Made by a program: the position numbers and the translations under genes | DNA from: a virus | Direction: 5' to 3' (one strand) | Virus record (IMG/VR): IMGVR_UViG_3300021178_000002 | Location: 3,830-67,829 of that record | DNA: 64,000 nt | Part shown: positions 1 through 64,000 of the stretch, piece by piece | Position numbering within the stretch: the first letter of the stretch is position 1 | Layout: each line of letters opens with the position of its first letter | The notes under the pieces: model-generated | The model's database searches: none | Told to the model about the DNA's origin: nothing | The model's input: the letters and a program-made list of their open reading frames with translations, nothing else

Positions 1-83
1 ATGGGTGAGTTCCTCCAGGTGACGGGGTGGACGGGGAAGGAGAGCCGTCCGAGGTGGGCGGCTCTCCGGGGTCAGAGGGGTGC

Positions 84-1082
84 TTAGCCGACGCTGAGCA
101 GCTGCAGGGCGCGGGCGGCGAGTTCGTCGGCGTGGCCGCCGGTGAGGGCTTCCATCCGGTTCTCTTCGGCCGTGGCGCTGTCCGTCTTGCGGCGAGTCTG
201 CAGGTGGTTGGTGTAGAAGGTCACCGCGTTGTAGGCGCCCCAGGCGGTGTCCAGCTTGTTGGCCTGCGAGGGGTGGGTCAGGTAGACCGTGTCGAGGGTG
301 TCGCGCAGGCGCAGGGCCCCAGACACCTTGCGGTCGTGCTCGGGGTCCTCGGAGGCGGGGACGGGCACCAGGGCCTCCAGGAAGGCGGTCCAGGCGCTGC
401 GGCTGAGGTGGATGCCCAGCAGCTTGGTCGCGGCCGCGATCTTGATCTCGCGCGCCTCTTCGGTCTTGCGCAGCAGGCGCGTGGCCTCAGCGATCGAGTC
501 GCGCATGTTGCGGGTGTGCTTGATCCGGAAGATCGACGAGGCACCTCCGAGTGCCATCGAGAGCGTGTTCTGGCAGACCACGACGATCTCCACGTCGGAG
601 GCCTGCAGGGCGAGCGAACCGTCGTGCGAGGTCGAGATCAGCAGGTGGCCTTTGATCTCGTCGCCGTTGGGCAGCTTGGCCGCCTCGGGGTGCTCGAAGC
701 ACATGAAGGTGCGTGAGCCCTCGCGGAGCGAACCGCCGGTGAGCACTCCCAGCCCCAGCTGGCCAAGCGCTCCACCCAGCCCGAGGAACGATTCCTCATT
801 GCTGAAGATCTCGTAGCTGGGTGCGGTCACGCCGACCGTCTTGCCATCGCCAGGGCGGTAGATCGCGACTGCCTGCGGCGCCTTGCGGAAGGTGCCTCGG
901 GCCTCGTCGCGGACGTAGAGCGGGCGCTTGGTCAGGTTCCAGTCGGCGAGTCGTGCCTTGCGCATGGCGGTGGGGATGTCCAGGATGCCCTCGAAGGGAT
1001 CGCCGAGACCGTGCCAGGGTGTCCCCTGCTTGGTCGAGTAGACGAGGCGGGCGCCGGATTCGTCGAATTCGAGTTCGTGCAT
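84..1082 (-). CDS. DUF932 family phage/plasmid protein
   Basis: TPWHGLG N-terminal motif, LLISTSHDGS, VVCQNTL, IKHTRN and TAWGAYNAVTFY motifs; GGAGG upstream. Confidence 0.85.
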   Translation of the reverse strand: MHELEFDESGARLVYSTKQGTPWHGLGDPFEGILDIPTAMRKARLADWNLTKRPLYVRDEARGTFRKAPQAVAIYRPGDGKTVGVTAPSYEIFSNEESFLGLGGALGQLGLGVLTGGSLREGSRTFMCFEHPEAAKLPNGDEIKGHLLISTSHDGSLALQASDVEIVVVCQNTLSMALGGASSIFRIKHTRNMRDSIAEATRLLRKTEEAREIKIAAATKLLGIHLSRSAWTAFLEALVPVPASEDPEHDRKVSGALRLRDTLDTVYLTHPSQANKLDTAWGAYNAVTFYTNHLQTRRKTDSATAEENRMEALTGGHADELAARALQLLSVG

Positions 1083-1148
1083 GTCGGGTGTGTCCTCCAG
1101 GTGCTCGGGGTGCCTCCCGGCCGGTGAGGGTTTTGCCCTCGGGTGTAG

Positions 1149-1177
1149 AGTCTACGCGCTTCTTATCTGTCTGTCTA
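1149..1177 (-). promoter_or_regulatory. sigma70-like promoter for the DUF932 gene
   Basis: TAGACA (1177-1172), 17 bp spacer, TAGACT (1154-1149) on the minus strand. Confidence 0.55.
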
Positions 1178-1183
1178 GGGGCA

Positions 1184-1405
1184 TCATCCTCCGAGCATGA
1201 CGTTGACGGGGTTATGAGCGTTGGCTTCGGATGTCGACCAGCCAAGCAGGATGGCACGGGCGACCGTGATTCCTCCGACTGGAGCGAACATCTTGCGGAG
1301 GGCGCTCCAGGTCGTGGCGGGGTGGTTGTGGTGATACCAGACCGTGTCGGGGCGAGTCATGCGGCGGATGCTGGCGGTCATCGGTCGGCGGTTGTGAGTG
1401 CTCAT
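1184..1405 (-). CDS. hypothetical protein
   Basis: 73 aa ORF abutting the upstream gene in a tight leftward series. Confidence 0.5.
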   Translation of the reverse strand: MSTHNRRPMTASIRRMTRPDTVWYHHNHPATTWSALRKMFAPVGGITVARAILLGWSTSEANAHNPVNVMLGG

Positions 1406-1636
1406 TCAGCGTCCCTTCAGGTATTCCCAGCTTTTCAGCTGGGCAGCTTGATCGCTGGCGCGCTGGGTCTTGGCTGCTTCGATGGCTGCGGCCATGTCGT
1501 GCATGCGGATGACGGCACCTTCGATGGTCATGACGTGGTTGGCCAAGAGACGGCCGTTGTCGTTGAAGATCTGCGCTTCCACGGTGGGCTCTCCGTCTGG
1601 GTTGCGGTGCTGTGCGCTGAAGAAGATTTTGGTCAT
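1406..1636 (-). CDS. hypothetical protein
   Basis: ATG at 1636 after GGAGG; abuts neighbours. Confidence 0.6.
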   Translation of the reverse strand: MTKIFFSAQHRNPDGEPTVEAQIFNDNGRLLANHVMTIEGAVIRMHDMAAAIEAAKTQRASDQAAQLKSWEYLKGR

Positions 1637-1637
1637 G

Positions 1638-1901
1638 TCAGGCCTCCGGCCGGTAGCGGCCGGATTCGAGGTCGCGCAGGTCCGGACCGTTGAAGACGGG
1701 GAACTGGTCATCAAGCGCGCGCTGCCAGCGTGACCAATCGTCTGGCCATGCGCCAACGATGTCCCATTCGGCGGTTGCCTTACGGCAGGCAGCTATGACG
1801 GCCGCACGGCGCTGCTTGGGGTCGGCGATGTGAAGCGCACGGGTGAGCGCGGCCTTCTGCTTGGGGTGCTGCTTGGACATGAGCGCGTAATCGATGGTCA
1901 T
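1638..1901 (-). CDS. hypothetical phage protein
   Basis: 87 aa, GAWPDDWSRWQRALDD motif, GGAGG upstream, ATGA overlap. Confidence 0.7.
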   Translation of the reverse strand: MTIDYALMSKQHPKQKAALTRALHIADPKQRRAAVIAACRKATAEWDIVGAWPDDWSRWQRALDDQFPVFNGPDLRDLESGRYRPEA

Positions 1902-2098
1902 GAGTGGTTGTCCTCCAGGCGAATGGTGCGCGGGGCCAGCGCGCGGATGGTGGCCACTGTGTAGGGGTGCTCACGCTCGAAGCGCTCGCACTCGCGGACG
2001 GCCGACATCAGGTCGGCGAACGATTCGTGAAGGTTGGCGCGGCGCTCAGCTTCACGGTTGGCGACGCGTGCGGCGATCGAGGTGCGGTTCGTGATCAT
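1898..2098 (-). CDS. hypothetical protein
   Basis: 66 aa, GGGAGG upstream, coupled to the next gene. Confidence 0.6.
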   Translation of the reverse strand: MITNRTSIAARVANREAERRANLHESFADLMSAVRECERFEREHPYTVATIRALAPRTIRLEDNHS

Positions 2099-2107
2099 GT
2101 GCCCTCC

Positions 2108-2734
2108 CTAGTGGAGCTTGAATGCAAGGCGCGCGGTGGCGCGGAGCTTGGGGCTGAAGCAGAGACCGCAGTCACTGCAGGATGCGCGCTTACCGGTCTG
2201 CTCGGGGCAATGCGCTTCGGCCGGTGCTTCGGTCCAGGCGCGAACGATGCGCGCGACTGGCCAGCCGTCCGGAGGTGTCGGCATTGTCGGATCGTGCGAT
2301 GCCCAGATCTTGACGTTGGGCATGCTGCGCAGGATGTCGAGCATGTCGCGGATGGGGCGAACGGTCCAGGATCGGGTGTACGCGTAGAACGTGAGCGCAG
2401 GGTGTACGGCCGCCAGTCGCGACCACATGCCCACGTATGCAGCGCTCACGAAGTCGCCCGAGGTGTGCAGGCGGATGACGGTACCGGCGGGCAGCTTGGC
2501 AAGCTCGGCCGTGAGCATGCGCTCCAGCTGCGCAGGATGCGCGCGCCAGAGTTCGAAGTTGGCCGCGTACTTGGCTTGGACGGAGCCGAACAGGTAGTGA
2601 CCTTTGCGCGCGTAGCAGATCGAAGCGCAGAAGGTCGAAGCGCCCGGGCAACTGGCGGCCGGACCGGCGGGCAGATCGAAGTGCAGTATGTCGCGGCCGA
2701 GCTTGGCGTTTCCGCGTGTCAGAAGCGCGCTCAT
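2108..2734 (-). CDS. Gp88 family protein (radical-SAM-like Cys cluster)
   Basis: GNAKLG...FDLPAG...CPGASTFCASICYA, IRLHTSGDF, FYAYTRSW and C-terminal CP..C..C..C; start reassigned to ATG 2734. Confidence 0.75.
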   Translation of the reverse strand: MSALLTRGNAKLGRDILHFDLPAGPAASCPGASTFCASICYARKGHYLFGSVQAKYAANFELWRAHPAQLERMLTAELAKLPAGTVIRLHTSGDFVSAAYVGMWSRLAAVHPALTFYAYTRSWTVRPIRDMLDILRSMPNVKIWASHDPTMPTPPDGWPVARIVRAWTEAPAEAHCPEQTGKRASCSDCGLCFSPKLRATARLAFKLH

Positions 2735-2928
2735 ATGCTCACCTTTGGGAAGAATCCCGTTTCGGTTTGGCCGGTTTCGTTGTGCTCGGCCGCGCGCGCT
2801 AGTGCGCTTCGGCGTCGCATGTAGGTACCGGATTTGAATCCGCACGTTTCGCATTCCATATCCCATCCGATTGGGGTTGAGGTTGTCTTGCGAACGATGA
2901 CGACGTGGCCGCGTGTGTATGTCGTCAT
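2731..2928 (-). CDS. small CxxC protein
   Basis: MTTYTRGH...CETCG; ATGA overlaps on both sides. Confidence 0.5.
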   Translation of the reverse strand: MTTYTRGHVVIVRKTTSTPIGWDMECETCGFKSGTYMRRRSALARAAEHNETGQTETGFFPKVSI

Positions 2929-3152
2929 GCTGCGAGCATCCGCATGGTTGCAAGGTCGACCGTGAGAGACGAGGTTGCGCTCGCGCAAGCTGCATAAAAG
3001 CGCTTGCGGTCGAATCGTGGATTGTCGGCCGCCAAGGTGTCCGCGATCGCGCGAACATCGGTCACCCATTGGTCTAGGTGGTGAGGCTCATCGGCGAACG
3101 GCTGAGACCGGCGGAGGGTAGAAGCGATCGAAACGTAATCACGGCGTGTCAT
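2925..3152 (-). CDS. small phage protein, first gene of the leftward operon
   Basis: DNPRFDRKRFYAAC motif typical of small phage early proteins; GAGG RBS. Confidence 0.7.
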   Translation of the reverse strand: MTRRDYVSIASTLRRSQPFADEPHHLDQWVTDVRAIADTLAADNPRFDRKRFYAACASATSSLTVDLATMRMLAA

Positions 3153-3169
3153 GTGTCCTCACTTTGGTA

Positions 3170-3748
3170 GGTGGCTGACTGCAGCAACGGCCGAGACCGT
3201 CATTAGGTGTGCTGTAGCGCTCCGTACCCTCAGATACGGCCGGACATGCACACCTAACGGCGGTGAGACCGAACGGCCGTCAGGCTTGGAACCTAACGGA
3301 CGTTGCACGCGGCCGCGAGCGCTCAAACAGGCTTGGAACCTGCGAACAGTCGCGGCCGCATGCGGTCTCAAAGGATGGGGAGAGAATCGCGCGCAGGTTT
3401 GCGGTTACCTAGTGGCCTAGGCGATGGGGAATCTGAGCCGGTACCCTGCGCGCGATGATTGGTGATCGAGGAAACGCGCGTAACGCGCGCGGTTTGAAGT
3501 GTCAGGTTTGACGGATTCGCAGCTTACCTAATGTGCCCATCGCATCGCACAGGCACGGCCGATCCAATTTCCCTTCGGATCGGCTCAGGGTGGTTTCGAG
3601 ATTCCAACGCGCGGTCTCCCAGCCTTGAACAGTGACCCAGCTACGCACGACATGTGCGGTAACGGCTGGCGTTGCTGTAGGCATTCAAGAGATACCGTTT
3701 CCCCTGACTGCTGATGGCTAGCGCCTCGCTAGCTTACGATCTGACCAT
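3170..3748 (-). ncRNA. candidate large structured non-coding RNA or 5' leader
   Basis: No credible ORF; many nested stems (3196-3212/3248-3264, 3264-3271/3363-3370, 3305-3318/3350-3363, 3386-3397/3445-3456, 3558-3565/3577-3584) and long-range closure 3179-3189/3670-3680; directly downstream of a near-consensus promoter. Confidence 0.6.
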
Positions 3749-3754
3749 GACGCC

Positions 3755-3783
3755 ACACTACACCCACCCTACACCCGTGTCAA
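3755..3783 (-). promoter_or_regulatory. leftward sigma70-like promoter
   Basis: TTGACA (3783-3778), 17 bp spacer, TAGTGT (3760-3755). Confidence 0.75.
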
Positions 3784-3797
3784 GACATTTCTTAATT

Positions 3798-3990
3798 GGG
3801 TAGCCAGGCAACCTTTAGTAGCCGACTGCCCATAGGGAGGGGAAAGACACGCGGGCACGCGCTTACCATATGTGTGGGTGTAGTGTCAATAGCCATGTGT
3901 GCAGGGTAGCCAAGCGACCATATGTAGCCTGTATAGGTAGGCTTGACATGGCCATGAGCGCAGGGGTGTATAGCCAGGCTTGACACGTTG
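3798..3990. repeat. cluster of short direct repeats between divergent promoters
   Basis: TAGCC at 3801, 3819, 3890, 3907, 3925, 3971; ACCATATGT at 3865 and 3917; GGCTTGACA at 3940 and 3977. Confidence 0.55.
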
Positions 3991-4067
3991 GCCAAAAGTT
4001 CTCGGCGCTATCCCATGGAGCATGCTAGGTCCTCCGCGCTACAAAATGAGAAACCAGGTGACCCCTG

Positions 4068-4096
4068 TTGACTCTACACCCGATCTGGAGTACCTT
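4068..4096 (+). promoter_or_regulatory. rightward sigma70-like promoter of the virion arm
   Basis: TTGACT (4068-4073), 17 bp spacer, TACCTT (4091-4096); followed by a 5' hairpin (4102-4109/4148-4155) and AAGGAGG. Confidence 0.65.
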
Positions 4097-4173
4097 GATA
4101 CGGGGTGCCGGTACAGTCCAACCGGGATCCTAGGAAGTCCGGAGACGGGCGCCCCAATCCAAGGAGGACACGC

Positions 4174-4341
4174 ATGAGAAAGTCGACATCCAAGCAGGAG
4201 TTCTTGCGCCGGCTGGAGCATCGGAGTAGTCGGTTGGGTCGGAGATGGATGCTGATGCCCGAGGGGCGCCGTGAGAAGCGTCTGGGACTCAAGGTGGCGA
4301 GGTTGGATATCCGGATCGAGGAGGTACGCAAGAAGAAGTGA
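4174..4341 (+). CDS. small basic protein
   Basis: AAGGAGG RBS, ATG 4174, Arg/Lys-rich 55 aa. Confidence 0.65.
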   Translation: MRKSTSKQEFLRRLEHRSSRLGRRWMLMPEGRREKRLGLKVARLDIRIEEVRKKK

Positions 4342-4586
4342 GCCGAGAGCTGCGCGACGCGCTGATCCTGGCCCTGATCCCGCTCGCTGCGGTGGCCTTC
4401 TCGCTCTTCGAGTGGGGCGGAATCACCAACGCGCCGTGGAGCACGATCTCCAAGTACGCCCAGGAAGACCACAGGCTAGCGATCGCCCTTCTGATCCTGC
4501 CCTGGGTCGCAGCGGCCGTGTACAGCGCCTGGTGGATCCACCACATCTGGTTTTCGTTCATCCCGCGGCTCCACCTGCTCGGGTAA
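4338..4586 (+). CDS. membrane protein
   Basis: two hydrophobic segments; GTGA overlap. Confidence 0.65.
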   Translation: MSRELRDALILALIPLAAVAFSLFEWGGITNAPWSTISKYAQEDHRLAIALLILPWVAAAVYSAWWIHHIWFSFIPRLHLLG

Positions 4587-4659
4587 GATCTCGGATGGTG
4601 CTCGCCTACCCAGGGCGGAAGGTCTCGATGAAGCGTGAAGACCACGCGAAGGAGCACCC

Positions 4660-5028
4660 GTGTCAGTAGCCCTCACCCAGGATGACATTCCGACCGCCCT
4701 CGCCAGCTGCACCGACAAGGTCATCGTCGAGGCTCGCTTTCTCCTCGTCGAAGTGGCCTCCGTTCCGAGCTGGAACGCCAGCGACTACAACACCGCCAAG
4801 GCGGTGCGGATCAAGATGAACGCGGCCAAGCACGGAACCTTCGGTAAAGCATCGCCACAGGGGGAGCTGACGATGCTGATTGGCAACCCGGGCGCCTTCA
4901 CGGTCTTCGAGGATGCCTTCGACGAGGCGGCGACGTCCGTCATGGACCCAGCGGTTCCCGGTCCCAAGATGGGCTCCAAGCGCTTCCGGATCTACATCGT
5001 CGAAGACGAGGATCAGACGCCGGCCTAG
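4660..5028 (+). CDS. hypothetical phage protein
   Basis: AAGGAG RBS; FGKASPQGELTMLIGNPGA motif. Confidence 0.7.
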   Translation: MSVALTQDDIPTALASCTDKVIVEARFLLVEVASVPSWNASDYNTAKAVRIKMNAAKHGTFGKASPQGELTMLIGNPGAFTVFEDAFDEAATSVMDPAVPGPKMGSKRFRIYIVEDEDQTPA

Positions 5029-5233
5029 CTGGAGTAATCTGAGATCAGCTCACGGCCTGGGATACACCCCCCGGGCACATAGCTCCCGAGACACTCGCAG
5101 GGATGGAGGAGTCACGAGCTAAGGCTGCGGGGGACGCCTGTCGAACGGTCGCTGCCAAAGTGGGACCGCGCCGAATCGACGAGTGAGGCGGATGATTGCC
5201 ACCGCCTCACTCCGCTACCATCACTGACTGAGC

Positions 5234-5392
5234 ATGTCGCACAAGCGCTCGAAGGCTCAGGAGACGGAGAACCAGCAGTGGATAGCCAAGCATCAGCGCG
5301 AGCGGGATGAGGCTGTCAGGAAGGCCGAGGAGCAACGCCGGAATCAGCCCGTCCCCGGCTACCGCAGGATGCCGCTGGAAGAGGATTTTTGA
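5234..5392 (+). CDS. small hypothetical protein (52 aa)
   Basis: hand-translated MSHKRSKAQETENQQW...PLEEDF; not in the ORF track. Confidence 0.45.
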   Translation: MSHKRSKAQETENQQWIAKHQRERDEAVRKAEEQRRNQPVPGYRRMPLEEDF

Positions 5393-5437
5393 CAAATAAC
5401 CGGGTTAATGATTTAACACGAGCTTCAGTGTGGAATC

Positions 5438-5698
5438 ATGGAGAGCGTGACGGCCGACGACGTTCTCAGATTCGCCGACACAGTAGGCCGCCTCAGTCCT
5501 CTGGCCGCAGTCTTCGTCGCCTGCATCCTGCTCATCTACGTCTTCTACCGGAAGTGGCTTGTGGTCGGATCGATCCACTCTGACCTGGAAGCAAGACTTG
5601 TGAAGACTGAGCAACAAAGAGACGATGCCCTCGACCTGGCTGCTAAGCTCACCGGTATTCTGGAGGCCGGACGCCGTGGCAGCTACAGAGGTCGCTGA
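5438..5698 (+). CDS. membrane protein, holin-like (TM plus coiled coil)
   Basis: one TM helix followed by KWLVVG and a charged helix. Confidence 0.6.
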   Translation: MESVTADDVLRFADTVGRLSPLAAVFVACILLIYVFYRKWLVVGSIHSDLEARLVKTEQQRDDALDLAAKLTGILEAGRRGSYRGR

Positions 5699-5699
5699 T

Positions 5700-5882
5700 G
5701 TGCGATTCCTGAGAAGGAAGAAAAGAGGCGATGAACCCGTGAAGGCAAAGGCGGCGGTAATGCAGAGCGCCGGCACGATTCACGCCGATATGCGTTTGGA
5801 GGACCTGAAAGCCCGAGTGCGCGCACTGGAGAACGTGAAGACTGTGGTCACCGTGCGCACCCGCTCCAACTCCAGCTCTTGA
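5700..5882 (+). CDS. small basic protein
   Basis: GTG 5700 after GAGG; fills the operon gap. Confidence 0.45.
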   Translation: MRFLRRKKRGDEPVKAKAAVMQSAGTIHADMRLEDLKARVRALENVKTVVTVRTRSNSSS

Positions 5883-6187
5883 TCTTCATCTCGCCGCTGC
5901 TCTTTGCCGGCGTCTCGCTGGTCGCCGCGGTACTCAACGTCGCATTTCTGTGGCGCGCTCTGGACCGCTATCGCGCGCTTCTCCTGCTCCAGACCCAGGA
6001 CCTGACGCTGAATCGCATCGGCCGCGGCTTCATCTACATCTGGGGCTTCATCGTCTTCGACGACGTGCTCCGGGTGGGGATCGGGATCGCCGTCTTCGAC
6101 CACATACCGAACGCTCTCTACCTGCTTCTTCTCGCGCCTTTCGCTTCCATCCTGGTAGCCGTCATCGGACTGCGGTCGTTTCGTTAG
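5879..6187 (+). CDS. three-TM membrane protein
   Basis: three hydrophobic segments; TTGA overlap. Confidence 0.6.
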   Translation: MIFISPLLFAGVSLVAAVLNVAFLWRALDRYRALLLLQTQDLTLNRIGRGFIYIWGFIVFDDVLRVGIGIAVFDHIPNALYLLLLAPFASILVAVIGLRSFR

Positions 6188-6200
6188 ATAATTTCCAGGG

Positions 6201-6629
6201 ATGACTCCCACCGACATCGCCCTGATTGTCGTCGCCATCATCGGCTCATCCGGATTCTCCTCGGCTGTTGCCTGGTTCCTGTCGCAACGTGCAATCAGAC
6301 AGGCTGCGAAGGACGCGAGGAAAGCACAGGCTGATCAGCTGCTCGCACAGCAATTTCAGCGTGACGCCGCAGAACATGTGTTGGAGGCGGCCAAGCTTCT
6401 GGTCGATAGTGGAGCTGTCACCAAATCCAGCCTCGACCACATCACCGAGGTGACAGAGCAGACCAAGGCCAGAGGCGAGGAGACACACGCCATCGTCAAT
6501 CACGAGCGGACGCTCATGAAGAAGCTGATCGCCACGCTGCGCCGGCAGATCGCTACTGACAACCCGAACGACGACCTGGCTCAGCTGGAAGCCCAGCAGG
6601 CCACCACAGAAGCCGCTGAGGCACAATGA
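6201..6629 (+). CDS. membrane-anchored coiled-coil protein
   Basis: N-terminal TM (IVVAIIGSSGFSSAVAWF) then helical Ala/Gln-rich body. Confidence 0.65.
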   Translation: MTPTDIALIVVAIIGSSGFSSAVAWFLSQRAIRQAAKDARKAQADQLLAQQFQRDAAEHVLEAAKLLVDSGAVTKSSLDHITEVTEQTKARGEETHAIVNHERTLMKKLIATLRRQIATDNPNDDLAQLEAQQATTEAAEAQ

Positions 6630-6633
6630 GCCG

Positions 6634-7110
6634 ATGGATGTATCAGCGCCACTTCAACTCCTCCCCAGTTGGGGCCATCTCTTTCAGGGAGCCGCGGCCG
6701 ACGACGGCATTCTGAAGATCGAAAAGCGGCTCTGGGTTGTCTGCATGAACTACGGCGAGATCGACGACACCTGGATCGACCACGACAACGTCTCCGGGCT
6801 CACCGTGGTGGCCATCAACGACGCGGCTGCAGCCGTCCTACCGGATCAGCAGGTCTTCGCGCAGACCGAGATGGCGATTAGCTGGATGTCGCGTGGGTTG
6901 CCCTTGATCGGTCACTGCGGTGCCGGCGTCTCACGCGCGTCGTATCACAACCTGCCCGTGATCATGCATGCCAAGCAGCTCGGCTTCGATGCCGCCCTGG
7001 CCCTGCTGCGCACCGTGCGGCCTCAGGCTTCTCCGAACTCCGGCTTCGAGGCTCACCTGCGCCGTCTTGAGCCCTGGCTGACAGCTCCTGTGCTGCCCAA
7101 CGGTCAGTGA
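6634..7110 (+). CDS. dual-specificity/tyrosine phosphatase family protein
   Basis: HCGAGVSRA (CX5R loop) and C-terminal RPQASPNSGF motif. Confidence 0.85.
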   Translation: MDVSAPLQLLPSWGHLFQGAAADDGILKIEKRLWVVCMNYGEIDDTWIDHDNVSGLTVVAINDAAAAVLPDQQVFAQTEMAISWMSRGLPLIGHCGAGVSRASYHNLPVIMHAKQLGFDAALALLRTVRPQASPNSGFEAHLRRLEPWLTAPVLPNGQ

Positions 7111-7214
7111 CGTTCTGGGACTGGCTGCTGGTCGCGGCAGGCATCCTGCCACCAGTGATCCTCATCGGCTACATGCTCTACAAAATCATCAAGGGAAGCG
7201 CAGAGATCGGTTGA
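7107..7214 (+). CDS. small membrane peptide
   Basis: hand-translated 35 aa, one TM; GTGA overlap. Confidence 0.45.
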   Translation: MTFWDWLLVAAGILPPVILIGYMLYKIIKGSAEIG

Positions 7215-7230
7215 GGGGTAGGATGCGGCC

Positions 7231-7404
7231 ATGAGATTTATTGTCGGCGTCCTGATCGTCATCGCAATCATCTGCGGCTTCCTGATGCTGGTGTCGTCGG
7301 CAGCGTTGGGAACGTGGACGGAGCACCTGCCCGCCATCGCCGTTCTCTGTCTGGGCTTTGCGCTCGGAATCTTGGCGTTCGGCAGTGGAGTGAACAAGCT
7401 CTAA
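7231..7404 (+). CDS. small two-TM protein, probably leaderless
   Basis: hand-translated MRFIVGVLIVIAII...; TAGGAT 6 nt before the ATG. Confidence 0.55.
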   Translation: MRFIVGVLIVIAIICGFLMLVSSAALGTWTEHLPAIAVLCLGFALGILAFGSGVNKL

Positions 7405-7417
7405 GCTTCACAGCAGC

Positions 7418-9058
7418 GTGATCGACATCAACCAGCAACGGGATCCGATGTCGATCGCGGCTGACATCCTCGACAAGGGTTCGCAGTCGACGATCGAAGA
7501 GTTCTGCAATCAGGAACTCGGCGAGGAGATGTACTCCAAGCAGCGCGAGATTACGCAGTCGATCATCACCAACCGGCGTACAGCGGTGAAGAGCTGCCAC
7601 GCTGCCGGCAAGAGCTTCCTTGCCTCACGGGCTGCCGCCTGGTGGATCAAGTTCCACCGTCCCGGTGAGGCCTTCGTGGTCTCCACCGCGCCGTCCAACG
7701 ACCAGGTCAAAGGCGTGCTCTGGAGGGAGATGAACCGGGTTCATAAGAAGGGCCACCTCGATGGCCACATGAACCAGACGGAGTGGTGGATCAACGACGA
7801 GCTGGTCGCATTCGGACGCAAGCCGCAGGACCAGGACCCTGGGTCATTCCAGGGCATCCACGCGCGGTACGTGCTGATCATCATCGACGAGGCCTGCTGG
7901 GTGCCAAAGGACCTCTGGATGGCTGCCGGCTCCCTTGCTGCCAACGCCAACTCGAGGATCCTGGCGATCGGCAACCCGGACGATCCCGGAAGCTATTTCT
8001 CGGAGGTCTGCAAACCAGGCTCAGGCTGGAACGTCATCCGCATCTCCTACCGCGACACACCCAACTTCTCAGGCGAGCCGGTCTCTTCACTGCTCAAAGA
8101 ACTGCTTATCTCGGAGATCTACGTCGACGACATGCGCCATGAAGTCGGCGAGCAGGGGGCTCCCTTCATCTCCAAGTGCGAGGGCGAGTTTCCGACTGAG
8201 GCTGAGGATGCTGTGGTGTCGACCACCAAGCTGATGAACTGCATGCGTCCAGAGCAGTCCCACACGGCCAAGGAACTCACGCCTCACGAGTTGGGCTGGG
8301 ACGTCGGCGCCGGCGGAGATAAGTCCGCGGTCAGAGAGCGCATGGGTGTCAAGGTTGGCCGCGTCTGGTATCCCAAGGGCGGGGCTGACACCATGAAGCA
8401 GGTCGGCGAGGTCGTGAACATCATCAACCAGACCAAGGTCACCGCGATCAAGATCGACACCATCGGCGTCGGCCACGGAGCTGCTGACCGACTCGAGGAA
8501 CTACGTCGTGAAGGGAAGCACAACGCCAAGGTAGTCAGAGTCAACGTCTCCACCAAGTCGACCAAGCCGCTCAAGTTCATGCGCCTGCGCGACGAGATCT
8601 GGTGGACGATCGGGCACCAGATGATCAACGAGGGAGTGCTCGATCTACACGGACTCGACGATGCCACCGTCGCTCAGCTGCTCTCCCCCAAGTATCAGCT
8701 CGACTCAGGCGGACGAGTCAACGTCGAGGCCAAAGACGAGACCAAGACACGTCTCGGACGTTCACCGGATGACGCAGACGCACTGCTGCTCGCATTCTTC
8801 AAAGGATCCGGACAGGGATCAGCTTTTCAGGAGGCATGGCGCAAGCTTGCGGCCAAAGAGGCTGGAATGCCGGAAGCCCAACCGACGCAGCAGAGGATTG
8901 CTCATCCATCCCGCGTCTTCAGCATCATGCGAATTCCCCGCCGCGCTACACAGCGGGTGCTAACCCGGACCAGCTGCGAGCACCGCTTCCGAGGACCAAC
9001 TTCGGGAGATCTGTGCGTTTTCTGCGGAACTACCAGAGAATTAGCGACAAAGCAGTGA
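7418..9058 (+). CDS. terL: terminase large subunit
   Basis: Walker A (SCHAAGKS), Walker B (IIIDEA), IGNP, nuclease motifs LGWDVG, IDTIGVG, RSPDDADAL. Confidence 0.92.
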   Translation: MIDINQQRDPMSIAADILDKGSQSTIEEFCNQELGEEMYSKQREITQSIITNRRTAVKSCHAAGKSFLASRAAAWWIKFHRPGEAFVVSTAPSNDQVKGVLWREMNRVHKKGHLDGHMNQTEWWINDELVAFGRKPQDQDPGSFQGIHARYVLIIIDEACWVPKDLWMAAGSLAANANSRILAIGNPDDPGSYFSEVCKPGSGWNVIRISYRDTPNFSGEPVSSLLKELLISEIYVDDMRHEVGEQGAPFISKCEGEFPTEAEDAVVSTTKLMNCMRPEQSHTAKELTPHELGWDVGAGGDKSAVRERMGVKVGRVWYPKGGADTMKQVGEVVNIINQTKVTAIKIDTIGVGHGAADRLEELRREGKHNAKVVRVNVSTKSTKPLKFMRLRDEIWWTIGHQMINEGVLDLHGLDDATVAQLLSPKYQLDSGGRVNVEAKDETKTRLGRSPDDADALLLAFFKGSGQGSAFQEAWRKLAAKEAGMPEAQPTQQRIAHPSRVFSIMRIPRRATQRVLTRTSCEHRFRGPTSGDLCVFCGTTRELATKQ

Positions 9059-12000
9059 GCCCGACCGCAACCAAAGACCTGCGCCGGAAGTCGAAGACGA
9101 TCAAGGCGACTCCTGTGCGCAGGCCGACACGGACACCTCTCGCGCTACGCACACCAACTGAGCCGGTGAGAGTATCGATCGTTAAGCAGCCCTTCCAGCG
9201 CCGGCGCAAGTACAACGCCGAGTACATGGTCAAGGCGGTCAAGGTTGCGCTCCGGCCAGACGAGCTGACTCATTTCCCTCAGAAAGAGCGCGAGATGATC
9301 AAGGCGGCAGCCGACAAGATTTCCCGCGGTGCCTCCATCCCTCCGTTGGGTGGCCGTGGCAATGGAGGTCGTGGTGCTGGGCCTCCGATGCCGGTCTCGG
9401 TGACGGTGCTGGCGCAGGAGGCGGCTCGCGCGTTGCGCCCGTCTTCTGGTACGACGCCAACAGACATCGAGGTCGCGCTCCGCAGGCAGGGGATCGATTG
9501 GGTTGAGCCATTTGCTCCCGGTCGACCGCTCACCCCTTACTACGGATACAACCGCCGCCTGCGTCAACAGGACTACCGCGTCGGTCGCAACATCACCACC
9601 GATACCAGACCCGACCGCCTGCCCTTCAGTCTGCTCAAGCAGCTCAACGAGGGCTACGACATCGCGTCGATCTGCATCCGCCACCTGATCAGCGACATGC
9701 GCGCCATGAAGCTCAGCTTCGGGCCGATGGACGACTACGACGGCGACGTCTCCAAAGAGATCCTGGTCGTCAAGCAGTTCCTGCGCAAGCCAGACGGCAA
9801 CCGTCCGCTCCCGATCTGGCTGGCACAGTGGATGATGGACAACCTTCGCTACGACGCCGGCTGCCTCTATCGAGAGCGCAACGCAGCTGGCAAGCTGGTG
9901 GCTCTGAAGGTCGTTGACGGAACCACCGTGGCGCCGATCGTCGACTACTTCGGCGACCGTCCGATCCCGCCAGCGCCTTTCCTGCAGCAGTTCGTGCAGG
10001 GCATCCCGTGGGACTGGGCAACGACCGACGATGTGATCTATGAGCCGCACTGGCCGCTGCCCGAGAGTCCGTATGGCGTGGCTCCGGCGGAGACCATCAT
10101 GCTCAACGCCAACACCGACGTTCGCCTCCAGCTCTTCTTCCTCCAGTTCTTCACCGCCGGCGTGGTGCCGGAGATGCTGATCGAAGCTCCCGCTGAGATG
10201 ACCGACCCAGACGCAGTGGCCGAGCTGCAGGAAGACTGGGACAACTTCTACGAGTCCAACCAGACCGGACGCCACGGTGCGCACTGGGTGCCCGCGGGAT
10301 CCAAGCCCCACCCTTACAAGCCGGACAAGTTCGACCCCAACCTGGCCGAATACGTAATGCGCCGCTCGGTGGCCGCATTCGGTCTGGTGCCGCAGGATCT
10401 CGGCTTCACGGAGACGGTCAACCGCTCCACCGCCGATGCTCAGGCGGACACGCAGTTCCGGATCTCCACGCTGCCCAACACCGAGATCTACGAAGCAATC
10501 CTCAACATGGTCATCCAGGACGACCTCGGCATGCCGGTGGAGATCAACTTCGACACCGGGCGAGAGAAGAAGGACCGCCTGATGGAAGCGCAGGCGCACA
10601 AGATCTACGTCGACATGGCGGCGGAGTCGCCGGACGAGGTACGCGACCAGATCCTCGGCCTGCCGGTAGACAACGACGACCGGGTGCCTCGCTTCTTCAA
10701 CTCGGAGAGGCTAGGAGTGATCCCGATCGCCTGGATCAAGTCTGTCTCTGGAATGATCGACCCGAGCACCCTCACGCCTTGGGGTCCTATTCCTCCGCAG
10801 CCATTCGTACCGATCGCCGGCCAGAAAGAGAACGTCCCACCGACGGAGCCGGAAACCCTACCGGACGGATCCCAACCCAAACAAGGCTCTACACCCAAGA
10901 AGTCAAAGCCGAAGGCAGCGGCTGCTGCTACCCCTGCGGCCCCGCTGCCCCTCCTTCCGGTCGGTACAAAGCTGCCACCGAACACCGCGGTGAACAAACC
11001 AGGTCTTCGGGCTAAGGACACGCACGAGCAGGTCGGTGAAATGCACACCGATCCGGAAGGACGAATTGATCCGGCTGGACGCCACGGAGAGCCGACCGTC
11101 AAGCTTGAAGGCGCAGCTGCACGCAACGAGTATCGAGTCGACGACGGCGGCAGGAGAGACACACCCACGGCTGGAACCACCGAAGGATCTCGTGGGCCAC
11201 GACAGCCTCAGGGATCCTCCGCCCCGGCGCGCACCACTCCACCGCGGCGAGCTGCATCAGGAAACGCTGCTCAGAAGGAGGCGACAGCCGGTATCACCAC
11301 TCCGAGCGCGATTGCCGGCATCGACCAGGACGGAGAGGATGACGACGATGACGCTCGAGGTATGACTGGAGCTGTCAAGCGCTTCCGGACGACGCACGAG
11401 AGCGACCTCTACGACCCGTCCGACCTTATGGAGTTGTCTTCTCCAAATCGCTTGACCGCAGAAGACCCGAAGGATGCAGAGCGCGACGACCTCGCCGACG
11501 ACATGGAAGACAAAGCTGATGAGCTTCGTGCTGACCCACCGGGCAACCACCCGCTGTCAGATGCAGCTCGTAAGGACATCGCGCTCTGGCGCGGTGTGGC
11601 GCGCAAGAAGGCCAAGGACAAGAAGCCGCAGCGCAGCTTCGATTCAACCGTGATCGATCCTGGACTGCACGAATACATCCACACCAAGCTCCAGAGCGCG
11701 GCCTCGAGAGAGGACGTCGACAAGATTTTCGATTCAGTGTTGTCGCCTCGACCACCGAACCCTAAGCCTGAGCCGATGGACGTGCATCGGATCAACGGAT
11801 TGGCTCTGCGCGCCGGCGACACCGGACGGGTCCTCATGCTGCAGCGCGCTCTGACGCAGGGTGACCCGGCAGCTGGGATGTGGGAATTCCCCGGTGGCCA
11901 CAAGAACTACAACGAGACGGACGAGCAGGGAGCTGTTCGTGAGTGGCAGGAGGAGACCGGGATCTTCCTGCCCAAGAAGGCGCAACTCTTCTCCTCATGG

Positions 12001-12246
12001 CAAAGCTTCAACGGGCGCTACATCGGCTGGGTCTTCGAGATCCCGAAAGAATCGCACTTGAAGATCGACGGCCGCGAGGATGTCAAGAACCCCGACGGCG
12101 ACTGGTTCGAGGCGGTGGCGTGGTTCGATCCTCGAGACCTCGCCAACCATCCCGGGATCCGGCCTGAATTGAAGGCAGACATCGCAGCTGTGCAGTCGGC
12201 ATTGGCCTGGCCGCGCAAGAAGGCGGAAGTCGGAAACCTCGAGTAG
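9055..12246 (+). CDS. portal protein with C-terminal NUDIX hydrolase domain
   Basis: follows terL (GTGA overlap); portal motifs LKVVDGTTVAP, SPYGVAPAE, AAFGLVPQDLG; Nudix box GHKNYNETDEQGAVREWQEETGI. Confidence 0.88.
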   Translation: MSPTATKDLRRKSKTIKATPVRRPTRTPLALRTPTEPVRVSIVKQPFQRRRKYNAEYMVKAVKVALRPDELTHFPQKEREMIKAAADKISRGASIPPLGGRGNGGRGAGPPMPVSVTVLAQEAARALRPSSGTTPTDIEVALRRQGIDWVEPFAPGRPLTPYYGYNRRLRQQDYRVGRNITTDTRPDRLPFSLLKQLNEGYDIASICIRHLISDMRAMKLSFGPMDDYDGDVSKEILVVKQFLRKPDGNRPLPIWLAQWMMDNLRYDAGCLYRERNAAGKLVALKVVDGTTVAPIVDYFGDRPIPPAPFLQQFVQGIPWDWATTDDVIYEPHWPLPESPYGVAPAETIMLNANTDVRLQLFFLQFFTAGVVPEMLIEAPAEMTDPDAVAELQEDWDNFYESNQTGRHGAHWVPAGSKPHPYKPDKFDPNLAEYVMRRSVAAFGLVPQDLGFTETVNRSTADAQADTQFRISTLPNTEIYEAILNMVIQDDLGMPVEINFDTGREKKDRLMEAQAHKIYVDMAAESPDEVRDQILGLPVDNDDRVPRFFNSERLGVIPIAWIKSVSGMIDPSTLTPWGPIPPQPFVPIAGQKENVPPTEPETLPDGSQPKQGSTPKKSKPKAAAAATPAAPLPLLPVGTKLPPNTAVNKPGLRAKDTHEQVGEMHTDPEGRIDPAGRHGEPTVKLEGAAARNEYRVDDGGRRDTPTAGTTEGSRGPRQPQGSSAPARTTPPRRAASGNAAQKEATAGITTPSAIAGIDQDGEDDDDDARGMTGAVKRFRTTHESDLYDPSDLMELSSPNRLTAEDPKDAERDDLADDMEDKADELRADPPGNHPLSDAARKDIALWRGVARKKAKDKKPQRSFDSTVIDPGLHEYIHTKLQSAASREDVDKIFDSVLSPRPPNPKPEPMDVHRINGLALRAGDTGRVLMLQRALTQGDPAAGMWEFPGGHKNYNETDEQGAVREWQEETGIFLPKKAQLFSSWQSFNGRYIGWVFEIPKESHLKIDGREDVKNPDGDWFEAVAWFDPRDLANHPGIRPELKADIAAVQSALAWPRKKAEVGNLE

Positions 12247-12292
12247 GGGTAGAGTGCAGGATGCAATCTTGTTTCAAGGAGAGATGAACTAA

Positions 12293-12520
12293 ATGTCAGT
12301 CAACATCGACAACCTGACCGCTCGACAGCGCGAGGCGGACAAGACGGTGGCCCTCGACGCCACCTCGGCTCACAACGTGAGCCTTGTCCTCAATGACGCC
12401 GACACCGCGACCACGGTAGGAGCTGCTGGTGGTGCGACCGCGTTGCCGGCGACGCCGACCGGATACATCTTCGTCTCCGTCGCAGGCAAGGTGCAGAAGA
12501 TCCCCTTCTACGCTCCGTAG
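12293..12520 (+). CDS. small virion/decoration-type protein
   Basis: AAGGAG RBS; GATALPATPTGY...KIPFY motif; head module position. Confidence 0.6.
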   Translation: MSVNIDNLTARQREADKTVALDATSAHNVSLVLNDADTATTVGAAGGATALPATPTGYIFVSVAGKVQKIPFYAP

Positions 12521-12528
12521 AGGTAGAA

Positions 12529-12885
12529 ATGGACCTCTTCAAGCAACCGTCCACCGGCCTCACAGCCTCCGGAGCGTCGGCACCAATCAATGTCCCGGCG
12601 TCGATCCGGCGTCTCGAGTTCGACCTCAACATCTCTGCCTTGGCGGGGACTTCGCCAACGATCACCATCTTCGTCGAGGGCCTGGACAACGAGGGTGTTT
12701 GGTATTCGCTCTACGCTCCAACCGTGATCAGCACCGTGGTCGACACTCCGCAAAGCATTGGTCCAGGGATGCAGACCAACACCGTCATCCCTGACACCAT
12801 TCGAGTACGCTGGGTCATCGGCGGATCGGCTGGTCAGACGGTCACCTGCACAATGTCTCTGATCGGACAGCCAGAGGCTCAGTAG
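12529..12885 (+). CDS. small beta-rich virion protein
   Basis: LNISALAGTSPTITIFVEG...IRVRWVIGG; GAGG RBS. Confidence 0.65.
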   Translation: MDLFKQPSTGLTASGASAPINVPASIRRLEFDLNISALAGTSPTITIFVEGLDNEGVWYSLYAPTVISTVVDTPQSIGPGMQTNTVIPDTIRVRWVIGGSAGQTVTCTMSLIGQPEAQ

Positions 12886-12887
12886 GC

Positions 12888-13547
12888 GTGTGCTACAGCT
12901 GCGGGTGCATGAAGCCGGACGACCCACATGGGGATCTCCGCAACATCATCACCATGCAGCTCGATGCTGCGACCAAGACCGACGCCTTCCAGTCCCGCAA
13001 CCACGATGAGGGAATTCCGACTGCCGTAGCCAACATCACAAAGACGCTCTCGCTCTACCGCGGGAGATCAGCCGGCGTGTATCCGTTCAACTCGATGAAG
13101 GCGCTGGGCGCAGACGTCGCTCTCAAAGCGGTGAGTATGCAGCCCGAGCGTCAGTACACCCTCGCTCTCGCCTATCCGGCCAACCGTGCCGACCGTGCGG
13201 TGGCCGCCGATGGGTTCCGCGATTTCGCCTCCGCCGATGTGCTCGAGAATGCGGCCTGGACTTACCTCAAGAAGGGGGCGAAGGTTGGGCTTCTCCACCA
13301 CAAAGGAACCGAGGGTGCGGGCGTGGTCGTTGAGTCTTACATCTACCGTGGACCGGACTGGGAAGTTGCTACGCCGAGTGGAGAGAAGGCGATGATCAAG
13401 GCCGGTGATTGGTTGATCGGCACCATCTGGGATGACTCTGCGTGGCGGGCAATTAAAGCTCGAAAGCTGACAGGGATGTCCCCACAGGCTAAAGTCAGAC
13501 GTCGTATTCCCAGTACAGAGACCCTGGCTGGATTGAGGAGTGACTGA
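12888..13547 (+). CDS. XkdF-like prohead serine protease with N-terminal CxxCxC motif
   Basis: VGLLHH, VVESYIY, IKAGDWLIG, LTGMSPQ pattern; lies between portal and capsid. Confidence 0.75.
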   Translation: MCYSCGCMKPDDPHGDLRNIITMQLDAATKTDAFQSRNHDEGIPTAVANITKTLSLYRGRSAGVYPFNSMKALGADVALKAVSMQPERQYTLALAYPANRADRAVAADGFRDFASADVLENAAWTYLKKGAKVGLLHHKGTEGAGVVVESYIYRGPDWEVATPSGEKAMIKAGDWLIGTIWDDSAWRAIKARKLTGMSPQAKVRRRIPSTETLAGLRSD

Positions 13548-15172
13548 TGAGCGTCGATATCACTGAGTTCGTCGAGATCGATCCCGATTCGGTCCACGCC
13601 GTGTACAAGGCAGCCAACGGCACTCCCTTCCTCATGGTCAAGCAGGTCTCCGACGGTGAGAAGCCGGCTGACGGATCGGACGACGATGAGGACGACAAGC
13701 CAGGCGACGCGAAGAAGTCTTCGTTCGACTTCTGCGGCGATGTGGCCTGCGAAGTCTGCCTCTCTCGAGCTTCAAAAGGACGTCTCACCATGGGCGAGCG
13801 GCGTCAGATCCCCAAGTCTGACTACGCGCTCCCTGAGAAGGCCCCCGAGCATGGGTCTTACCCGATCAAGGACAAGGCGCATGCACGAGCTGCACTTCGA
13901 TTGCGTGGCCACGCCTCTCCTGAAGACCAGGCGCGTATCAAGCGCGCGGTTGCAGCGAAGTACCCCGACCTCGGCAAGGGCAAGAAAGAGAAGAAGGCCG
14001 CCAAGGAGATGGGCTCGCAGCGAACCGTCGAGCAGTCGTTCCACGGAATGCTCCCGTCCCCGGACGCACAGCAAGGCCAGACGAAGAAGAACAAGCGCGG
14101 GCTTGCCACCAACAAAGACGTGCAGCGCGCCGCCGGCAAGGCGACGCTCCCCGACGCTGGGTCTCCTCCTCAGATGGACACCGGCTTCGGTCGCACAGCT
14201 GCAGCTCAGGGGTCGACCGCCACCGACACCCAGGGCGCAGAGCGGCAGACCGAACAGGAGCGTCGTGCGAGTGCGTCGAAGGAAACGCCGGTGCATCCTG
14301 ACGGCATGAACCACGACATGCACGAGGGCCGCGGTGATGCCAACCCAGAAGACGTGCCGGTCGTGACCGACACGGCGACGGGGTCGCTGCAGTCTCAGAC
14401 TCAGATCAATACCCGGGCGAAGAAGACCGGTTCCGATGCAGTGCGCGATCAGATGACACGCCAGTCGGAGCAGGCGCAGAAGAAGTCGGGGTTCAAGTTC
14501 AAGGTCAAGAAGACCGGAAAGAAGAAGCGGAAGAAGAACGCGCCTCACGTTTTGACTGGGGCGTTGAAGCAGGACGGGCCCGAAAGGGTACTATCCGTGG
14601 CAAATGCCACGAAGGAGTTGGACGACATGACAGGCGCCGAGTTCGCGCAGACACTGATCGAAACGCTGGATGCCCGCGATGCTCGGAAGGCCGAGGAGCG
14701 AAAGGCGAAGAAGGCAAAGGCCAAGAAGAAGGCTAAGAAGGCGAAGAAGGCCGGAGCGACGAAGCCGGTGGGAAACGAAGAGGCTGCCCAGGAGGCCGCG
14801 AAGTCGATTTCCCCCGAGAAGCTCGTCGAAGGCATCGGAGCCCGTGTCGAAGCCGCACTCAAGGAGGCGGTGGCTCCGCTGTGGGGTCGCATGCAGAACC
14901 TCGAGAACCAGCCCGCGCGTTCACGTCCAGCTCTGAACAACCTCGCCGGCACACAGTCCATCACGCGGGACCAGAAGAACCCTGGGGGCAACCCCATGGA
15001 CGTCTTCAAGCCGCTCGAGGATGCGTTCAAGTCCGAGAAAGACCCGTACAAGCGGGAGAAGATCGGCAGCGAGTTGACGAAGGCCAAGTTGGTCACGGCG
15101 GAACGGATCCGTCACGGCCATTCGGTCTCGCCCGAGGAAGCTCGGCAGCTCGTCCCTTCAGCCGTCGTCTAG
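13547..15172 (+). CDS. scaffold-like protein with DUF6582-like domain
   Basis: N-terminal ITEFVEIDPDSVHAVYKAANG; ERRQIPKSDYALP...YPIKDKAHARAAL; charged low-complexity body; directly before capsid gene. Confidence 0.65.
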   Translation: MSVDITEFVEIDPDSVHAVYKAANGTPFLMVKQVSDGEKPADGSDDDEDDKPGDAKKSSFDFCGDVACEVCLSRASKGRLTMGERRQIPKSDYALPEKAPEHGSYPIKDKAHARAALRLRGHASPEDQARIKRAVAAKYPDLGKGKKEKKAAKEMGSQRTVEQSFHGMLPSPDAQQGQTKKNKRGLATNKDVQRAAGKATLPDAGSPPQMDTGFGRTAAAQGSTATDTQGAERQTEQERRASASKETPVHPDGMNHDMHEGRGDANPEDVPVVTDTATGSLQSQTQINTRAKKTGSDAVRDQMTRQSEQAQKKSGFKFKVKKTGKKKRKKNAPHVLTGALKQDGPERVLSVANATKELDDMTGAEFAQTLIETLDARDARKAEERKAKKAKAKKKAKKAKKAGATKPVGNEEAAQEAAKSISPEKLVEGIGARVEAALKEAVAPLWGRMQNLENQPARSRPALNNLAGTQSITRDQKNPGGNPMDVFKPLEDAFKSEKDPYKREKIGSELTKAKLVTAERIRHGHSVSPEEARQLVPSAVV

Positions 15173-15220
15173 CACCGCCGACCAACTCGTAATTCCAAAT
15201 CTTTAGAAGGAGAACAACCC

Positions 15221-16738
15221 ATGTCCTGGGGAGCCGACACGTTGGGCGTCTCGGAAGAGACGTTCGACATGATCAAAGCGGCCACCTCCGGTATCGTCAC
15301 CGGGACAGATCTGGCTGGAATCGATCTTCAGCCGCTGATCTCCCTGGTCCCGACGGACACGCCCTTCTTCAACTCGACGCCGCGCGTCGGAGCGAAGCAA
15401 GGAGCGCTGTTCGCTTACTGGCAGGCGCTGCTCAACGTCAACAACCAGCAGGTCGACGTCGGTGTACCGTTCGACCAGGCGGCTGGTCTGGTCGCGATCC
15501 AGAACCAGTACGTCTTCTCGCCATTCGTCCCGCTCGGCCTGGGCGGCACCGTCACGCAGGACGCTCTTGCTCAGGCGCAGGGCTACGCTGACGCGCTCGC
15601 GGTGGCCACGCTCGAAACCATCAAGCAGGTCTTGATCGGCCTCGACATCCACCAGCTCTGCGCAACCTCATTCGCCCTGCCGACCATCGGCACCATCACC
15701 CTCACGACCTCTACGACCGGTGGCTCGATCGCGACCGCGACCACCCTGTTCATCAAGGTGGCGGCCCGCTCTGGTGTGAACTACTACCGTGGTGGTTCGC
15801 AGATAGCGTCGGCTGAGGCCAGCCTCGTCGACGGTGCGGGCTCAACCAACTCGTTCACCGCGACCGTGCCCGCCGTCAAGGGCGCAGCCGCCTACGACTG
15901 GTACGTCTCGAGCACGACCGGCACTGAGAAGTACTACACGACCACCACGGTCAACACCGTGCTGATCACCTCGATTCCAGGCTCGACGCAGAACGTGCCG
16001 TCTCTGCCCGGGATCTTCAACGCCGGTCTTGCTGGCCCCGCCTCGGTGCCGGTAGCCGACGCGTCCTTCCAGACCTACTGGCAGAACGGCCTGATCGCCT
16101 CGATCACGGGCGACTTCGCCAGCTCCCTGGACGCGCTTGGTGTCGCTGGTACGGTGACCAACCTGGTCACCCCCGGTGCGGGCACCTCGCAGGGCGCGTA
16201 CTTCAAGAGCCTGGATGGTGGCAAGCTCCACGTCGCCGGAGCGGCGCTGTTGGAGATCGACGCCATGAACCAGGCCATCTACGACACCTACCAGCTGACG
16301 GCGACCCGTTTGCTGATGGGCTCGCAGTCGATCAACGACATCGCCAACGCGGTCTTGAACAACCCGCAGGCGGTGACCTGGCTGGTCCCGACCGATTCGG
16401 ATGGCCGTGCGCGCGTCGTCGCTGGTGGCGCGGTGGCGGTATATCTGAACAAAACCGTGAACGGGAAGCCCATAACTTTGGAGCTTCAGCCGCACCTGCC
16501 GCCTGGGCAGATCATCGCGGTGGTCGACGAGATCCCCTTCCCAGGGGCCAACATCGACCAGGTGTTGTCGGTCGAGACCCAGTACGACTTCTGGCGTTTC
16601 GACTACGGAGCGAACCGTGCTGCGGGCTCCCTAGGTGGACCCCGGTACGACTTCGAAATCCGCAGCAAGCAGGCGTTCCGCAACAAGGCGGCACCCGTCA
16701 TGGGCATCATCGCCAACATCGCTGCGGGCACCTCGTAA
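15221..16738 (+). CDS. major capsid protein
   Basis: strong AAGGAG RBS; DLQPLISLVPTDTPFFNSTPRV start, LQPHLPPGQI, ends PVMGIIANI; position. Confidence 0.8.
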   Translation: MSWGADTLGVSEETFDMIKAATSGIVTGTDLAGIDLQPLISLVPTDTPFFNSTPRVGAKQGALFAYWQALLNVNNQQVDVGVPFDQAAGLVAIQNQYVFSPFVPLGLGGTVTQDALAQAQGYADALAVATLETIKQVLIGLDIHQLCATSFALPTIGTITLTTSTTGGSIATATTLFIKVAARSGVNYYRGGSQIASAEASLVDGAGSTNSFTATVPAVKGAAAYDWYVSSTTGTEKYYTTTTVNTVLITSIPGSTQNVPSLPGIFNAGLAGPASVPVADASFQTYWQNGLIASITGDFASSLDALGVAGTVTNLVTPGAGTSQGAYFKSLDGGKLHVAGAALLEIDAMNQAIYDTYQLTATRLLMGSQSINDIANAVLNNPQAVTWLVPTDSDGRARVVAGGAVAVYLNKTVNGKPITLELQPHLPPGQIIAVVDEIPFPGANIDQVLSVETQYDFWRFDYGANRAAGSLGGPRYDFEIRSKQAFRNKAAPVMGIIANIAAGTS

Positions 16739-16753
16739 CCCGGAGCATGGGGT

Positions 16754-16818
16754 AGGCCGAAGAGAGAGTCGCGGGGCCGGAGGTTGTCCTCCGCCGGTCA
16801 CGCCTCTCTCTGAGGCCT
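16754..16818 (+). promoter_or_regulatory. long interrupted hairpin after the capsid gene (processing or attenuation site)
   Basis: AGGCC/GGCCT, AGAGAGAG/CTCTCTCT and CGGAGG/CCTCCG stems; no clear U tract. Confidence 0.55.
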
Positions 16819-16841
16819 CCTGATTACAAAAGGAGGACGAA

Positions 16842-17201
16842 ATGGCGTTCATCAAGCACTTCCGTGAGGTTCAGTTCCGGGTCCCGGATCCGATGCGTCC
16901 GGGGCACACTGCGTTCGATCGGCGCATGGACACTTCGAAGACCCATGCGATTTCGCACAAAGGTGTGGAGTACCACGCCGATGTCGACGGTTGGTTCGAC
17001 GTTCCGCCAGACGTAGCCGCTTACTTTCTCAACTTCCCAGGCTGGTGTTCACCGGAGATGGTCGATGAAGAGGTCGTGGCCGGTAGGATTCGGGCTGATG
17101 CCGCCGACCTGCAGCCCAACACCCGCGAACAACTCGAGGCGAAAGGTAAGTCTCGTAAGCCGGCTCAGAGACAGAAGGCGACGGCTGCCGCTCGAGCTTA
17201 G
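16842..17201 (+). CDS. hypothetical virion-module protein
   Basis: AAGGAGG RBS; DGWFDVP motif. Confidence 0.7.
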   Translation: MAFIKHFREVQFRVPDPMRPGHTAFDRRMDTSKTHAISHKGVEYHADVDGWFDVPPDVAAYFLNFPGWCSPEMVDEEVVAGRIRADAADLQPNTREQLEAKGKSRKPAQRQKATAAARA

Positions 17202-17226
17202 CCTCGTGGAGTGTAGGGAATAGGCG

Positions 17227-18228
17227 ATGTCAGTTCCCTACACTCCAATCCCGTTTTCCATCCCGGTTCCGGTCAACCCGACCTACGGTGGTGTCCTCGG
17301 TGACATCATTCCGTACATCTCACCGAGCGCTTATCGATCCGAGCCAACCTCGATGTCGACCAACGACCTGATCCCGTCGAGTCAGACCGCTCCCTCGAAC
17401 GCAGCTGCTCAGGAACAAGCATTGGTCGACACGTTGCGTCGCTCCTCAGAGTGGACCGACCGTATTTGCTTCGGAGCTGTCGCCTCCTCCAAGCGCACCG
17501 GTCTACGCGCGTCGATCAACGTCGAGGTCGACGAGGTTCCTGTCATCCGCGGTTATCTCAAGCTCTACTGCGACATCAAGCCGATCGCCGAGGTCAGAGG
17601 CGTCGACGTCGGCCTGGTCATGGGCTCACTGAACTCGATCGGATCGTCGCTAGCATCAGCCATCAGGATCGGCCGGCGCACGATCTACGTCCCGTTCTCG
17701 ATCCCCTTCCTGGCCTCCTCCTTCCGCAACTTCGGCATGGTTTTCCCGCCTGACAAGCTGGTCGTGGTCTGGTCCTATGTCGGAGGCTTCCCACACACAT
17801 CTCTGGCGGCCAATATCACGCACGGGACGAACACCGCCACCCTGACAGCCACTGACGGTGCAACAGGCCTGCTCGCCGTTTATCCGGGAACCTCGATGGA
17901 GATCGTCGATGGCGTCAACACCGAGTACTTCGTGGTGCAGTCGGTCAGCAACAACATCGTTACCGCAACAACCAACTTCGTCAACGACCACGCCATCCCT
18001 CAGGCTCCCGACTTCATCGCTGTGACCTCTGTTCCTCCAGGTGTTCGCTTGGCTACCACCTTCCTGTGTACTGCGCTTCTGAAAACCCGTGGAGACTCAA
18101 GCATCGCACTCGAGAACATCACTTCACCGAAGGTGATTCAAAAGGTCGCCGGCGACGTCTGGGTAGACATCCAGATGGCCAAAGACATGCTCAAGCCCTA
18201 CATGAGCCGTGTTAAGAAACCAAGATGA
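17227..18228 (+). CDS. head-tail adaptor
   Basis: PYIS...LRRSSEWTDRIC, WSYVGGF, VPPGVRLAT, AKDMLKPY pattern; position. Confidence 0.65.
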   Translation: MSVPYTPIPFSIPVPVNPTYGGVLGDIIPYISPSAYRSEPTSMSTNDLIPSSQTAPSNAAAQEQALVDTLRRSSEWTDRICFGAVASSKRTGLRASINVEVDEVPVIRGYLKLYCDIKPIAEVRGVDVGLVMGSLNSIGSSLASAIRIGRRTIYVPFSIPFLASSFRNFGMVFPPDKLVVVWSYVGGFPHTSLAANITHGTNTATLTATDGATGLLAVYPGTSMEIVDGVNTEYFVVQSVSNNIVTATTNFVNDHAIPQAPDFIAVTSVPPGVRLATTFLCTALLKTRGDSSIALENITSPKVIQKVAGDVWVDIQMAKDMLKPYMSRVKKPR

Positions 18229-18731
18229 GCCGCACAGCGGTCAGAGCTTCGATTCAGGCATATCTGTCGAATGCGAACATCAAATTTCTGGGCACAGTCT
18301 TCGCTCACGCACCGAAGTGGACAAACGAGACCGACTTCGTGGCCAACGGCTATCCTGGCCAGGGTTCAGGCGTCGTTATCTACGTCCACCTGCGTCATCA
18401 ATCGGAGTATCGCTTCGCTCTTGGAGGAGCGACCAGCGGCATGAAGATGCGGGCGTACAAGTGCAACCTGATCTGTCTGATGAACTCCAAGAAGACGAGC
18501 GCGGAAGAGTGCGATGCCGACAACGACACCTTCCTCGACTCGCTGACAGCCGCCATTCAGGCCAATCGCAACGCCGGCAACCCGGCGGCCGTATTTCAGT
18601 GGGGGGAGGGGGATACTCTCTACGGTGTGGACGTCATCATCGATTCCCGGTTTCCACAGCCGATCAGACAGCAGTCAATGCGTCAGTTCAGCTTGGCCGA
18701 GGTGGCCGTGCTCGAGCAGATGAACACATAG
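18225..18731 (+). CDS. tail completion/terminator-like protein
   Basis: size and position before the tail tube gene; ATGA overlap. Confidence 0.55.
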   Translation: MSRTAVRASIQAYLSNANIKFLGTVFAHAPKWTNETDFVANGYPGQGSGVVIYVHLRHQSEYRFALGGATSGMKMRAYKCNLICLMNSKKTSAEECDADNDTFLDSLTAAIQANRNAGNPAAVFQWGEGDTLYGVDVIIDSRFPQPIRQQSMRQFSLAEVAVLEQMNT

Positions 18732-18741
18732 GAGCGATGCG

Positions 18742-19011
18742 ATGACAGACGTTCGAAAGACCATGACCAACACCGGTTTTCATACACGCCGCTGGGATAG
18801 CTTGCAACGCCTCGAGGACAGGCTCGACAAGGACGGCCAGACAACCCAGCTGGCTGGAACAACGCTCGAGCTGGATCCCGGGGAGTCCGCTCTGGTCTCC
18901 GTTCCTGCAGATTTTGAGGACGGATGGCTGAAAGAGGGTAAAGTGGTGGCGCCTAAGAAGGGTGACTCCAAGAAGGAGTCTGCCTCGTCAGAGTCGACGA
19001 AAGAGGTTTGA
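18742..19011 (+). CDS. hypothetical protein
   Basis: GGAG RBS; 89 aa before the tail tube gene. Confidence 0.6.
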   Translation: MTDVRKTMTNTGFHTRRWDSLQRLEDRLDKDGQTTQLAGTTLELDPGESALVSVPADFEDGWLKEGKVVAPKKGDSKKESASSESTKEV

Positions 19012-20279
19012 GCGCGATGAATCGACCGGTCGCCCCGCTCCACGGTTGGGACTCTCGCTTCCACCTTGCCGTCATCGACGGAGAAGTCCGCCGCGTCCCA
19101 CGCATCGCCGGCGGAGTCAACACCGCCTACGCAACGCCTCAGACCACCATCGGCCTTATTCCCGAGGTTACCCGCGGGGTGCCACTCGCCCCGACGTACT
19201 GGTTCAAGGTCAAAGCTCCGAAGTACAAGCCTGACCTGACCATGATCGAGGACGACACCCTGCAGGGCTCAATGGTCAAGGTCTACGAGACCATCCCCGG
19301 GCTCCGCTACGACGCTCACGCATGGGACTCCTTCCTCTACATGGACGTGATGCCTCTGCTGGCCAAGTTCGAGCTTGGCTCATCGGACACGGTGACGGCG
19401 GCCACCGCGTCGACCACTATGAGCGCAGCTGCCGCAGGTGCTACAGCAGTCACCTTCGCAGTCTCGATCGCGGCCGGCGCCTTCATCGTCATCGACACAG
19501 GTGGCCTCCTCGAGGCGAACTACGTCAAGACCGGTGGCACATCAGCCACGCTCCAGTTCCCGCTCAACTACGCTCACGGTGCTGCCACAACTGTCACCGT
19601 GCTGACGGGACACTCATTCTCGCTGCTCAACAACGCCGGCTCGTCCGGCAACCAGCCGACGTCGGCCACCATCACCGACTTCGACGGTGAAGAGTGGAGG
19701 CAGCTGGCAGCAGCGCAGCTCGACAAGCTCTCGATCAAGGGCAATGCGACCGGGCTGGCCGACTACTCGAGCACCTGGTTCGCCAACCCGTCGATCACGC
19801 CCTCACCGCCGACTCCTGGCTTCACCGTGCTTGATGCGGCCGCCGGATGGACGGCGATGATCCAGATCGGTGGAGTCTCGAAGAACTACGTCATGGACTG
19901 GGAGATCGACCTGGCTCGCAATGTGAAGCCAGTTCCGGCATTGACTGGGACGCAGAGCTACTTCCTCTACTTCGCCGACGCTCTGACCTGCCCCGGAAAG
20001 CTCACCGTGATCGAGCAGTCAGGAGCCCCCGAGCTGACCCAGTACGAAGCTGGTGCGGCGTTCGCGCTCGACATCTTCGTCTACGACAAGCAGTCGGGTG
20101 ATGCCATGTACATCCACTCCTCGAAGTGCCGCTTCAAGACAGGCGAGATCGACCGCTCGAAGACGTGGGTCGAGGCCCCTCTCACGCTCGATCTGCTGCC
20201 CACATCGACAGACGCCGGCGCCGGAGGTGTGTCTCCTCTTTCGATGAAGTTTGGAAACACGCAGACTACGGCGTACTAA
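19008..20279 (+). CDS. major tail tube protein
   Basis: IGLIPEVTRGVP start, DDTLQGS, HSFS, beta-rich; upstream of chaperone and tape measure. Confidence 0.75.
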   Translation: MSAMNRPVAPLHGWDSRFHLAVIDGEVRRVPRIAGGVNTAYATPQTTIGLIPEVTRGVPLAPTYWFKVKAPKYKPDLTMIEDDTLQGSMVKVYETIPGLRYDAHAWDSFLYMDVMPLLAKFELGSSDTVTAATASTTMSAAAAGATAVTFAVSIAAGAFIVIDTGGLLEANYVKTGGTSATLQFPLNYAHGAATTVTVLTGHSFSLLNNAGSSGNQPTSATITDFDGEEWRQLAAAQLDKLSIKGNATGLADYSSTWFANPSITPSPPTPGFTVLDAAAGWTAMIQIGGVSKNYVMDWEIDLARNVKPVPALTGTQSYFLYFADALTCPGKLTVIEQSGAPELTQYEAGAAFALDIFVYDKQSGDAMYIHSSKCRFKTGEIDRSKTWVEAPLTLDLLPTSTDAGAGGVSPLSMKFGNTQTTAY

Positions 20280-20311
20280 GTTTCTCGCCGACAACCAAAT
20301 AGGAGGACAAA

Positions 20312-20896
20312 ATGCGGACGATTGAAATTCCTGGTGGTATCGCGAAGATCAAGGATCAGAAGGATCTGCGAGGTCGCGATACCAAGCTGATCAAGGCCTA
20401 CGCTCTGGCAGCCCAGAGCGTCTTGATGAAAATCCCCGACGAAGCTCAACCTCAGACAGGGGAGTCGAAAGAGGACGCCGGTAAGCGCCTCGAGGTGTAC
20501 CTGAAGGAGCACCCTCTCCAGATGACCGGCCAGGAAGGGATGTTGATGCTCGATATGAAAGAGGCGACGATGGTTGCCTACCTGGCATCGTGGACGCTCG
20601 ACATCCCGTTGCCGACGATGGATACAATCGGAGACCTTCCCGACGAGGTCTACCAGGCGCTCGACGATGCAGTCGGTGGAGACGCGATCAAGGTGGCTGC
20701 GGCCAGCGTCGACTTCGACGTCAACCCTGACAAGAGTTCCCCTACTGGGCCCTCGAAATCCTCAGACTCCACATCGAGGGCAGAGGTCTCCCAGGATCAG
20801 GAGTCGATCCAGAAATCGGAGAACGGTACAGATCCTTCAGCTGGCGAAAGATATTCGGTCGAACCGAAGCCGACTATGACGACACCCATTCAATAA
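20312..20896 (+). CDS. tail assembly chaperone
   Basis: AGGAGG RBS; SWTLDIPLP...LPDEVYQAL; position. Confidence 0.7.
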   Translation: MRTIEIPGGIAKIKDQKDLRGRDTKLIKAYALAAQSVLMKIPDEAQPQTGESKEDAGKRLEVYLKEHPLQMTGQEGMLMLDMKEATMVAYLASWTLDIPLPTMDTIGDLPDEVYQALDDAVGGDAIKVAAASVDFDVNPDKSSPTGPSKSSDSTSRAEVSQDQESIQKSENGTDPSAGERYSVEPKPTMTTPIQ

Positions 20897-20973
20897 CCGT
20901 CGACTGGGATCTCGGCTTCGCCAACATGGAGGCCAAGATCCAGAAGGAAGCGATGGAAAAGGGGTCAAAATAG
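20731..20973 (+). CDS. -1 frame extension of the tail assembly chaperone (no own start)
   Basis: 80 open codons (QEFPYWALEILRLHIEG...MEKGSK) overlapping the chaperone 3' end and filling the gap to 20982. Confidence 0.6.
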   Translation, partial: QEFPYWALEILRLHIEGRGLPGSGVDPEIGERYRSFSWRKIFGRTEADYDDTHSITVDWDLGFANMEAKIQKEAMEKGSK

Positions 20974-20981
20974 GCCGTGAC

Positions 20982-21449
20982 ATGCCGATCGACGTCCGAG
21001 CTGCCCAGGACGCTCTCGACCGCCTGATCGACGCGCTTCCAGCGTCGGCAGCTCGTGTCTCGAGCGAGATGGGACAGCGCGCACAGCGAGAGACCCGCGG
21101 CAACCTTGCCGATCCGCTAGGACCATTGGCGGATTCGGTTCGAGCTGAAGGCCCCGATCAGATCGGCACCTTCGCCTTTCGAACCAAGGTGGGGCCGACA
21201 CTGAACTACGGCCGGCAGAGAGAACTCGGCGGACCGATCGACCCTGTCACCGAGACGGTTCTCACGGCTGCCCGCCGCGCTCCCGGATACTGGGTGTGGG
21301 ACTACGGGAGCGGTCTTGTCGATGTCTTCGCGCATCACGTCGACCAGGTTGGCCAGCACTATCTGAAGAGGGGCGTAGAGAGTTCGTTCACCGCATTCGT
21401 AGGCATCGCTCGTAGGGTCTGGGGTGATCTGATGAGGGTCGCCGAGTAG
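20982..21449 (+). CDS. HK97 gp10-like neck/tail protein
   Basis: LADSV...VGPTLNYGRQRELGG...HYLKRG. Confidence 0.65.
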   Translation: MPIDVRAAQDALDRLIDALPASAARVSSEMGQRAQRETRGNLADPLGPLADSVRAEGPDQIGTFAFRTKVGPTLNYGRQRELGGPIDPVTETVLTAARRAPGYWVWDYGSGLVDVFAHHVDQVGQHYLKRGVESSFTAFVGIARRVWGDLMRVAE

Positions 21450-24043
21450 TGGCCGAGACAGGAGGGACATACCTCCCGCCAGTTATTGCCTCGCTGATCG
21501 GAGAGGTCGGTGGGCTGGCTAAGTCTCTGGTCGAGGCCAAGGCCCTGCTCGAGGACTTCTCGAAGACACCGACCACGGCCGAGCTGGCTGTCGAACTCTC
21601 CTCTCTTGCTCAGCTCGAATTCGACTTCATGAAGGATGTTGCAGCTCTGCGGATAGCTGCGCAGGCTAGTCCGGTCGAGGTCCCTGTGACCATCAGTACG
21701 GCCTCAGCCATCGCCTCCTTCTTCAGGGTGAAGGCAATCTGGGCCGCTCTGGGATCCATTAGTGGTGGCGGAAACGCCGGAGGACTTGGCACCGCCGCAG
21801 GATTCGGTGCCGGCACCGCGATCCCATTCACGGGTTTAGCTCTTGCGAGATTCGGGTCTCTCGCTGGTCTGGCCGGCTTCGGCCTCGAGCGTGTCCTCAC
21901 GCTTGCACTCGGGCTGATTGCCTCACTCACAGAGGCGTTCTTGGGACTTGGAGTAATAGCTGCCGGAACCTTCGCCACGATGGCCGTTGGCATGGGCTCG
22001 GACATGGTCGTGATGTCCTCGACCATCGCCGACACGAAGACGCTCTTTACGGCCTGGCAAGCGGTACAGCAGGCGGTCCTGCTTTACGGGGCCAACAGCC
22101 AGCAGGCACAGGCTGCTACGACGAACCTGAACAACCAGCTGAAGATCCTGGGTAACACCGCCGGTGTCCAGGCTGAGCTGGGGGTGGCCAAGCTCGCATA
22201 CACCGTCGGTCAGCAATTCGATCAAGCGACGTCGCAGGCGCGTGTTCAAGCTGCCGGCTTACTGACGCAGATCCTCTATCTGGGGCAAACCTATATCCCG
22301 CTGGTCGCAGCTGCAGCTCAGCGCAACCTGAGCATCATCAACACGGCGTTGGTGCCACTGTTCACATGGCTGAAGGGTCCGCAGGGAATGGGCATCTTCA
22401 ACGACCTCGAGAACAAGTTCGCCAAGGATCTGCCCACCGCGATGGACGCCTTCGATCAGGGGATGGAGTTCCTGCTCAGATTCCTCGATCTGGCCTCCAA
22501 CTACACAGGCGGGTTTATTCAAAGTTTGGACCGGCTGTTCACCTACCTCAACTCTCCGCAGGGCTGGGCTCGCGTGAAGAAGGATGTGGGAGACGTCGTC
22601 AAGGTCTTCGAGATCTGGAAGGGATTCTTCGTCATCCTGTTCAAGGATCTCGCGCTCCTCTTCGGCCAGGCTGTCGGAGTTGGAACGACCATGGCATCGA
22701 TGTTGACCGGAATCCTGACCAAGCTCCATGACTACCTGTCTTCAACCTCGGGGAAGAACGCGGTCGGTAGCCTGTTCAATGCGCACAAGAACGAGATCGT
22801 AGCCATCCTCAATCTGCTGCCTCAGCTGGCTCCTATGCTCTCGATTTACCTGGCGTTGGCGGTTCCTTTGACAACCATCGCTACTGATGTAATCAAGCTC
22901 CTCAACTTCATGCTTAGCATCCCAACGGTCGGGCCAGCCATCGCCTGGGGACTGGCTCTGATCATCATCGTGAGGCAGCTGCAGCTAATCGCACTCCTCA
23001 CCGGCTTGGCAGCGCTAATCCGAGGCATCGGCCTTTCGATCCTGCTGGCTGGAGCCATCGCCTCAGGAAATGCCCCGGCGTTTGGTCGTCTTTCAGCAGC
23101 CCTCTTCGGAGTCGATGCTGCAACAGCAGCTGCGGCCCTTCCGCTCATCATGATCGGCCTCTTGCTTATTGCGACTGGAGTTCTCGTCTACCTTCTGGTC
23201 AGTCACTGGAAGGAGCTGAGTTCTACGGTGGGAGGCATCATGAGCCTGCTCGGGACACTGTTCCACAACGCAATCGGGCAGTGGGGCGGTGTCTTCAGCG
23301 AGCTGGGAATGATCGTTCAGGCGATCGGGAAGAAGTTCACTACAGCCTTCACCACATGGGGAGATGTCTTCTCCCTACTCGGTACTGCCATCCACACGAT
23401 CGCTGGGAAAATCACGACCACCTTCACCACCGCCTTCGCAACCTGGGGTGCAATCTTCAGCTTGCTGGGCACAGCCGTCAACCTCATCGGCGTGAAGATC
23501 AGCACTGCATTCAACAACATGATCGCCACGGTCAAGGCAACCATCGGACAGTGGTACTCGATTGGCGACGGCATCGTCACCGGAGTCATCAACGGCATAA
23601 ACAACAAGCTGACGTGGGCAAGGAATCAGATCGGCAACTTCTTCAACTCACTTCTCGGTGCGGCTAAACGGGCAATCGGGTATGGATCGCCAGCGAGGGT
23701 GTACACAGAGTTGGCTGCGACCATCCCTCAGGGTGTTGCACAGGGCATCAACCAAAACTCCTCTGCCGCTTTGACGGCTCTATCGTCGATGTTCAACCAA
23801 ATGCAGAACCACAGCCGCATGCTGGCTGGCGCAGGTGGTTATGGGACGATGGCGTTTTCCGGCGCTGGAGGCGGTGGGAGGGGTCCCGTGAGTGTCAACA
23901 TGCCGATCACCGTTCAGGTCAGCGGAGCGCAGGCGTCTACTCCCCTTGGAATCGGTGGCGCCGTTCAGAAAGCCGTCCACCAGGAGGTCGACCGCATGAT
24001 CCAGCTCCTGCAGGGCGGCATCTATTCCAACCCAGGCGCATGA
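21449..24043 (+). CDS. tape measure protein
   Basis: 864 aa, YLPPVIASLIG start, hydrophobic helices, W/F repeats, IGYGSPARV motif. Confidence 0.85.
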   Translation: MAETGGTYLPPVIASLIGEVGGLAKSLVEAKALLEDFSKTPTTAELAVELSSLAQLEFDFMKDVAALRIAAQASPVEVPVTISTASAIASFFRVKAIWAALGSISGGGNAGGLGTAAGFGAGTAIPFTGLALARFGSLAGLAGFGLERVLTLALGLIASLTEAFLGLGVIAAGTFATMAVGMGSDMVVMSSTIADTKTLFTAWQAVQQAVLLYGANSQQAQAATTNLNNQLKILGNTAGVQAELGVAKLAYTVGQQFDQATSQARVQAAGLLTQILYLGQTYIPLVAAAAQRNLSIINTALVPLFTWLKGPQGMGIFNDLENKFAKDLPTAMDAFDQGMEFLLRFLDLASNYTGGFIQSLDRLFTYLNSPQGWARVKKDVGDVVKVFEIWKGFFVILFKDLALLFGQAVGVGTTMASMLTGILTKLHDYLSSTSGKNAVGSLFNAHKNEIVAILNLLPQLAPMLSIYLALAVPLTTIATDVIKLLNFMLSIPTVGPAIAWGLALIIIVRQLQLIALLTGLAALIRGIGLSILLAGAIASGNAPAFGRLSAALFGVDAATAAAALPLIMIGLLLIATGVLVYLLVSHWKELSSTVGGIMSLLGTLFHNAIGQWGGVFSELGMIVQAIGKKFTTAFTTWGDVFSLLGTAIHTIAGKITTTFTTAFATWGAIFSLLGTAVNLIGVKISTAFNNMIATVKATIGQWYSIGDGIVTGVINGINNKLTWARNQIGNFFNSLLGAAKRAIGYGSPARVYTELAATIPQGVAQGINQNSSAALTALSSMFNQMQNHSRMLAGAGGYGTMAFSGAGGGGRGPVSVNMPITVQVSGAQASTPLGIGGAVQKAVHQEVDRMIQLLQGGIYSNPGA

Positions 24044-24423
24044 TCGAAGACCTGAAGCAGAACCCGACCTACCGGCTGACGTGCCCGTGGTGTAACGGCG
24101 TGCTCTATCCGATCGCCTTTACTCCCGAGTCGGCGCCGTGGGTCTGCGTCATCTGCAGCCACGCCTGGTGGGCTGCGGAGCTGAGCGAGACGGCACGCAA
24201 GCAGTTCCGCCCGTCCTTCTGCGACTTCGGCTGGGGAGCTGCTCTCGAGCCGCTGCAGGCGTTGGTGGAGCAGGAGCGCGAGGCGGCTCGAGCCCGCGGC
24301 ACTTCTGTCCGCTCCGATCAGCTCCAGTCGTTGCCGCTCTCCATCCTGCAGCGGCTGCCTGGGCCAACGACAGAAGGATTCGGAGAGCTGCTCAAGCTCG
24401 AGATCACACGTAAGGGCGGCTGA
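24040..24423 (+). CDS. zinc-ribbon protein
   Basis: CPWC...CVIC; coupled on both sides. Confidence 0.65.
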   Translation: MIEDLKQNPTYRLTCPWCNGVLYPIAFTPESAPWVCVICSHAWWAAELSETARKQFRPSFCDFGWGAALEPLQALVEQEREAARARGTSVRSDQLQSLPLSILQRLPGPTTEGFGELLKLEITRKGG

Positions 24424-27400
24424 TGGCGACTCTCGGCTCTACACCGTCGTTCAACAACTACTACTTTTCAGACTCCGGCACAAGCTGCGGAACCGCTCCC
24501 GATCAGGTCGGGTCACCAAGCTATTTCATGCCATCAGCAGGGTGGGTCACCAGCATCGTCTTCTATGCATCCGGAGACGTTGGAACCACAACGCTGACCG
24601 GAGTGTGCTGGGACAGGAACACCAACGCTGTCCTGGGGAATGGCTCTGGCGTCAGCTGCGGTACGGGAGCACGGTCCTCGAGCGGCCAAGTATGGCGTAC
24701 TGACAACTGCGGATTCTTCCTCCCCAACGGCCAGGGGTTCCAGATCGGCTGGGTGAAACCAACCGGTGGAAGCATGGTCTGGGCGACGAACGGATCTGGA
24801 GGCGGCAACTGGGGATACAACGGCACCGTCCCCGGAGCATTCGTCAACTGCGCCACCATCGGTCAGCCAGGGGCCTACATCAACTACAACCCAATCTCCA
24901 ACCCGAGCGCGACCACCAATGCTGCTACGAGTGTCGGCTCGACTACAGCCACCCTCAACGGAACCGTCGGTGACGGTGGTCAGAACGGCTCCGGTGACCC
25001 CAACAGCTCGGACTACTACTTCCAGTACGGCACCGACCCGGGATTGGCCGGAGCGACCAGCACCTCACCGGTCACCTTCAACGGCACCGGTCAAGCCGCC
25101 ATAGCCAACATCACGGGCTTGGTCATCAACACCACGTATTACTTCCGCGTCATCGCTGTCAACGACGCCGGCACCACCATCGCCAGCAGCATCCTGAGCT
25201 TCGCCACGTTGGGACTCCCTAATGCCCCCACGTTGACTGCACCAGCCAACGGCAACGCGCAGAACGCGCAGTCAGCCAGCGTGACCTTCGCCTGGACCTA
25301 TAACACAGGAGGGGCCGGTGGAGGCGAGACGTTCTATGCGCTCAAGCTGACAACAGGCGGTGTCGACTCCTGGTGGAACGGCACCACGCTTCAAGGAACC
25401 GAGATCTACGTTGCGGAGGCGACGACCAAGACGATTGCGGCCGCCATCCTGGCCCCCTCGGTGACCTATCTTTGGACGGTGTCGAGTCAGGACGCCAACG
25501 GAAAGGGTCCCTACGCCTCTGTCTTCACACTGATCTCAGAGGGTCCCCCGGCTGCGCCCACACTGCAGGCTCCAACCAGCGGGACGTATGTGGACATGGC
25601 CGGAGCCACGCCGACCTTCAGCTGGTTGTACAACCCGGGGAACGCCGTAGGCGGCCAGACCAACTTCGCCATCCGACAGAAGATCGCCGGCGCCGGTTCC
25701 TACTCGTATTACAACGTCGGCACATCCTCGTGGCAGGGCACCATCGTCTGGAACGCACAGACAGGACAGAGCTTCACCTTTCCCTCCGGGAAGTGGATCG
25801 ACGGCAACACCTACAACTGGTCGGTGGCGACACAGGATGCAGGTGGCCAGGGAGCGTTCGCTTCTGACTTCACGGTCACAGCTCAGGCGATCCCTGTCGT
25901 CACTCCCATCAGTCCGAGCGGATCCATCGCAACTGCCAAGCCGGTGGTGACATGGTCGGCCACTTACGGCTCACCGGCTACCGAGACCGCTTACCAAGTA
26001 CGAACCTTCTCGGCTGCCCAGTACGGAGCTGGCGGCTTCAATCCGGCGACGTCGGCTGCCGCCGATGATTCTGGAGCTATTTCAAGTTCGAGCGCGACGA
26101 GCTATCAGGTTCAGAACCAACTCCCAGCCGGGACGAGCTACCGATCCTACATTCAGGTGGTGGAGACAGGATCTGAACCAAGCGGCTTCATCGCCTTTTC
26201 TGCGTACACGGTGACACTCGATCTTCCACCGACTCCGACTCTGACTGCTGTAGCCACCACGGATCCGACCACCGGATGTCCTCTGATCAAGCTCGCCGCC
26301 CAGTCGTTGATCAATATTCTCTCGTCGGTCGATGCCAGCTTCGAGAGTGGAATTGGATCTTTCGTGGGGACCAACGCTGCATTAGCACAGTCGGCAACGC
26401 AGGCCGAGGATGGAAGCTTCTCGCTTCGTCTCACCGCGTCATCGGCTGCCACGATGTCTGCCTTGTCTGGCAGCTATGCAGTTCTTCCGTCCACTCAGTA
26501 CACGGCCGTGGCCGGATTCAGAGCCGGATCTACAGGACGAACGGTAACCGTAGGGATCACCTGGCTCACAGCAGCCCTGGCTGTCATCAGCACCTCAACA
26601 GGGACAGGAGTTGCTGATGTCACCACGGGCTGGACTCAGGTGTCAGTCACCGCCAGTTCACCGTCGAACGCGGCCTTTGCCGAGATCGTAGTTACCGTAA
26701 CTTCTCCGGCAAACACCGAGATCCACTACGTCGATCAAGTCGGTCTCTTTCCTGGTTCAGGGACAGTCTGGTCTGCCGGCGGATTCTCTGCCACCGCAGG
26801 AATTGTCATCCTTCGCTCCGACGGGGTCTATGTGAGAGGAGCGTCACCCGCCAACCCTGCCTCTCTCTCGAATGCTATTGCTCCAGACCAGGCTGTGGTC
26901 AACGACTACGAAATCACCCCGCTGGTTGCCTACACGTACCAAGCGTTGTTGCAGGCAACAGGGGCTCAGGGTCTTGTGCAGTCGACGTATTCCTCAGCTG
27001 TCGGAGCTTCGGTCTCGACGACCAAGTGGTGGGAACTCGATCCAACCAACCCATCGAGCGCTGTGGCGGCGCAGCCAATCGCATGGAATCCATCTATCAC
27101 CGAGCAGTCGGTCGCCCACCAAGTGCTGGGTCAAACGACCATGAACGTGATCTCCTCAGCGATGATGGCCACAGACATGACGGCATCCATGGAAGTCTTC
27201 GATGCTCCGACCTACGTCGGACTCATGGCACTGGCCACCTCACAGAAGACGATCTTCTTCTCCGACCCCTACGGTCTGAGCTACTACTTCAGGATCGCTC
27301 CAGGTCCCGGTGGGATGTCGAGCGGGATGGGCAACAAGGCACATGACACGCAGCTCCTCCCATCCACAGCAGCTGCTCCACACCGCACAGTCAACCTCAC

Positions 27401-27431
27401 CGGGATTGCCCAACCCAGACCGGCTGTCTGA
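24423..27431 (+). CDS. large minor tail protein (FnIII-like repeats, carbohydrate-binding-like domain)
   Basis: ITGLVINTTYYFRVIAVN, PNAPTLTAP repeats, ASFESG...GSFSLRL...YVDQV. Confidence 0.75.
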   Translation: MATLGSTPSFNNYYFSDSGTSCGTAPDQVGSPSYFMPSAGWVTSIVFYASGDVGTTTLTGVCWDRNTNAVLGNGSGVSCGTGARSSSGQVWRTDNCGFFLPNGQGFQIGWVKPTGGSMVWATNGSGGGNWGYNGTVPGAFVNCATIGQPGAYINYNPISNPSATTNAATSVGSTTATLNGTVGDGGQNGSGDPNSSDYYFQYGTDPGLAGATSTSPVTFNGTGQAAIANITGLVINTTYYFRVIAVNDAGTTIASSILSFATLGLPNAPTLTAPANGNAQNAQSASVTFAWTYNTGGAGGGETFYALKLTTGGVDSWWNGTTLQGTEIYVAEATTKTIAAAILAPSVTYLWTVSSQDANGKGPYASVFTLISEGPPAAPTLQAPTSGTYVDMAGATPTFSWLYNPGNAVGGQTNFAIRQKIAGAGSYSYYNVGTSSWQGTIVWNAQTGQSFTFPSGKWIDGNTYNWSVATQDAGGQGAFASDFTVTAQAIPVVTPISPSGSIATAKPVVTWSATYGSPATETAYQVRTFSAAQYGAGGFNPATSAAADDSGAISSSSATSYQVQNQLPAGTSYRSYIQVVETGSEPSGFIAFSAYTVTLDLPPTPTLTAVATTDPTTGCPLIKLAAQSLINILSSVDASFESGIGSFVGTNAALAQSATQAEDGSFSLRLTASSAATMSALSGSYAVLPSTQYTAVAGFRAGSTGRTVTVGITWLTAALAVISTSTGTGVADVTTGWTQVSVTASSPSNAAFAEIVVTVTSPANTEIHYVDQVGLFPGSGTVWSAGGFSATAGIVILRSDGVYVRGASPANPASLSNAIAPDQAVVNDYEITPLVAYTYQALLQATGAQGLVQSTYSSAVGASVSTTKWWELDPTNPSSAVAAQPIAWNPSITEQSVAHQVLGQTTMNVISSAMMATDMTASMEVFDAPTYVGLMALATSQKTIFFSDPYGLSYYFRIAPGPGGMSSGMGNKAHDTQLLPSTAAAPHRTVNLTGIAQPRPAV

Positions 27432-28702
27432 TGCTCACTGCGAACACCGCCTTTCTCAACACACTGCGCTGGGGCTCGTACCTGGTGCTGGCACAGCTGC
27501 AGATCTACTACAAGGGACAGGCTTCAAACATCTACCTGCCTGTCTCGACCGCCGATTTCACAATCGATCGCAACTCCGAACAGAGGCGTTCCGGACAGCT
27601 CACCGTTGAAGTGCTACCAACGATTCCTCCTCAGACAGTGTCCCTGGATGGAAGCACGCAGGTGCCTATCCTGCCACTGACGCCGACTTCGGCTCTGGCT
27701 CCTTTCGCGCAGCAGATTGGCGTCTCTCTTCAGGTCGTTGCTGAAGGTGGAGTGATCGACCCCACACAGTGGATCCCGATGGGGATCTTTGCCATTGCCG
27801 AGAGCACGATTGATGACACCACAACCGACGTGGTAGTTACCCTCAAGCTGTTCGATCGCTCATGGGTTCTCGCCAACTGGAAGCTGGCTTCGGCCTACAC
27901 GGTGCCTGCTGCCGGCGGGTCTCTGGGCACAGAGATTCAGACGCTGATCAACCACGTCTGGACGACCCAGGGTCCAGGAACTCCAGCTACTCCACCTTGG
28001 ACGTACAGCATCGGTAACCCTACTGGCTACTCAGTGCCGGCTGGCACATACAACCAGGGCCAGGATCCTTGGCAGGCCTGCCTTGACATGGCCGCCTCAG
28101 CCGGGTACGAGTTGTTCTTCGACGTCAACGGCAACGTAGTCGGTCAGCCCACGCCTGGTTCTCCAGCTCGAGGTACGTTGAACTCGCTTCCGACGGTCTG
28201 GGGCTTCGATACGAACACACTGTCAGTTCAAGGGACGGAGAGCCACTCTCCTGGCGGAACCCCATTCACCACTCCGGTCGGAATGGTGATGCAGATTCTT
28301 CGCGATGGAATCTTCAACGACTTCTGGGTCTCTGCGGTGGGCTCGAACAACTTCAGCGCTCTAAGTCAGCAGCGTGCGGCTGACACCAACACCTTGTCTC
28401 CGACGTACTACCAAGGCGTGATGGGCGACAACCCGAGCTTCATCTACGACTCTCTGATCACCACTGCGGCTCAGGCACTGGCCGAAGCTCAGTACAACCT
28501 AGGCGTCTCACTCTCCAAGGTCTGGCAGATCTCGGTCGACGCCCCTCCCAACCCGCTGTTCGACATCGACGACGTTTTCACAGTGACCAACCCGCGGCTG
28601 GCTCTCAGTGCCCAGAAGGTGATCGTGGACACCATCCACACTTCTATCCGCTACGACGCATTGACTACCCTCAGCGGGCGCGTAATCGTTCCAGGAGCCT
28701 GA
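27431..28702 (+). CDS. minor tail/baseplate hub protein (DUF5047-like)
   Basis: TIDRNSEQRRSG, WIPMGIF, ELFFDVNG, PNPLFDIDD. Confidence 0.7.
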   Translation: MLTANTAFLNTLRWGSYLVLAQLQIYYKGQASNIYLPVSTADFTIDRNSEQRRSGQLTVEVLPTIPPQTVSLDGSTQVPILPLTPTSALAPFAQQIGVSLQVVAEGGVIDPTQWIPMGIFAIAESTIDDTTTDVVVTLKLFDRSWVLANWKLASAYTVPAAGGSLGTEIQTLINHVWTTQGPGTPATPPWTYSIGNPTGYSVPAGTYNQGQDPWQACLDMAASAGYELFFDVNGNVVGQPTPGSPARGTLNSLPTVWGFDTNTLSVQGTESHSPGGTPFTTPVGMVMQILRDGIFNDFWVSAVGSNNFSALSQQRAADTNTLSPTYYQGVMGDNPSFIYDSLITTAAQALAEAQYNLGVSLSKVWQISVDAPPNPLFDIDDVFTVTNPRLALSAQKVIVDTIHTSIRYDALTTLSGRVIVPGA

Positions 28703-28703
28703 G

Positions 28704-29720
28704 ATGGGTCATCGCGCAAAGATGACCCTGGCAGCTCGCCGGCTGCGCCAGAACCTGAGCGTCGACATCGGAGTCACGGGGCCCCTGCAGTGGGGAACCA
28801 TTGCTTCTGTCTCAACTGGGACTCCATCGACGGTTGGGGTTTACCTTGACAGTGCTTCCGGTCAGCCGGGGGCCGCCATCACGACCGGGATCCCGTTTCT
28901 TAATGGCTACGATCCAACCGTCGGCGATGTCGTTCTGATCATGCGTATGAGCGGAGCAGCTCGCACGCAGAGAATCGTGCTTGGGACGCTCGAGGCTGGG
29001 CTCAATGGCCAGACCTCAGGAGGCGTATTCAAGGGGACTAACTACACGGCGTCTGGCGTCGCAGGCCTTCAAAATGCTGTCGCCGGAGACTGGATTGGCA
29101 GATGGTCGACAGTTGGGGCTCCAACCTTCGTTAGCTATACCCCAGTTGCCGGAGACTGGGGGCTGGACGGCAACAAAAGCATTTGGGTGTACGACGGATC
29201 TGAATGGGTAGCATCGTCGTTGGCTAGAGGGACGAGCTTCCCTGCTAGTCCCCAAACAAACGAGCATTTCTATCGCACAGATAGTGAGTTGGAGTTTTAC
29301 TACGATGGGACGCGTTGGCTAACAGCTCAGATCTTCACCTGTACGCTGGCATCAAACTTCGCCACTACCGTCAACACCTCGTATGCGCAGGCGATCCCGG
29401 CGCTCCCTACCGGCTGCACCGACATTTACGTGGTGGACCATGTGGTGGAAAGCTTCGTGGGGGCGACCAACAACGGCCTCAACTTCTGGTCGAACAAGCT
29501 CACCAAGTACAACTCAGTCAACACCGGGACTGACATCGACACCGCGATCAGCACACCGGGCGACACGGCGAGCACATGGACGCAGCACATCTCCCATTTG
29601 AACGCGCTCCTGCTGAGCGGGACCACCTATTTCGACTGGAACGAGCAGTGGACCAAGACCGGCTCCCCGAGCCAGATCAACCCCAACAGCTACGCCACCT
29701 ACAGGTTCGTGGCGACATGA
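28704..29720 (+). CDS. minor tail protein
   Basis: N-terminal YDPTVGDVV...IVLG; FYRTD...YYDGTRW. Confidence 0.7.
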   Translation: MGHRAKMTLAARRLRQNLSVDIGVTGPLQWGTIASVSTGTPSTVGVYLDSASGQPGAAITTGIPFLNGYDPTVGDVVLIMRMSGAARTQRIVLGTLEAGLNGQTSGGVFKGTNYTASGVAGLQNAVAGDWIGRWSTVGAPTFVSYTPVAGDWGLDGNKSIWVYDGSEWVASSLARGTSFPASPQTNEHFYRTDSELEFYYDGTRWLTAQIFTCTLASNFATTVNTSYAQAIPALPTGCTDIYVVDHVVESFVGATNNGLNFWSNKLTKYNSVNTGTDIDTAISTPGDTASTWTQHISHLNALLLSGTTYFDWNEQWTKTGSPSQINPNSYATYRFVAT

Positions 29721-29802
29721 CACTCGGGATCATCAATCTGCTCAAGGTTCCCGAGGGGTACACTCTGCCGGTAGCTATGACAACCTCCTGGAGGGTTTGA
29801 CC

Positions 29803-30972
29803 ATGCGAGCGTTGATCGGCGGGATCCTCCTCTTCTTCCTTCGGCCAGCCAACGCCGCCTTCGCTCGGTGGCGGTTCAGCTCTCTCGACCGCAAGACTCA
29901 GATCCTGGTCGCCAAGCTCCTGATCGACCGCCGGCGGAGCCCATACCTGAGAGAGAAGAGGAACCGCTACCTCGTCCCGATCTTCGGGATGCCGATCGGT
30001 ACTTACGGTGAACCCAAGCTCCTGGACATGCTCTTCGGGTCCTGTGTGGCCCAGTGCAACTCCACCATCGCGGCCGGCACAGCTGCCCAGACCACCTTCA
30101 ACCTCAGGGGATCTGCCGGATCCGGTAACGCTGACGTCACCCCGGTCGCCAACGACGTCTGGCTCTTCGTCACTCCAGGCGGTACTGCAGCCACCCAGAA
30201 CCAGTACACCAACGCCGATGTCTTCCTGGCTACTGCCGGCACGGCGACCTCGATCACATTCGCCTCGAGGACTGTTGTGGCTGCACGCGCTGTGGGCGAC
30301 TTCGGATTCAAGCTCATGACGACTACGACCTTCACACAGCCCATCTTCCTCAACACGGTCTACGTCGGCCTGTCAACGGCTGGAGCGCAGACCACGGTGG
30401 CCGCCGGATCCGACCTCGCCACCCTGCCCACCGGCACCATCACCGTGGTCTCCACCGGTGTGGCCAACGGTGGAGCTGCTCTGACAGGTGGAGGCAGCTT
30501 CCCCTCCGGTGGCGGCCTGGCCCTCATCGACTCGAGCAACGGTCTCCAGTCCGTCACCTTCACCGGCGTCACTGCAACCACGCTGACCGGCTGTAGCGGT
30601 GGCACGGGCATCATCGACACCTCGAGCATCGTGCTGCTGGCTCCGACCTCTGCGGTCATCCTGGCAGCCGAGCCCACAGCGACCGGATCATACGCACGAG
30701 TCGCTCAGGTCAACAACCCGACCAACTTCCCGGCCTCGAGCGGATCTGCGCCGGCGACCAAGAACAACGGAGGGACGATCAGCTTCCCCGCTTCAACTGC
30801 TGCGTTCTCGTCCGGTGCCACTGCGATCCAGCTCTACTTCATCGCTGACATCTCGACGCTCGCCGGTGGCAACCTGCTGGCCTACGGCTACCTGACCAAC
30901 CCGCAGACCGTCAACGCGTCGGGCATTACCGTCAGCTTTGCAGCCTCAGCTCTGGTCCAGACGCTGCTCTGA
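29803..30972 (+). CDS. tail fibre-associated protein
   Basis: GGAGG RBS; VYVGLST...EPTATGSYARV...ISFP...GGNLLAYG motif chain. Confidence 0.7.
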   Translation: MRALIGGILLFFLRPANAAFARWRFSSLDRKTQILVAKLLIDRRRSPYLREKRNRYLVPIFGMPIGTYGEPKLLDMLFGSCVAQCNSTIAAGTAAQTTFNLRGSAGSGNADVTPVANDVWLFVTPGGTAATQNQYTNADVFLATAGTATSITFASRTVVAARAVGDFGFKLMTTTTFTQPIFLNTVYVGLSTAGAQTTVAAGSDLATLPTGTITVVSTGVANGGAALTGGGSFPSGGGLALIDSSNGLQSVTFTGVTATTLTGCSGGTGIIDTSSIVLLAPTSAVILAAEPTATGSYARVAQVNNPTNFPASSGSAPATKNNGGTISFPASTAAFSSGATAIQLYFIADISTLAGGNLLAYGYLTNPQTVNASGITVSFAASALVQTLL

Positions 30973-31727
30973 TGGTTACTTACGACGAGTGGCGTAGCCG
31001 GTCGTACCGAGAGGACAGTCTTGCGGCGCTCCTGCGGAGATCAAATGCCATCGAGATGGCCGATATTCGCAAGGAGTGTGCACGTCTCGGTCAGCCTATG
31101 CCGACTCGTTTTCCGGCTCACTGGGCTGGGGTAGGCCCTGGAACTAACTTCAACGGTCTGGAGACGTTGGCGTCGATGAGCATTGATGGCGCGGCTTCAA
31201 CTCCAGCGACCACGCCAGGGTCGTCCATCCTGACCCGTGAATGCCTTGAGCCAATCGCGCCTAGCTATTTCAAGCAGGCGGGCAATCGGTTCATGATGCG
31301 TGCTTATGGAACAGTCCTCGCGACGGCCACAATCCCGACATTCCAACTCGCTCTCCAGTGCGGCCCGACCTACGCTAACCCCCTGACGTCAGGCCAGATG
31401 CTCGCCCAGTTCCCGTCAGCGATCACGCCTGCTGCGGCGGTCACCCATCAGTTCTTCTTGGAATGCCTGATCACGGTGCGCGCCACCGGCTCATCGGGAT
31501 CGTTGCGAGCAGTCGGTAAGGTTCTCAATGACATCCTCACCGCCGGGACGCAGGTCTGGACGCTGTTTCAGAACACGGCGGTGGACACCGCGCCGACCGC
31601 CGTCGTGATGACTGGCGCTGGCGGCCTGTTGGTGCCGATCTACTTCGACCTCTCGGCGATCCTGGGTGCAGCCACAGCCGGCAACTCGTTCACCTGTCTC
31701 GACTACGAATTGGCGAGTCTCAACTGA
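30972..31727 (+). CDS. virion-associated beta-rich protein
   Basis: coupled ORF in the tail module. Confidence 0.65.
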   Translation: MVTYDEWRSRSYREDSLAALLRRSNAIEMADIRKECARLGQPMPTRFPAHWAGVGPGTNFNGLETLASMSIDGAASTPATTPGSSILTRECLEPIAPSYFKQAGNRFMMRAYGTVLATATIPTFQLALQCGPTYANPLTSGQMLAQFPSAITPAAAVTHQFFLECLITVRATGSSGSLRAVGKVLNDILTAGTQVWTLFQNTAVDTAPTAVVMTGAGGLLVPIYFDLSAILGAATAGNSFTCLDYELASLN

Positions 31728-31904
31728 TGTGCGACGGTATCGTCGGAACCGAGAACAGAACGAAGTAGTCGAGCGTCTTCGTCGTCTCTCTCGCGAGGAT
31801 CTGATCGCAGTATGTGATCGATTGTTCTGGGAAGTCCCGATCGAAGAATTGGTGGGCATCGTGATCCACTCGTTCGAGACCTCCAAGGCTAAGGAGTCGT
31901 CCTG

Positions 31905-32198
31905 ATGGCGACGGCCAGTCGCATCCTCTCGTCGTTCGATAATGAGGTAGGCAAGCTCAGCGTCACCTACGACGACGTGACAGGCGTCGTCTCACAGGTC
32001 GTCGTGGTGAACGGCCACCTGACCAAGCCCCTGACCTTCACCGCGCGCTTGACCTCAGACCAGTCGATCCAGTTTCAGAAAGAGACCGTCAGCATCGCCA
32101 CCGCGGTCAAGACGTTTGACGTCAGCGGGCTCGGCTGGACGATCGGCCCTCACACACCGATCTCACCTCCGCTGGACTGGGAGGTGTCGTGGGGCTAG
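31905..32198 (+). CDS. hypothetical protein
   Basis: AAGGAG RBS; 97 aa. Confidence 0.6.
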   Translation: MATASRILSSFDNEVGKLSVTYDDVTGVVSQVVVVNGHLTKPLTFTARLTSDQSIQFQKETVSIATAVKTFDVSGLGWTIGPHTPISPPLDWEVSWG

Positions 32199-34060
32199 TC
32201 CAGACCGGCACAATGCAGTCGTCGTCTACAGGCACTGTCAACGGAACGCTGCCCGGTAACTCGACACCAGGGAACACACTGATCGCCCAGGTCGTCTGCG
32301 ACTCTGGCGGATTCACCCTCACTGCTCCAACCAACTGGGTGAAGCGCAACAGCTCGAGCTTCAACCGTGACACGGCGATCTGGGAATATCCCAACTACCC
32401 GAGCGCTGCATCGTCGTTCGCCTTCGTGACGTCTTCAGGCGGGGGCATAGCGGTGACGGTCACTGAGTGGACGCCGATGACGACGGACATGTCTGCCAAC
32501 GGTTCGGCGTCCAGCGGGGCTACCATCACGGCCACCGTCGCCTCGAACAAGGCTGGCGACGTCGCCTTCACCACGTTCCTCAAGTCCGCCGCGTCAGAGA
32601 CGTTCACGCTGCCCGGTGGCGGGTGGGCCTCGCTGCTCAACATCAACGCTCTGCCTCTGTCCTCGTCGAGCGGCGAAGGTGACTACAACACTGGCCTGGC
32701 ATCGGGCACCGACAGCGAACTCCAGACCTCAAGCGGCACCACGACCACGTGGGACTGGACGATCGCCACCTACACGCCAGCCCCTACACCTCCTCCCATC
32801 TCACCACAACGTGTTCGCGCTCCGCACATGAACCGTCTCGAGATCCGGCTCACAATGCCGTACCGGTCGGGGCAACGTCTCGCGTATCCGCGGCCGCCAG
32901 CTGGGACATCGTTAGCGCTCGCTGCGGTCGACGCTCAGATCTCCTCCGCCGCCGGCACGCTGATGGCCACAGCATCATTCAGCTCCAGCTCGACCGGGTC
33001 GTCTGGACAATCGGGGAGTCTCAGTGCCGCCGCGGCCGCGGCCGCCAGCTCGACCAACCTCTCGACCGACTCCGGCCAGCTGAGTCTCAAGGACGCAGTC
33101 ACCAGCTCGAGCACAGGAGCCTCTACTTCGAGCGGGACATCGACGGTTGCAGCTGGACTCGTCAGCTCTTCTCCCTCAGGTAGTGGACAATCCGGCGGCC
33201 TTACAACATCAGCGGCCGCTCAGGCGAGTGGAGCCGCTCTCAGCCGAGACACGGGAGCAGCCTCCGCGGCTGACGCCATCTCCGGAGCTTCAGCTGGGAC
33301 AAGTACTGGCGCCGGAACAGCCTCTGAGTCAGCTGCACTCGTCGGGACGTCGAATGGAATCTCGACTGAGAGCGGGACCTTCTCTGCAGCCGGCGCAGTG
33401 CCACTGAACAGTGTCACGCCCTCCGTCTCCACCTCGAGCGGCACCCTCACCACGTCCGTTGCTCTCAACGGAACAGGAACTGGTCAGAGCGGATCGTCGG
33501 GCGGGATCTCTGCGGCGATCAACGTCTCCGGAAGCGAAGCTGGGCTAAGCACCTCCACCGGAGTGGTTTCTCTGGCGCTGGCAGTCATCGGCCGGTCGAC
33601 CGGGATCTCCGTCGAGTCGGGAACGCTGATCACAGGCAACTTCCTCTTCCTGGCCAGCGTCTCTCCATCGTTCTCAAGCACGGCCGGCACTTTCACGACC
33701 AGCAGCAGCCTGTCTGCGGCGTCTCAGGCCCAAAGCAGTCTGGTGGGCTCCATCGCATTGACTCTCGGGCTACTCGGGATCAGCCAGTCGACGACGACAT
33801 CGTCTGGGTCTCCGAGTCGCATCCTTGCTCTGGCCAGTACGTCGTTTGGAATCTCCGTCTTCACTGCGTTCAACACACCGACACCTCCGCTCTACGTCAT
33901 CGTCCAGGCCTTCTCTCGTGACGGGAAAATCCACGCCTCAGCACGGGACGGAGTCATGTCTCCGGCCAGCTCGAGGGATGGTAAGGTTCAAGCCAGTTCC
34001 CGTGATGGCAAGGCTTCCGCCTCGTCCCGGGACGGGAAAACGCCCGCAGGAGTTGATTAG
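32189..34060 (+). CDS. Ser/Gly/Ala-rich fibre-like virion protein
   Basis: N-terminal beta domain, ~20 aa S/A/G repeats, five C-terminal RDG repeats. Confidence 0.7.
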   Translation: MGLVQTGTMQSSSTGTVNGTLPGNSTPGNTLIAQVVCDSGGFTLTAPTNWVKRNSSSFNRDTAIWEYPNYPSAASSFAFVTSSGGGIAVTVTEWTPMTTDMSANGSASSGATITATVASNKAGDVAFTTFLKSAASETFTLPGGGWASLLNINALPLSSSSGEGDYNTGLASGTDSELQTSSGTTTTWDWTIATYTPAPTPPPISPQRVRAPHMNRLEIRLTMPYRSGQRLAYPRPPAGTSLALAAVDAQISSAAGTLMATASFSSSSTGSSGQSGSLSAAAAAAASSTNLSTDSGQLSLKDAVTSSSTGASTSSGTSTVAAGLVSSSPSGSGQSGGLTTSAAAQASGAALSRDTGAASAADAISGASAGTSTGAGTASESAALVGTSNGISTESGTFSAAGAVPLNSVTPSVSTSSGTLTTSVALNGTGTGQSGSSGGISAAINVSGSEAGLSTSTGVVSLALAVIGRSTGISVESGTLITGNFLFLASVSPSFSSTAGTFTTSSSLSAASQAQSSLVGSIALTLGLLGISQSTTTSSGSPSRILALASTSFGISVFTAFNTPTPPLYVIVQAFSRDGKIHASARDGVMSPASSRDGKVQASSRDGKASASSRDGKTPAGVD

Positions 34061-34377
34061 TGCCGATCTCGCCATGGGTAGTTGGACAGACACATCCGAC
34101 CTGGCAGATCCCCTGGACCAACGAGTCTGGCCCGGTAGACCTCACCGGCGCCACCGTCACGCTCTGGATCTTTACGAGAGAAGGCACGTCGGTTCAAGGT
34201 GGCGGTACTTGCCTCGTCGCCGGCAACCCAACTCAGGGCAACGTCACCTATGCTCCAGTAGCTGGAGACAGCCCCAAGGCCGGAAGCTTCTGGATCGCTC
34301 TGAAGGCGGTCTTCGGAGACGGTTCGATCCTCTGGCAACAGCCAGCCGATACGTGGACAATTACCACCATTCCATGA
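34060..34377 (+). CDS. BppU N-terminal-like baseplate protein
   Basis: PVDLTGATV...GNVTYAP...D...AG motif. Confidence 0.65.
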   Translation: MPISPWVVGQTHPTWQIPWTNESGPVDLTGATVTLWIFTREGTSVQGGGTCLVAGNPTQGNVTYAPVAGDSPKAGSFWIALKAVFGDGSILWQQPADTWTITTIP

Positions 34378-34387
34378 GGAGAAAGAG

Positions 34388-35470
34388 ATGAGCGACGATC
34401 CAACGAAACTGGGCCCAGGCGAAGAGTGGGATGCCACCAAGGACGCAACCAAGGAGGCAGCGAAGCAGGGTGTCGACATGGGTGCTGTTGAAGGCACAGG
34501 CACCGGCGGCACCGTAACGAAGGACGACGTGACCGCTCACGTTGCTGACAAGAAGGCCCAGAAGGCCAAGGCGGCTGCGAAACCGAAAGCAGCCAAGAAG
34601 GCTGCAGCGGTTGAATCTGCTCAGGCTGAGAAAGAGCAGTCAGACCTCGACAAGGCCAAGGCCGACCAGGAGAAGAAGACACAGGCAGCTCTCCTGAAGC
34701 TCGAGAGCGAGCCCATCCCAGGCCGACGTCTCGGTCGCCTCCCCACCCCGCCGGCGATGCTCAAGAAGAACCTCAAGCTGGCCAAGTACATGCCGGAGAT
34801 CCTTCCTGCGACGCCAGCTCTGCCACTGGACGTCACCGACGGCGTCCACGACTGGCCGGTGTACCTCAACGATCGCCTGGGCGACTGTGCCTGTGCCGCG
34901 CCGGCGCACATGGAGGAGATCTTCGCCGCCGACACCAGAAAGTTCCGCATCCCGACCGATGCCGACGTCCTAGCTCTGTACGAGCTGCAGGGCTACAACC
35001 CGGCCGATCCGTCGACGGACCAGGGCAGCTCGATGGGCAACGTGCTGATCGACTGGCGCACCCAGTGGTCTGCATCCGGCATCTACGCCTACTGCCAGGT
35101 CGACCAGAAGAACGAGGACCACGTCAAGCTCTCACTCTGGCTCTTCCGCGGTCTCTACATCGGCATCGCGCTGCCGCTGACGGCACAGGGACAGGCGATC
35201 TGGGACGTCATCCCGGACATGCCCGGTCGCAACGAGCCTGGGTCGTGGGGCGGCCACGCAGTCAGCGTGGTGGCCATCAACGCCGACAGCTCACGCGATG
35301 TGATCACCTGGGGCCAGCGCATCAAGATGACCAAGGCGTTCTGGGACGAGTACGTCGACGAGGTCTACGCGGTCGTCACCCAGGACTTGAAGGCCGGTGA
35401 TAAGCTGGCCGTCAACGGGTTTGACGTGGACCAGCTCGAGGCGGATATGGCCGAGATCGGCTCGGCTTAG
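34388..35470 (+). CDS. papain-like cysteine protease with N-terminal E3-binding (PSBD)-like domain
   Basis: GVDMGAVEGTGTGGTVTKDDV; NDRLGDC, GGHAV, ITWG. Confidence 0.7.
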   Translation: MSDDPTKLGPGEEWDATKDATKEAAKQGVDMGAVEGTGTGGTVTKDDVTAHVADKKAQKAKAAAKPKAAKKAAAVESAQAEKEQSDLDKAKADQEKKTQAALLKLESEPIPGRRLGRLPTPPAMLKKNLKLAKYMPEILPATPALPLDVTDGVHDWPVYLNDRLGDCACAAPAHMEEIFAADTRKFRIPTDADVLALYELQGYNPADPSTDQGSSMGNVLIDWRTQWSASGIYAYCQVDQKNEDHVKLSLWLFRGLYIGIALPLTAQGQAIWDVIPDMPGRNEPGSWGGHAVSVVAINADSSRDVITWGQRIKMTKAFWDEYVDEVYAVVTQDLKAGDKLAVNGFDVDQLEADMAEIGSA

Positions 35471-35490
35471 CGGAATAAAAGGAGGACACA

Positions 35491-35937
35491 TTGAAGCTCT
35501 CGGATATCAACGGCCAGCTCATCTCGCTCGTAACCTCGGCGGTCTCGTTGGTGATCGCCTTTCTCACCGCGTTCCACGTTCTGCACTTGACCACGGCGGA
35601 GAGCAACGCGATTCTGCCCGTGGCCATCGGAGCCGTCGGTCTTGGCGTCTACGCCTACAGCCTGATCCAGAGCTGGGCAACGGCGACCTACGACCAGGCT
35701 CGTGTGACCACGTTGATCACAGCCTTCGTCGCCGCTCTCATGGCTCTGCTATCAGCCTTCGGAGTCTTCAACTTCACCGGCGAGCAGCAGGCAACCGTGC
35801 TCGGAGTCGCCGGCGGGCTCGCCTTCATGGGTGGCATCCTCTTCAGCTACCTGCACACCGGCAAGCAGGTGGCGATGTACAAGCTCCAGCTCCAGAAGCA
35901 GGGGTATGGATCCATGGCACCTCAAAGGAGTCGTTAA
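35491..35937 (+). CDS. holin-like four-TM protein
   Basis: AAGGAGG RBS; four TM helices with a duplicated LTAFxVxxxTxxE/Q unit. Confidence 0.65.
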   Translation: MKLSDINGQLISLVTSAVSLVIAFLTAFHVLHLTTAESNAILPVAIGAVGLGVYAYSLIQSWATATYDQARVTTLITAFVAALMALLSAFGVFNFTGEQQATVLGVAGGLAFMGGILFSYLHTGKQVAMYKLQLQKQGYGSMAPQRSR

Positions 35938-36072
35938 ATGGGCTTCTTCGAAGACAACGCTGGACTGTTCTTTGCGGCCGTCCTAGTCGTCGGAGCCGTA
36001 GGAGGCTTCGTCGGCCGGAAGCTCGAGGCGTGGCTCGAGAGCTGGCGGGAGAACCGCGTCCATGGACGGTGA
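35938..36072 (+). CDS. small membrane peptide
   Basis: hand-translated 44 aa, one TM. Confidence 0.5.
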   Translation: MGFFEDNAGLFFAAVLVVGAVGGFVGRKLEAWLESWRENRVHGR

Positions 36073-36538
36073 ACCGCGTCCTCGCGGCGACGCAGAGGAA
36101 CAACCGTTCACGCTTCGCGGCCACGCATTCGCTCTCGGGGCGACCATCTTGGGTGATCCAAACTCCCCCGTCTTCCTCCCGCCCAAGCACAACTACCCCG
36201 GATCGCCAGCCAACTACTGGCTCCTCGACGAGCAGCTGATCAGCAACATGCAGATCGTGGTGACCCCCGTCGACGCCACCGTCCCTGTCTTCAAGATGCC
36301 CCACGCCGTTGTCGAAGGTGTGGTCTCCGAGGTCATCAACGAGGGCGACGGCGACCATCACATCTGGCTCACGCTTGACGGCTCGAAGTTCAAGCTGGCC
36401 TGCGAGATCGCTCCTCAGAATCCGCTCCCTCCGCCGGCCGTCAACGACCACGTCCGGATCTATGGGATCTGGCGCTACGACTTCCAGCACGGCTGGTGGG
36501 AGATTCACCCGGTCGACTTCCTCGAGCCGATCGTCTGA
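36062..36538 (+). CDS. OB-fold-like protein
   Basis: VEGVV...EGDGDHHIWL...CEI...WWEIHPV. Confidence 0.6.
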   Translation: MDGEPRPRGDAEEQPFTLRGHAFALGATILGDPNSPVFLPPKHNYPGSPANYWLLDEQLISNMQIVVTPVDATVPVFKMPHAVVEGVVSEVINEGDGDHHIWLTLDGSKFKLACEIAPQNPLPPPAVNDHVRIYGIWRYDFQHGWWEIHPVDFLEPIV

Positions 36539-36588
36539 GAAGACCCGTCTGAAGCGGGCCGGGGGCCCGTCGAGCTTTAGAAGCTGTT

Positions 36589-36625
36589 AGCCGGGGGGCT
36601 AAATTAAGCCTCCCGGCTTAATTTT
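36589..36625 (+). terminator. intrinsic terminator at the end of the virion arm
   Basis: 12 bp stem AGCCGGGGGGCT/AGCCTCCCGGCT then TAATTTT, where the two arms converge. Confidence 0.7.
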
Positions 36626-36674
36626 GGGCTCCGAGGCCCTAGGAAGCCCAAGGTGGCTCCCGCCGAATACTCTG

Positions 36675-37019
36675 TCAGACGGTTACGTGGCGGGCCGCAC
36701 GGCCAGCTGGGGCTCGCAGGCGAGGCCTTTTCGCCGCTCTGGCTACCCGGGCGCTGGAGCTGCTGGCCAGCTCGAGGAGGACGTCGTCCCAGGATCGGGC
36801 CAGATCGGATGGCTTGAGACCTGCCGGCAGAGCGCTGCGATCCTTTATCCGGAGGATCGCCAGCATCGCCTCAGCCTTGGCCAGGGGGATGACGGAGCCG
36901 CTCTCCCAGTGGCTGACGTGGGTCTGCGAGCTGCTGATGGCCAGGGCGAGGTCCATCTGGGTCAAGCCCACTTTCTGCCGGAGAACAGTGAGGGTCAGAA
37001 TGTGCTTGCGCTTTTCCAT
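36675..37019 (-). CDS. XRE-family HTH regulator
   Basis: LRQKVGLTQMDLA...QTHVSHWESG...P. Confidence 0.85.
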   Translation of the reverse strand: MEKRKHILTLTVLRQKVGLTQMDLALAISSSQTHVSHWESGSVIPLAKAEAMLAILRIKDRSALPAGLKPSDLARSWDDVLLELASSSSARVARAAKRPRLRAPAGRAARHVTV

Positions 37020-37219
37020 CAGCTGGTGGCCGAAGGCAGGGCTCCGACCTCCTCTTCGTACTCGACTGTGACCATCAGAGAGATGCCGTCCGGGGTGGTG
37101 TCGATGCGTACCTTGGCGGTGTCCGGTGCTCCATGGCCTCCGGCGTCGTCCAGGTAGTTCTGGAGATCTCCGAGGGTGGCCTTGACCTGCTCCTGTTCAA
37201 GTGTGATCTTCCGCTTCAT
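37019..37219 (-). CDS. hypothetical protein, probably leaderless
   Basis: TAAGCT 7 nt before the ATG; coupled to the HTH gene. Confidence 0.6.
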   Translation of the reverse strand: MKRKITLEQEQVKATLGDLQNYLDDAGGHGAPDTAKVRIDTTPDGISLMVTVEYEEEVGALPSATS

Positions 37220-37240
37220 GGCTGACAGCTTACCGCATTA

Positions 37241-37624
37241 TTATTCGGGAGGCAACTGATGGGAAATCTTCCTCACGGGAATCCCCGCCGCTTCAGCTCG
37301 CCGCACCATGTCGGCCGTCCCTTTGGAATGAGCGAGGTCGTCGTGGAAGGCGAGCACCAGGTCAGGGTGTTCCTGGTCGAGCATCTCCTGGTTCCTGATC
37401 CGGCCAGCAAGGAGGTCGTAGAGCTTCCAGTTAGCTGGGTAGGGGTGGACTGGAATCCCGAGCTTCAAGCCTTCCTGCCGGCATATCTTGTCGGCCCCGT
37501 CAGCTTCTCCCTCGACGATTGTGAGCAGCTCTTGCCCTTCGACCTCGAGGATGATTTGGTAGAGCTTCTGAGCGACCATCTCGCGATCCTTCCAGTGGCG
37601 ATCACCGCAGCAGAGCAGGATCAT
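37241..37624 (-). CDS. SLOG family (YspA/DUF2493-like) protein
   Basis: CGDRHW, EGEADGAD, AGRIRNQEML, SKGTADMV. Confidence 0.85.
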   Translation of the reverse strand: MILLCCGDRHWKDREMVAQKLYQIILEVEGQELLTIVEGEADGADKICRQEGLKLGIPVHPYPANWKLYDLLAGRIRNQEMLDQEHPDLVLAFHDDLAHSKGTADMVRRAEAAGIPVRKISHQLPPE

Positions 37625-37625
37625 C

Positions 37626-37838
37626 TCACTCGTTCTCGGAAAGCCACTTCACAGCAGTCATGGCTGCATTGAGGTAAGCATCCGTCGGATCCTTGCGCTG
37701 TTCCTGGCCTGGTACGTATGCGGCCCAGATAGTATCCCGCATCGGCTTTGGCAGCATGTACCAATGCCGGCGACACATGAACATCCTCGGTGGCACAGGG
37801 ACATCGCAGTCCATGGCATGACAGGTATGGACGCTCAT
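37626..37838 (-). CDS. small zinc-finger protein
   Basis: HTCHAMDC...MCRRHW; ATGA overlap with the polymerase stop. Confidence 0.7.
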   Translation of the reverse strand: MSVHTCHAMDCDVPVPPRMFMCRRHWYMLPKPMRDTIWAAYVPGQEQRKDPTDAYLNAAMTAVKWLSENE

Positions 37839-40237
37839 CCCTTCCACTTCTCCGTCGTGCCCCATCTCTCACCGACTTCGATCTCGACGTCGAACGGGAC
37901 GTCGGTCTTAAGCAGAGTAGAGCCGGTCATTGTCCGATAGATCTGGTACAGCACGTCGTCAAGGATCTCCTTGCGGACCTCGAAGTTGATCGAGTCGTGG
38001 ATCGGGAAGAGAACGTAGGCGCCTTTCGGTAGCTGATCGTGGAGCTTGATCATGGCGTCCAGGCAGATGTCAGAGGCGGTGCCCTGGATCGGGAAGTTGG
38101 CAGCCTCGCGGCCGACGGCATTGCCAGCTCCAGGTGGAATGAATGGCCAGCGTCGACGTCTCCCGAGAGGGGACTCCACGTACTGGTTCTTGAGCGCGAA
38201 GTTCTTGGTCAATTCAATCCACTGCTTGAGCTTGGGGAACCCGTTGAGGAACCGGTAGAGAAACAGCTCAGCCTCCTCGATCGACCACCACTCGGCATCA
38301 GGATCCTTGTACTCCAGCTCGGCGCCCTCGACCAGCGACTGCGGACTGCGGCCGTAAATGATGCCGAAGTCAACGTGCTTGGCCATCACCCGTTCGGCCT
38401 TGGTGACAGCCTCAGCCGGCTTCTTGAAGATCATCGAGGCGACCTCTGTGTGTATATCGCGTCCGGTCCTGAAGACCTCCTGCATCTGCTCATCGCCAGC
38501 GATCACCGCAGCGACACGCAGTTCCAGCTGAGAGTAGTCGGCGGCCACCCAGACATATCCGGGCGAAGGGATGAAGGCGTTGCGGATGGCCGGTCCCATG
38601 AGAAGCGGGATATTCTGGATGTTGGGGGCGGCTGACGACAACCTCCCCGTCGCCGTCCCTAGAAGTTTGAAGTCGGACCGGAGCCGTCCATCGCGGCCAA
38701 GAAGATTGAGGATCTTATCGATATAGGTGGCCATGATCTTCTTGAGCAAGCGCAGCTCGACGATGTCGTTCAGCCCCTGCTTGATCACCGGATCGGTGGC
38801 CCGCTGAGAGAGCCCGAAGAGGATGTCCTTGGCCGTGGAATCCTCCGGCATCTCCATCGCCCGTTTGCCTGCCAGGTGAGGCTTGGGAGCCTTCCAATGC
38901 GTGTAGATGAGCTTGCTCAGCTGTGGTTGCGACTGCGGGTTGAACTTCTCCATCCCGAACTCAGCAGCCAACGCTTGGATCGAAGCATTCTTTTCCTCGA
39001 TCTTGGCCTGAGTAGTGACCTTCAGCTCCTCGAGGTATGGGCGATCTATCTTCACCCCGTGCAGCTCCATCTCTGCCAACGTGTAGGTCGCCGGCATGAG
39101 CAAGCTGTAGAACAAGGACGCCAGGCGAGGCGACTGCTCGTCCATCTTGGTGCGAAGGTCGCGCTTCAACTTCGAGGTGTAGCCGAGGTCGAGCGACTGG
39201 TACGCGTAGAGAGCCTGGAGGCGCTCCGTGCCCAGGCCCTGGGTGAAGTCGAAGTCGTAGTCCTCGGCGTCGTAGTGGATCCGGGCCTGTGTCTTCAGAC
39301 CGTGAGACTTGTACTTGCTGAATGGACGCTCGTCCAAGGTGTAGTGCATGACCATGCAGTCGACCGCGTGAGGTCGGATGCGCTCGCCGAAGTAGGCGTC
39401 TAAGAACTGAATGTCGAACTTGGCGTTCCAGAGCCCGAACTCGCCCCCGTAGGTCTCGGTAAAGAACTGCTTCAACAACGCTTTCACAGCTGGGACCTTG
39501 AGCAGGAGGGGACTGATGATCACGCCGGCGTCGTCGTTGCCGATGCCGCAGCTGACGATGCGATGGACCATCGGGTTGTCACCTGTGGTCTCAACGTCGA
39601 TGGTGAGATCACGACGGTCCATCATCTCGAACAGGTAGCGCTCTGCTGTGGCCAGCGATCCGGGAACGACGTAGTCGACCTCGAGGTCGGGCAGCGGGGA
39701 GGAGTACTCGGTCCACTTCACGATGTCGGCGGCGAAGTCGCGGAAGTATTCAGCATCACGCAGGACGGCCGCCGGGTGGAAGGTGGGCAGCGTGTAAACC
39801 AGCCGCCCACCCCACTCCGTCCACACACCACGGCCGTGCCAGCGCGTGATCGGCATCGCTTTGTCGGCTCGCAGGACGGCAGTTAAAGCAACGCCGCCGA
39901 CGGTGAGGATCTTGGTCGGCGCGACAAGCGCCAGCTCCTCCTCAAGCCGTGGGCGGCACCCTCTAATCTGTGCGATCCCCGGCGTCTTGTTACCAGGTGG
40001 ATGGCAAAGCACCGTGTTGGTGTAGAAGATCTCCTGGTCGTCGACGCCGGCCTGCCGCAGGACAACCCTCAGAAGACGGCCGGCCTGCCCGACGAACGCC
40101 TGCTTGCGCTGGACCTCGGTGTTGCCCGGAGCTTCTCCAAGAATGAGCAGGCCGTCACCAGGACCGTAGCCCTGGACGGTCGGTGAGTCCTTGAGTGGAC
40201 ACTTCTCACAGCGGCTAGGGAGCAGAGACCGGCTCAC
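37835..40237 (-). CDS. polA: family A DNA polymerase with N-terminal family-4 uracil-DNA-glycosylase-like domain
   Basis: GEAPG, TNTVLCHPP, FHPAA (UDG); DVETTG, NAKFD (exonuclease); ATGRLSS, DYSQLELR, KHVDFGIIYG, IHDS (polymerase). Confidence 0.93.
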   Translation of the reverse strand: MSRSLLPSRCEKCPLKDSPTVQGYGPGDGLLILGEAPGNTEVQRKQAFVGQAGRLLRVVLRQAGVDDQEIFYTNTVLCHPPGNKTPGIAQIRGCRPRLEEELALVAPTKILTVGGVALTAVLRADKAMPITRWHGRGVWTEWGGRLVYTLPTFHPAAVLRDAEYFRDFAADIVKWTEYSSPLPDLEVDYVVPGSLATAERYLFEMMDRRDLTIDVETTGDNPMVHRIVSCGIGNDDAGVIISPLLLKVPAVKALLKQFFTETYGGEFGLWNAKFDIQFLDAYFGERIRPHAVDCMVMHYTLDERPFSKYKSHGLKTQARIHYDAEDYDFDFTQGLGTERLQALYAYQSLDLGYTSKLKRDLRTKMDEQSPRLASLFYSLLMPATYTLAEMELHGVKIDRPYLEELKVTTQAKIEEKNASIQALAAEFGMEKFNPQSQPQLSKLIYTHWKAPKPHLAGKRAMEMPEDSTAKDILFGLSQRATDPVIKQGLNDIVELRLLKKIMATYIDKILNLLGRDGRLRSDFKLLGTATGRLSSAAPNIQNIPLLMGPAIRNAFIPSPGYVWVAADYSQLELRVAAVIAGDEQMQEVFRTGRDIHTEVASMIFKKPAEAVTKAERVMAKHVDFGIIYGRSPQSLVEGAELEYKDPDAEWWSIEEAELFLYRFLNGFPKLKQWIELTKNFALKNQYVESPLGRRRRWPFIPPGAGNAVGREAANFPIQGTASDICLDAMIKLHDQLPKGAYVLFPIHDSINFEVRKEILDDVLYQIYRTMTGSTLLKTDVPFDVEIEVGERWGTTEKWKG

Positions 40238-40559
40238 CTGATTCCTCTTCGAGGACCTCCATGATGGCAACCGCCACCGCAGCGCAGTGGAGCGCCTCCT
40301 TCATCCGTGCCTCAGGTGTTTGCCGCTCGGGCTCATCGTCCCTGAGGACTGTCCTGGCCAGCTCACCGACCTCTTCGCTCAGCACCGCATGCCAGATGAG
40401 TAGACGCTCCTCGAGCGGGCGGGTCATGTCCCGCTCAGGAGCAGTCGCGTGCTTGACATCCTGCCGTGAGCGCTCGGCGGCAATCTTGCCAAACGCTCGG
40501 TACATGGACGGAGGAAGGAACCGCTTGCGGTTCTTCCAGTGGAACGACGGAAAGTCCAC
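40215..40559 (-). CDS. MazG-like NTP pyrophosphatase
   Basis: LSEEVGELA...EALHCAAVAVA. Confidence 0.7.
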   Translation of the reverse strand: MDFPSFHWKNRKRFLPPSMYRAFGKIAAERSRQDVKHATAPERDMTRPLEERLLIWHAVLSEEVGELARTVLRDDEPERQTPEARMKEALHCAAVAVAIMEVLEEESGEPVSAP

Positions 40560-40561
40560 GC

Positions 40562-41122
40562 CTATCCTCCGATATGCTGCCAGCGACGGGCGATGTCTCG
40601 ACGCGCCCGGTCAGTCAGCCCCTTAACGAACCGAAATTTCCCAGGCACCTTGACCTCTTTGAACCCGAGCGCCTCGATCGCCGCCTTGTTCAGGTGGGTT
40701 GACCCGGCGTGGAATTTGCGCCTCGCAACAATTCGCCCATCCTGATCCCTGTACCCTCGCGCCTCCTCGCTTTGGCCCGTGTAAATCCACGACGCCGCCC
40801 GGTAGACGCCGCCCTTGTGGCCGGCGTTCGGATCGGCGAAGGACACCAGGGCCTCTACGGTCGGCTCGTCCTTCCTGAAGCCCCGTACAGCCTTGGCGAT
40901 AGCGCGAGTCAGCAGATCGGGTGCGTGGCCGTCAGGGGCCCAAAGACGGGTCAGCTCCCACACCTTCCCCTCGCGTCCCAGGACGAACTTGGCAAGGTAG
41001 GGGTTGGCTGGGATTGAGAACAGCACGATCGCATCCTCGAACACGTATTCCCGCGTCTTGCCCGAGGGTAGGGAATGAGTGTAGTGGTGGCGCAGGATAT
41101 CCTCGCGGGTCGGCGAAATCAC
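40562..41122 (-). CDS. Mom-like GNAT DNA modification protein
   Basis: HHY, ELTRLW, VSFADP..GHKGGVYRAASWIYTG. Confidence 0.8.
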   Translation of the reverse strand: MISPTREDILRHHYTHSLPSGKTREYVFEDAIVLFSIPANPYLAKFVLGREGKVWELTRLWAPDGHAPDLLTRAIAKAVRGFRKDEPTVEALVSFADPNAGHKGGVYRAASWIYTGQSEEARGYRDQDGRIVARRKFHAGSTHLNKAAIEALGFKEVKVPGKFRFVKGLTDRARRDIARRWQHIGG

Positions 41123-41308
41123 TTAGCCCGCCTTATCTGCGAGAGTCACGGCCTCGTCCAGTTCCGTCAGCCCTTCACCGATCCGAGCCTTTAGGTACGG
41201 CTGCGCCTTGTCTCCGGGCGAGAAATCATCAGCCTGCCTTCTGGCGTAAACGATCTTTCGGGCAGCGGCGTACACGCGATCTAGCGCCTTCACTCGCTCA
41301 CTTTCCAT
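41123..41308 (-). CDS. hypothetical protein
   Basis: GGAG RBS; operon packing. Confidence 0.5.
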   Translation of the reverse strand: MESERVKALDRVYAAARKIVYARRQADDFSPGDKAQPYLKARIGEGLTELDEAVTLADKAG

Positions 41309-41422
41309 AGTCGCTCCTATCCATGGTGATCGTGGTCACCCTCACGGTGAATGTCCAGGGCTTATCCCACCACGCCTTCCACTTGAGCCATAGGGACGTA
41401 GCCCTAGACCTGTTAGAAGCGG

Positions 41423-41629
41423 TCATCGCTTCACCGGCAGAAGCGCGGGATCCAAGCCCTTGATGAACTCGAATACCTCGCGGTCTTCCGTCAAGCCGTA
41501 CAAGGCTCGTTCATCAAACTGCATCGCAACACCGTCATGGACTCGGATGCTCTCAAGTAGCTCCTGGGTGTGAACGACCACCGAAGCCAACTTCACCATG
41601 AGCGAAATTGGGTAGCTGCTAGTACCCAC
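41423..41629 (-). CDS. hypothetical protein
   Basis: KLASVVVH..E...ALLPVKR; start uncertain. Confidence 0.55.
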   Translation of the reverse strand: MGTSSYPISLMVKLASVVVHTQELLESIRVHDGVAMQFDERALYGLTEDREVFEFIKGLDPALLPVKR

Positions 41630-41837
41630 GAAGCGCCGCCTCCCGAACCAGCCGCACGGCTGCCCGTGCGTCCGCAATAGTCTTGCGATGCGTCTTGACG
41701 ATCAGTCGGGCGTTGCGGAGCTTCTTGGTGCCGTGAAGATCCGCCGCCAGTTCGATGTAGTTGGCAAGCTGCTCCTGGCACGCAAGGGCAGCTTCCTGAC
41801 CCTCGATGGTTCGCTCAAGCAATAGGCTGTAGCTCAC
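41619..41837 (-). CDS. hypothetical protein
   Basis: GAGG RBS; 72 aa. Confidence 0.55.
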   Translation of the reverse strand: MSYSLLLERTIEGQEAALACQEQLANYIELAADLHGTKKLRNARLIVKTHRKTIADARAAVRLVREAALRGY

Positions 41838-41852
41838 TTTTCATACACCTCG

Positions 41853-42179
41853 TTATCCGCCACCCGGCATCCCCGGCTTGCCGTCGATCGGATTGCGGGG
41901 AACCCAGGTCAGCGTCGTACTGCCGTCGTACTCCGATACGAACATCACGCGGGTTGGGGTCCAAAGCCAGATGGCATGGCAGTCAGCCCCGCCAAAGCCA
42001 TCGTCGTAGATGTAGTCGAGTAGTGGCCGCGCCTCCCCCCAGGAGATCACCTTGCCCTCGACAGCCACAGCGCGATCCTCGTGACCCCAGCCGAATTTAC
42101 CAATGACCACGCCCTCGACCGGCTCACCATCGAGCGCCTCGTCGATCTGCTGGGCGAAGTTGGGATCTTCTCTACTCAC
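41853..42179 (-). CDS. hypothetical phage protein
   Basis: YDDGFGG...EYDGST...VPRNP; GGAGG RBS. Confidence 0.7.
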   Translation of the reverse strand: MSREDPNFAQQIDEALDGEPVEGVVIGKFGWGHEDRAVAVEGKVISWGEARPLLDYIYDDGFGGADCHAIWLWTPTRVMFVSEYDGSTTLTWVPRNPIDGKPGMPGGG

Positions 42180-42609
42180 GATTACCCTCCGGGTTCAGGC
42201 GATCCTCAACCCAAGTCATTGAGCCGCCGACGCCCCCGACTCGCGGAATGGAGTTCAGGAACGAGACTGGCGGAGTCTCCCACTCTCCCTCGGAGTCTGT
42301 CTCCCACGACTTGCAGCGCTCGCACTGGCGCTGGACGGTGGCGGCCTTGGTGACCTTCCACTTGCCACCGCCCATCAGACTCGCCATGAGCACGTCGAAG
42401 ATGTCCTGCCGCATCGGAGCCTCGTAGGGGTGCCATTCGCCCCACACGTGGCCCTGCTCCTTGCAAATGTCGATAGGCTTGGTCGGCCAGTCGAACTCTA
42501 GGGTGGCGTGGTGGTTCCCCTCGTGCCCCTTGGGGAGCGAGCAGTTGACGTAGTACGTGAGGTCGTCATCCTCGTACTCGTAATTACAAGCGTGGTTATG
42601 CTCGGGCAC
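42172..42609 (-). CDS. Cys/His-rich hypothetical protein
   Basis: GAGGAG RBS before GTG 42609; CSLPKGHEGNH, C..GH.W, CERC. Confidence 0.6.
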   Translation of the reverse strand: MPEHNHACNYEYEDDDLTYYVNCSLPKGHEGNHHATLEFDWPTKPIDICKEQGHVWGEWHPYEAPMRQDIFDVLMASLMGGGKWKVTKAATVQRQCERCKSWETDSEGEWETPPVSFLNSIPRVGGVGGSMTWVEDRLNPEGNRE

Positions 42610-42754
42610 GGTATGTCTCCTCCTCGTCGAACTGGATTCGATGCATAGCGAACATCGGACAAGGGGGCTTCGGTCCCTTCTCGGGCACTTTGTAGACCCA
42701 GCCACATTTGCGGCATCGCGCCCACACAGTCTTTGTCTGACTGTAATCACTCAT
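42596..42754 (-). CDS. small zinc-ribbon protein (52 aa)
   Basis: hand-translated MSDYSQTKTVWARCRKCGW...PCP; ATGA overlap. Confidence 0.5.
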   Translation of the reverse strand: MSDYSQTKTVWARCRKCGWVYKVPEKGPKPPCPMFAMHRIQFDEEETYRARA

Positions 42755-42936
42755 TTGATTTCACCTTCCGGGCCGACAACGATTGGCTGCGCGGTCTTGT
42801 GCTGGCAGTCCCTCTGCCAAACCCAGAACCATTCCTCCGTCGGGGACCAGGCGCGGCGTAGTACCCACGCGGCTTTGCAGGTGGGGCATTCAGGCCACGC
42901 TTTGATCTCTAGGTAGCCGGTACTTCGCTTTGTCAC
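42751..42936 (-). CDS. small CxxC protein
   Basis: CPTC...CQH. Confidence 0.5.
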   Translation of the reverse strand: MTKRSTGYLEIKAWPECPTCKAAWVLRRAWSPTEEWFWVWQRDCQHKTAQPIVVGPEGEIK

Positions 42937-43179
42937 CTAACGCGCCTTAACCACTAACCGCGCCTGAGCGATAGCCTCGGAATGATCTGAGCTACCACAC
43001 CCTAAGGGGAGTTCCGCAATCTCCTTGAGTGTGTCGTAGCGTCCCAGACGCCAGTAGTGACCGCTCATGTGGATGGCTGAACAGAAATCACTGTGCTGCC
43101 AGCGGGGGCGCTTACAAGCCTCGCAGTCGGCAGCCCAGAACCCATCGTCAAGGTCGTCCAATTTCTATTCGCTCGTACC

Positions 43180-43428
43180 CTAGAGGTCGGGCTCTTTCTT
43201 GACGGGCCAGATGGCCATCTCACCGGCGATGATCTCGGCTCGAGCAGCGATCTCGCTGAACTGGCCCTGATTCTTACGAACCAGGCGAGCCCACTCGCGC
43301 ACAGCCTCAGCTGCGTGCACATCCTGCGCGCGGAGCGTGAAGCAAGGCTCGCCGGCGGCTTCACAGCCAGCCGCGGTCTTCGAGTTGTAGTTGGGGTCGT
43401 CGTGCTTGGCGTAAGAGATGGGATCCAT
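43180..43428 (-). CDS. hypothetical phage protein
   Basis: EPCFTLRAQD motif; GGAGG before ATG 43428. Confidence 0.7.
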   Translation of the reverse strand: MDPISYAKHDDPNYNSKTAAGCEAAGEPCFTLRAQDVHAAEAVREWARLVRKNQGQFSEIAARAEIIAGEMAIWPVKKEPDL

Positions 43429-43442
43429 GTTGTCCTCCATGG

Positions 43443-43492
43443 AAAAAGGAGCCCGGGGCAGCTGACGTCAGCTGTTGAAACCCCCGGGCTCC
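43443..43492 (-). terminator. terminator-like hairpin downstream of the SSB gene
   Basis: 11 bp stem GGAGCCCGGGG/CCCCGGGCTCC followed by T5 on the minus strand. Confidence 0.65.
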
Positions 43493-43502
43493 GAAAGGAT
43501 GG

Positions 43503-44084
43503 TTACTTGAAGGTCCGCGCTCCTGGCTTGCCTGCGGTGGGGAACGGTGAGCGCCGCGCGCCTGCCGCCGGTGCTGGTCCGTTCTTGGCGGCCGCCGGTG
43601 ATGGCGAAGCCTTGGTCGCCGGTCTGGTCGCCGGTGCGGCCGCTGCAGCTGCGGGCTCGGGCTCCGCTTCCTGCTGCGAGAAGTCCTCGCCGTTGGGGCC
43701 GAGAATGTCGGAGATCTTGTTCGTCTGCCGGTTCTGGTACGGCTCGTTGTAGGTCTTGATCATGCAGGCCAAACCGATGACCTCCGGCTCGGTGACCTGT
43801 CCGGTCGCGTCGTCGAACTTGATGTTGACCTCCTCGGCCTGGAAGCCGAGGTTCTGGAAGACCTGCATCATCTTCCAGAGCGCGTCGGGCTGGAAGCTGG
43901 TGACCAGGTAGGAGTGGCGACCTTCGTGCTCGCCCTCTGCGATGGCCACGTCCCAGTTGAGATACGGGTGCTCCTTCCCCGGCTTCTGCCTGAGGACGCA
44001 GTCGGTGATCACCCCAGGGTAGTCACCAGCCGGGACGGCTGCGCGACTCTGAACGTCTGCGAAGTTGACTGTGATTTCGCCCAT
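43503..44084 (-). CDS. DUF669-like ssDNA-binding protein
   Basis: VPAGDY...YLNWD..I.EGEHEGR; Ala/Pro-rich tail; follows the AAA ATPase. Confidence 0.75.
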   Translation of the reverse strand: MGEITVNFADVQSRAAVPAGDYPGVITDCVLRQKPGKEHPYLNWDVAIAEGEHEGRHSYLVTSFQPDALWKMMQVFQNLGFQAEEVNIKFDDATGQVTEPEVIGLACMIKTYNEPYQNRQTNKISDILGPNGEDFSQQEAEPEPAAAAAAPATRPATKASPSPAAAKNGPAPAAGARRSPFPTAGKPGARTFK

Positions 44085-44912
44085 TTACGATGCTTTCCTC
44101 CGTGAACGTGTGGTGGTAGTTGCAGCAGCGGCCGCAACGGGTTCCGGCTCTGGCTCCTTGTCCTCCTGTGGTGCTACCTCCTCTTCCTCTTTCTTGGCGA
44201 AGCCGAGTACATCGAGCAGTGATCCGACGGTCGGGTCATCGATGTAGTCCGGGACTGCGTCTTCCTGCCCCCATGGCGTGCGGGTCTTCACGCGGAATTG
44301 CGCGAAGTTCTTGAGCAGCAGCGATCGTACATCGCGTGTGGTCTTGTCGGGGAGGATCTCAGTAGAGATGGTGAGGTAGCCGCAGACGTCGAACATCCCC
44401 GGCGCCTCGTCAGCCATCTGACCGGACAGCGCAGGCTTCTTCACGTTGCCCACGCGCGCCTCGCGGTCGGACTTGTCCTGCGAGGTGGCGATGAAGTGGT
44501 ACGGCAGGTCGCGGAAGGCTCTGATCAGGCGGCGCATCTGGATCGAGGCCTTGCCGTAGTCCTGGATCTCGAGCTTGTCCGGGTCGCGTGAGCTGGAGAC
44601 CTCGGAGAGGATCTCCATGAGGGCGAAGATGTGGGTCTCGGAGAGGGAGTCGAGCAGGATCGTCTTGTAGCCGCCCTCCCCCTTGGCTAGTCCAGCGTAG
44701 ATCTCGTTGAAGTCGTCCCAGGTCCGCACCTTGGCCATGTCGATGTCGAGTCCGGCCAGCGTTTGCTCGCCACCCTCGAAGTCGAGGTAGAGCGCCGGCG
44801 AGGTGCGTTCATCCTCCTGAGCTGAGCCCAGGAAGTGCGTTTTCCCGGAGCCGTAAGGCCCAAAGATGAGCGCTTTGAGGTACGCGTTCTGTCCAGGTTT
44901 GGTGATGTTCAA
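44085..44912 (-). CDS. AAA_24 / Sak4-like ATPase
   Basis: GPYGSGKT, LDFEGG, ILLDSLSE; AAGGAGG RBS. Confidence 0.85.
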   Translation of the reverse strand: MNITKPGQNAYLKALIFGPYGSGKTHFLGSAQEDERTSPALYLDFEGGEQTLAGLDIDMAKVRTWDDFNEIYAGLAKGEGGYKTILLDSLSETHIFALMEILSEVSSSRDPDKLEIQDYGKASIQMRRLIRAFRDLPYHFIATSQDKSDREARVGNVKKPALSGQMADEAPGMFDVCGYLTISTEILPDKTTRDVRSLLLKNFAQFRVKTRTPWGQEDAVPDYIDDPTVGSLLDVLGFAKKEEEEVAPQEDKEPEPEPVAAAAATTTTRSRRKAS

Positions 44913-44936
44913 GTGTCCTCCTTGATAGTCGAATTA

Positions 44937-45230
44937 TTATGAACTAAGGGCTGGCTTTGTGCAAGCCTCTTTTACAGCCTCGACGAACTCCGGCCAGCGC
45001 TTGCCGCCCAAGTCGAAGGCCTTTGGATGCTTGTGCGGATTGACGACGACGGCGAAGGCGGCATCGACGTGGTCGCCCCAGGGGTGAGCGATCAGCCACC
45101 CGACAGCTGCTCCGATGTCCTCACGAATCGGATCGTCGTTCACTTGGGGATGGGAAGCAATCGCATGCCTGGCACCGGGCTGTACGACGGACGCTGCTCC
45201 ATTGGCTTGTTCAGCACCTGCATGACGCAT
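44937..45230 (-). CDS. hypothetical protein
   Basis: AAGGTG RBS; 97 aa. Confidence 0.5.
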   Translation of the reverse strand: MRHAGAEQANGAASVVQPGARHAIASHPQVNDDPIREDIGAAVGWLIAHPWGDHVDAAFAVVVNPHKHPKAFDLGGKRWPEFVEAVKEACTKPALSS

Positions 45231-45425
45231 TCACCTTTCGGCCCAGTACGGTGCGACGCCGGCGACGGGTGCCACTGTCTGCAGCAGGGGTAGAAGACTC
45301 CGGTCATGGCAGAAGGTGGTAGTAGCCGAGGATGAGGCCCAGCATCAGTCCGCCGCAGAAGCCGGAGAACGTATAGAACAGCGCCAGCTTGACCATCAAT
45401 GACCGCGGGATGTAGAGGAACTTGC

Positions 45426-46493
45426 TCACAGCCGCTTCTCTGCAGAGACGGTGAACCTGGCCTTGATCATGTCCTCGTAGTCTGAGCCATCGTTCATGGC
45501 CAGGCAAACGTCGCGGAATGGACAGCGTGGACAACGCATAGGATCTGGTGAAGGGTAGGCCTTGCGAGGATCCTGCGCAACCGTCCGCATGTCCTGGAAC
45601 GTGTAGTAGAGATCACGCTCGTAGGCCTTGATCTGCGCTAGGTTGCGGGTGGTGACCTCCCGCTTGAAGTACTTCGACCAGGCCTGCTCCTTCAGCTGGG
45701 CCAGGATGTCGGTGTAGTCCTTAGGGTCGAGGTTCATCTCTCGCAGAGCCTGTGTGTACAACTCGAATGTGGTGCCCTGATCCTTGTCCTTTGAAAGCAA
45801 CGGAGGATCGCCCTGCTTGCGCGGCTTGAGCACTCGTGGCTCGTTAGGGATCCGCTTGAGCAGCGTGTCGTAGATCATGCCCTGAGGTAGGTAGCCGCGG
45901 ATCCGCCAGTACTCGTAGTGGTAGCCGGTGGTCTGCTCGTCCAGCTCGAGGTTGCGGCCCTCTGTCCAGGCCCGGGTGCTGTTCTTGTAGTCGACGATCC
46001 ACTCTCCATCTCGTCCGTTCATGACGACCAGCCGGTCCATTCTGGCACTCAGCTGAGGCAGTCCCTTGAGCGCGCGGCCGCCGGGATTGTGGATGGGGAC
46101 GAAGAGACGCTCCTCAAGTGATGTCGTCTTCAACTTCATGCCAGTCGAGCGGTCGAAGATGGCGTAGTTGTGGAGCATCCCGCGGCCGAGAATCACCAGC
46201 TCCTGAAACATGGGAGCCATGTCAGCCCAGAAGCCGCCGAAGCCTTGCTCCAGCTCGGGGATGCTGGCATTGCAGGCTTCGTTGAAAGCAGCGATCGCTT
46301 TCTCGACATCGCCCGTGCCGGCCAGCACTTGAAGACCGATGTGCATCTTGTCGCCGAACCAGAAGTAGTCGGTTGGAACCTTGGGAACAAGCCCACGGAT
46401 CTCACCGAGATACCACGCGCGCCGACACTCTTTGAACTTCTCGACCTCGGTCACGCGTACGACCTCGAGCCGATGGGGAACGGTCACGCTCAC
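45426..46493 (-). CDS. PD-(D/E)XK Cas4/RecB-like exonuclease
   Basis: FKECRRAW, RMDRL...IVDYK, Q...Y, CPRCPFRDVC. Confidence 0.85.
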   Translation of the reverse strand: MSVTVPHRLEVVRVTEVEKFKECRRAWYLGEIRGLVPKVPTDYFWFGDKMHIGLQVLAGTGDVEKAIAAFNEACNASIPELEQGFGGFWADMAPMFQELVILGRGMLHNYAIFDRSTGMKLKTTSLEERLFVPIHNPGGRALKGLPQLSARMDRLVVMNGRDGEWIVDYKNSTRAWTEGRNLELDEQTTGYHYEYWRIRGYLPQGMIYDTLLKRIPNEPRVLKPRKQGDPPLLSKDKDQGTTFELYTQALREMNLDPKDYTDILAQLKEQAWSKYFKREVTTRNLAQIKAYERDLYYTFQDMRTVAQDPRKAYPSPDPMRCPRCPFRDVCLAMNDGSDYEDMIKARFTVSAEKRL

Positions 46494-46867
46494 TTTTGTC
46501 CTCCAAATTTGTCTTGGGCCCACCGCGTCATGCGATAGGCATCTTTTTCGTGCTGGGTCTTCAATACACCACGCTCCGGCAGCGGGTGATGCCCGAATCG
46601 TGGCATCCAGTCGGCGGGCCGGATGACCTTCACTTCCACAGCTGCATAGAGCACACGCAGCGAGTGGATCTCCGCTTCATAGCGTTCCTGGACGTCGGGC
46701 CGTTCTCGATATGCCGGCCGCTCGATGACGACGAGGTCGACCGCCGGCACCAGCGCCTTGATCGAATAGGCCTGACCGAGTGGCACTGTTCCATGCAGGC
46801 TGAGTGCGTGGTCCCAGAGGCAGGCGTAGCCGATGGTATGCCCGAGGTCGATGGCCAGGATCTTCAC
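46490..46867 (-). CDS. RuvC-like Holliday junction resolvase
   Basis: ILAIDLG, VVIE, HEKDA. Confidence 0.7.
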   Translation of the reverse strand: MKILAIDLGHTIGYACLWDHALSLHGTVPLGQAYSIKALVPAVDLVVIERPAYRERPDVQERYEAEIHSLRVLYAAVEVKVIRPADWMPRFGHHPLPERGVLKTQHEKDAYRMTRWAQDKFGGQK

Positions 46868-47304
46868 TCGTGCTCCTCGGGCAACCTGCCGCAGATCGCA
46901 CACGGGAGATCGGTGGACATGTCAGGCAGCTCGTATGCGTGAAGCTTGGGGTGGTCACGCTCGTAGATCACCTGCCTGAGGTAAATGCACAGGTCGAGGG
47001 CTTCTTGGTACGCGTCGATGAGAGGATCCCGGCCGGTGTGCGCCTTCAGCAGCTGGCCGTAGCGCTCGATGCCGATGCGCTTCCTCTCCTCGATGTCGGC
47101 GATAACAAGATCCTGCATGGCTGGGCTGCCGGACGGCTTCGGCATCGGCTGGTCCTTGATCGCGTCGTAGCCTCCGATGGACTCGGGAAGACCTAGGGCT
47201 GCGCGTACCTGGTTCGGCCTGATTCTTCCCTCTTGACCCAGCCTGAGCAGGTCAGCCATCGGCATCTCCCGCAGCTCCGCTTCGGTATAGATCTTGTCGT
47301 CCAA
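46864..47304 (-). CDS. all-alpha NTP-pyrophosphatase-like phage protein
   Basis: ERKRIGIERYG...GRD...DAYQEALDLCIY. Confidence 0.6.
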   Translation of the reverse strand: MDDKIYTEAELREMPMADLLRLGQEGRIRPNQVRAALGLPESIGGYDAIKDQPMPKPSGSPAMQDLVIADIEERKRIGIERYGQLLKAHTGRDPLIDAYQEALDLCIYLRQVIYERDHPKLHAYELPDMSTDLPCAICGRLPEEHE

Positions 47305-47305
47305 C

Positions 47306-48100
47306 TCAGACCTTCCAGTACGGCGTGATCCACTCGCCGTCAGCGTTCACTGAGTAGTCGGAGAAGAGCATCGGAGCCCACTCCTGCATGATCTCGGCCA
47401 CCTTCGAGAAGACCAGGCGGATCTCCTCCTCGGCGTCCTTGGCGGTGCGCATGGAGATGACGTGGCGCAGAGTGCGCACGTTGGCCGTCCAGACCATCGA
47501 CGTCGACAGCCCGAGCGGCGCCAGCCGACGCAGGGCTGAGGTCACCTGCTTCTTGTAGGGCATGGGCAGCCCCTCCTCGTCCAGCTTGAAGACCTCGGCC
47601 GCCTGCTTCTGGAACGTCTCCAGGGCCTCGACGATGGTCACCACCGATGGACGCAGAGGCTCTAAGTACGGCGGGATCCGAAAGCCGATGTCGGTCAGCC
47701 GGACGTAGCGAAGGCTCTCTTGAGAGATGGCCACGCCGGCGCGGTGGCGAACAAGCTCGTGGGTGAAGACCCGCGAGACGTCCTCGAAGATGAAGCTGTA
47801 GTTGGCGTGCTCGAGCACCGATCCGTGTCCAACCCTGAGGATGTTGAGCAGGTAGCCTGCGCTGTCCTCGCGAACCATCGTCACGTTGGGGTTAAGCCCC
47901 GGCGCCCACGAGCGGTAGCAGATGCGACCGGCCGCTTCAACTAGCAGCTCGCCGTCAGTCATCTTGGATCGGGGGATCCCGACGCCAGCCATCCGATCTG
48001 CCCAGGCATCGCCTCCAACCGAGCGCACGTACTTCATCAGGTCGGTGTAGTGGATCGCCGGCGATGCGATCAGATGCACCTTCGGAAATGTCTCTCTCAC
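47306..48100 (-). CDS. thyX: flavin-dependent thymidylate synthase
   Basis: AGRICY, GHGSVLEH, RHRAGVAISQESLRY, AEEEIR; GAGGAGG before GTG 48100. Confidence 0.95.
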   Translation of the reverse strand: MRETFPKVHLIASPAIHYTDLMKYVRSVGGDAWADRMAGVGIPRSKMTDGELLVEAAGRICYRSWAPGLNPNVTMVREDSAGYLLNILRVGHGSVLEHANYSFIFEDVSRVFTHELVRHRAGVAISQESLRYVRLTDIGFRIPPYLEPLRPSVVTIVEALETFQKQAAEVFKLDEEGLPMPYKKQVTSALRRLAPLGLSTSMVWTANVRTLRHVISMRTAKDAEEEIRLVFSKVAEIMQEWAPMLFSDYSVNADGEWITPYWKV

Positions 48101-49863
48101 GCTTGTCCTCCTCGTAAATGTCTGAGCATGGTCGCCAAGTCGTCGTTGGAGACCTTGCTGATGCCCGGGAACTTGCCGCTCAGATTGTCTTCGACCAGCT
48201 GGTCGACGGTGCCGACCGCTTTGATGGTGATCACCACCGGCCTGTGATCTAGGCCCATCCGTTTGACCCGTCTCATCGACTGCACGTAGTCGTCGGCGAA
48301 CCAGGTCTTGTCGTGGTAGATGACGGTGTGCGTCATCTGCAGGTTGTGGCCCATCTTGCCGACCGGCATGGCGAGGATGAGGATGTCGATGTTGCCAGCC
48401 TTGTAGGCCTCGAACTTCTCTTCGTTGTCGGCATCGTCGCGCTTGCTGGTCGCACCGTGGATCCACTCGATTCGATGCCGGTCATCCTTGTGCTTACGGG
48501 CTGACTCGGAGAGTCTTCTCCAGAGCGCGTCGGCACCTGGGAGCCACTGCGTCCAGATGATGGTCGGCGTGTCGAAGGCACGCGTCTCATACAGCTCGAC
48601 GATGACGTCGGCCTTGATCGATTCGTCGTTTGGGTCGATGTACTTGGTGCCCTTCTTCGGTTCATCACCCGGACCGGCGATGTTGACCAGGTTGCTGGTG
48701 ATCTGCTGCAGACGGATCAGCTGTGAGAGCACAATCGGAGCCTTGATCTCCCTGCCCGACTCGAGCGTGGTGATGAAGTCGGTGGCCATCTCGTCATAGG
48801 CCTTGAGCTGCTTGGGTCGCAGCTCGACCTCGATCAGCTGCGGGATCTCCTCCGGGAGCTGGTCGAGGACGTCCTTCTGATTACGGACAAACATGACGTC
48901 CTTCAGGTTGCCAATGATGTCTACGTTCTGCCGAGTGCCGGTGACCTCGGTTCCCCAGACGTCTTGAGTGACGTAGCAAACCCGGTTGGTAAAGCGCCAG
49001 TAGGAGTTGAAACCTCGTGGATCCTGAAGGTGCAGCTGAGCCCACAGGTCGTCGGCGTACTTGGTGACTGGGTATCCTGACAACTCCCACCAGTGCTTCT
49101 GCTTCTTCGGGAAAGCCTTACGTAGCTCGAGCAAGCCGAGGTAGCGGTGGCTGTGTCGGTTCTTGACCAGCACTGACTCATCGAGGATGACCAGGTCCCA
49201 GTCGACGGCCATGTACTGCTTCAGCCGCGGGCCGAGGTCGACGACCTTGCCCCTCTTGTCGACAACTACCTTGTCGACCACGGTGTCGTAGTTGGTCAGT
49301 GTCCACCACTGCTCAGACGGAGGTAACCCGTGACGCCGCTCCATGGCGGTGTCTCCAAACCACTTGTCCTCTTCGTTCTCCCAGCTGCGGAGAAGAGACT
49401 TCGGAGCAACGATGAGCACCTTCTTCAGTCCGAGTAACCTGGCGGCCGTCAAAGCGACGACCGTCTTGCCAAGGCCCGGAGAGAGCGCGATCAGACTGGT
49501 TGTGTGCGGTCCGTGGATGAGACGGTAGACCGCCTGCCGCTGGAACCAGTAGAGCTGCTGATAGACCAGCTTGAGAATAGGATCCCAGCCACCGCCTACC
49601 GGTTCTGCTGCCAGCTCATCGCTCATGCTCAGAGCATCCGAGGCGGCTTCTGAAATCTCCAGATCGGGAAGCTGCTCGACCACTGTCTGGGCATAGATGA
49701 GGTATGGGGGAAGCTTCCAGAAGCTGAGCTTCTTGTCCCACGAACCTGCTGCTAGATCTCCGATCCAGCTGTCCTTGGAAAACGGTGCGTGGAGGATGAA
49801 GTTGTCACCGTCGAAGTCGAGGACAGTGGTGATCTTGCGCGGGATGGTGATCCGATAGCTCAT
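48097..49863 (-). CDS. SNF2-family helicase
   Basis: PGLGKT, ILDES, LSGYP, GHNLQ, QSMRRVKRMG. Confidence 0.85.
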   Translation of the reverse strand: MSYRITIPRKITTVLDFDGDNFILHAPFSKDSWIGDLAAGSWDKKLSFWKLPPYLIYAQTVVEQLPDLEISEAASDALSMSDELAAEPVGGGWDPILKLVYQQLYWFQRQAVYRLIHGPHTTSLIALSPGLGKTVVALTAARLLGLKKVLIVAPKSLLRSWENEEDKWFGDTAMERRHGLPPSEQWWTLTNYDTVVDKVVVDKRGKVVDLGPRLKQYMAVDWDLVILDESVLVKNRHSHRYLGLLELRKAFPKKQKHWWELSGYPVTKYADDLWAQLHLQDPRGFNSYWRFTNRVCYVTQDVWGTEVTGTRQNVDIIGNLKDVMFVRNQKDVLDQLPEEIPQLIEVELRPKQLKAYDEMATDFITTLESGREIKAPIVLSQLIRLQQITSNLVNIAGPGDEPKKGTKYIDPNDESIKADVIVELYETRAFDTPTIIWTQWLPGADALWRRLSESARKHKDDRHRIEWIHGATSKRDDADNEEKFEAYKAGNIDILILAMPVGKMGHNLQMTHTVIYHDKTWFADDYVQSMRRVKRMGLDHRPVVITIKAVGTVDQLVEDNLSGKFPGISKVSNDDLATMLRHLRGGQA

Positions 49864-50042
49864 CGCTTCCGACTCAGCATGAGAGAGACGGCGATTGACA
49901 CGTAACACACGACGAAGATCACACTGCCGGCGATGATCAAGACGGTTCCCCACCCTGCCTCCACCACAATGCGATCAAGAAAGAAGGCGGCCAAAGCGAG
50001 GAATGGAACTGTGAGCATTGTGCATCCGATTCGGTTCCTCAT
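49860..50042 (-). CDS. small membrane protein
   Basis: two hydrophobic segments; ATGA overlaps. Confidence 0.5.
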   Translation of the reverse strand: MRNRIGCTMLTVPFLALAAFFLDRIVVEAGWGTVLIIAGSVIFVVCYVSIAVSLMLSRKR

Positions 50043-50359
50043 TGCTTCCGTCCGTGCAGCAGGACTCTGACAGTGGTGCGGTCGCGGCCGATGAAGTCGC
50101 CGATTCGATAGTGGTTCCACCCGTGCTCCGCCAGAAACTTGGCGATGCGTCGACGAGCTTCGACCATATCGACATGGTTGTCCTGCTTGCGGACATCTTC
50201 GAGCGTGAGGTTCTGGTCGGCGAGCCACTCTTCGATTGCTTTACCGGCGGGCCCGATGTGGATTGTCCGCACCGGCTCCGGCAGGTAGCGTCCACATCCA
50301 CATGGGCATAGCTTTCTGACCGGGATGATGTCCCGGTCGGTTGAGGGCTGACCGATCAC
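50039..50359 (-). CDS. CxCGC plus DnaA-C-terminal-like HTH protein
   Basis: CPCGCG; EARRRIA...IGDFIGRDRTTV. Confidence 0.6.
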   Translation of the reverse strand: MIGQPSTDRDIIPVRKLCPCGCGRYLPEPVRTIHIGPAGKAIEEWLADQNLTLEDVRKQDNHVDMVEARRRIAKFLAEHGWNHYRIGDFIGRDRTTVRVLLHGRKQ

Positions 50360-50610
50360 GCGGCCGCCTTTTTCCTCGGCGCCGGCCGCCCCTTGCTCTT
50401 CAGCTGGGCTCGAACACACTTGTCGCAGCGACAGCCGTAGTTCTGGTAGCCGGTGGTAGTGCCGTGCGGGATGTCCTCCTGAGGAGTAGTCCGCAGCTTG
50501 GCTCGGAGACTTCGCATGTACTCTCGAGCGGCCTTGCGACACTTGTCGCAGCGACACTTCAGGGTGTAGTAACGAGTGGTGGTGCCATGCGGGGCGATGC
50601 GTCGCTTCAT
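50356..50610 (-). CDS. protein with two HGT..Y..CRC..C zinc repeats
   Basis: PHGTTTRY..LKCRCDKC and PHGTTTGYQNYGCRCDKC; AAGGAG RBS. Confidence 0.75.
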   Translation of the reverse strand: MKRRIAPHGTTTRYYTLKCRCDKCRKAAREYMRSLRAKLRTTPQEDIPHGTTTGYQNYGCRCDKCVRAQLKSKGRPAPRKKAAA

Positions 50611-50837
50611 GATCTCTCCTTTGCCATGTTGGCTAACAATCCGATGACGTAAAGGACGGCGATGGTTCCTACCACGATGTAAGCGACGACCGCCCAGAAG
50701 TGTGGGAAGAGCGAAGCTGGGGCAGCAATGATGAAGAGCAGCAAGAGGACGTTCCCACATCCCCAGCAGCCGCCTCTGTTCTCGGTTTTGACGACGGTCT
50801 TCGAGCCGTCAGAGTTGGTGATGGTAGTCGTTTTCAC
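50607..50837 (-). CDS. small membrane protein
   Basis: two TM segments; coupled. Confidence 0.55.
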   Translation of the reverse strand: MKTTTITNSDGSKTVVKTENRGGCWGCGNVLLLLFIIAAPASLFPHFWAVVAYIVVGTIAVLYVIGLLANMAKERS

Positions 50838-52312
50838 TGGTTGATCCAGCCGAGCCCGCCCAGGTCGAGCTGCAGCTTGGCCCGCGTCACGGTGACGTAG
50901 GCGAGGCGGGTCTCCTCCTGAGAGAACTTGAAGGTGGGCGACTCCGGGTCTCGCATGAAGTCAGGACCGACGCGTACCGACTCCCACTCCCGACCCTTGG
51001 CCTTGTGCGCCGTGCTCACGGTGACGTCCGCCACCGATTCCTCGGCGAGGTTGTCGACGATGGTGATCACACCCTCCGCGGTGTAGGTGTCGATCAGGTT
51101 GACGAAGACCCTGAGATCGGATCCGGCGCGCTCGTTCTGCACGAACTCCTGGACCTCGTGCCAACTCTTGAAGAGCATCAGCTCGCGGTGGCTGGTTGAC
51201 TGGCCGTTCTGAAGCTGGATGGCAGCTCGAGCCAGCGCGATCAGCTCTCGGCCGTTGCCGACCAGTGCTGCCTTGAGCCCCTGTCCCTGTGCGTAGATGA
51301 CCTCGGCCAGGGCACCGGCGTTGGAGCGGCATAGGATGGCGCGCGGCTGTTCGATGGGACCGACCACCGACTCGAGCTTGGTGTTGCCGGTGATGCGGAA
51401 CTCCCCGAGCTTGGCCAGCCATCGGTTGGCCTCGTCGGCGATCGCTGGACCGAAACGGAACGACTGGGAGAGAGGCAGACGGCGGCCTTCGAAGTCGTCC
51501 ATGGCATCGACGGCGCCCCGCCAGGCGTAGATCTGCTGTGCCGGGTCTCCAACCAGGATCTTCTGAGCGTTGTACTGGTTCTTGATGATGGCCGCGATCA
51601 CGGGGTTGGCGTCCTGCGCTTCGTCGAGCAGGATGAAGTCAGCCGGAAGCTGGACGCCCGAGAGGTGCCACATCTTCAGGTAGTGGTCGTGCTCGAAGCG
51701 CATGCGACCGCCGTCCACCAGGTTGACGTCGTCCCAGATCTGGCGGGCATAGGGAAGCACCCTCTCGGCGACAGCCTTGTTCTGCTTGCGTGAGAGCTTG
51801 ATCTCCCAGGGCACATGCTCCAGGGAGATGAACTCGTCGGCTGACCAGCAGAAATTCTGCACGGTGTCGCCGGCGATGGTGGCAAGGTGCTTGGGCTCAA
51901 GCGAGGCCCGTGTGAACCTCTCACCCTTCTCCTCGTCCTCGTCGAGCAAGATGCCGGTCATGCCAAGCATCTCGGCCACCCGCCAGGATGGGACACGGGA
52001 GTCCGTCAGCCTGGACTGGAACTTGAAGCCCACCGCGCGGAAGGCGAGCGAGTGGGCAGTTGAGCAGTTCACGTTGGGCGGGAAGGTGCCTTTGGCATCG
52101 GTGGCGATCGCCTTGTTGTAGGCGATGTAGAAGCCGCGGCGTGGAGCCAGCGCGCGTCCGATCATGCGCTGGGTCGAGGTCTTCCCGGAGCCTGCGCCGG
52201 CGACCACCACCAGGTCCCCACCAGTGCGCGCGGCACCGATGATGGCAGCCTGCTCGTCGGTCGGCTTCAGCTGCGGCGTGGCGGTCGGGAACTTGACGTG
52301 GATTTCTGGCAT
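50834..52312 (-). CDS. UvrD/SF1 helicase
   Basis: AGAGSGKT, LLDEAQD, VGDPAQQIY.WRGA, SFRFG, TAHKAKGREW, YVTVTRA. Confidence 0.92.
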   Translation of the reverse strand: MPEIHVKFPTATPQLKPTDEQAAIIGAARTGGDLVVVAGAGSGKTSTQRMIGRALAPRRGFYIAYNKAIATDAKGTFPPNVNCSTAHSLAFRAVGFKFQSRLTDSRVPSWRVAEMLGMTGILLDEDEEKGERFTRASLEPKHLATIAGDTVQNFCWSADEFISLEHVPWEIKLSRKQNKAVAERVLPYARQIWDDVNLVDGGRMRFEHDHYLKMWHLSGVQLPADFILLDEAQDANPVIAAIIKNQYNAQKILVGDPAQQIYAWRGAVDAMDDFEGRRLPLSQSFRFGPAIADEANRWLAKLGEFRITGNTKLESVVGPIEQPRAILCRSNAGALAEVIYAQGQGLKAALVGNGRELIALARAAIQLQNGQSTSHRELMLFKSWHEVQEFVQNERAGSDLRVFVNLIDTYTAEGVITIVDNLAEESVADVTVSTAHKAKGREWESVRVGPDFMRDPESPTFKFSQEETRLAYVTVTRAKLQLDLGGLGWINQ

Positions 52313-52330
52313 TCTGTCCTCCTAGGAACA

Positions 52331-52383
52331 ATAATAATTCTGGTTGTAGAGTTGTGTCAAGGGGGTTGTTGTTGATCTATACT
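52331..52383. promoter_or_regulatory. overlapping divergent promoters (helicase operon and primase)
   Basis: minus: TTGACA (52360-52355), 18 bp spacer, TATTAT (52336-52331); plus: TATACT at 52378-52383. Confidence 0.65.
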
Positions 52384-52554
52384 CCGGCAGCACCCGGAAC
52401 CTGGGTGTCTCGAGGTTAACGGTCACCGCTGTTTCAGTGAGCGGAGACACGAGATCGGTTGGACGGGCTGTGCCGCCCGCTCCCCCGGTCTCCCTCGGGG
52501 CATCCAGATTCACGATGGTGCATTCTTCACCGCGACACATATGAGGCACAGCAT

Positions 52555-54408
52555 TTGAGTCGTATCCGGATCCGGGTTTCTAAGGTTCCCCTCGTCACCC
52601 TTGAACAGCTGCTCGCGCAGCCTGATGTCAAGCAGGAGTCGGAGCACTCGTGGTTCGTCACCTGCCCGTCACACAATGACCCAAGCCCGTCGCTCCACGT
52701 CACCCGGCAGCCTGATGGGACTCCCATCTTTCACTGCTTTGCCGGATGCACCTTCGCCCAGATCGTCGAGGCCTTCCAGGGCTTCCCTGTTGAAGAAGCT
52801 GTTGTGTCCAACAGTCATCCCAACGGTAACGGCCACAAGAACGGGACCGGATCCAGTCCGCTGACGACCAAGGTGCTGGCTCCCACCCCGATCGATTGGC
52901 TGGCCTCGTACACGTCTCTGAGCCCCGACTTCCTGCTCACGCAGTCGATCGACTTCAGCCACCGCGGCAAGATCGGCTTCGTCTTCCCACACTCCCGCGC
53001 GGTGAAGTGGCGTGAGGTCAAGGGTGGAGTCAAGGGGAGCTGGACGGTCAACGAGGACAACGCTCCTCCGCTCTGGCCGGAGCTGCCAGATGAGCTGCCA
53101 GAGGTCATCTTCCTGACCGCCGGAGAGACGGACTGTCTGTGCCTGCGAGCGACCGGCGTGGAGGCCTTCGCTCTGACCAAGGGGGAGATGGGACTCCCGC
53201 CGGCGCATCTCTTCCGAGACATGGCCCGCCGTGGGGCCCAGGAGATCGTCTACACAGCCGACGTCGACGACACAGGACACCAGTCAGCTGGCTTGCTGGT
53301 CCAGCGAGTCGACGAAGCGGGACTCGAATGCACCCTGCTCGACCTGACCAGCCATCTCAACGCAGCACTGGGCGAGAAGGACGTGCGTGCATTGACGCGA
53401 CGCGTCGGGGTGGTCCAGCTCCGAGAGCTGCTCGAGGAGGAGTATCTTCGGCCGCCCGTCCTCCCAGGCTCGCTGGCCGACTTCGTGGCTGGAGCACCTC
53501 CCGAGATCCCCTGGCTGATGACACCGATCATCGTGCGCGGGGCGACCACGCTCTTCAGTGGCCACGCCAAGGCGGGCAAGACCACCTTCATCATCAAGGT
53601 CCTGCTCACCATGCACGAAGGCGGCGATGTCCTGGGCATGCCGGTGCATCAGGGCAAGGTGCTGATCTGGACGGAGAACAGCCGCATGGTCTGGCGCGCC
53701 AAGGTCCACGATGCCAAGCCCGAGCAGCTCGATCACATCTTCATCCTTCCCCGCACCGACGAGCGCTTCCTGGGCAAGACCTTCGACGAGAACGTCCGCA
53801 TCGTCTTCGATCTAGCAGTCCAGCTCGGGTGCTCGCTGATCGTACTCGACACCTTGACCGGCTTGGCTGCGATCGAAGAAGAGAACGAAGCCTCTCAGGT
53901 CTCGGCCGCGCTGATCCCGGTGAGCAAGACAGCTCAGCGTCACCAGATCGCATGCGTCATGGTCCACCACCTCGGACGTTCCGGCAACGAGCGTGGATCC
54001 ACTGTGTTCCTCTCCGAGCCCGACATCCTGGTCCGGCTCGATGGCGAGTACGCCGAGGAGCGGACGCTGCGGGTGAAGAACAACATGCTGATCAACCCGC
54101 CCGAAGACCTCGTCTTCAAGATGGATCCAGAGGGCAACTACGTGATCGGTGTCGCCGGCGTGAACAACGACGATGCTCTCGCCATCCTGGATGTGATGCC
54201 GCTGACGCAGGCCGAAGCCCTCTCTCTGCAGGACATCGCCGCTGCGATGGGGCTCGGCTGGGACAAACCTATCCGAGATTCGCTGGCTCTGCAGCTGACT
54301 CAGCTTGAAAAGGCGGGGAAGATCCGTCGCATCTCTCAGGGAGCCGGTCTCCCCGCGCTACACCACCGGGTCTCTCGCTTCGCAGTTCGAGCTACGAGGA
54401 AGAGCTAA
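52555..54408 (+). CDS. primase-helicase (Zn finger, TOPRIM, AAA_25/RepA ATPase, wHTH)
   Basis: CPSHND..PSL...HCFAGC; AGETD, DVDDTG; GHAKAGKT, IVLDTL, VHH, RGS; TTG start at 52555 inferred. Confidence 0.85.
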   Translation: MSRIRIRVSKVPLVTLEQLLAQPDVKQESEHSWFVTCPSHNDPSPSLHVTRQPDGTPIFHCFAGCTFAQIVEAFQGFPVEEAVVSNSHPNGNGHKNGTGSSPLTTKVLAPTPIDWLASYTSLSPDFLLTQSIDFSHRGKIGFVFPHSRAVKWREVKGGVKGSWTVNEDNAPPLWPELPDELPEVIFLTAGETDCLCLRATGVEAFALTKGEMGLPPAHLFRDMARRGAQEIVYTADVDDTGHQSAGLLVQRVDEAGLECTLLDLTSHLNAALGEKDVRALTRRVGVVQLRELLEEEYLRPPVLPGSLADFVAGAPPEIPWLMTPIIVRGATTLFSGHAKAGKTTFIIKVLLTMHEGGDVLGMPVHQGKVLIWTENSRMVWRAKVHDAKPEQLDHIFILPRTDERFLGKTFDENVRIVFDLAVQLGCSLIVLDTLTGLAAIEEENEASQVSAALIPVSKTAQRHQIACVMVHHLGRSGNERGSTVFLSEPDILVRLDGEYAEERTLRVKNNMLINPPEDLVFKMDPEGNYVIGVAGVNNDDALAILDVMPLTQAEALSLQDIAAAMGLGWDKPIRDSLALQLTQLEKAGKIRRISQGAGLPALHHRVSRFAVRATRKS

Positions 54409-54595
54409 AGCTTCTTCGCTCGCCTCGCCATGGCGTTTTCGTGTGCCTTCCTGCCGGCGCTCTGCCGCCCTCGCTGAGCAGACTCGGCGTCGTAGTGAAA
54501 GAGGTTGGGAGCTTTGTGGTTCTGTTCGCGAGCGATCCGGCTGGCCACACCTCCAATGGTCGAGTCTTCAGGTGGATCCCATACGTCTGCTTGTC

Positions 54596-55009
54596 TCAAG
54601 AGAACTGCTTCACCACCTTCACGACGACGGCGGCGATGGCCCCGAGGATGGTAAGGACGAGACCGGCTGCGAAGAGTGCGAGGAGCCCATTGTGAGGCGA
54701 GTGATCCTGATCACATGGGTCATCCTTTTTGCTTGTTCCCTTGTCTCGTAAGCGTTGAGGAGAGCGACGACTTCTAGCTCTGGGTTTGGACCTGGAGTTG
54801 GCGGGCGGAGCGGGTGATTTGCTCGCAGCTCCTGGAGCTGGTGACGTCTTAGCTTTCTCCCGTCGCTCATCGCGCTCGATCTCTGCGTCCAACCGGCGGA
54901 TGGTTTGATCCAGGCGCTCCTGGTGTGCGACCTCGACCCAGATCTCCTCGAAGTCGTCGTGGACATGCTTCTGTCCAGCTTCGGAGAGAGCAGGCCGCCG
55001 CCGCTTCAT
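54596..55009 (-). CDS. membrane protein with possible internal frame problem
   Basis: TAGTGT 6 nt before the ATG; C-terminal TM helix. Confidence 0.5.
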   Translation of the reverse strand: MKRRRPALSEAGQKHVHDDFEEIWVEVAHQERLDQTIRRLDAEIERDERREKAKTSPAPGAASKSPAPPANSRSKPRARSRRSPQRLRDKGTSKKDDPCDQDHSPHNGLLALFAAGLVLTILGAIAAVVVKVVKQFS

Positions 55010-55018
55010 GGCGTGACA

Positions 55019-55444
55019 CTACACCGTGTACCCCCGGACTCGGAAGATAAATCCACCGAAGTTGATGTCGACGTATCCCATGCTGGTCCCGTAATACCCA
55101 GTGGCCGTCGTGTTCGTGGTGGAACCGTAGGTCGGCACTGGAGGTCGATATGTCGGCTGGGGTGGAGGCGGCGGCGAAGGCTGAGGCGTGAGTTCGTCGA
55201 TGTCCATCACCTTGAGCCCGAGAGCGATCAACCGGCGTGCCGCAAGTGTCACAGCGGTGTGCTTTTCATCTTCGGTGGGCGGCTTCTGGTCAGGACTTGA
55301 AGCTTCATAGTTGGCCACCCGGAGCAGCTTGAGGATGACCTCCAGATCCTTGTTTGGGTAGGTCTTCCGGCACCTGGTACAGATAGTGAGGACCGGCCCA
55401 CGAGTGAGCAGGCCCTCACATTTGCACACAATCCCGAGATTCAT
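55019..55444 (-). CDS. hypothetical protein with Cys motifs and Pro-rich linker
   Basis: CKC...CTRC; TAAGAT upstream. Confidence 0.6.
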   Translation of the reverse strand: MNLGIVCKCEGLLTRGPVLTICTRCRKTYPNKDLEVILKLLRVANYEASSPDQKPPTEDEKHTAVTLAARRLIALGLKVMDIDELTPQPSPPPPPQPTYRPPVPTYGSTTNTTATGYYGTSMGYVDINFGGFIFRVRGYTV

Positions 55445-55475
55445 CTCGGGCGAATCTTACTTCCGTCGGTGTCCC

Positions 55476-56609
55476 TTACGGGTTGGACTTGAACCACGAC
55501 TTGATCCATTCGAAGAGGGCACTGAAAAACTGCTCCCACGCTGACGGAGTCACGGGCGGCGGCGTCGGAGGTGGAGGTGTTGGAGGAACAGGCGGGGGAG
55601 GCGGTGTTGGTGGGACGGGCGGGGGTGGCGTCGGCGGAGGAGTAGGTGGAACTGGCGGAGTAGGCGGAACGATTGCACCCTGAATGTCCGACAAGCGGAG
55701 CCCATAGCCTTCGTTGTGATCGTGGCTGTACTGCGTGATGGCGTAAGCCACGGGCCGATTCGTGCTCACGTACGAGGTCGCAAGCGTGCCGGGTCCGACT
55801 GTCTTGCCGATGTTGGTGTCAGTCGCCATTGCCACAATCGGAATCGCACTTGCCAACTGGTAAACCGCTGGTGATGCAGTGTCTCCTGGCACGGGCGGGG
55901 GTGGCGGCGGAGGAGGGGGTGGGGGTGGGCTGTTGATGATGACTGCGCGTGCGGCGATAGCGTCTCCGTTCAAGCCGTCGTAGCACGAGGTCTGTGCGCC
56001 GTTGCACTCGTGGTGGGCGAGCCATCCACCATCCACTCCGCGATGAACGATGGGGATGCCGGTTCGCGATGAGATGTCGGCTACGAGTTCGGCGTACGCC
56101 TCGTAGAATGCGGGCGTTCGCGGCCCGTTGAAGTCGCCGCCGTCTTCCCCCTCAATCGTCACGGAGTCGAGGTTGGAGCCGGGGTTGTTTGAGTACGTAC
56201 CGTTGGTCCACGCAGCGTCGGACTCGTGGACCATCTGCACGATGGAGCCATCCAGACCGACGAGGTAATGAGCGCTCGCCTGCCGTGCAACTGTCTGAAA
56301 CGCCGTGATCGTGCCGGACATCCATCCGACCATGGTGTGCATGACGATCCACGAGTTGGGATCGGCCTGCGTCCACGTCGGATTGTGTCCGTCGCGGTTC
56401 GGCGAGTAGTTGGGACTCGGTACCCAGCGAATGCCGGGGAGCCCGCGCTTGACCAGCCGCGCATGAAGCGTTGCATGATGGACGGGCGGCGCCAGCTTGA
56501 TAGGCTGAGCAATCTTCTTGGGGTCGCCGTCGGGTAGACCAGAAGGGTTGGGGTGCCGCTGCACCCATAGCTGCCAGAGTTCGTCATCTGTCATTAGTCG
56601 GTCACTCAT
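55476..56609 (-). CDS. N-acetylmuramoyl-L-alanine amidase (endolysin candidate)
   Basis: SPNY, IVMHT, ASAHYLVG.DG.IVQMV.E...AW, SVTIEGE, AHH, TSC; AAGGAG RBS. Confidence 0.88.
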   Translation of the reverse strand: MSDRLMTDDELWQLWVQRHPNPSGLPDGDPKKIAQPIKLAPPVHHATLHARLVKRGLPGIRWVPSPNYSPNRDGHNPTWTQADPNSWIVMHTMVGWMSGTITAFQTVARQASAHYLVGLDGSIVQMVHESDAAWTNGTYSNNPGSNLDSVTIEGEDGGDFNGPRTPAFYEAYAELVADISSRTGIPIVHRGVDGGWLAHHECNGAQTSCYDGLNGDAIAARAVIINSPPPPPPPPPPPPVPGDTASPAVYQLASAIPIVAMATDTNIGKTVGPGTLATSYVSTNRPVAYAITQYSHDHNEGYGLRLSDIQGAIVPPTPPVPPTPPPTPPPPVPPTPPPPPVPPTPPPPTPPPVTPSAWEQFFSALFEWIKSWFKSNP

Positions 56610-56621
56610 GGCGTCTCCTTT

Positions 56622-56810
56622 TCACGATTTAGCCTCCTTTGCTTTCTCTTCGATTTCTTCTGACAACCGGATGCATTCTCGAGCTGCGTCCTGGATGGCA
56701 ACTACGGTCTCGGCCATCAGCTCAGCCATGGAGTTGAGAGCATTTGCGGTCTTCACCAGTCTATGCGCCAAACGGTTCGGACGGGACAATTTCAATTTCT
56801 GGACCGGCAT
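56622..56810 (-). CDS. small helical protein
   Basis: 62 aa ORF filling the gap. Confidence 0.5.
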   Translation of the reverse strand: MPVQKLKLSRPNRLAHRLVKTANALNSMAELMAETVVAIQDAARECIRLSEEIEEKAKEAKS

Positions 56811-56816
56811 AATGCT

Positions 56817-57041
56817 CTACACCCGCTTCTTCAATTTGGTACGTCCAATAAGGATTCGGTGCCGACGCCGTTCTCGCCAGGTTCTACGTTCGGTCCAGAA
56901 GTCGCGCGGCGGTTTGTGGAAGTGGGTGAACTGCATCATGCGTGTGTAGTGCTTTGACGGCCAGGAGATGCCATACGCCTCACGGGCCGCCTCTACCACC
57001 ATGCCGGCGAGAAAGAGCGTCATGAGCAGCTGGCCGATCAA
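56817..57041 (-). CDS. small membrane-anchored basic protein
   Basis: TTGA overlap with the ATPase stop; N-terminal hydrophobic stretch. Confidence 0.45.
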   Translation of the reverse strand: MIGQLLMTLFLAGMVVEAAREAYGISWPSKHYTRMMQFTHFHKPPRDFWTERRTWRERRRHRILIGRTKLKKRV

Positions 57042-58843
57042 AGGAACACCACCGCGCTGGCCTCGAGGCCCTGACGGTTGCCACGGACAAGTCCCATCGT
57101 GCGCAGGATACTCACGTTGTTGGCAAAGCCTGAGCTGGTAGGCGACTGTCCAGAGTGGCGCGCCACGGTGTCCCATCCTGCAATGGTCGGTGAGCCGCTA
57201 CTGGTGAGGTAGCGCAGGATGCGCATCTGCGGGGCTGTGATCTTGCCGGCGATCGCTCTGAGCAGGTCTTCGGTGGTCAGCGGGACGTCGGGTGCGGTGG
57301 CAGCTCGGCGGCCGTTCTCCGTGAGAGCTAGTCCACCGGACTTGTTGCCCTCGAGGAGACCCCCGACGCGGAGAACGCTCACGTTGTTGGCGAAGCCGGA
57401 GGACTTCGGCGACTGCAGTGCGAGCACGGCGATGAGTGTCCAGTGCGAGCCTCGTTGGCCAATCGATTCCATCCACGCCAGTGCATCCAGGATGCGCTGC
57501 TGAGGAGGTGTCAGTTCATTCGTTGGCGTACCGCGGGTAGACACCTTTGAGATGTCGATCATGCGGAGAGCTTCACTCTTTCCGTGCTTCGGTGGAACGC
57601 CCACGAAGGCTGTGCCGCTCTTCGCAGGCGGCCAAGTACTCACCGCTGGGCCGGTTGAAAGGACGGCCTCGGCCAAGTCACCGAGGGCATCAGCCTTCGT
57701 GATGGTCTGGGTCTGCGTGTCGAGTTTCAGTGTGATGCGGCCCTTGGTGTCCTTCATGAACGAGTCCCACAGGCGCTGCAGCTCATCCCAGTCCGGTTCG
57801 ACCAGTTCGTGGACGGTCTGCATCTGGATCTTCGGCGGAACATTCTCGAGCCTGGTGATCTCCACCGCGTATTTCTGGGCGAGGTCAGCGAACTCGTCCA
57901 GCTGACGCTGCAGCTCGATGATCTTCCTACGCAGCTCCTTCGGGTCGTCATGCTTGGCGTGATCGATCACAGACTGCAGCTGGCCGGAGATCTTCTGCAG
58001 GTCGACGCTGCTCAGTGTCTTGGGCGTGATCATCTTTTCGCCCACCTTGGGTGTGGCCGCCGAGTCGAATGTGTGCCGCCGGCGGATGAAGTAGCGGTTG
58101 AGGAGCTTCAGCCACTCTGGTGACCAGATGTAGGCCTCACCGTCCCTGAGATGCGGCAGCTCGCTGAGAATCTTGTCGCGCTCCTCTTTGGTGCCGTGGA
58201 ACTTGATCCACTCCTCGATGGCGTCGCGGTCCTGAGGGCCGATGGTGCGGTGCGCGATCAGCGTCTCGGCCTGGGTGGTCGTGTTCTTGTTGATGGCCGC
58301 CGAGCGCTGGGAGATCGCTGTTGCGCCGATGCCGTCCATGCGGCCCCAGCGGATGAGCCGGTCGGTGGCGCCAAGCATCTTTGCCTCATCGGGCTGCGGC
58401 CTCTGAGGGATGAAGGCGTCGGCCTCCTCGAGGAAGACGTGGACGGGGACACGATCGTTGTGGTTGAGCAGGTAGGTCACGAAGTCGGTGACGAAGCGGG
58501 AGCGGTCGGCGACCGACCAGCCCTTCATCGACAGGATCATGGAGATCCGGTGCTCGATGAACAGCCGTGCCATCAACTCGCCGGTGTGCGGGTCGAGCGG
58601 GAGATCAGGATGCCGGCCGCCAAATACGTAGATGTTGAGACCGGGCTGATCTCCTGCGAACGACGATTTGAGTCCCCACCAGGCGTCGATGGGGTCCAGG
58701 ACCACAATCGGTGCCAGCTTGATCATCTCTTCGGCAAGCACGACCGCAGTGTTGGTCTTGCCCGAGCCGCGCTTGCCGAGGATCAGAAAGGTCTGGGTGA
58801 CCGCGTCGTTGGGCAGCTGGAGTTTCTCTGCGAGCTTTATCAC
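57038..58843 (-). CDS. HerA/DUF87-like P-loop ATPase with two C-terminal wHTH repeats
   Basis: GKRGSGKT, VLDP, FLEEAD, RWGR..GIG..ISQR; QSPxSSGFANNVSxLR occurs twice. Confidence 0.85.
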   Translation of the reverse strand: MIKLAEKLQLPNDAVTQTFLILGKRGSGKTNTAVVLAEEMIKLAPIVVLDPIDAWWGLKSSFAGDQPGLNIYVFGGRHPDLPLDPHTGELMARLFIEHRISMILSMKGWSVADRSRFVTDFVTYLLNHNDRVPVHVFLEEADAFIPQRPQPDEAKMLGATDRLIRWGRMDGIGATAISQRSAAINKNTTTQAETLIAHRTIGPQDRDAIEEWIKFHGTKEERDKILSELPHLRDGEAYIWSPEWLKLLNRYFIRRRHTFDSAATPKVGEKMITPKTLSSVDLQKISGQLQSVIDHAKHDDPKELRRKIIELQRQLDEFADLAQKYAVEITRLENVPPKIQMQTVHELVEPDWDELQRLWDSFMKDTKGRITLKLDTQTQTITKADALGDLAEAVLSTGPAVSTWPPAKSGTAFVGVPPKHGKSEALRMIDISKVSTRGTPTNELTPPQQRILDALAWMESIGQRGSHWTLIAVLALQSPKSSGFANNVSVLRVGGLLEGNKSGGLALTENGRRAATAPDVPLTTEDLLRAIAGKITAPQMRILRYLTSSGSPTIAGWDTVARHSGQSPTSSGFANNVSILRTMGLVRGNRQGLEASAVVFL

Positions 58844-59295
58844 TGCCCCGGCCTCAGCTCTTCGCGAACTTCCATCAGCAAGCGGCCAAGGTTGTTCTCA
58901 CCGACCAGAGAACCATGCACGTTGCGGATGGCGCCCCAGAAGATGTCACCCCAGCTATTGCCCTCTATGAGGAGAGCGTCGCCGGTCTCCAGCAGCCTCC
59001 TGGCCATGGTCATTTCGTTGAACTTGGCACGCAACAGGTCGTGCATGAGCCCGAGCTTGTACTCCTCCCACTCAGGACGGAGTCTCAGCTTGCGTCCTGC
59101 TTGCTTGGCAGAAGACGCTGTCTGGTAGACGGGTGAGGGCAGCTGGAATGGTCTGCGTGCAACTTGGTCCACAGTCTTGGCAGCCTGGAAGGCGTGTTCG
59201 ACCGTGGGGTACGCGTGGCCGGACCAGGTCACGATGGACGGATAGAAATTGCTGAGAAATGCGTTCTCGCCGGTGAACTTTTCGATCGACTTCAT
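58840..59295 (-). CDS. NADAR (YbiA-like) protein
   Basis: FLSNFY, TVEHAFQAAK, AKF, LLETG..LIEGN.WGDIFWG, GENNLGRLLMEVR. Confidence 0.92.
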   Translation of the reverse strand: MKSIEKFTGENAFLSNFYPSIVTWSGHAYPTVEHAFQAAKTVDQVARRPFQLPSPVYQTASSAKQAGRKLRLRPEWEEYKLGLMHDLLRAKFNEMTMARRLLETGDALLIEGNSWGDIFWGAIRNVHGSLVGENNLGRLLMEVREELRPGQ

Positions 59296-59633
59296 GGCTT
59301 CAGTGCCCCGTCCAGCTCGATGAAGGCGCGCGAGGCGTAGGCGCTAGCCACCGACTGTTGGAAGTGGCTGCCTGGCCGTCCGCTGGACGGCACATGCTCG
59401 ATTGGTACTTTCGCCGGGTTGTCACGCACGGCCGTGGCGACATCGACGACACGCTTGGCATAATTCGGATCCGGAATCCACTCCGCTGGCCGTGGGTTAC
59501 CCCACTCCGAGGTCCCACAGTCACAGAAGGCAAACGGCTCTTCCGGGTCGAATGAGTAGGGCTGCTTGCAATCGGGACAGTAGGGCCAGTAGTAGATGGT
59601 GTTGCCGTCTTCGGAGGTGAAAGAGTCCATCAC
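59292..59633 (-). CDS. zinc-ribbon hypothetical protein
   Basis: CPDC...CDC; coupled. Confidence 0.6.
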   Translation of the reverse strand: MMDSFTSEDGNTIYYWPYCPDCKQPYSFDPEEPFAFCDCGTSEWGNPRPAEWIPDPNYAKRVVDVATAVRDNPAKVPIEHVPSSGRPGSHFQQSVASAYASRAFIELDGALKP

Positions 59634-60160
59634 ACTTTGTCCTCATGGCGCTTGAGAAAGATCTCATCAACTTCGATCTCGAAATGAAAAATCTCTTCGG
59701 CGATGCGGTGGTGGTAGATGAATGCCTTTGTACGCTCCCCGAGGTTGGGGTGGAAGATGGCGACCACACGCAGTGAGTCGGCAAGGTGGTGTACGTAGTG
59801 ACAGCTGCGCCACTCCAACTCTTCGCAAAGCTCGAGATCGGTAGGCAGTTTGTCCTGGCGCATGTAGTCCTTCGAGGGATCCGCGTTGTTCTGGGAGATG
59901 GTGCGGATCCACCGGTTGACCGCCTTGGTCGCCGGCAGCTCAGCATCGTCGGGCCCACGGAATCCTGAGAGCAGGATGGACTGCATCTTCCAGCCCATCG
60001 CCATTACCCAGGGTTGAAGCACACTGTGCTGCGGCTGCCCCAGGCGCATCGAGCGGCGCAGTTGGTCGATTGAGATATCACCACGATGGAGGGCGGCGCG
60101 TTGCTGCTCGCTGGTCATCTGGGCGACGAAATCGTCAGAGAACAACTCGCTCACGCTCAT
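59630..60160 (-). CDS. hypothetical phage protein
   Basis: SVLQPWV...RGPD...HYVHHL. Confidence 0.7.
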   Translation of the reverse strand: MSVSELFSDDFVAQMTSEQQRAALHRGDISIDQLRRSMRLGQPQHSVLQPWVMAMGWKMQSILLSGFRGPDDAELPATKAVNRWIRTISQNNADPSKDYMRQDKLPTDLELCEELEWRSCHYVHHLADSLRVVAIFHPNLGERTKAFIYHHRIAEEIFHFEIEVDEIFLKRHEDKV

Positions 60161-60366
60161 CGCTGCAGCCTCCCGTCACGGTCGAGGGCGAGCTTGAATG
60201 CCATGATCTCGTGGTCGGCGAGGTCTTCCCTCACGGCACGAACCGCCTGCTCCAGCCGGTTGGACGGGAACGACTGACCGAAGTAGATCTCGTCGACCAG
60301 ACGGTCGGCATCGACGATCAGCTTGCCCAGCTTGTCGAAGGCGGCGTCGGACAGCTGCGGGATCAT
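60157..60366 (-). CDS. hypothetical protein
   Basis: ATGA coupling; GGAG RBS. Confidence 0.55.
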   Translation of the reverse strand: MIPQLSDAAFDKLGKLIVDADRLVDEIYFGQSFPSNRLEQAVRAVREDLADHEIMAFKLALDRDGRLQR

Positions 60367-60560
60367 CTGGCCACGCTCCTGTCGATGGTCGCCTCGATCG
60401 GGTGCTCCGGGCTACCAGCGACCTCGATGTCGAACTCCTTGATGCAGCGGTCGCAGGCCCACTGCTGCAGGCCGGACGGTGAGCGGTCGACCACGTATCG
60501 ACCGCGCACCTTCCGCTTCAGGCAGACGTAGCACTTGTGAGCTGCGGTGGAGACCCTCAC
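60363..60560 (-). CDS. small zinc-binding protein
   Basis: CYVC...CDRC. Confidence 0.55.
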   Translation of the reverse strand: MRVSTAAHKCYVCLKRKVRGRYVVDRSPSGLQQWACDRCIKEFDIEVAGSPEHPIEATIDRSVAR

Positions 60561-61081
60561 TCCCCGAGCGCCTCGGCGACGGCTTTCTTGGCCCGAGACA
60601 CGACGTCAAGCGCGTTGGTCTCAAACCACTTCTCGTTCTCATCGATCAGGTTGCGCCGGCGAAGGATCTCTTCGTCCTTCATCTCGACCGGGAAGTAGAT
60701 GCGGCCGTTGGAGCTGTAGCGGCCGACCTTGCTGTCGTCTGACTTCGTGCCGTCCGGCCAGGTCACCATCAGCTGGCCGGTGTGCTCGTTGACACCGCGC
60801 ACGGTGACCTCGATTACCTCCCACGGTCCATGGTCAGTGCGACCGTAGTGATGGCCGCGGGCCTCGAACTGTCGGCCAAGGCGCTTGAATTTGAGGGCAA
60901 CCTTCGATGACCGAGCGCGGGTGGATGTGATCAGCTTCTGCTCTAGGCCCTTCAGCGTTTCGGATGAGAGGGTACGTGAATGAACGCCAGCATCCTCATC
61001 GCTGAGCCTGGTGTTGAAGTTGCCTTTGCTGTCGACGTCGACCTTGTATGTCTTGCCGCGGACCGTTAGCTCGAGACCCAT
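60557..61081 (-). CDS. hypothetical protein
   Basis: GGAGG RBS; 174 aa. Confidence 0.7.
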   Translation of the reverse strand: MGLELTVRGKTYKVDVDSKGNFNTRLSDEDAGVHSRTLSSETLKGLEQKLITSTRARSSKVALKFKRLGRQFEARGHHYGRTDHGPWEVIEVTVRGVNEHTGQLMVTWPDGTKSDDSKVGRYSSNGRIYFPVEMKDEEILRRRNLIDENEKWFETNALDVVSRAKKAVAEALGE

Positions 61082-61084
61082 CAG

Positions 61085-61258
61085 CTAGTCCTCCATCGGT
61101 TTGTTGTCTTGGTGCTCGAGGACCCAGAGCAGTGCATTCTCCACACCCTGCTCGTAGGTGGCCGCGCGCCATTTGGTTGCGCGTCCCTCCCCTTCGTTTT
61201 CCACGATCGTGTTCTGGGCCTCGCCCAGCTGCTCGGTGATCTCCTCTTCCGACCTCAT
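61085..61258 (-). CDS. small acidic phage protein
   Basis: GGAGGAG RBS; TYEQGVENALLWVL motif. Confidence 0.7.
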   Translation of the reverse strand: MRSEEEITEQLGEAQNTIVENEGEGRATKWRAATYEQGVENALLWVLEHQDNKPMED

Positions 61259-61362
61259 GATCTGAACTCCTCCAGTGTTTTGGGGAGGGTCAACGGTAGA
61301 CCCTCGGACTTTGCGATGTCCGTGGCCACACCGACCACGTAGGCAGGATCGGGCTCGGGCGC

Positions 61363-61596
61363 TCACCTGTACGTCACCTCCATCAGCTCAGAGCGCCGGC
61401 GCAGCAAGCGACGGGCGACTGCCTGCATGGCCCAACACCACTTCCCCTTACCGAGTGTGTAGGCCTCGCAGCTGCAGGTGATGACGGCGGTGGTCGAGAC
61501 GCCAATGAAGTGGCGTGTGCCGGGGCGGGTGTGGCTGCGCGCGGTGTACGCCCCAGGTGCGAGGCGACGAGTGTGAGCGCGCGGGGTCTTCCTCAT
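61363..61596 (-). CDS. SWIM-like zinc-finger protein
   Basis: TCSCEAY....KWCWA; GGAGG before ATG 61596. Confidence 0.65.
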   Translation of the reverse strand: MRKTPRAHTRRLAPGAYTARSHTRPGTRHFIGVSTTAVITCSCEAYTLGKGKWCWAMQAVARRLLRRRSELMEVTYR

Positions 61597-61711
61597 GGTG
61601 TCCTCCATTTTCAAGTCGAGTGGACGGGGGTTGCTTTGCTGCCAGCCGTACGCAGTAGTCCGCGACCGAGAGGCATCATCCTCAGTCCTAGCTTTGCCCC
61701 GTCCGCAGCGG

Positions 61712-61720
61712 AGCATAGCA
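61712..61720 (-). promoter_or_regulatory. extended -10 promoter of the leftward operon
   Basis: TGcTATGCT on the minus strand with an AT-rich upstream tract. Confidence 0.5.
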
Positions 61721-61801
61721 CGGATTCCGCATAATTAAAAGTGTGTCGTCGGGCGGGGGGCAGACCAGTTGCGGGAGGCGTTCACCGCTGGTAGCTCAGC
61801 A

Positions 61802-61920
61802 GGTGTGTGTGGGTGTGACCTCACACCTCCTCACACCTCCCAACCCTGGTCTCTGTGGAGGGTGTGAGGTTGGGTGTGGAGCACCCCCTGTAGGAAGGGG
61901 GGTGCTCACACCCTCACACC
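61802..61920. repeat. iteron-like GGTGTG/CACACC array
   Basis: GGTGTG at 61802, 61812, 61861, 61873; CACACC at 61822, 61832, 61907, 61915; GAGCACCCCC/GGGGGTGCTC inverted repeat. Confidence 0.75.
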
Positions 61921-61976
61921 CGGAGCCCCTAGAACCGATTATGCTCACGCTCTCAAATCTTCTGGGAGGACACGAA

Positions 61977-62318
61977 ATGAGCACACGACAGGGACTGGTC
62001 TTACTCGACGGCGGGAAGGCCCATAAGGCGGGCAAATGGCTGGTCGTCAAGGCCGACATAATTATGAGCATGGTCGGCATGCTGCAGCTCGGCCAGCCGC
62101 GTGGCGTTTCCCTCAACCAGCTGCACAAGGTTCTGGACAGAGTGCGGGAGGGAAAGCCGCGGGTGGACTGGTATGCGCTGCGCGATTCACTGAGCTATCT
62201 GGAGAACGACGGTCGGTTGAAGACCCACAAGGTCCGCAAAGGGAACTTGCACTTTTCGGTGTACGAGCTGGCAGACTGGGAGGAATGGTGGCGGGTTCAC
62301 AGCCGTCTGCTCGGGTAA
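61977..62318 (+). CDS. winged-helix-like DNA-binding protein
   Basis: GGAGG RBS; VSLNQL...LRDSLSYLENDGRL...VYEL. Confidence 0.65.
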   Translation: MSTRQGLVLLDGGKAHKAGKWLVVKADIIMSMVGMLQLGQPRGVSLNQLHKVLDRVREGKPRVDWYALRDSLSYLENDGRLKTHKVRKGNLHFSVYELADWEEWWRVHSRLLG

Positions 62319-63139
62319 AGCGGAAGGGCAACTACAAGCCGGGGGTCTACGCGGTCCACGGTGTGCGCGATGCCATAGCCCAGGGACGTGTCAAACCACG
62401 GGAAGAGATCTGTGAACGCTGCGGGCAGCAGCATCTGCGTTGCAGCGGCCATGCTCACCAGCGGGACGAACAGGGCAATCCTCTCCCGATCCGGCCCTGC
62501 CGTTGCTGGCCGATGCGGGGACAGCGGGTCTGCGGCACCCATGGTGGTATGGGACGCAATCGCAAGGCCGTTGAGGCATCATTGCGGAAGAAGGAAGAGA
62601 TGGAGAAGGCAGAGCGCGCGGTGAAGACACTCGGCTTGCCCCTGGAGGGCCAGTCGCCACAGCAGGTCCTGCTGGACGAGATCGCGCGCACCGCCGGCCA
62701 TGTGCGTTGGCTCGGTGAGCTGATCGCCAACCTCGAGCCGGACTCGGTGGGCTGGGGGATCGCCGCAGAAGAGAAGCGCACCGGAGTTGGCGAGATGGAG
62801 ACCAACATCGATCTGACCACCACGACCAAGGTGGCGCGGCCGTCGGTCTGGGTCGAGCTGTACCAGAAGGAGCGCGCCCATCTTGTGCATGTGGCCAAGG
62901 TGGCGATCCAGTGCGGTATCGCCGAGCGCCAGATCAAGCTGGCTGAGGAGCAGGGCCACATGATCGCCAACGCATTCCGCGAGCTGATCGAAGACCCCGA
63001 GCTGGCGCTGAACGCGATGCAGGTGGCCGCGGCCAGGACGATCGCTTCCAAGGTGCTGCGCGCGATGTCGGCCATGACGCCAGGTGGTGGGAGTGGTGTC
63101 CGTCCCTACGTGGTGCCAGCGATCTCCGACGGGGAGTGA
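62285..63139 (+). CDS. probable terminase small subunit (HGG zinc motif)
   Basis: C..H...PC..WP.RG..VC.THGG; LLDEI...GHV.WL; WVELYQKER; GIAERQIKLAE; start uncertain. Confidence 0.6.
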   Translation: MVAGSQPSARVKRKGNYKPGVYAVHGVRDAIAQGRVKPREEICERCGQQHLRCSGHAHQRDEQGNPLPIRPCRCWPMRGQRVCGTHGGMGRNRKAVEASLRKKEEMEKAERAVKTLGLPLEGQSPQQVLLDEIARTAGHVRWLGELIANLEPDSVGWGIAAEEKRTGVGEMETNIDLTTTTKVARPSVWVELYQKERAHLVHVAKVAIQCGIAERQIKLAEEQGHMIANAFRELIEDPELALNAMQVAAARTIASKVLRAMSAMTPGGGSGVRPYVVPAISDGE

Positions 63140-63223
63140 CGCCGTTCATCGTCGTTGCCGGACGGACACAGTCCCAAGCGCGCGACCTCTACCTGCGGAG
63201 TGTTCGGGTCGCGCGCGTGATGT

Positions 63224-63460
63224 TCAAGCGGACGCGGTTTCGGATGGTGCGTGTGGTCGGTAGTGGCGGTGGCGACGAGCGTAGTGCCAGTGGGGGTCGT
63301 TCGAACCGTCGGGGTTCGGCCAAGGGCACTCGTAGATCTCGGTAGGTCCCACACGCCGAGCGGCTGCTTCCTTGGCGTCCCGCTTGGTCGACCACGGTGT
63401 CTTGCGCAGACAGTCGGAGAGCGGCGATCCCGGACGTGTCGGTCGAGTCGGAATCGCCAT
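63224..63460 (-). CDS. small zinc-binding phage protein
   Basis: C.RK..W.T...A...IYECP...HWH. Confidence 0.6.
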   Translation of the reverse strand: MAIPTRPTRPGSPLSDCLRKTPWSTKRDAKEAAARRVGPTEIYECPWPNPDGSNDPHWHYARRHRHYRPHAPSETASA

Positions 63461-63642
63461 TACGTGACGTCACAGAAGAAGCCTGGAGTGCCGCGATATT
63501 CGACGCCGCACCAGTGGTGGGTGAACGGGATGTTCCACCAGAGCCCTGCATTCTGGGTGGTGACGTCGCCGTAGCTGTGCATGCCGCCGACGATGACGAG
63601 CATGCACCAGAGCGCGACCAGGATGAGGATGGAGCGCTTCAC
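63460..63642 (-). CDS. small secreted or membrane protein
   Basis: signal-like N-terminus; coupled. Confidence 0.5.
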   Translation of the reverse strand: MKRSILILVALWCMLVIVGGMHSYGDVTTQNAGLWWNIPFTHHWCGVEYRGTPGFFCDVT

Positions 63643-63998
63643 GACAGGGTGACCGCGAAGACGACTTCGGTGCTCGGCGGCAGGTTGGCCTCTTGGGTCT
63701 CCAGCGCTGACGCGGTGATGTTGATGGAGTAGACGAGCGAGCCGGATGTGACGTAGGTGCTTGTCAGGTTGGCGTGGCCGATGCAGACGGCGGTGAACTG
63801 GTAGTCGTAACGCAGCCAGCCTCCGCCAGCTGTGACGAAGATGGGAGAGCTGGAGTTGCTGCCGGATCCGGTCCAGGTCCCGAGGTCAGTCCACACGTCG
63901 GGGGTGGCCGGTGACGACAACGTGGAGACGTCGACCGACCAGGAGCAGGGCGGAGGGGGAGGCGGGGGTGTTGGCGATGGCGGCGGAGGGGGAGGTGT
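63639..63998 (-). CDS. Pro-rich protein, 5' end outside the window
   Basis: frame stays open to the window end (TPPPPPPSPTPPPPPPPCSWS...). Confidence 0.55.
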   Translation of the reverse strand, partial: TPPPPPPSPTPPPPPPPCSWSVDVSTLSSPATPDVWTDLGTWTGSGSNSSSPIFVTAGGGWLRYDYQFTAVCIGHANLTSTYVTSGSLVYSINITASALETQEANLPPSTEVVFAVTLS

Positions 63999-64000
63999 TG

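What the first reader, a model, noticed from the sequence alone, without database searches (positions are those of the whole stretch)
3170..3748. ~600 nt ornate structured RNA at the head of the leftward operon
Seen: a near-consensus promoter (TTGACA-17-TAGTGT) points left into ~600 nt with no credible ORF before the first gene. The stretch is densely paired: a 17 bp stem 3196-3212/3248-3264; a three-way domain closed by 3264-3271/3363-3370 holding two hairpins with the identical cap (minus strand AGG-UUCCAAG-CCU, a 7-nt T-loop-like sequence); a perfect 12 bp stem 3386-3397/3445-3456; an 8 bp stem 3558-3565/3577-3584; long-range closure 3179-3189/3670-3680; and possible pseudoknots 3421-3428/3536-3543 and TTGGAA loops with TTCCAA at 3602-3607. 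In the twin-loop domain most imperfect pairs become G-U on the minus strand, matching promoter direction; elsewhere strand evidence is mixed. The predicted +1 begins AUG-GUC-AGA-UCG-UAA. Known: phages carry large ncRNAs (GOLLD, ROOL) and RNA antiterminators (HK022 put). I recognise none here. Inference: an undescribed phage RNA class acting as antiterminator, protein decoy or scaffold.
Basis: partly seen in the sequence, partly recalled or inferred. Interest (0 to 1): 0.8.

Follow-up and report, generated by a model that had tools for sequence, protein, structure and literature searches.

The report
Modular structured leader RNA of phage early operon
The ~600 non-coding bases between a soil phage's early leftward promoter and its first gene most likely form a chain of conserved RNA hairpin modules, much like the abundant early non-coding RNA of mycobacteriophage L5 but unrelated to it in sequence.

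Summary
The observation largely holds. Window 3153-3750 is non-coding and lies downstream of a leftward TTGACA-17-TAGTGT promoter that is conserved in a relative. The excess folding energy is concentrated in 3186-3462 on the minus strand (z -9.1, against -3.8 on the plus strand). The 5' third folds no better than shuffles on the minus strand.

Comparative support is real but thin. Hairpin B (3196-3264) keeps 27 of 27 pairs with 9 double changes against metagenome contig L034. The 5' module (3548-3712) keeps 45 of 45 pairs with 10 double changes against viral contig L095. The 3717-3733 hairpin shows 3 double changes in a soil-run variant.

The modules occur separately in different phages, so this is a string of modules rather than one ornate 600-nt fold. 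The proposed long-range closure loses to a local hairpin.

There is no Rfam match. The closest known thing is the ~500-nt Pleft non-coding RNA of L5/D29 upstream of genes 89 and 88 (PMC5712189). Position and synteny match, including a gp88 homologue. Sequence and structure models do not. Function is inferred, not shown.

The parts
3755..3783 (-). Early leftward promoter: -35 TTGACA (3783-3778), 17-nt spacer, -10 TAGTGT (3760-3755). The predicted start is near A3748.
   Evidence: Read. The same -35/17/-10 arrangement is in L033. The TATAAT-based scan does not flag it. A 13-nt perfect inverted repeat, 3755-3767 with 3874-3886, overlaps the -10.
3734..3748 (-). Five-codon mini-frame AUG GUC AGA UCG UAA at the predicted 5' end. 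Its significance is unknown.
   Evidence: Read. There is no AUG at the matching place in L033. GAUCGUAAG is shared with L033.
3717..3733 (-). 5' hairpin: 7 bp, GCUAGCG-AGG-CGCUAGC.
   Evidence: Found in the folds. A variant contig of soil run X3 has changes on both sides at 3 pairs (3719/3731, 3720/3730, 3722/3728), and all three keep pairing.
3548..3712 (-). 5' module. It holds a long irregular hairpin (3622-3682), a hairpin at 3558-3584, and two blocks that are almost unchanged between the two sequences (3681-3706 invariant; 3585-3627 with 2 changes).
   Evidence: Aligned to L095:585-749 at 88% column identity with no gaps. The consensus has 45 pairs, 90 of 90 cells paired, and 10 pairs changed on both sides. 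Slid controls give 0 double changes, and 1 of 500 shuffles reaches the observed value. Model R2 finds it in 2 of 87 sources, the window and L095.
3386..3456 (-). Domain closed by a perfect 12-bp stem (3456-3445 with 3397-3386), with an inner hairpin at 3407-3422.
   Evidence: Both arms of the stem are also in L035, around a different insert: a 20-nt identity at 3382-3401 and 88% over 3436-3461. The sequence is unchanged, so there is no covariation information. The arm CAUCGCGCG is also in L033 and L034.
3305..3363 (-). Hairpin A': a 14-bp GC-rich stem plus an extension, capped AGG-UUCCAAG-CCU.
   Evidence: This is the second copy of the 14-nt cap. L034 has no counterpart.
3272..3304 (-). Hairpin A, capped AGG-UUCCAAG-CCU.
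   Evidence: The cap and its neighbours are identical over 16 nt in L034. In my own reading, the stem differences are mostly G-C to G-U on the minus strand, and each arm carries one extra base.
3196..3264 (-). Hairpin B: 27 pairs with a UGAG apical loop, flanked by direct repeats CGGUCUC (3271-3265 and 3199-3193). It ends about 35 nt before the ribosome-binding site.
   Evidence: Against L034:2908-2976: 27 pairs, 54 of 54 cells paired, 9 pairs changed on both sides, 3 changed on one side to or from G-U. Slid controls give 0-2 double changes, and 0 of 500 shuffles reach the observed value. Model R1 finds it in 2 of 75 sources. No U tract follows it.
3150..3160 (-). Ribosome-binding site GAGGA (3160-3156) and the start codon of gene 1 (3152-3150).
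2108..3152 (-). First three genes, joined by ATGA overlaps: gene 1 (3152-2925, 75 aa), gene 2 (2928-2731, 65 aa, weak DUF7848 match) and gene 3 (2734-2108, a gp88 homologue).
   Evidence: Gene 3 matches Pfam GP88 at E 5.7e-34 and L5 gp88 by BLASTP at E 1e-22. Gene 1 has 31 distant relatives in IMG/VR.

Best explanation
Window 3153-3748, minus strand, is the transcribed non-coding leader of the phage's early leftward arm. The record is circular, so this arm continues into the DNA-replication genes at 37.8-64 kb.

The leader is a chain of independently folding, separately inherited RNA hairpin modules:
- a 5' hairpin;
- a ~165-nt 5' module;
- a 12-bp-stem domain;
- two hairpins capped UUCCAAG;
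- a 27-pair hairpin B just before the first ribosome-binding site.

It is the positional and architectural counterpart of the abundant, stable ~500-nt Pleft RNA of cluster A mycobacteriophages (L5, D29, StarStuff), but it is not a detectable homologue.

Proposed mechanism (inferred, not shown): transcription from the early promoter produces the leader first. Its very stable 3' hairpin array (3186-3462) acts as a barrier or processing site, by pausing, factor-dependent termination or double-strand-specific cleavage at hairpin B. Only part of the transcripts would then continue as mRNA for the early arm, while a nuclease-resistant leader RNA accumulates. The sequence-invariant single-stranded blocks and the identical UUCCAAG caps would be binding sites for a phage or host factor.
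For: Shown by tools:
- Promoter and direction.
- Non-coding.
- Strand-biased excess stability: z -6.93 against -3.81 for the whole stretch, and -9.12 against -3.79 for the core. The L034 leader shows the same bias, -5.23 against -3.49.
- Compensatory evolution: hairpin B has 9 double changes in 27 pairs with none broken. The 5' module has 10 in 45 with none broken. The 5' hairpin has 3.
- Strand: 13 paired cells in these two structures are G-U on the minus strand and would be A-C mismatches on the plus strand (4 of 54; 9 of 90).
- Modularity: L034; L095; L035.
- Same orientation in front of a leftward gene in the window, L034 and L095.

Parallel with L5:
- A gp88 homologue is the third gene.
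- The long leftward arm carries DNA polymerase A, ThyX and helicases.
- The L5 leader is also more stable on the transcribed strand (-3.66 against -1.96).
- In L5, as here, the part next to the first gene is the most structured (L079 1600-1899: -6.2 and -3.8).
- PMC5712189 (sections 10 and 11 read) reports an abundant, stable, processed ~500-nt Pleft RNA, about 90% of transcripts ending before gene 89, and the gene-proximal part being needed for lytic growth. bioRxiv 10.1101/2025.11.21.689395 (passages read) reports the same peak in D29.
Against: - There is no expression data. No RNA run holding this sequence was listed.
- Each comparative test rests on only two sequences, and each consensus structure was derived from those same sequences. 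The figure of 100% paired is therefore partly by construction.
- The 5' third is not more stable than shuffles on the minus strand (z -0.85) and is slightly better on the plus strand (-2.84). One position in L095 (alignment columns 135/149) is G-U only on the plus strand.
- Under the single-sequence fold, 3 one-sided changes inside the L095-type variant break pairs.
- The close relative L033 (terminase 82% identical) lacks nearly all modules, and its leader has z near 0. The modules are therefore dispensable for this phage type.
- No canonical terminator follows hairpin B.
- There is no homology to the L5 RNA. Transferring L5's properties here is analogy only.
Confidence: 0.6

Rival explanations
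1. Processive antiterminator of the put or nut kind. The promoter-proximal 5' module (3548-3733) folds on the nascent RNA and modifies RNA polymerase, alone or with a phage protein. The polymerase can then read through the hairpin array and the ~30-kb early arm.
For: The module starts about 15-35 nt after the predicted start. It is conserved with covarying helices next to invariant unpaired blocks. It is found in front of leftward genes in two otherwise different phages. The very stable hairpins downstream would be obstacles that need overcoming.
Against: The module is absent from L033 and L034, which have the same genome layout. No canonical terminators were found to be overcome. The resemblance to put is recalled from memory and was not tested.
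Confidence: 0.12
2. A DNA-level control region. The palindromes and the repeated AGGCTTG-type motifs are binding sites for a repressor or other DNA-binding protein, like the operator and stoperator sites inside the L5 Pleft leader. The RNA folds would then be incidental.
For: AGGCTTGRMA occurs 4 times in 64 kb, all on the plus strand within 3282-3985. Two copies are the twin caps and two lie in TTGACA boxes of the rightward control region. The expected count is 0.39, and 1 of 100 shuffles reaches 4. The L5 leader holds seven stoperators (PMC5712189 section 10). Several stems are perfect palindromes. GGAACCT-type motifs recur in the L033 leader in a different structural context (my reading).
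Against: A protein-binding palindrome should conserve its sequence, but here the stems change sequence and keep pairing. G-U pairs favour one strand. The helices are long and irregular, up to 27 pairs with bulges, unlike operators. The 14-nt cap motif is not spread through the genome: 7 matches at up to 3 mismatches against 5.8 expected. The AGGCTTGRMA pattern was chosen after looking at the sequence.
Confidence: 0.1
3. One large globular RNA of a new class, comparable to GOLLD or ROOL, in which all 600 nt fold together through long-range helices and pseudoknots.
For: The full-length minimum-energy fold contains long-range pairs between the 5' end and 3187-3205, and a three-way junction. Complementary 8-11-nt segments exist. 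GAGACCG and CGGUCUC occur four times in 3193-3618.
Against: The modules are inherited separately. The 3670-3680 segment covaries with a local partner. The junction helix is lost when the core is folded alone. The middle part 3463-3547 is not conserved in any relative found. The long-range helices show no covariation at all.
Confidence: 0.07
4. Selfish or neutral hairpin DNA. The modules are small mobile palindromic elements, or recombination scars, that pile up in a tolerant non-coding gap. Any pairing constraint would act on single-stranded DNA during their spread.
For: The distribution is mosaic, with sharp homology breakpoints (loose ends). L033 does without them. A 5-nt slippage variant occurs at 3538.
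Against: Each module was found only in leaders, in one orientation relative to the downstream gene, and never elsewhere in the 64-kb window or in the other loci searched. No terminal repeats or target duplications were seen. The near-invariant unpaired blocks beside covarying stems point to a function for the sequence itself.
Confidence: 0.08

Closest known systems
Pleft non-coding RNA of cluster A mycobacteriophages (L5, D29, StarStuff). Sources: PMC5712189, abstract and sections 10-11 read; bioRxiv 10.1101/2025.11.21.689395, passages read.
   Same: - It lies directly downstream of the early leftward promoter, at the head of the arm that carries the replication genes.
- It is about 500-600 nt with no credible ORF.
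- It is followed by a small gene and then a gp88-family gene.
- It is more stable on the transcribed strand, and most structured next to the first gene (against 5, 6, 68).
   Different: - There is no sequence similarity. blastn of window 3100-4200 found nothing in 50,697 phage records.
- Models R1 and R2 find nothing in the L5 locus.
- The conserved core of the L5 RNA looks tRNA-like (tRNA-clan hit of 22.1 bits at E 0.028). The window has no tRNA-clan hit at E up to 10.
- The L5 leader is studded with stoperators, and no equivalent genome-wide motif was found here.
- Abundance, stability and toxicity are known for L5 only.
HK022 put and lambda nut antiterminator RNAs (recalled; no model or sequence was tested here).
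   Same: These are structured RNA elements in the leaders of phage early operons, transcribed before the genes they control. Small hairpins with specific loops serve as recognition elements.
   Different: As recalled, put and nut are about 15-70 nt. This leader is about 600 nt with at least five domains. No antitermination protein, boxA-like element or downstream terminator was identified. Membership could not be tested.
Large structured bacterial and phage RNAs in Rfam (GOLLD, ROOL, HEARO, OLE and the like).
   Same: A long non-coding RNA carried by a phage, with many helices.
   Different: No family reaches its gathering score anywhere in the window. The best sub-threshold hits in 3100-3850 are at E 1 or worse and 17 bits or less. 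The element is modular, and each module was seen in only two sequences.
RNase III processing hairpins in phage early transcripts (T7 early region, lambda N leader; recalled).
   Same: Hairpin B is a long, nearly perfect double-stranded stem of 27 pairs with small internal loops. It lies between a leader and the first ribosome-binding site and has no U tract.
   Different: This is inferred from shape and place only. No cleavage data exist, and no family definition could be tested with these tools.

Membership tests
Cluster A mycobacteriophage Pleft non-coding RNA | Lies between the early leftward promoter and the first small gene, upstream of a gp88-family gene, at the head of the early or replication arm. 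| tested here: met
   Promoter at 3755-3783. Gene 3 matches Pfam GP88 at E 5.7e-34 and L5 gp88 by BLASTP at E 1e-22. The leftward arm carries DNA polymerase A, ThyX and helicases. L5 layout.
Cluster A mycobacteriophage Pleft non-coding RNA | About 500 nt without a credible or conserved ORF. | tested here: met
   The codon-position GC signal is flat over most of 3150-4100. ORFs in the stretch are 70 aa or less on the minus strand and are not shared with L033, L034 or L095.
Cluster A mycobacteriophage Pleft non-coding RNA | Detectable homology in sequence or structure model to the L5/D29 RNA. | tested here: not met
   No blastn match in 50,697 phage records. R1 and R2 have no hit in L079 at E up to 10.
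Cluster A mycobacteriophage Pleft non-coding RNA | A tRNA-like core (acceptor-like stem plus a T arm with loop UUCGAUU) at the gene-proximal end. This is my own observation on six cluster A phages, not a published definition. | tested here: not met
   L5 has a tRNA-clan hit of 22.1 bits, E 0.028, over the full model (alignment). Window 3100-3850 has no tRNA-clan hit at E up to 10. ARAGORN finds nothing in the window.
Cluster A mycobacteriophage Pleft non-coding RNA | Abundant, stable, processed transcript that is toxic when cloned. | not testable with these tools
   No RNA run was listed for this sequence.
Any Rfam family, including GOLLD, ROOL and riboswitches | Covariance-model score at or above the family's gathering threshold. 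| tested here: not met
   0 matches in the whole window. 0 in L033, L034 and L079. The best hit with the evalue threshold is 17.4 bits against a gathering score of 65.3.
T-loop / tRNA T arm (consensus recalled: G53-C61 closing pair, U54 U55 C56 R57 A58) | A seven-base loop with U-U-C-purine-A, closed by a G-C pair. | tested here: not met
   The caps read AGG-UUCCAAG-CCU. The closing G-C, U54, U55, C56 and A58 fit, but position 57 is C and not a purine. The minimum-energy fold instead extends the stem to leave a CCA triloop. The consensus is recalled and comes from no call.
Intrinsic (factor-independent) terminator | A GC-rich hairpin followed directly by a U tract. | tested here: not met
   0 terminator-like sites in 2800-4400 on either strand. 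The sequence after hairpin B has no U run.
HK022 put-type antiterminator RNA | Two specific stem-loops that make RNA polymerase terminator-resistant without protein factors. | not testable with these tools

The most novel reading that the evidence does not exclude
The 5' module (3548-3712) and the hairpin A/B unit (3196-3304) are two new families of phage cis-acting RNA that swap between the leaders of early operons in soil actinophages. Together with the cluster A Pleft RNA, whose conserved core appears to be a tRNA mimic ending where the transcripts end, they would define a general class. In this class, each phage opens infection with an abundant 'early leader RNA' that is built from interchangeable modules and captures a host factor such as RNA polymerase, a ribonuclease or tRNA-processing enzymes.
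Probability: 0.15. Interest if true: 0.8.

Novelty: new variant of a known kind. Interest (0 to 1): 0.55.

Why it matters
The first RNA a phage makes can set the course of infection, yet the abundant Pleft RNA of L5 and D29 is essential in part and still has no known function. This finding offers an unrelated sequence in the same position, with the same strand-biased structure next to the first gene, in a distant phage lineage that probably infects soil Actinobacteriota. That suggests the leader RNA belongs to this genome architecture in general and is not a quirk of cluster A. The compensatory changes give concrete helices to mutate, and the invariant loops and blocks give candidate binding sites. 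The mosaic distribution shows that non-coding leader modules are exchanged between phages in the way genes are.

Tried and rejected
Searches for homologues that gave little or nothing:
- blastn (distant mode) of window 3100-4200 against 50,697 phage records: no match.
- 31 IMG/VR loci encoding relatives of the 75-aa first gene: no similarity to the leader. The only blastn/nhmmer hits (L031, L032) lie about 1.9 kb downstream of the gene match and were not pursued.
- Terminase relatives: 1 IMG/VR locus, 41 metagenome loci and 11 genome loci. Only L033/L035, L034 and later L095 share any leader sequence.
- Pattern scans of IMG/VR: twin cap, 0 hits; cap plus GTGAGACC, 3 hits; loop of hairpin B plus GAGACCG, 1 hit; 16-nt cap, 4 hits. 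All 8 hits are in unrelated, mostly coding, context. Two patterns from the 5' module found only L095.
- R1 found nothing in 4 records reached through loci, nor in 151 genomes sampled from the phylum of G001. This means 'not found in those searched', not 'absent'.

Expression:
- No RNA holder was listed for window 2600-4600. The four soil runs laid were DNA contigs only.
- Parts of the stretch without cover in runs X2-X4 say nothing.

Ideas dropped:
- tRNA or tmRNA in the window.
- A canonical terminator after hairpin B.
- A hidden ORF.
- A kissing interaction between the UUCCAA loops and UUGGAA at 3602-3607. I saw no such partner in the L034 leader by eye.
- A genome-wide stoperator-like motif.
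- A survey of flat-GC gaps upstream of the terminase in 27 relatives, which was uninformative.

Closed or unseen:
- Supplements are closed. The csRNA catalogue of PMC10690425 and Additional file 2 of PMC5712189 (the cluster A alignment) could bear on novelty and were not seen.
- Paper searches found no description of this element. They also found no occurrence of the word 'tRNA-like' in the two D29/L5 papers.
Full report
Setting. The window is positions 3830-67829 of a 67,829-bp IMG/VR virus record with terminal repeats, so the assembly is effectively circular. GC content is about 61%.
- Rightward from about 4100 run small genes, the large terminase (7418-9058) and the structural genes.
- Leftward from 3152 run a 75-aa gene, a 65-aa gene, a gp88-family gene and a DUF932 gene.
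- Because the record is circular, this leftward arm continues into 64,000-37,835, which holds DNA polymerase A, ThyX, SNF2 and UvrD helicases and a nuclease.
- Terminase relatives at 45-63% identity sit in contigs labelled Solirubrobacterales, Acidimicrobiaceae, Nonomuraea and Acrocarpospora. Cultured phages are below 41%. The host is probably a soil actinobacterium, and the phage belongs to no studied cluster.

The observation.
- The promoter is as described: -35 TTGACA at 3783-3778, a 17-nt spacer and -10 TAGTGT at 3760-3755 on the minus strand. The same arrangement is in relative L033. A TATAAT-based scan does not report it.
- Between it and the ribosome-binding site GAGGA (3160-3156) there is no coding signal. 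The codon-position GC difference is at most 0.08 in most windows from about 3120 to 4100, with a rise to 0.10-0.18 for windows starting 3571-3691. Neighbouring genes give 0.2-0.4.
- The 598-nt stretch folds at -267.9 kcal/mol on the minus strand (z -6.93) and -260.8 on the plus strand (z -3.81). No shuffle out of 100 is as good in either case.

Where the structure is.
- A scan with 200-nt windows puts the excess in 3200-3499 on the minus strand (z about -11 and -5.5, against about -2 on the plus strand; 30 shuffles each).
- Folded alone, 3186-3462 gives -146 kcal/mol and z -9.12 (0 of 200 shuffles), against z -3.79 for the plus strand.
- That fold is four hairpin domains in a row: the domain closed by the 12-bp stem, hairpin A', hairpin A and hairpin B.
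- The three-way closing helix appears in the full-length fold but not in the core's own fold or centroid.
- The 5' third (3548-3748) is no more stable than shuffles on the minus strand (z -0.85, 42 of 200 as good) and slightly better on the plus strand (-2.84).
- So 'densely paired over 600 nt' overstates the case.

Relatives. Homologues are scarce, and each shares only part of the leader.
- L033/L035 (terminase 82% identical) keep the promoter region, the 5' words GAUCGUAAG, the block CAUCGCGCGCAGGG and, in L035, both arms of the 12-bp stem around a different insert. The L033 leader folds no better than shuffles on either strand.
- L034 (terminase 85%) shares only 3209-3330 at 76% identity, which covers hairpin B, the flanking CGGUCUC repeats and one UUCCAAG-capped hairpin. 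Its first gene is unrelated to gene 1. Its leader is also strand-biased (z -5.23 against -3.49).
- L095 is a different phage, found through a 21-nt word. It shares only 3551-3706 at 81% identity, placed about 95 nt in front of an unrelated leftward gene.
- Contigs of four soil DNA runs add further variants of 3440-3807. The one from run X1 is the L095 type and is not independent.

Covariation.
- Hairpin B, window against L034: 27 pairs, 54 of 54 cells paired, 9 pairs changed on both sides and 3 on one side through G-U. Sliding the partner by 1-3 columns gives 0-2 double changes and 24-41% pairing. 0 of 500 shuffles reach the observed values. Four of the nine double changes could reflect a one-base register shift in both arms, which is itself a compensated change.
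- 5' module, window against L095 in an ungapped 165-column alignment: 45 consensus pairs, 90 of 90 cells paired, 10 pairs changed on both sides (7 in the long hairpin 3622-3682 and 3 in 3558-3584). Slid controls give 0 double changes, and 1 of 500 shuffles reaches the observed value.
- Two segments are almost unchanged (3681-3706 invariant; 3585-3627 with 2 changes), so they carry no covariation information.
- 5' hairpin 3717-3733: the run X3 variant changes both sides of 3 of its 7 pairs and keeps them all.
- Caveats. There are only two sequences per test. The structures were predicted from those same sequences. Under the window's own fold, three one-sided changes in the L095-type variant break pairs.

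Which strand.
- Promoter direction points to the minus strand, as does the conserved orientation in front of leftward genes in three phages.
- In the two tested structures, 13 paired cells are G-U on the minus strand and would be A-C on the plus strand. Eight of them lie in an invariant helix that has no other support.
- One position in L095 favours the plus strand (alignment columns 135/149).
- The energy bias is clear for the 3' core and absent for the 5' module.

What it is not.
- No Rfam family matches, and there is no tRNA or tmRNA.
- No canonical terminator is present.
- The closure 3179-3189/3670-3680 loses to the local, covarying hairpin.
- The caps fit a T loop at four of five consensus positions and in the closing pair, but not at the purine of position 57. 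That consensus is recalled.

Closest known.
- In L5, D29 and StarStuff, Pleft drives an abundant, stable ~500-nt non-coding RNA. It is processed into smaller species, and about 90% of transcripts end before gene 89. The gene-proximal part could not be deleted (PMC5712189, sections 10 and 11). A 2025 preprint sees the same peak in D29 (10.1101/2025.11.21.689395, passages).
- Gene 88 follows gene 89 in L5, and the window's third gene is a gp88 homologue.
- The L5 leader shows the same pattern of stability: minus strand -3.66 against plus strand -1.96 overall, and strongest next to gene 89.
- There is no sequence or model similarity. The element therefore works from the same place and probably in a similar way, but it is not a member of that family.

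Mechanism (inferred).
- The leader is made first.
- The hairpin array at its 3' end probably limits or processes transcripts before gene 1 and protects the released leader from exonucleases.
- The invariant blocks and identical caps are candidate binding sites.
- I give this reading 0.6. The rivals are a put-like antiterminator, a DNA-level operator array, a single globular RNA and selfish hairpin DNA; they are listed with their evidence in the Rival explanations section.

Verdict. This is a real, strand-specific, modular structured leader RNA with compensatory support in four helices. It is new in sequence and structure but has a known positional analogue. Its function is untested.

Noticed in passing
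L079:1634-1729 (-) = L5 record about 51,133-51,228; also L096-L100: The most conserved part of the cluster A Pleft non-coding RNA looks tRNA-like. It has an invariant acceptor-like stem (GGGUAG with CUACCC) and a T arm with the invariant loop UUCGAUU and three covarying stem pairs. It also gives a full-length sub-threshold tRNA-clan hit of 22.1 bits at E 0.028. ARAGORN calls no tRNA there. Its 3' end falls at the edge of the 51,140-51,190 zone where PMC5712189 says about 90% of Pleft transcripts end. That suggests processing like a tRNA rather than termination. The word 'tRNA-like' does not occur in either D29/L5 paper.
   Followed up: partly
window 3750-4100: The divergent control region is built from repeats. 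GTGGGTGTAGTGT with ACACTACACCCAC forms a 13-nt perfect inverted repeat (3755-3767 and 3874-3886). CTACACCC-type copies lie at 3766 and 4071. TGTATAG-N3-AGGCTTGACA occurs twice (3930, 3967). GGGTAGCCARGC occurs twice (3798, 3904). A likely rightward promoter, TTGACT-17-TACCTT, lies at 4068-4096 and is shared with L033. These are probably operator sites, and the physical genome end may also lie here.
   Followed up: partly
window 3282-3985: AGGCTTGRMA occurs four times in the 64-kb window, all on the plus strand within 700 bp. Two copies are the RNA hairpin caps and two lie in TTGACA boxes. The expected count is 0.39. The pattern was chosen after looking at the sequence. It may link the caps to a DNA-binding factor.
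   Followed up: partly
window 2731-3152: Genes 1, 2 and 3 of the leftward operon are joined by ATGA start/stop overlaps at 2925-2928 and 2731-2734, which implies translational coupling. The ORF list alone suggests longer, overlapping frames.
   Followed up: yes
window 3533-3548: The direct repeat CATCG-CATCG is shortened by 5 nt in contigs of two other soil runs, X2 and X4. This is a slippage polymorphism inside the leader.
   Followed up: no
window 37835-40270 (-): The DNA polymerase A gene carries an N-terminal uracil-DNA-glycosylase-superfamily domain (Pfam UDG, E 4e-23) fused to the exonuclease and polymerase domains.
   Followed up: no
window 40562-41122 (-) and 58840-59295 (-): The leftward arm encodes a Mom-family protein (E 2e-23) and a NADAR-domain protein (E 5e-22). 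They may act in DNA modification and ADP-ribose processing.
   Followed up: no
L033:1839-2389 compared with window 2731-3152: Between the shared gp88 gene and the shared promoter, the closest relative carries entirely different small genes, including cysteine-rich 49-61-aa frames. This is a clear mosaic replacement next to the leader.
   Followed up: no
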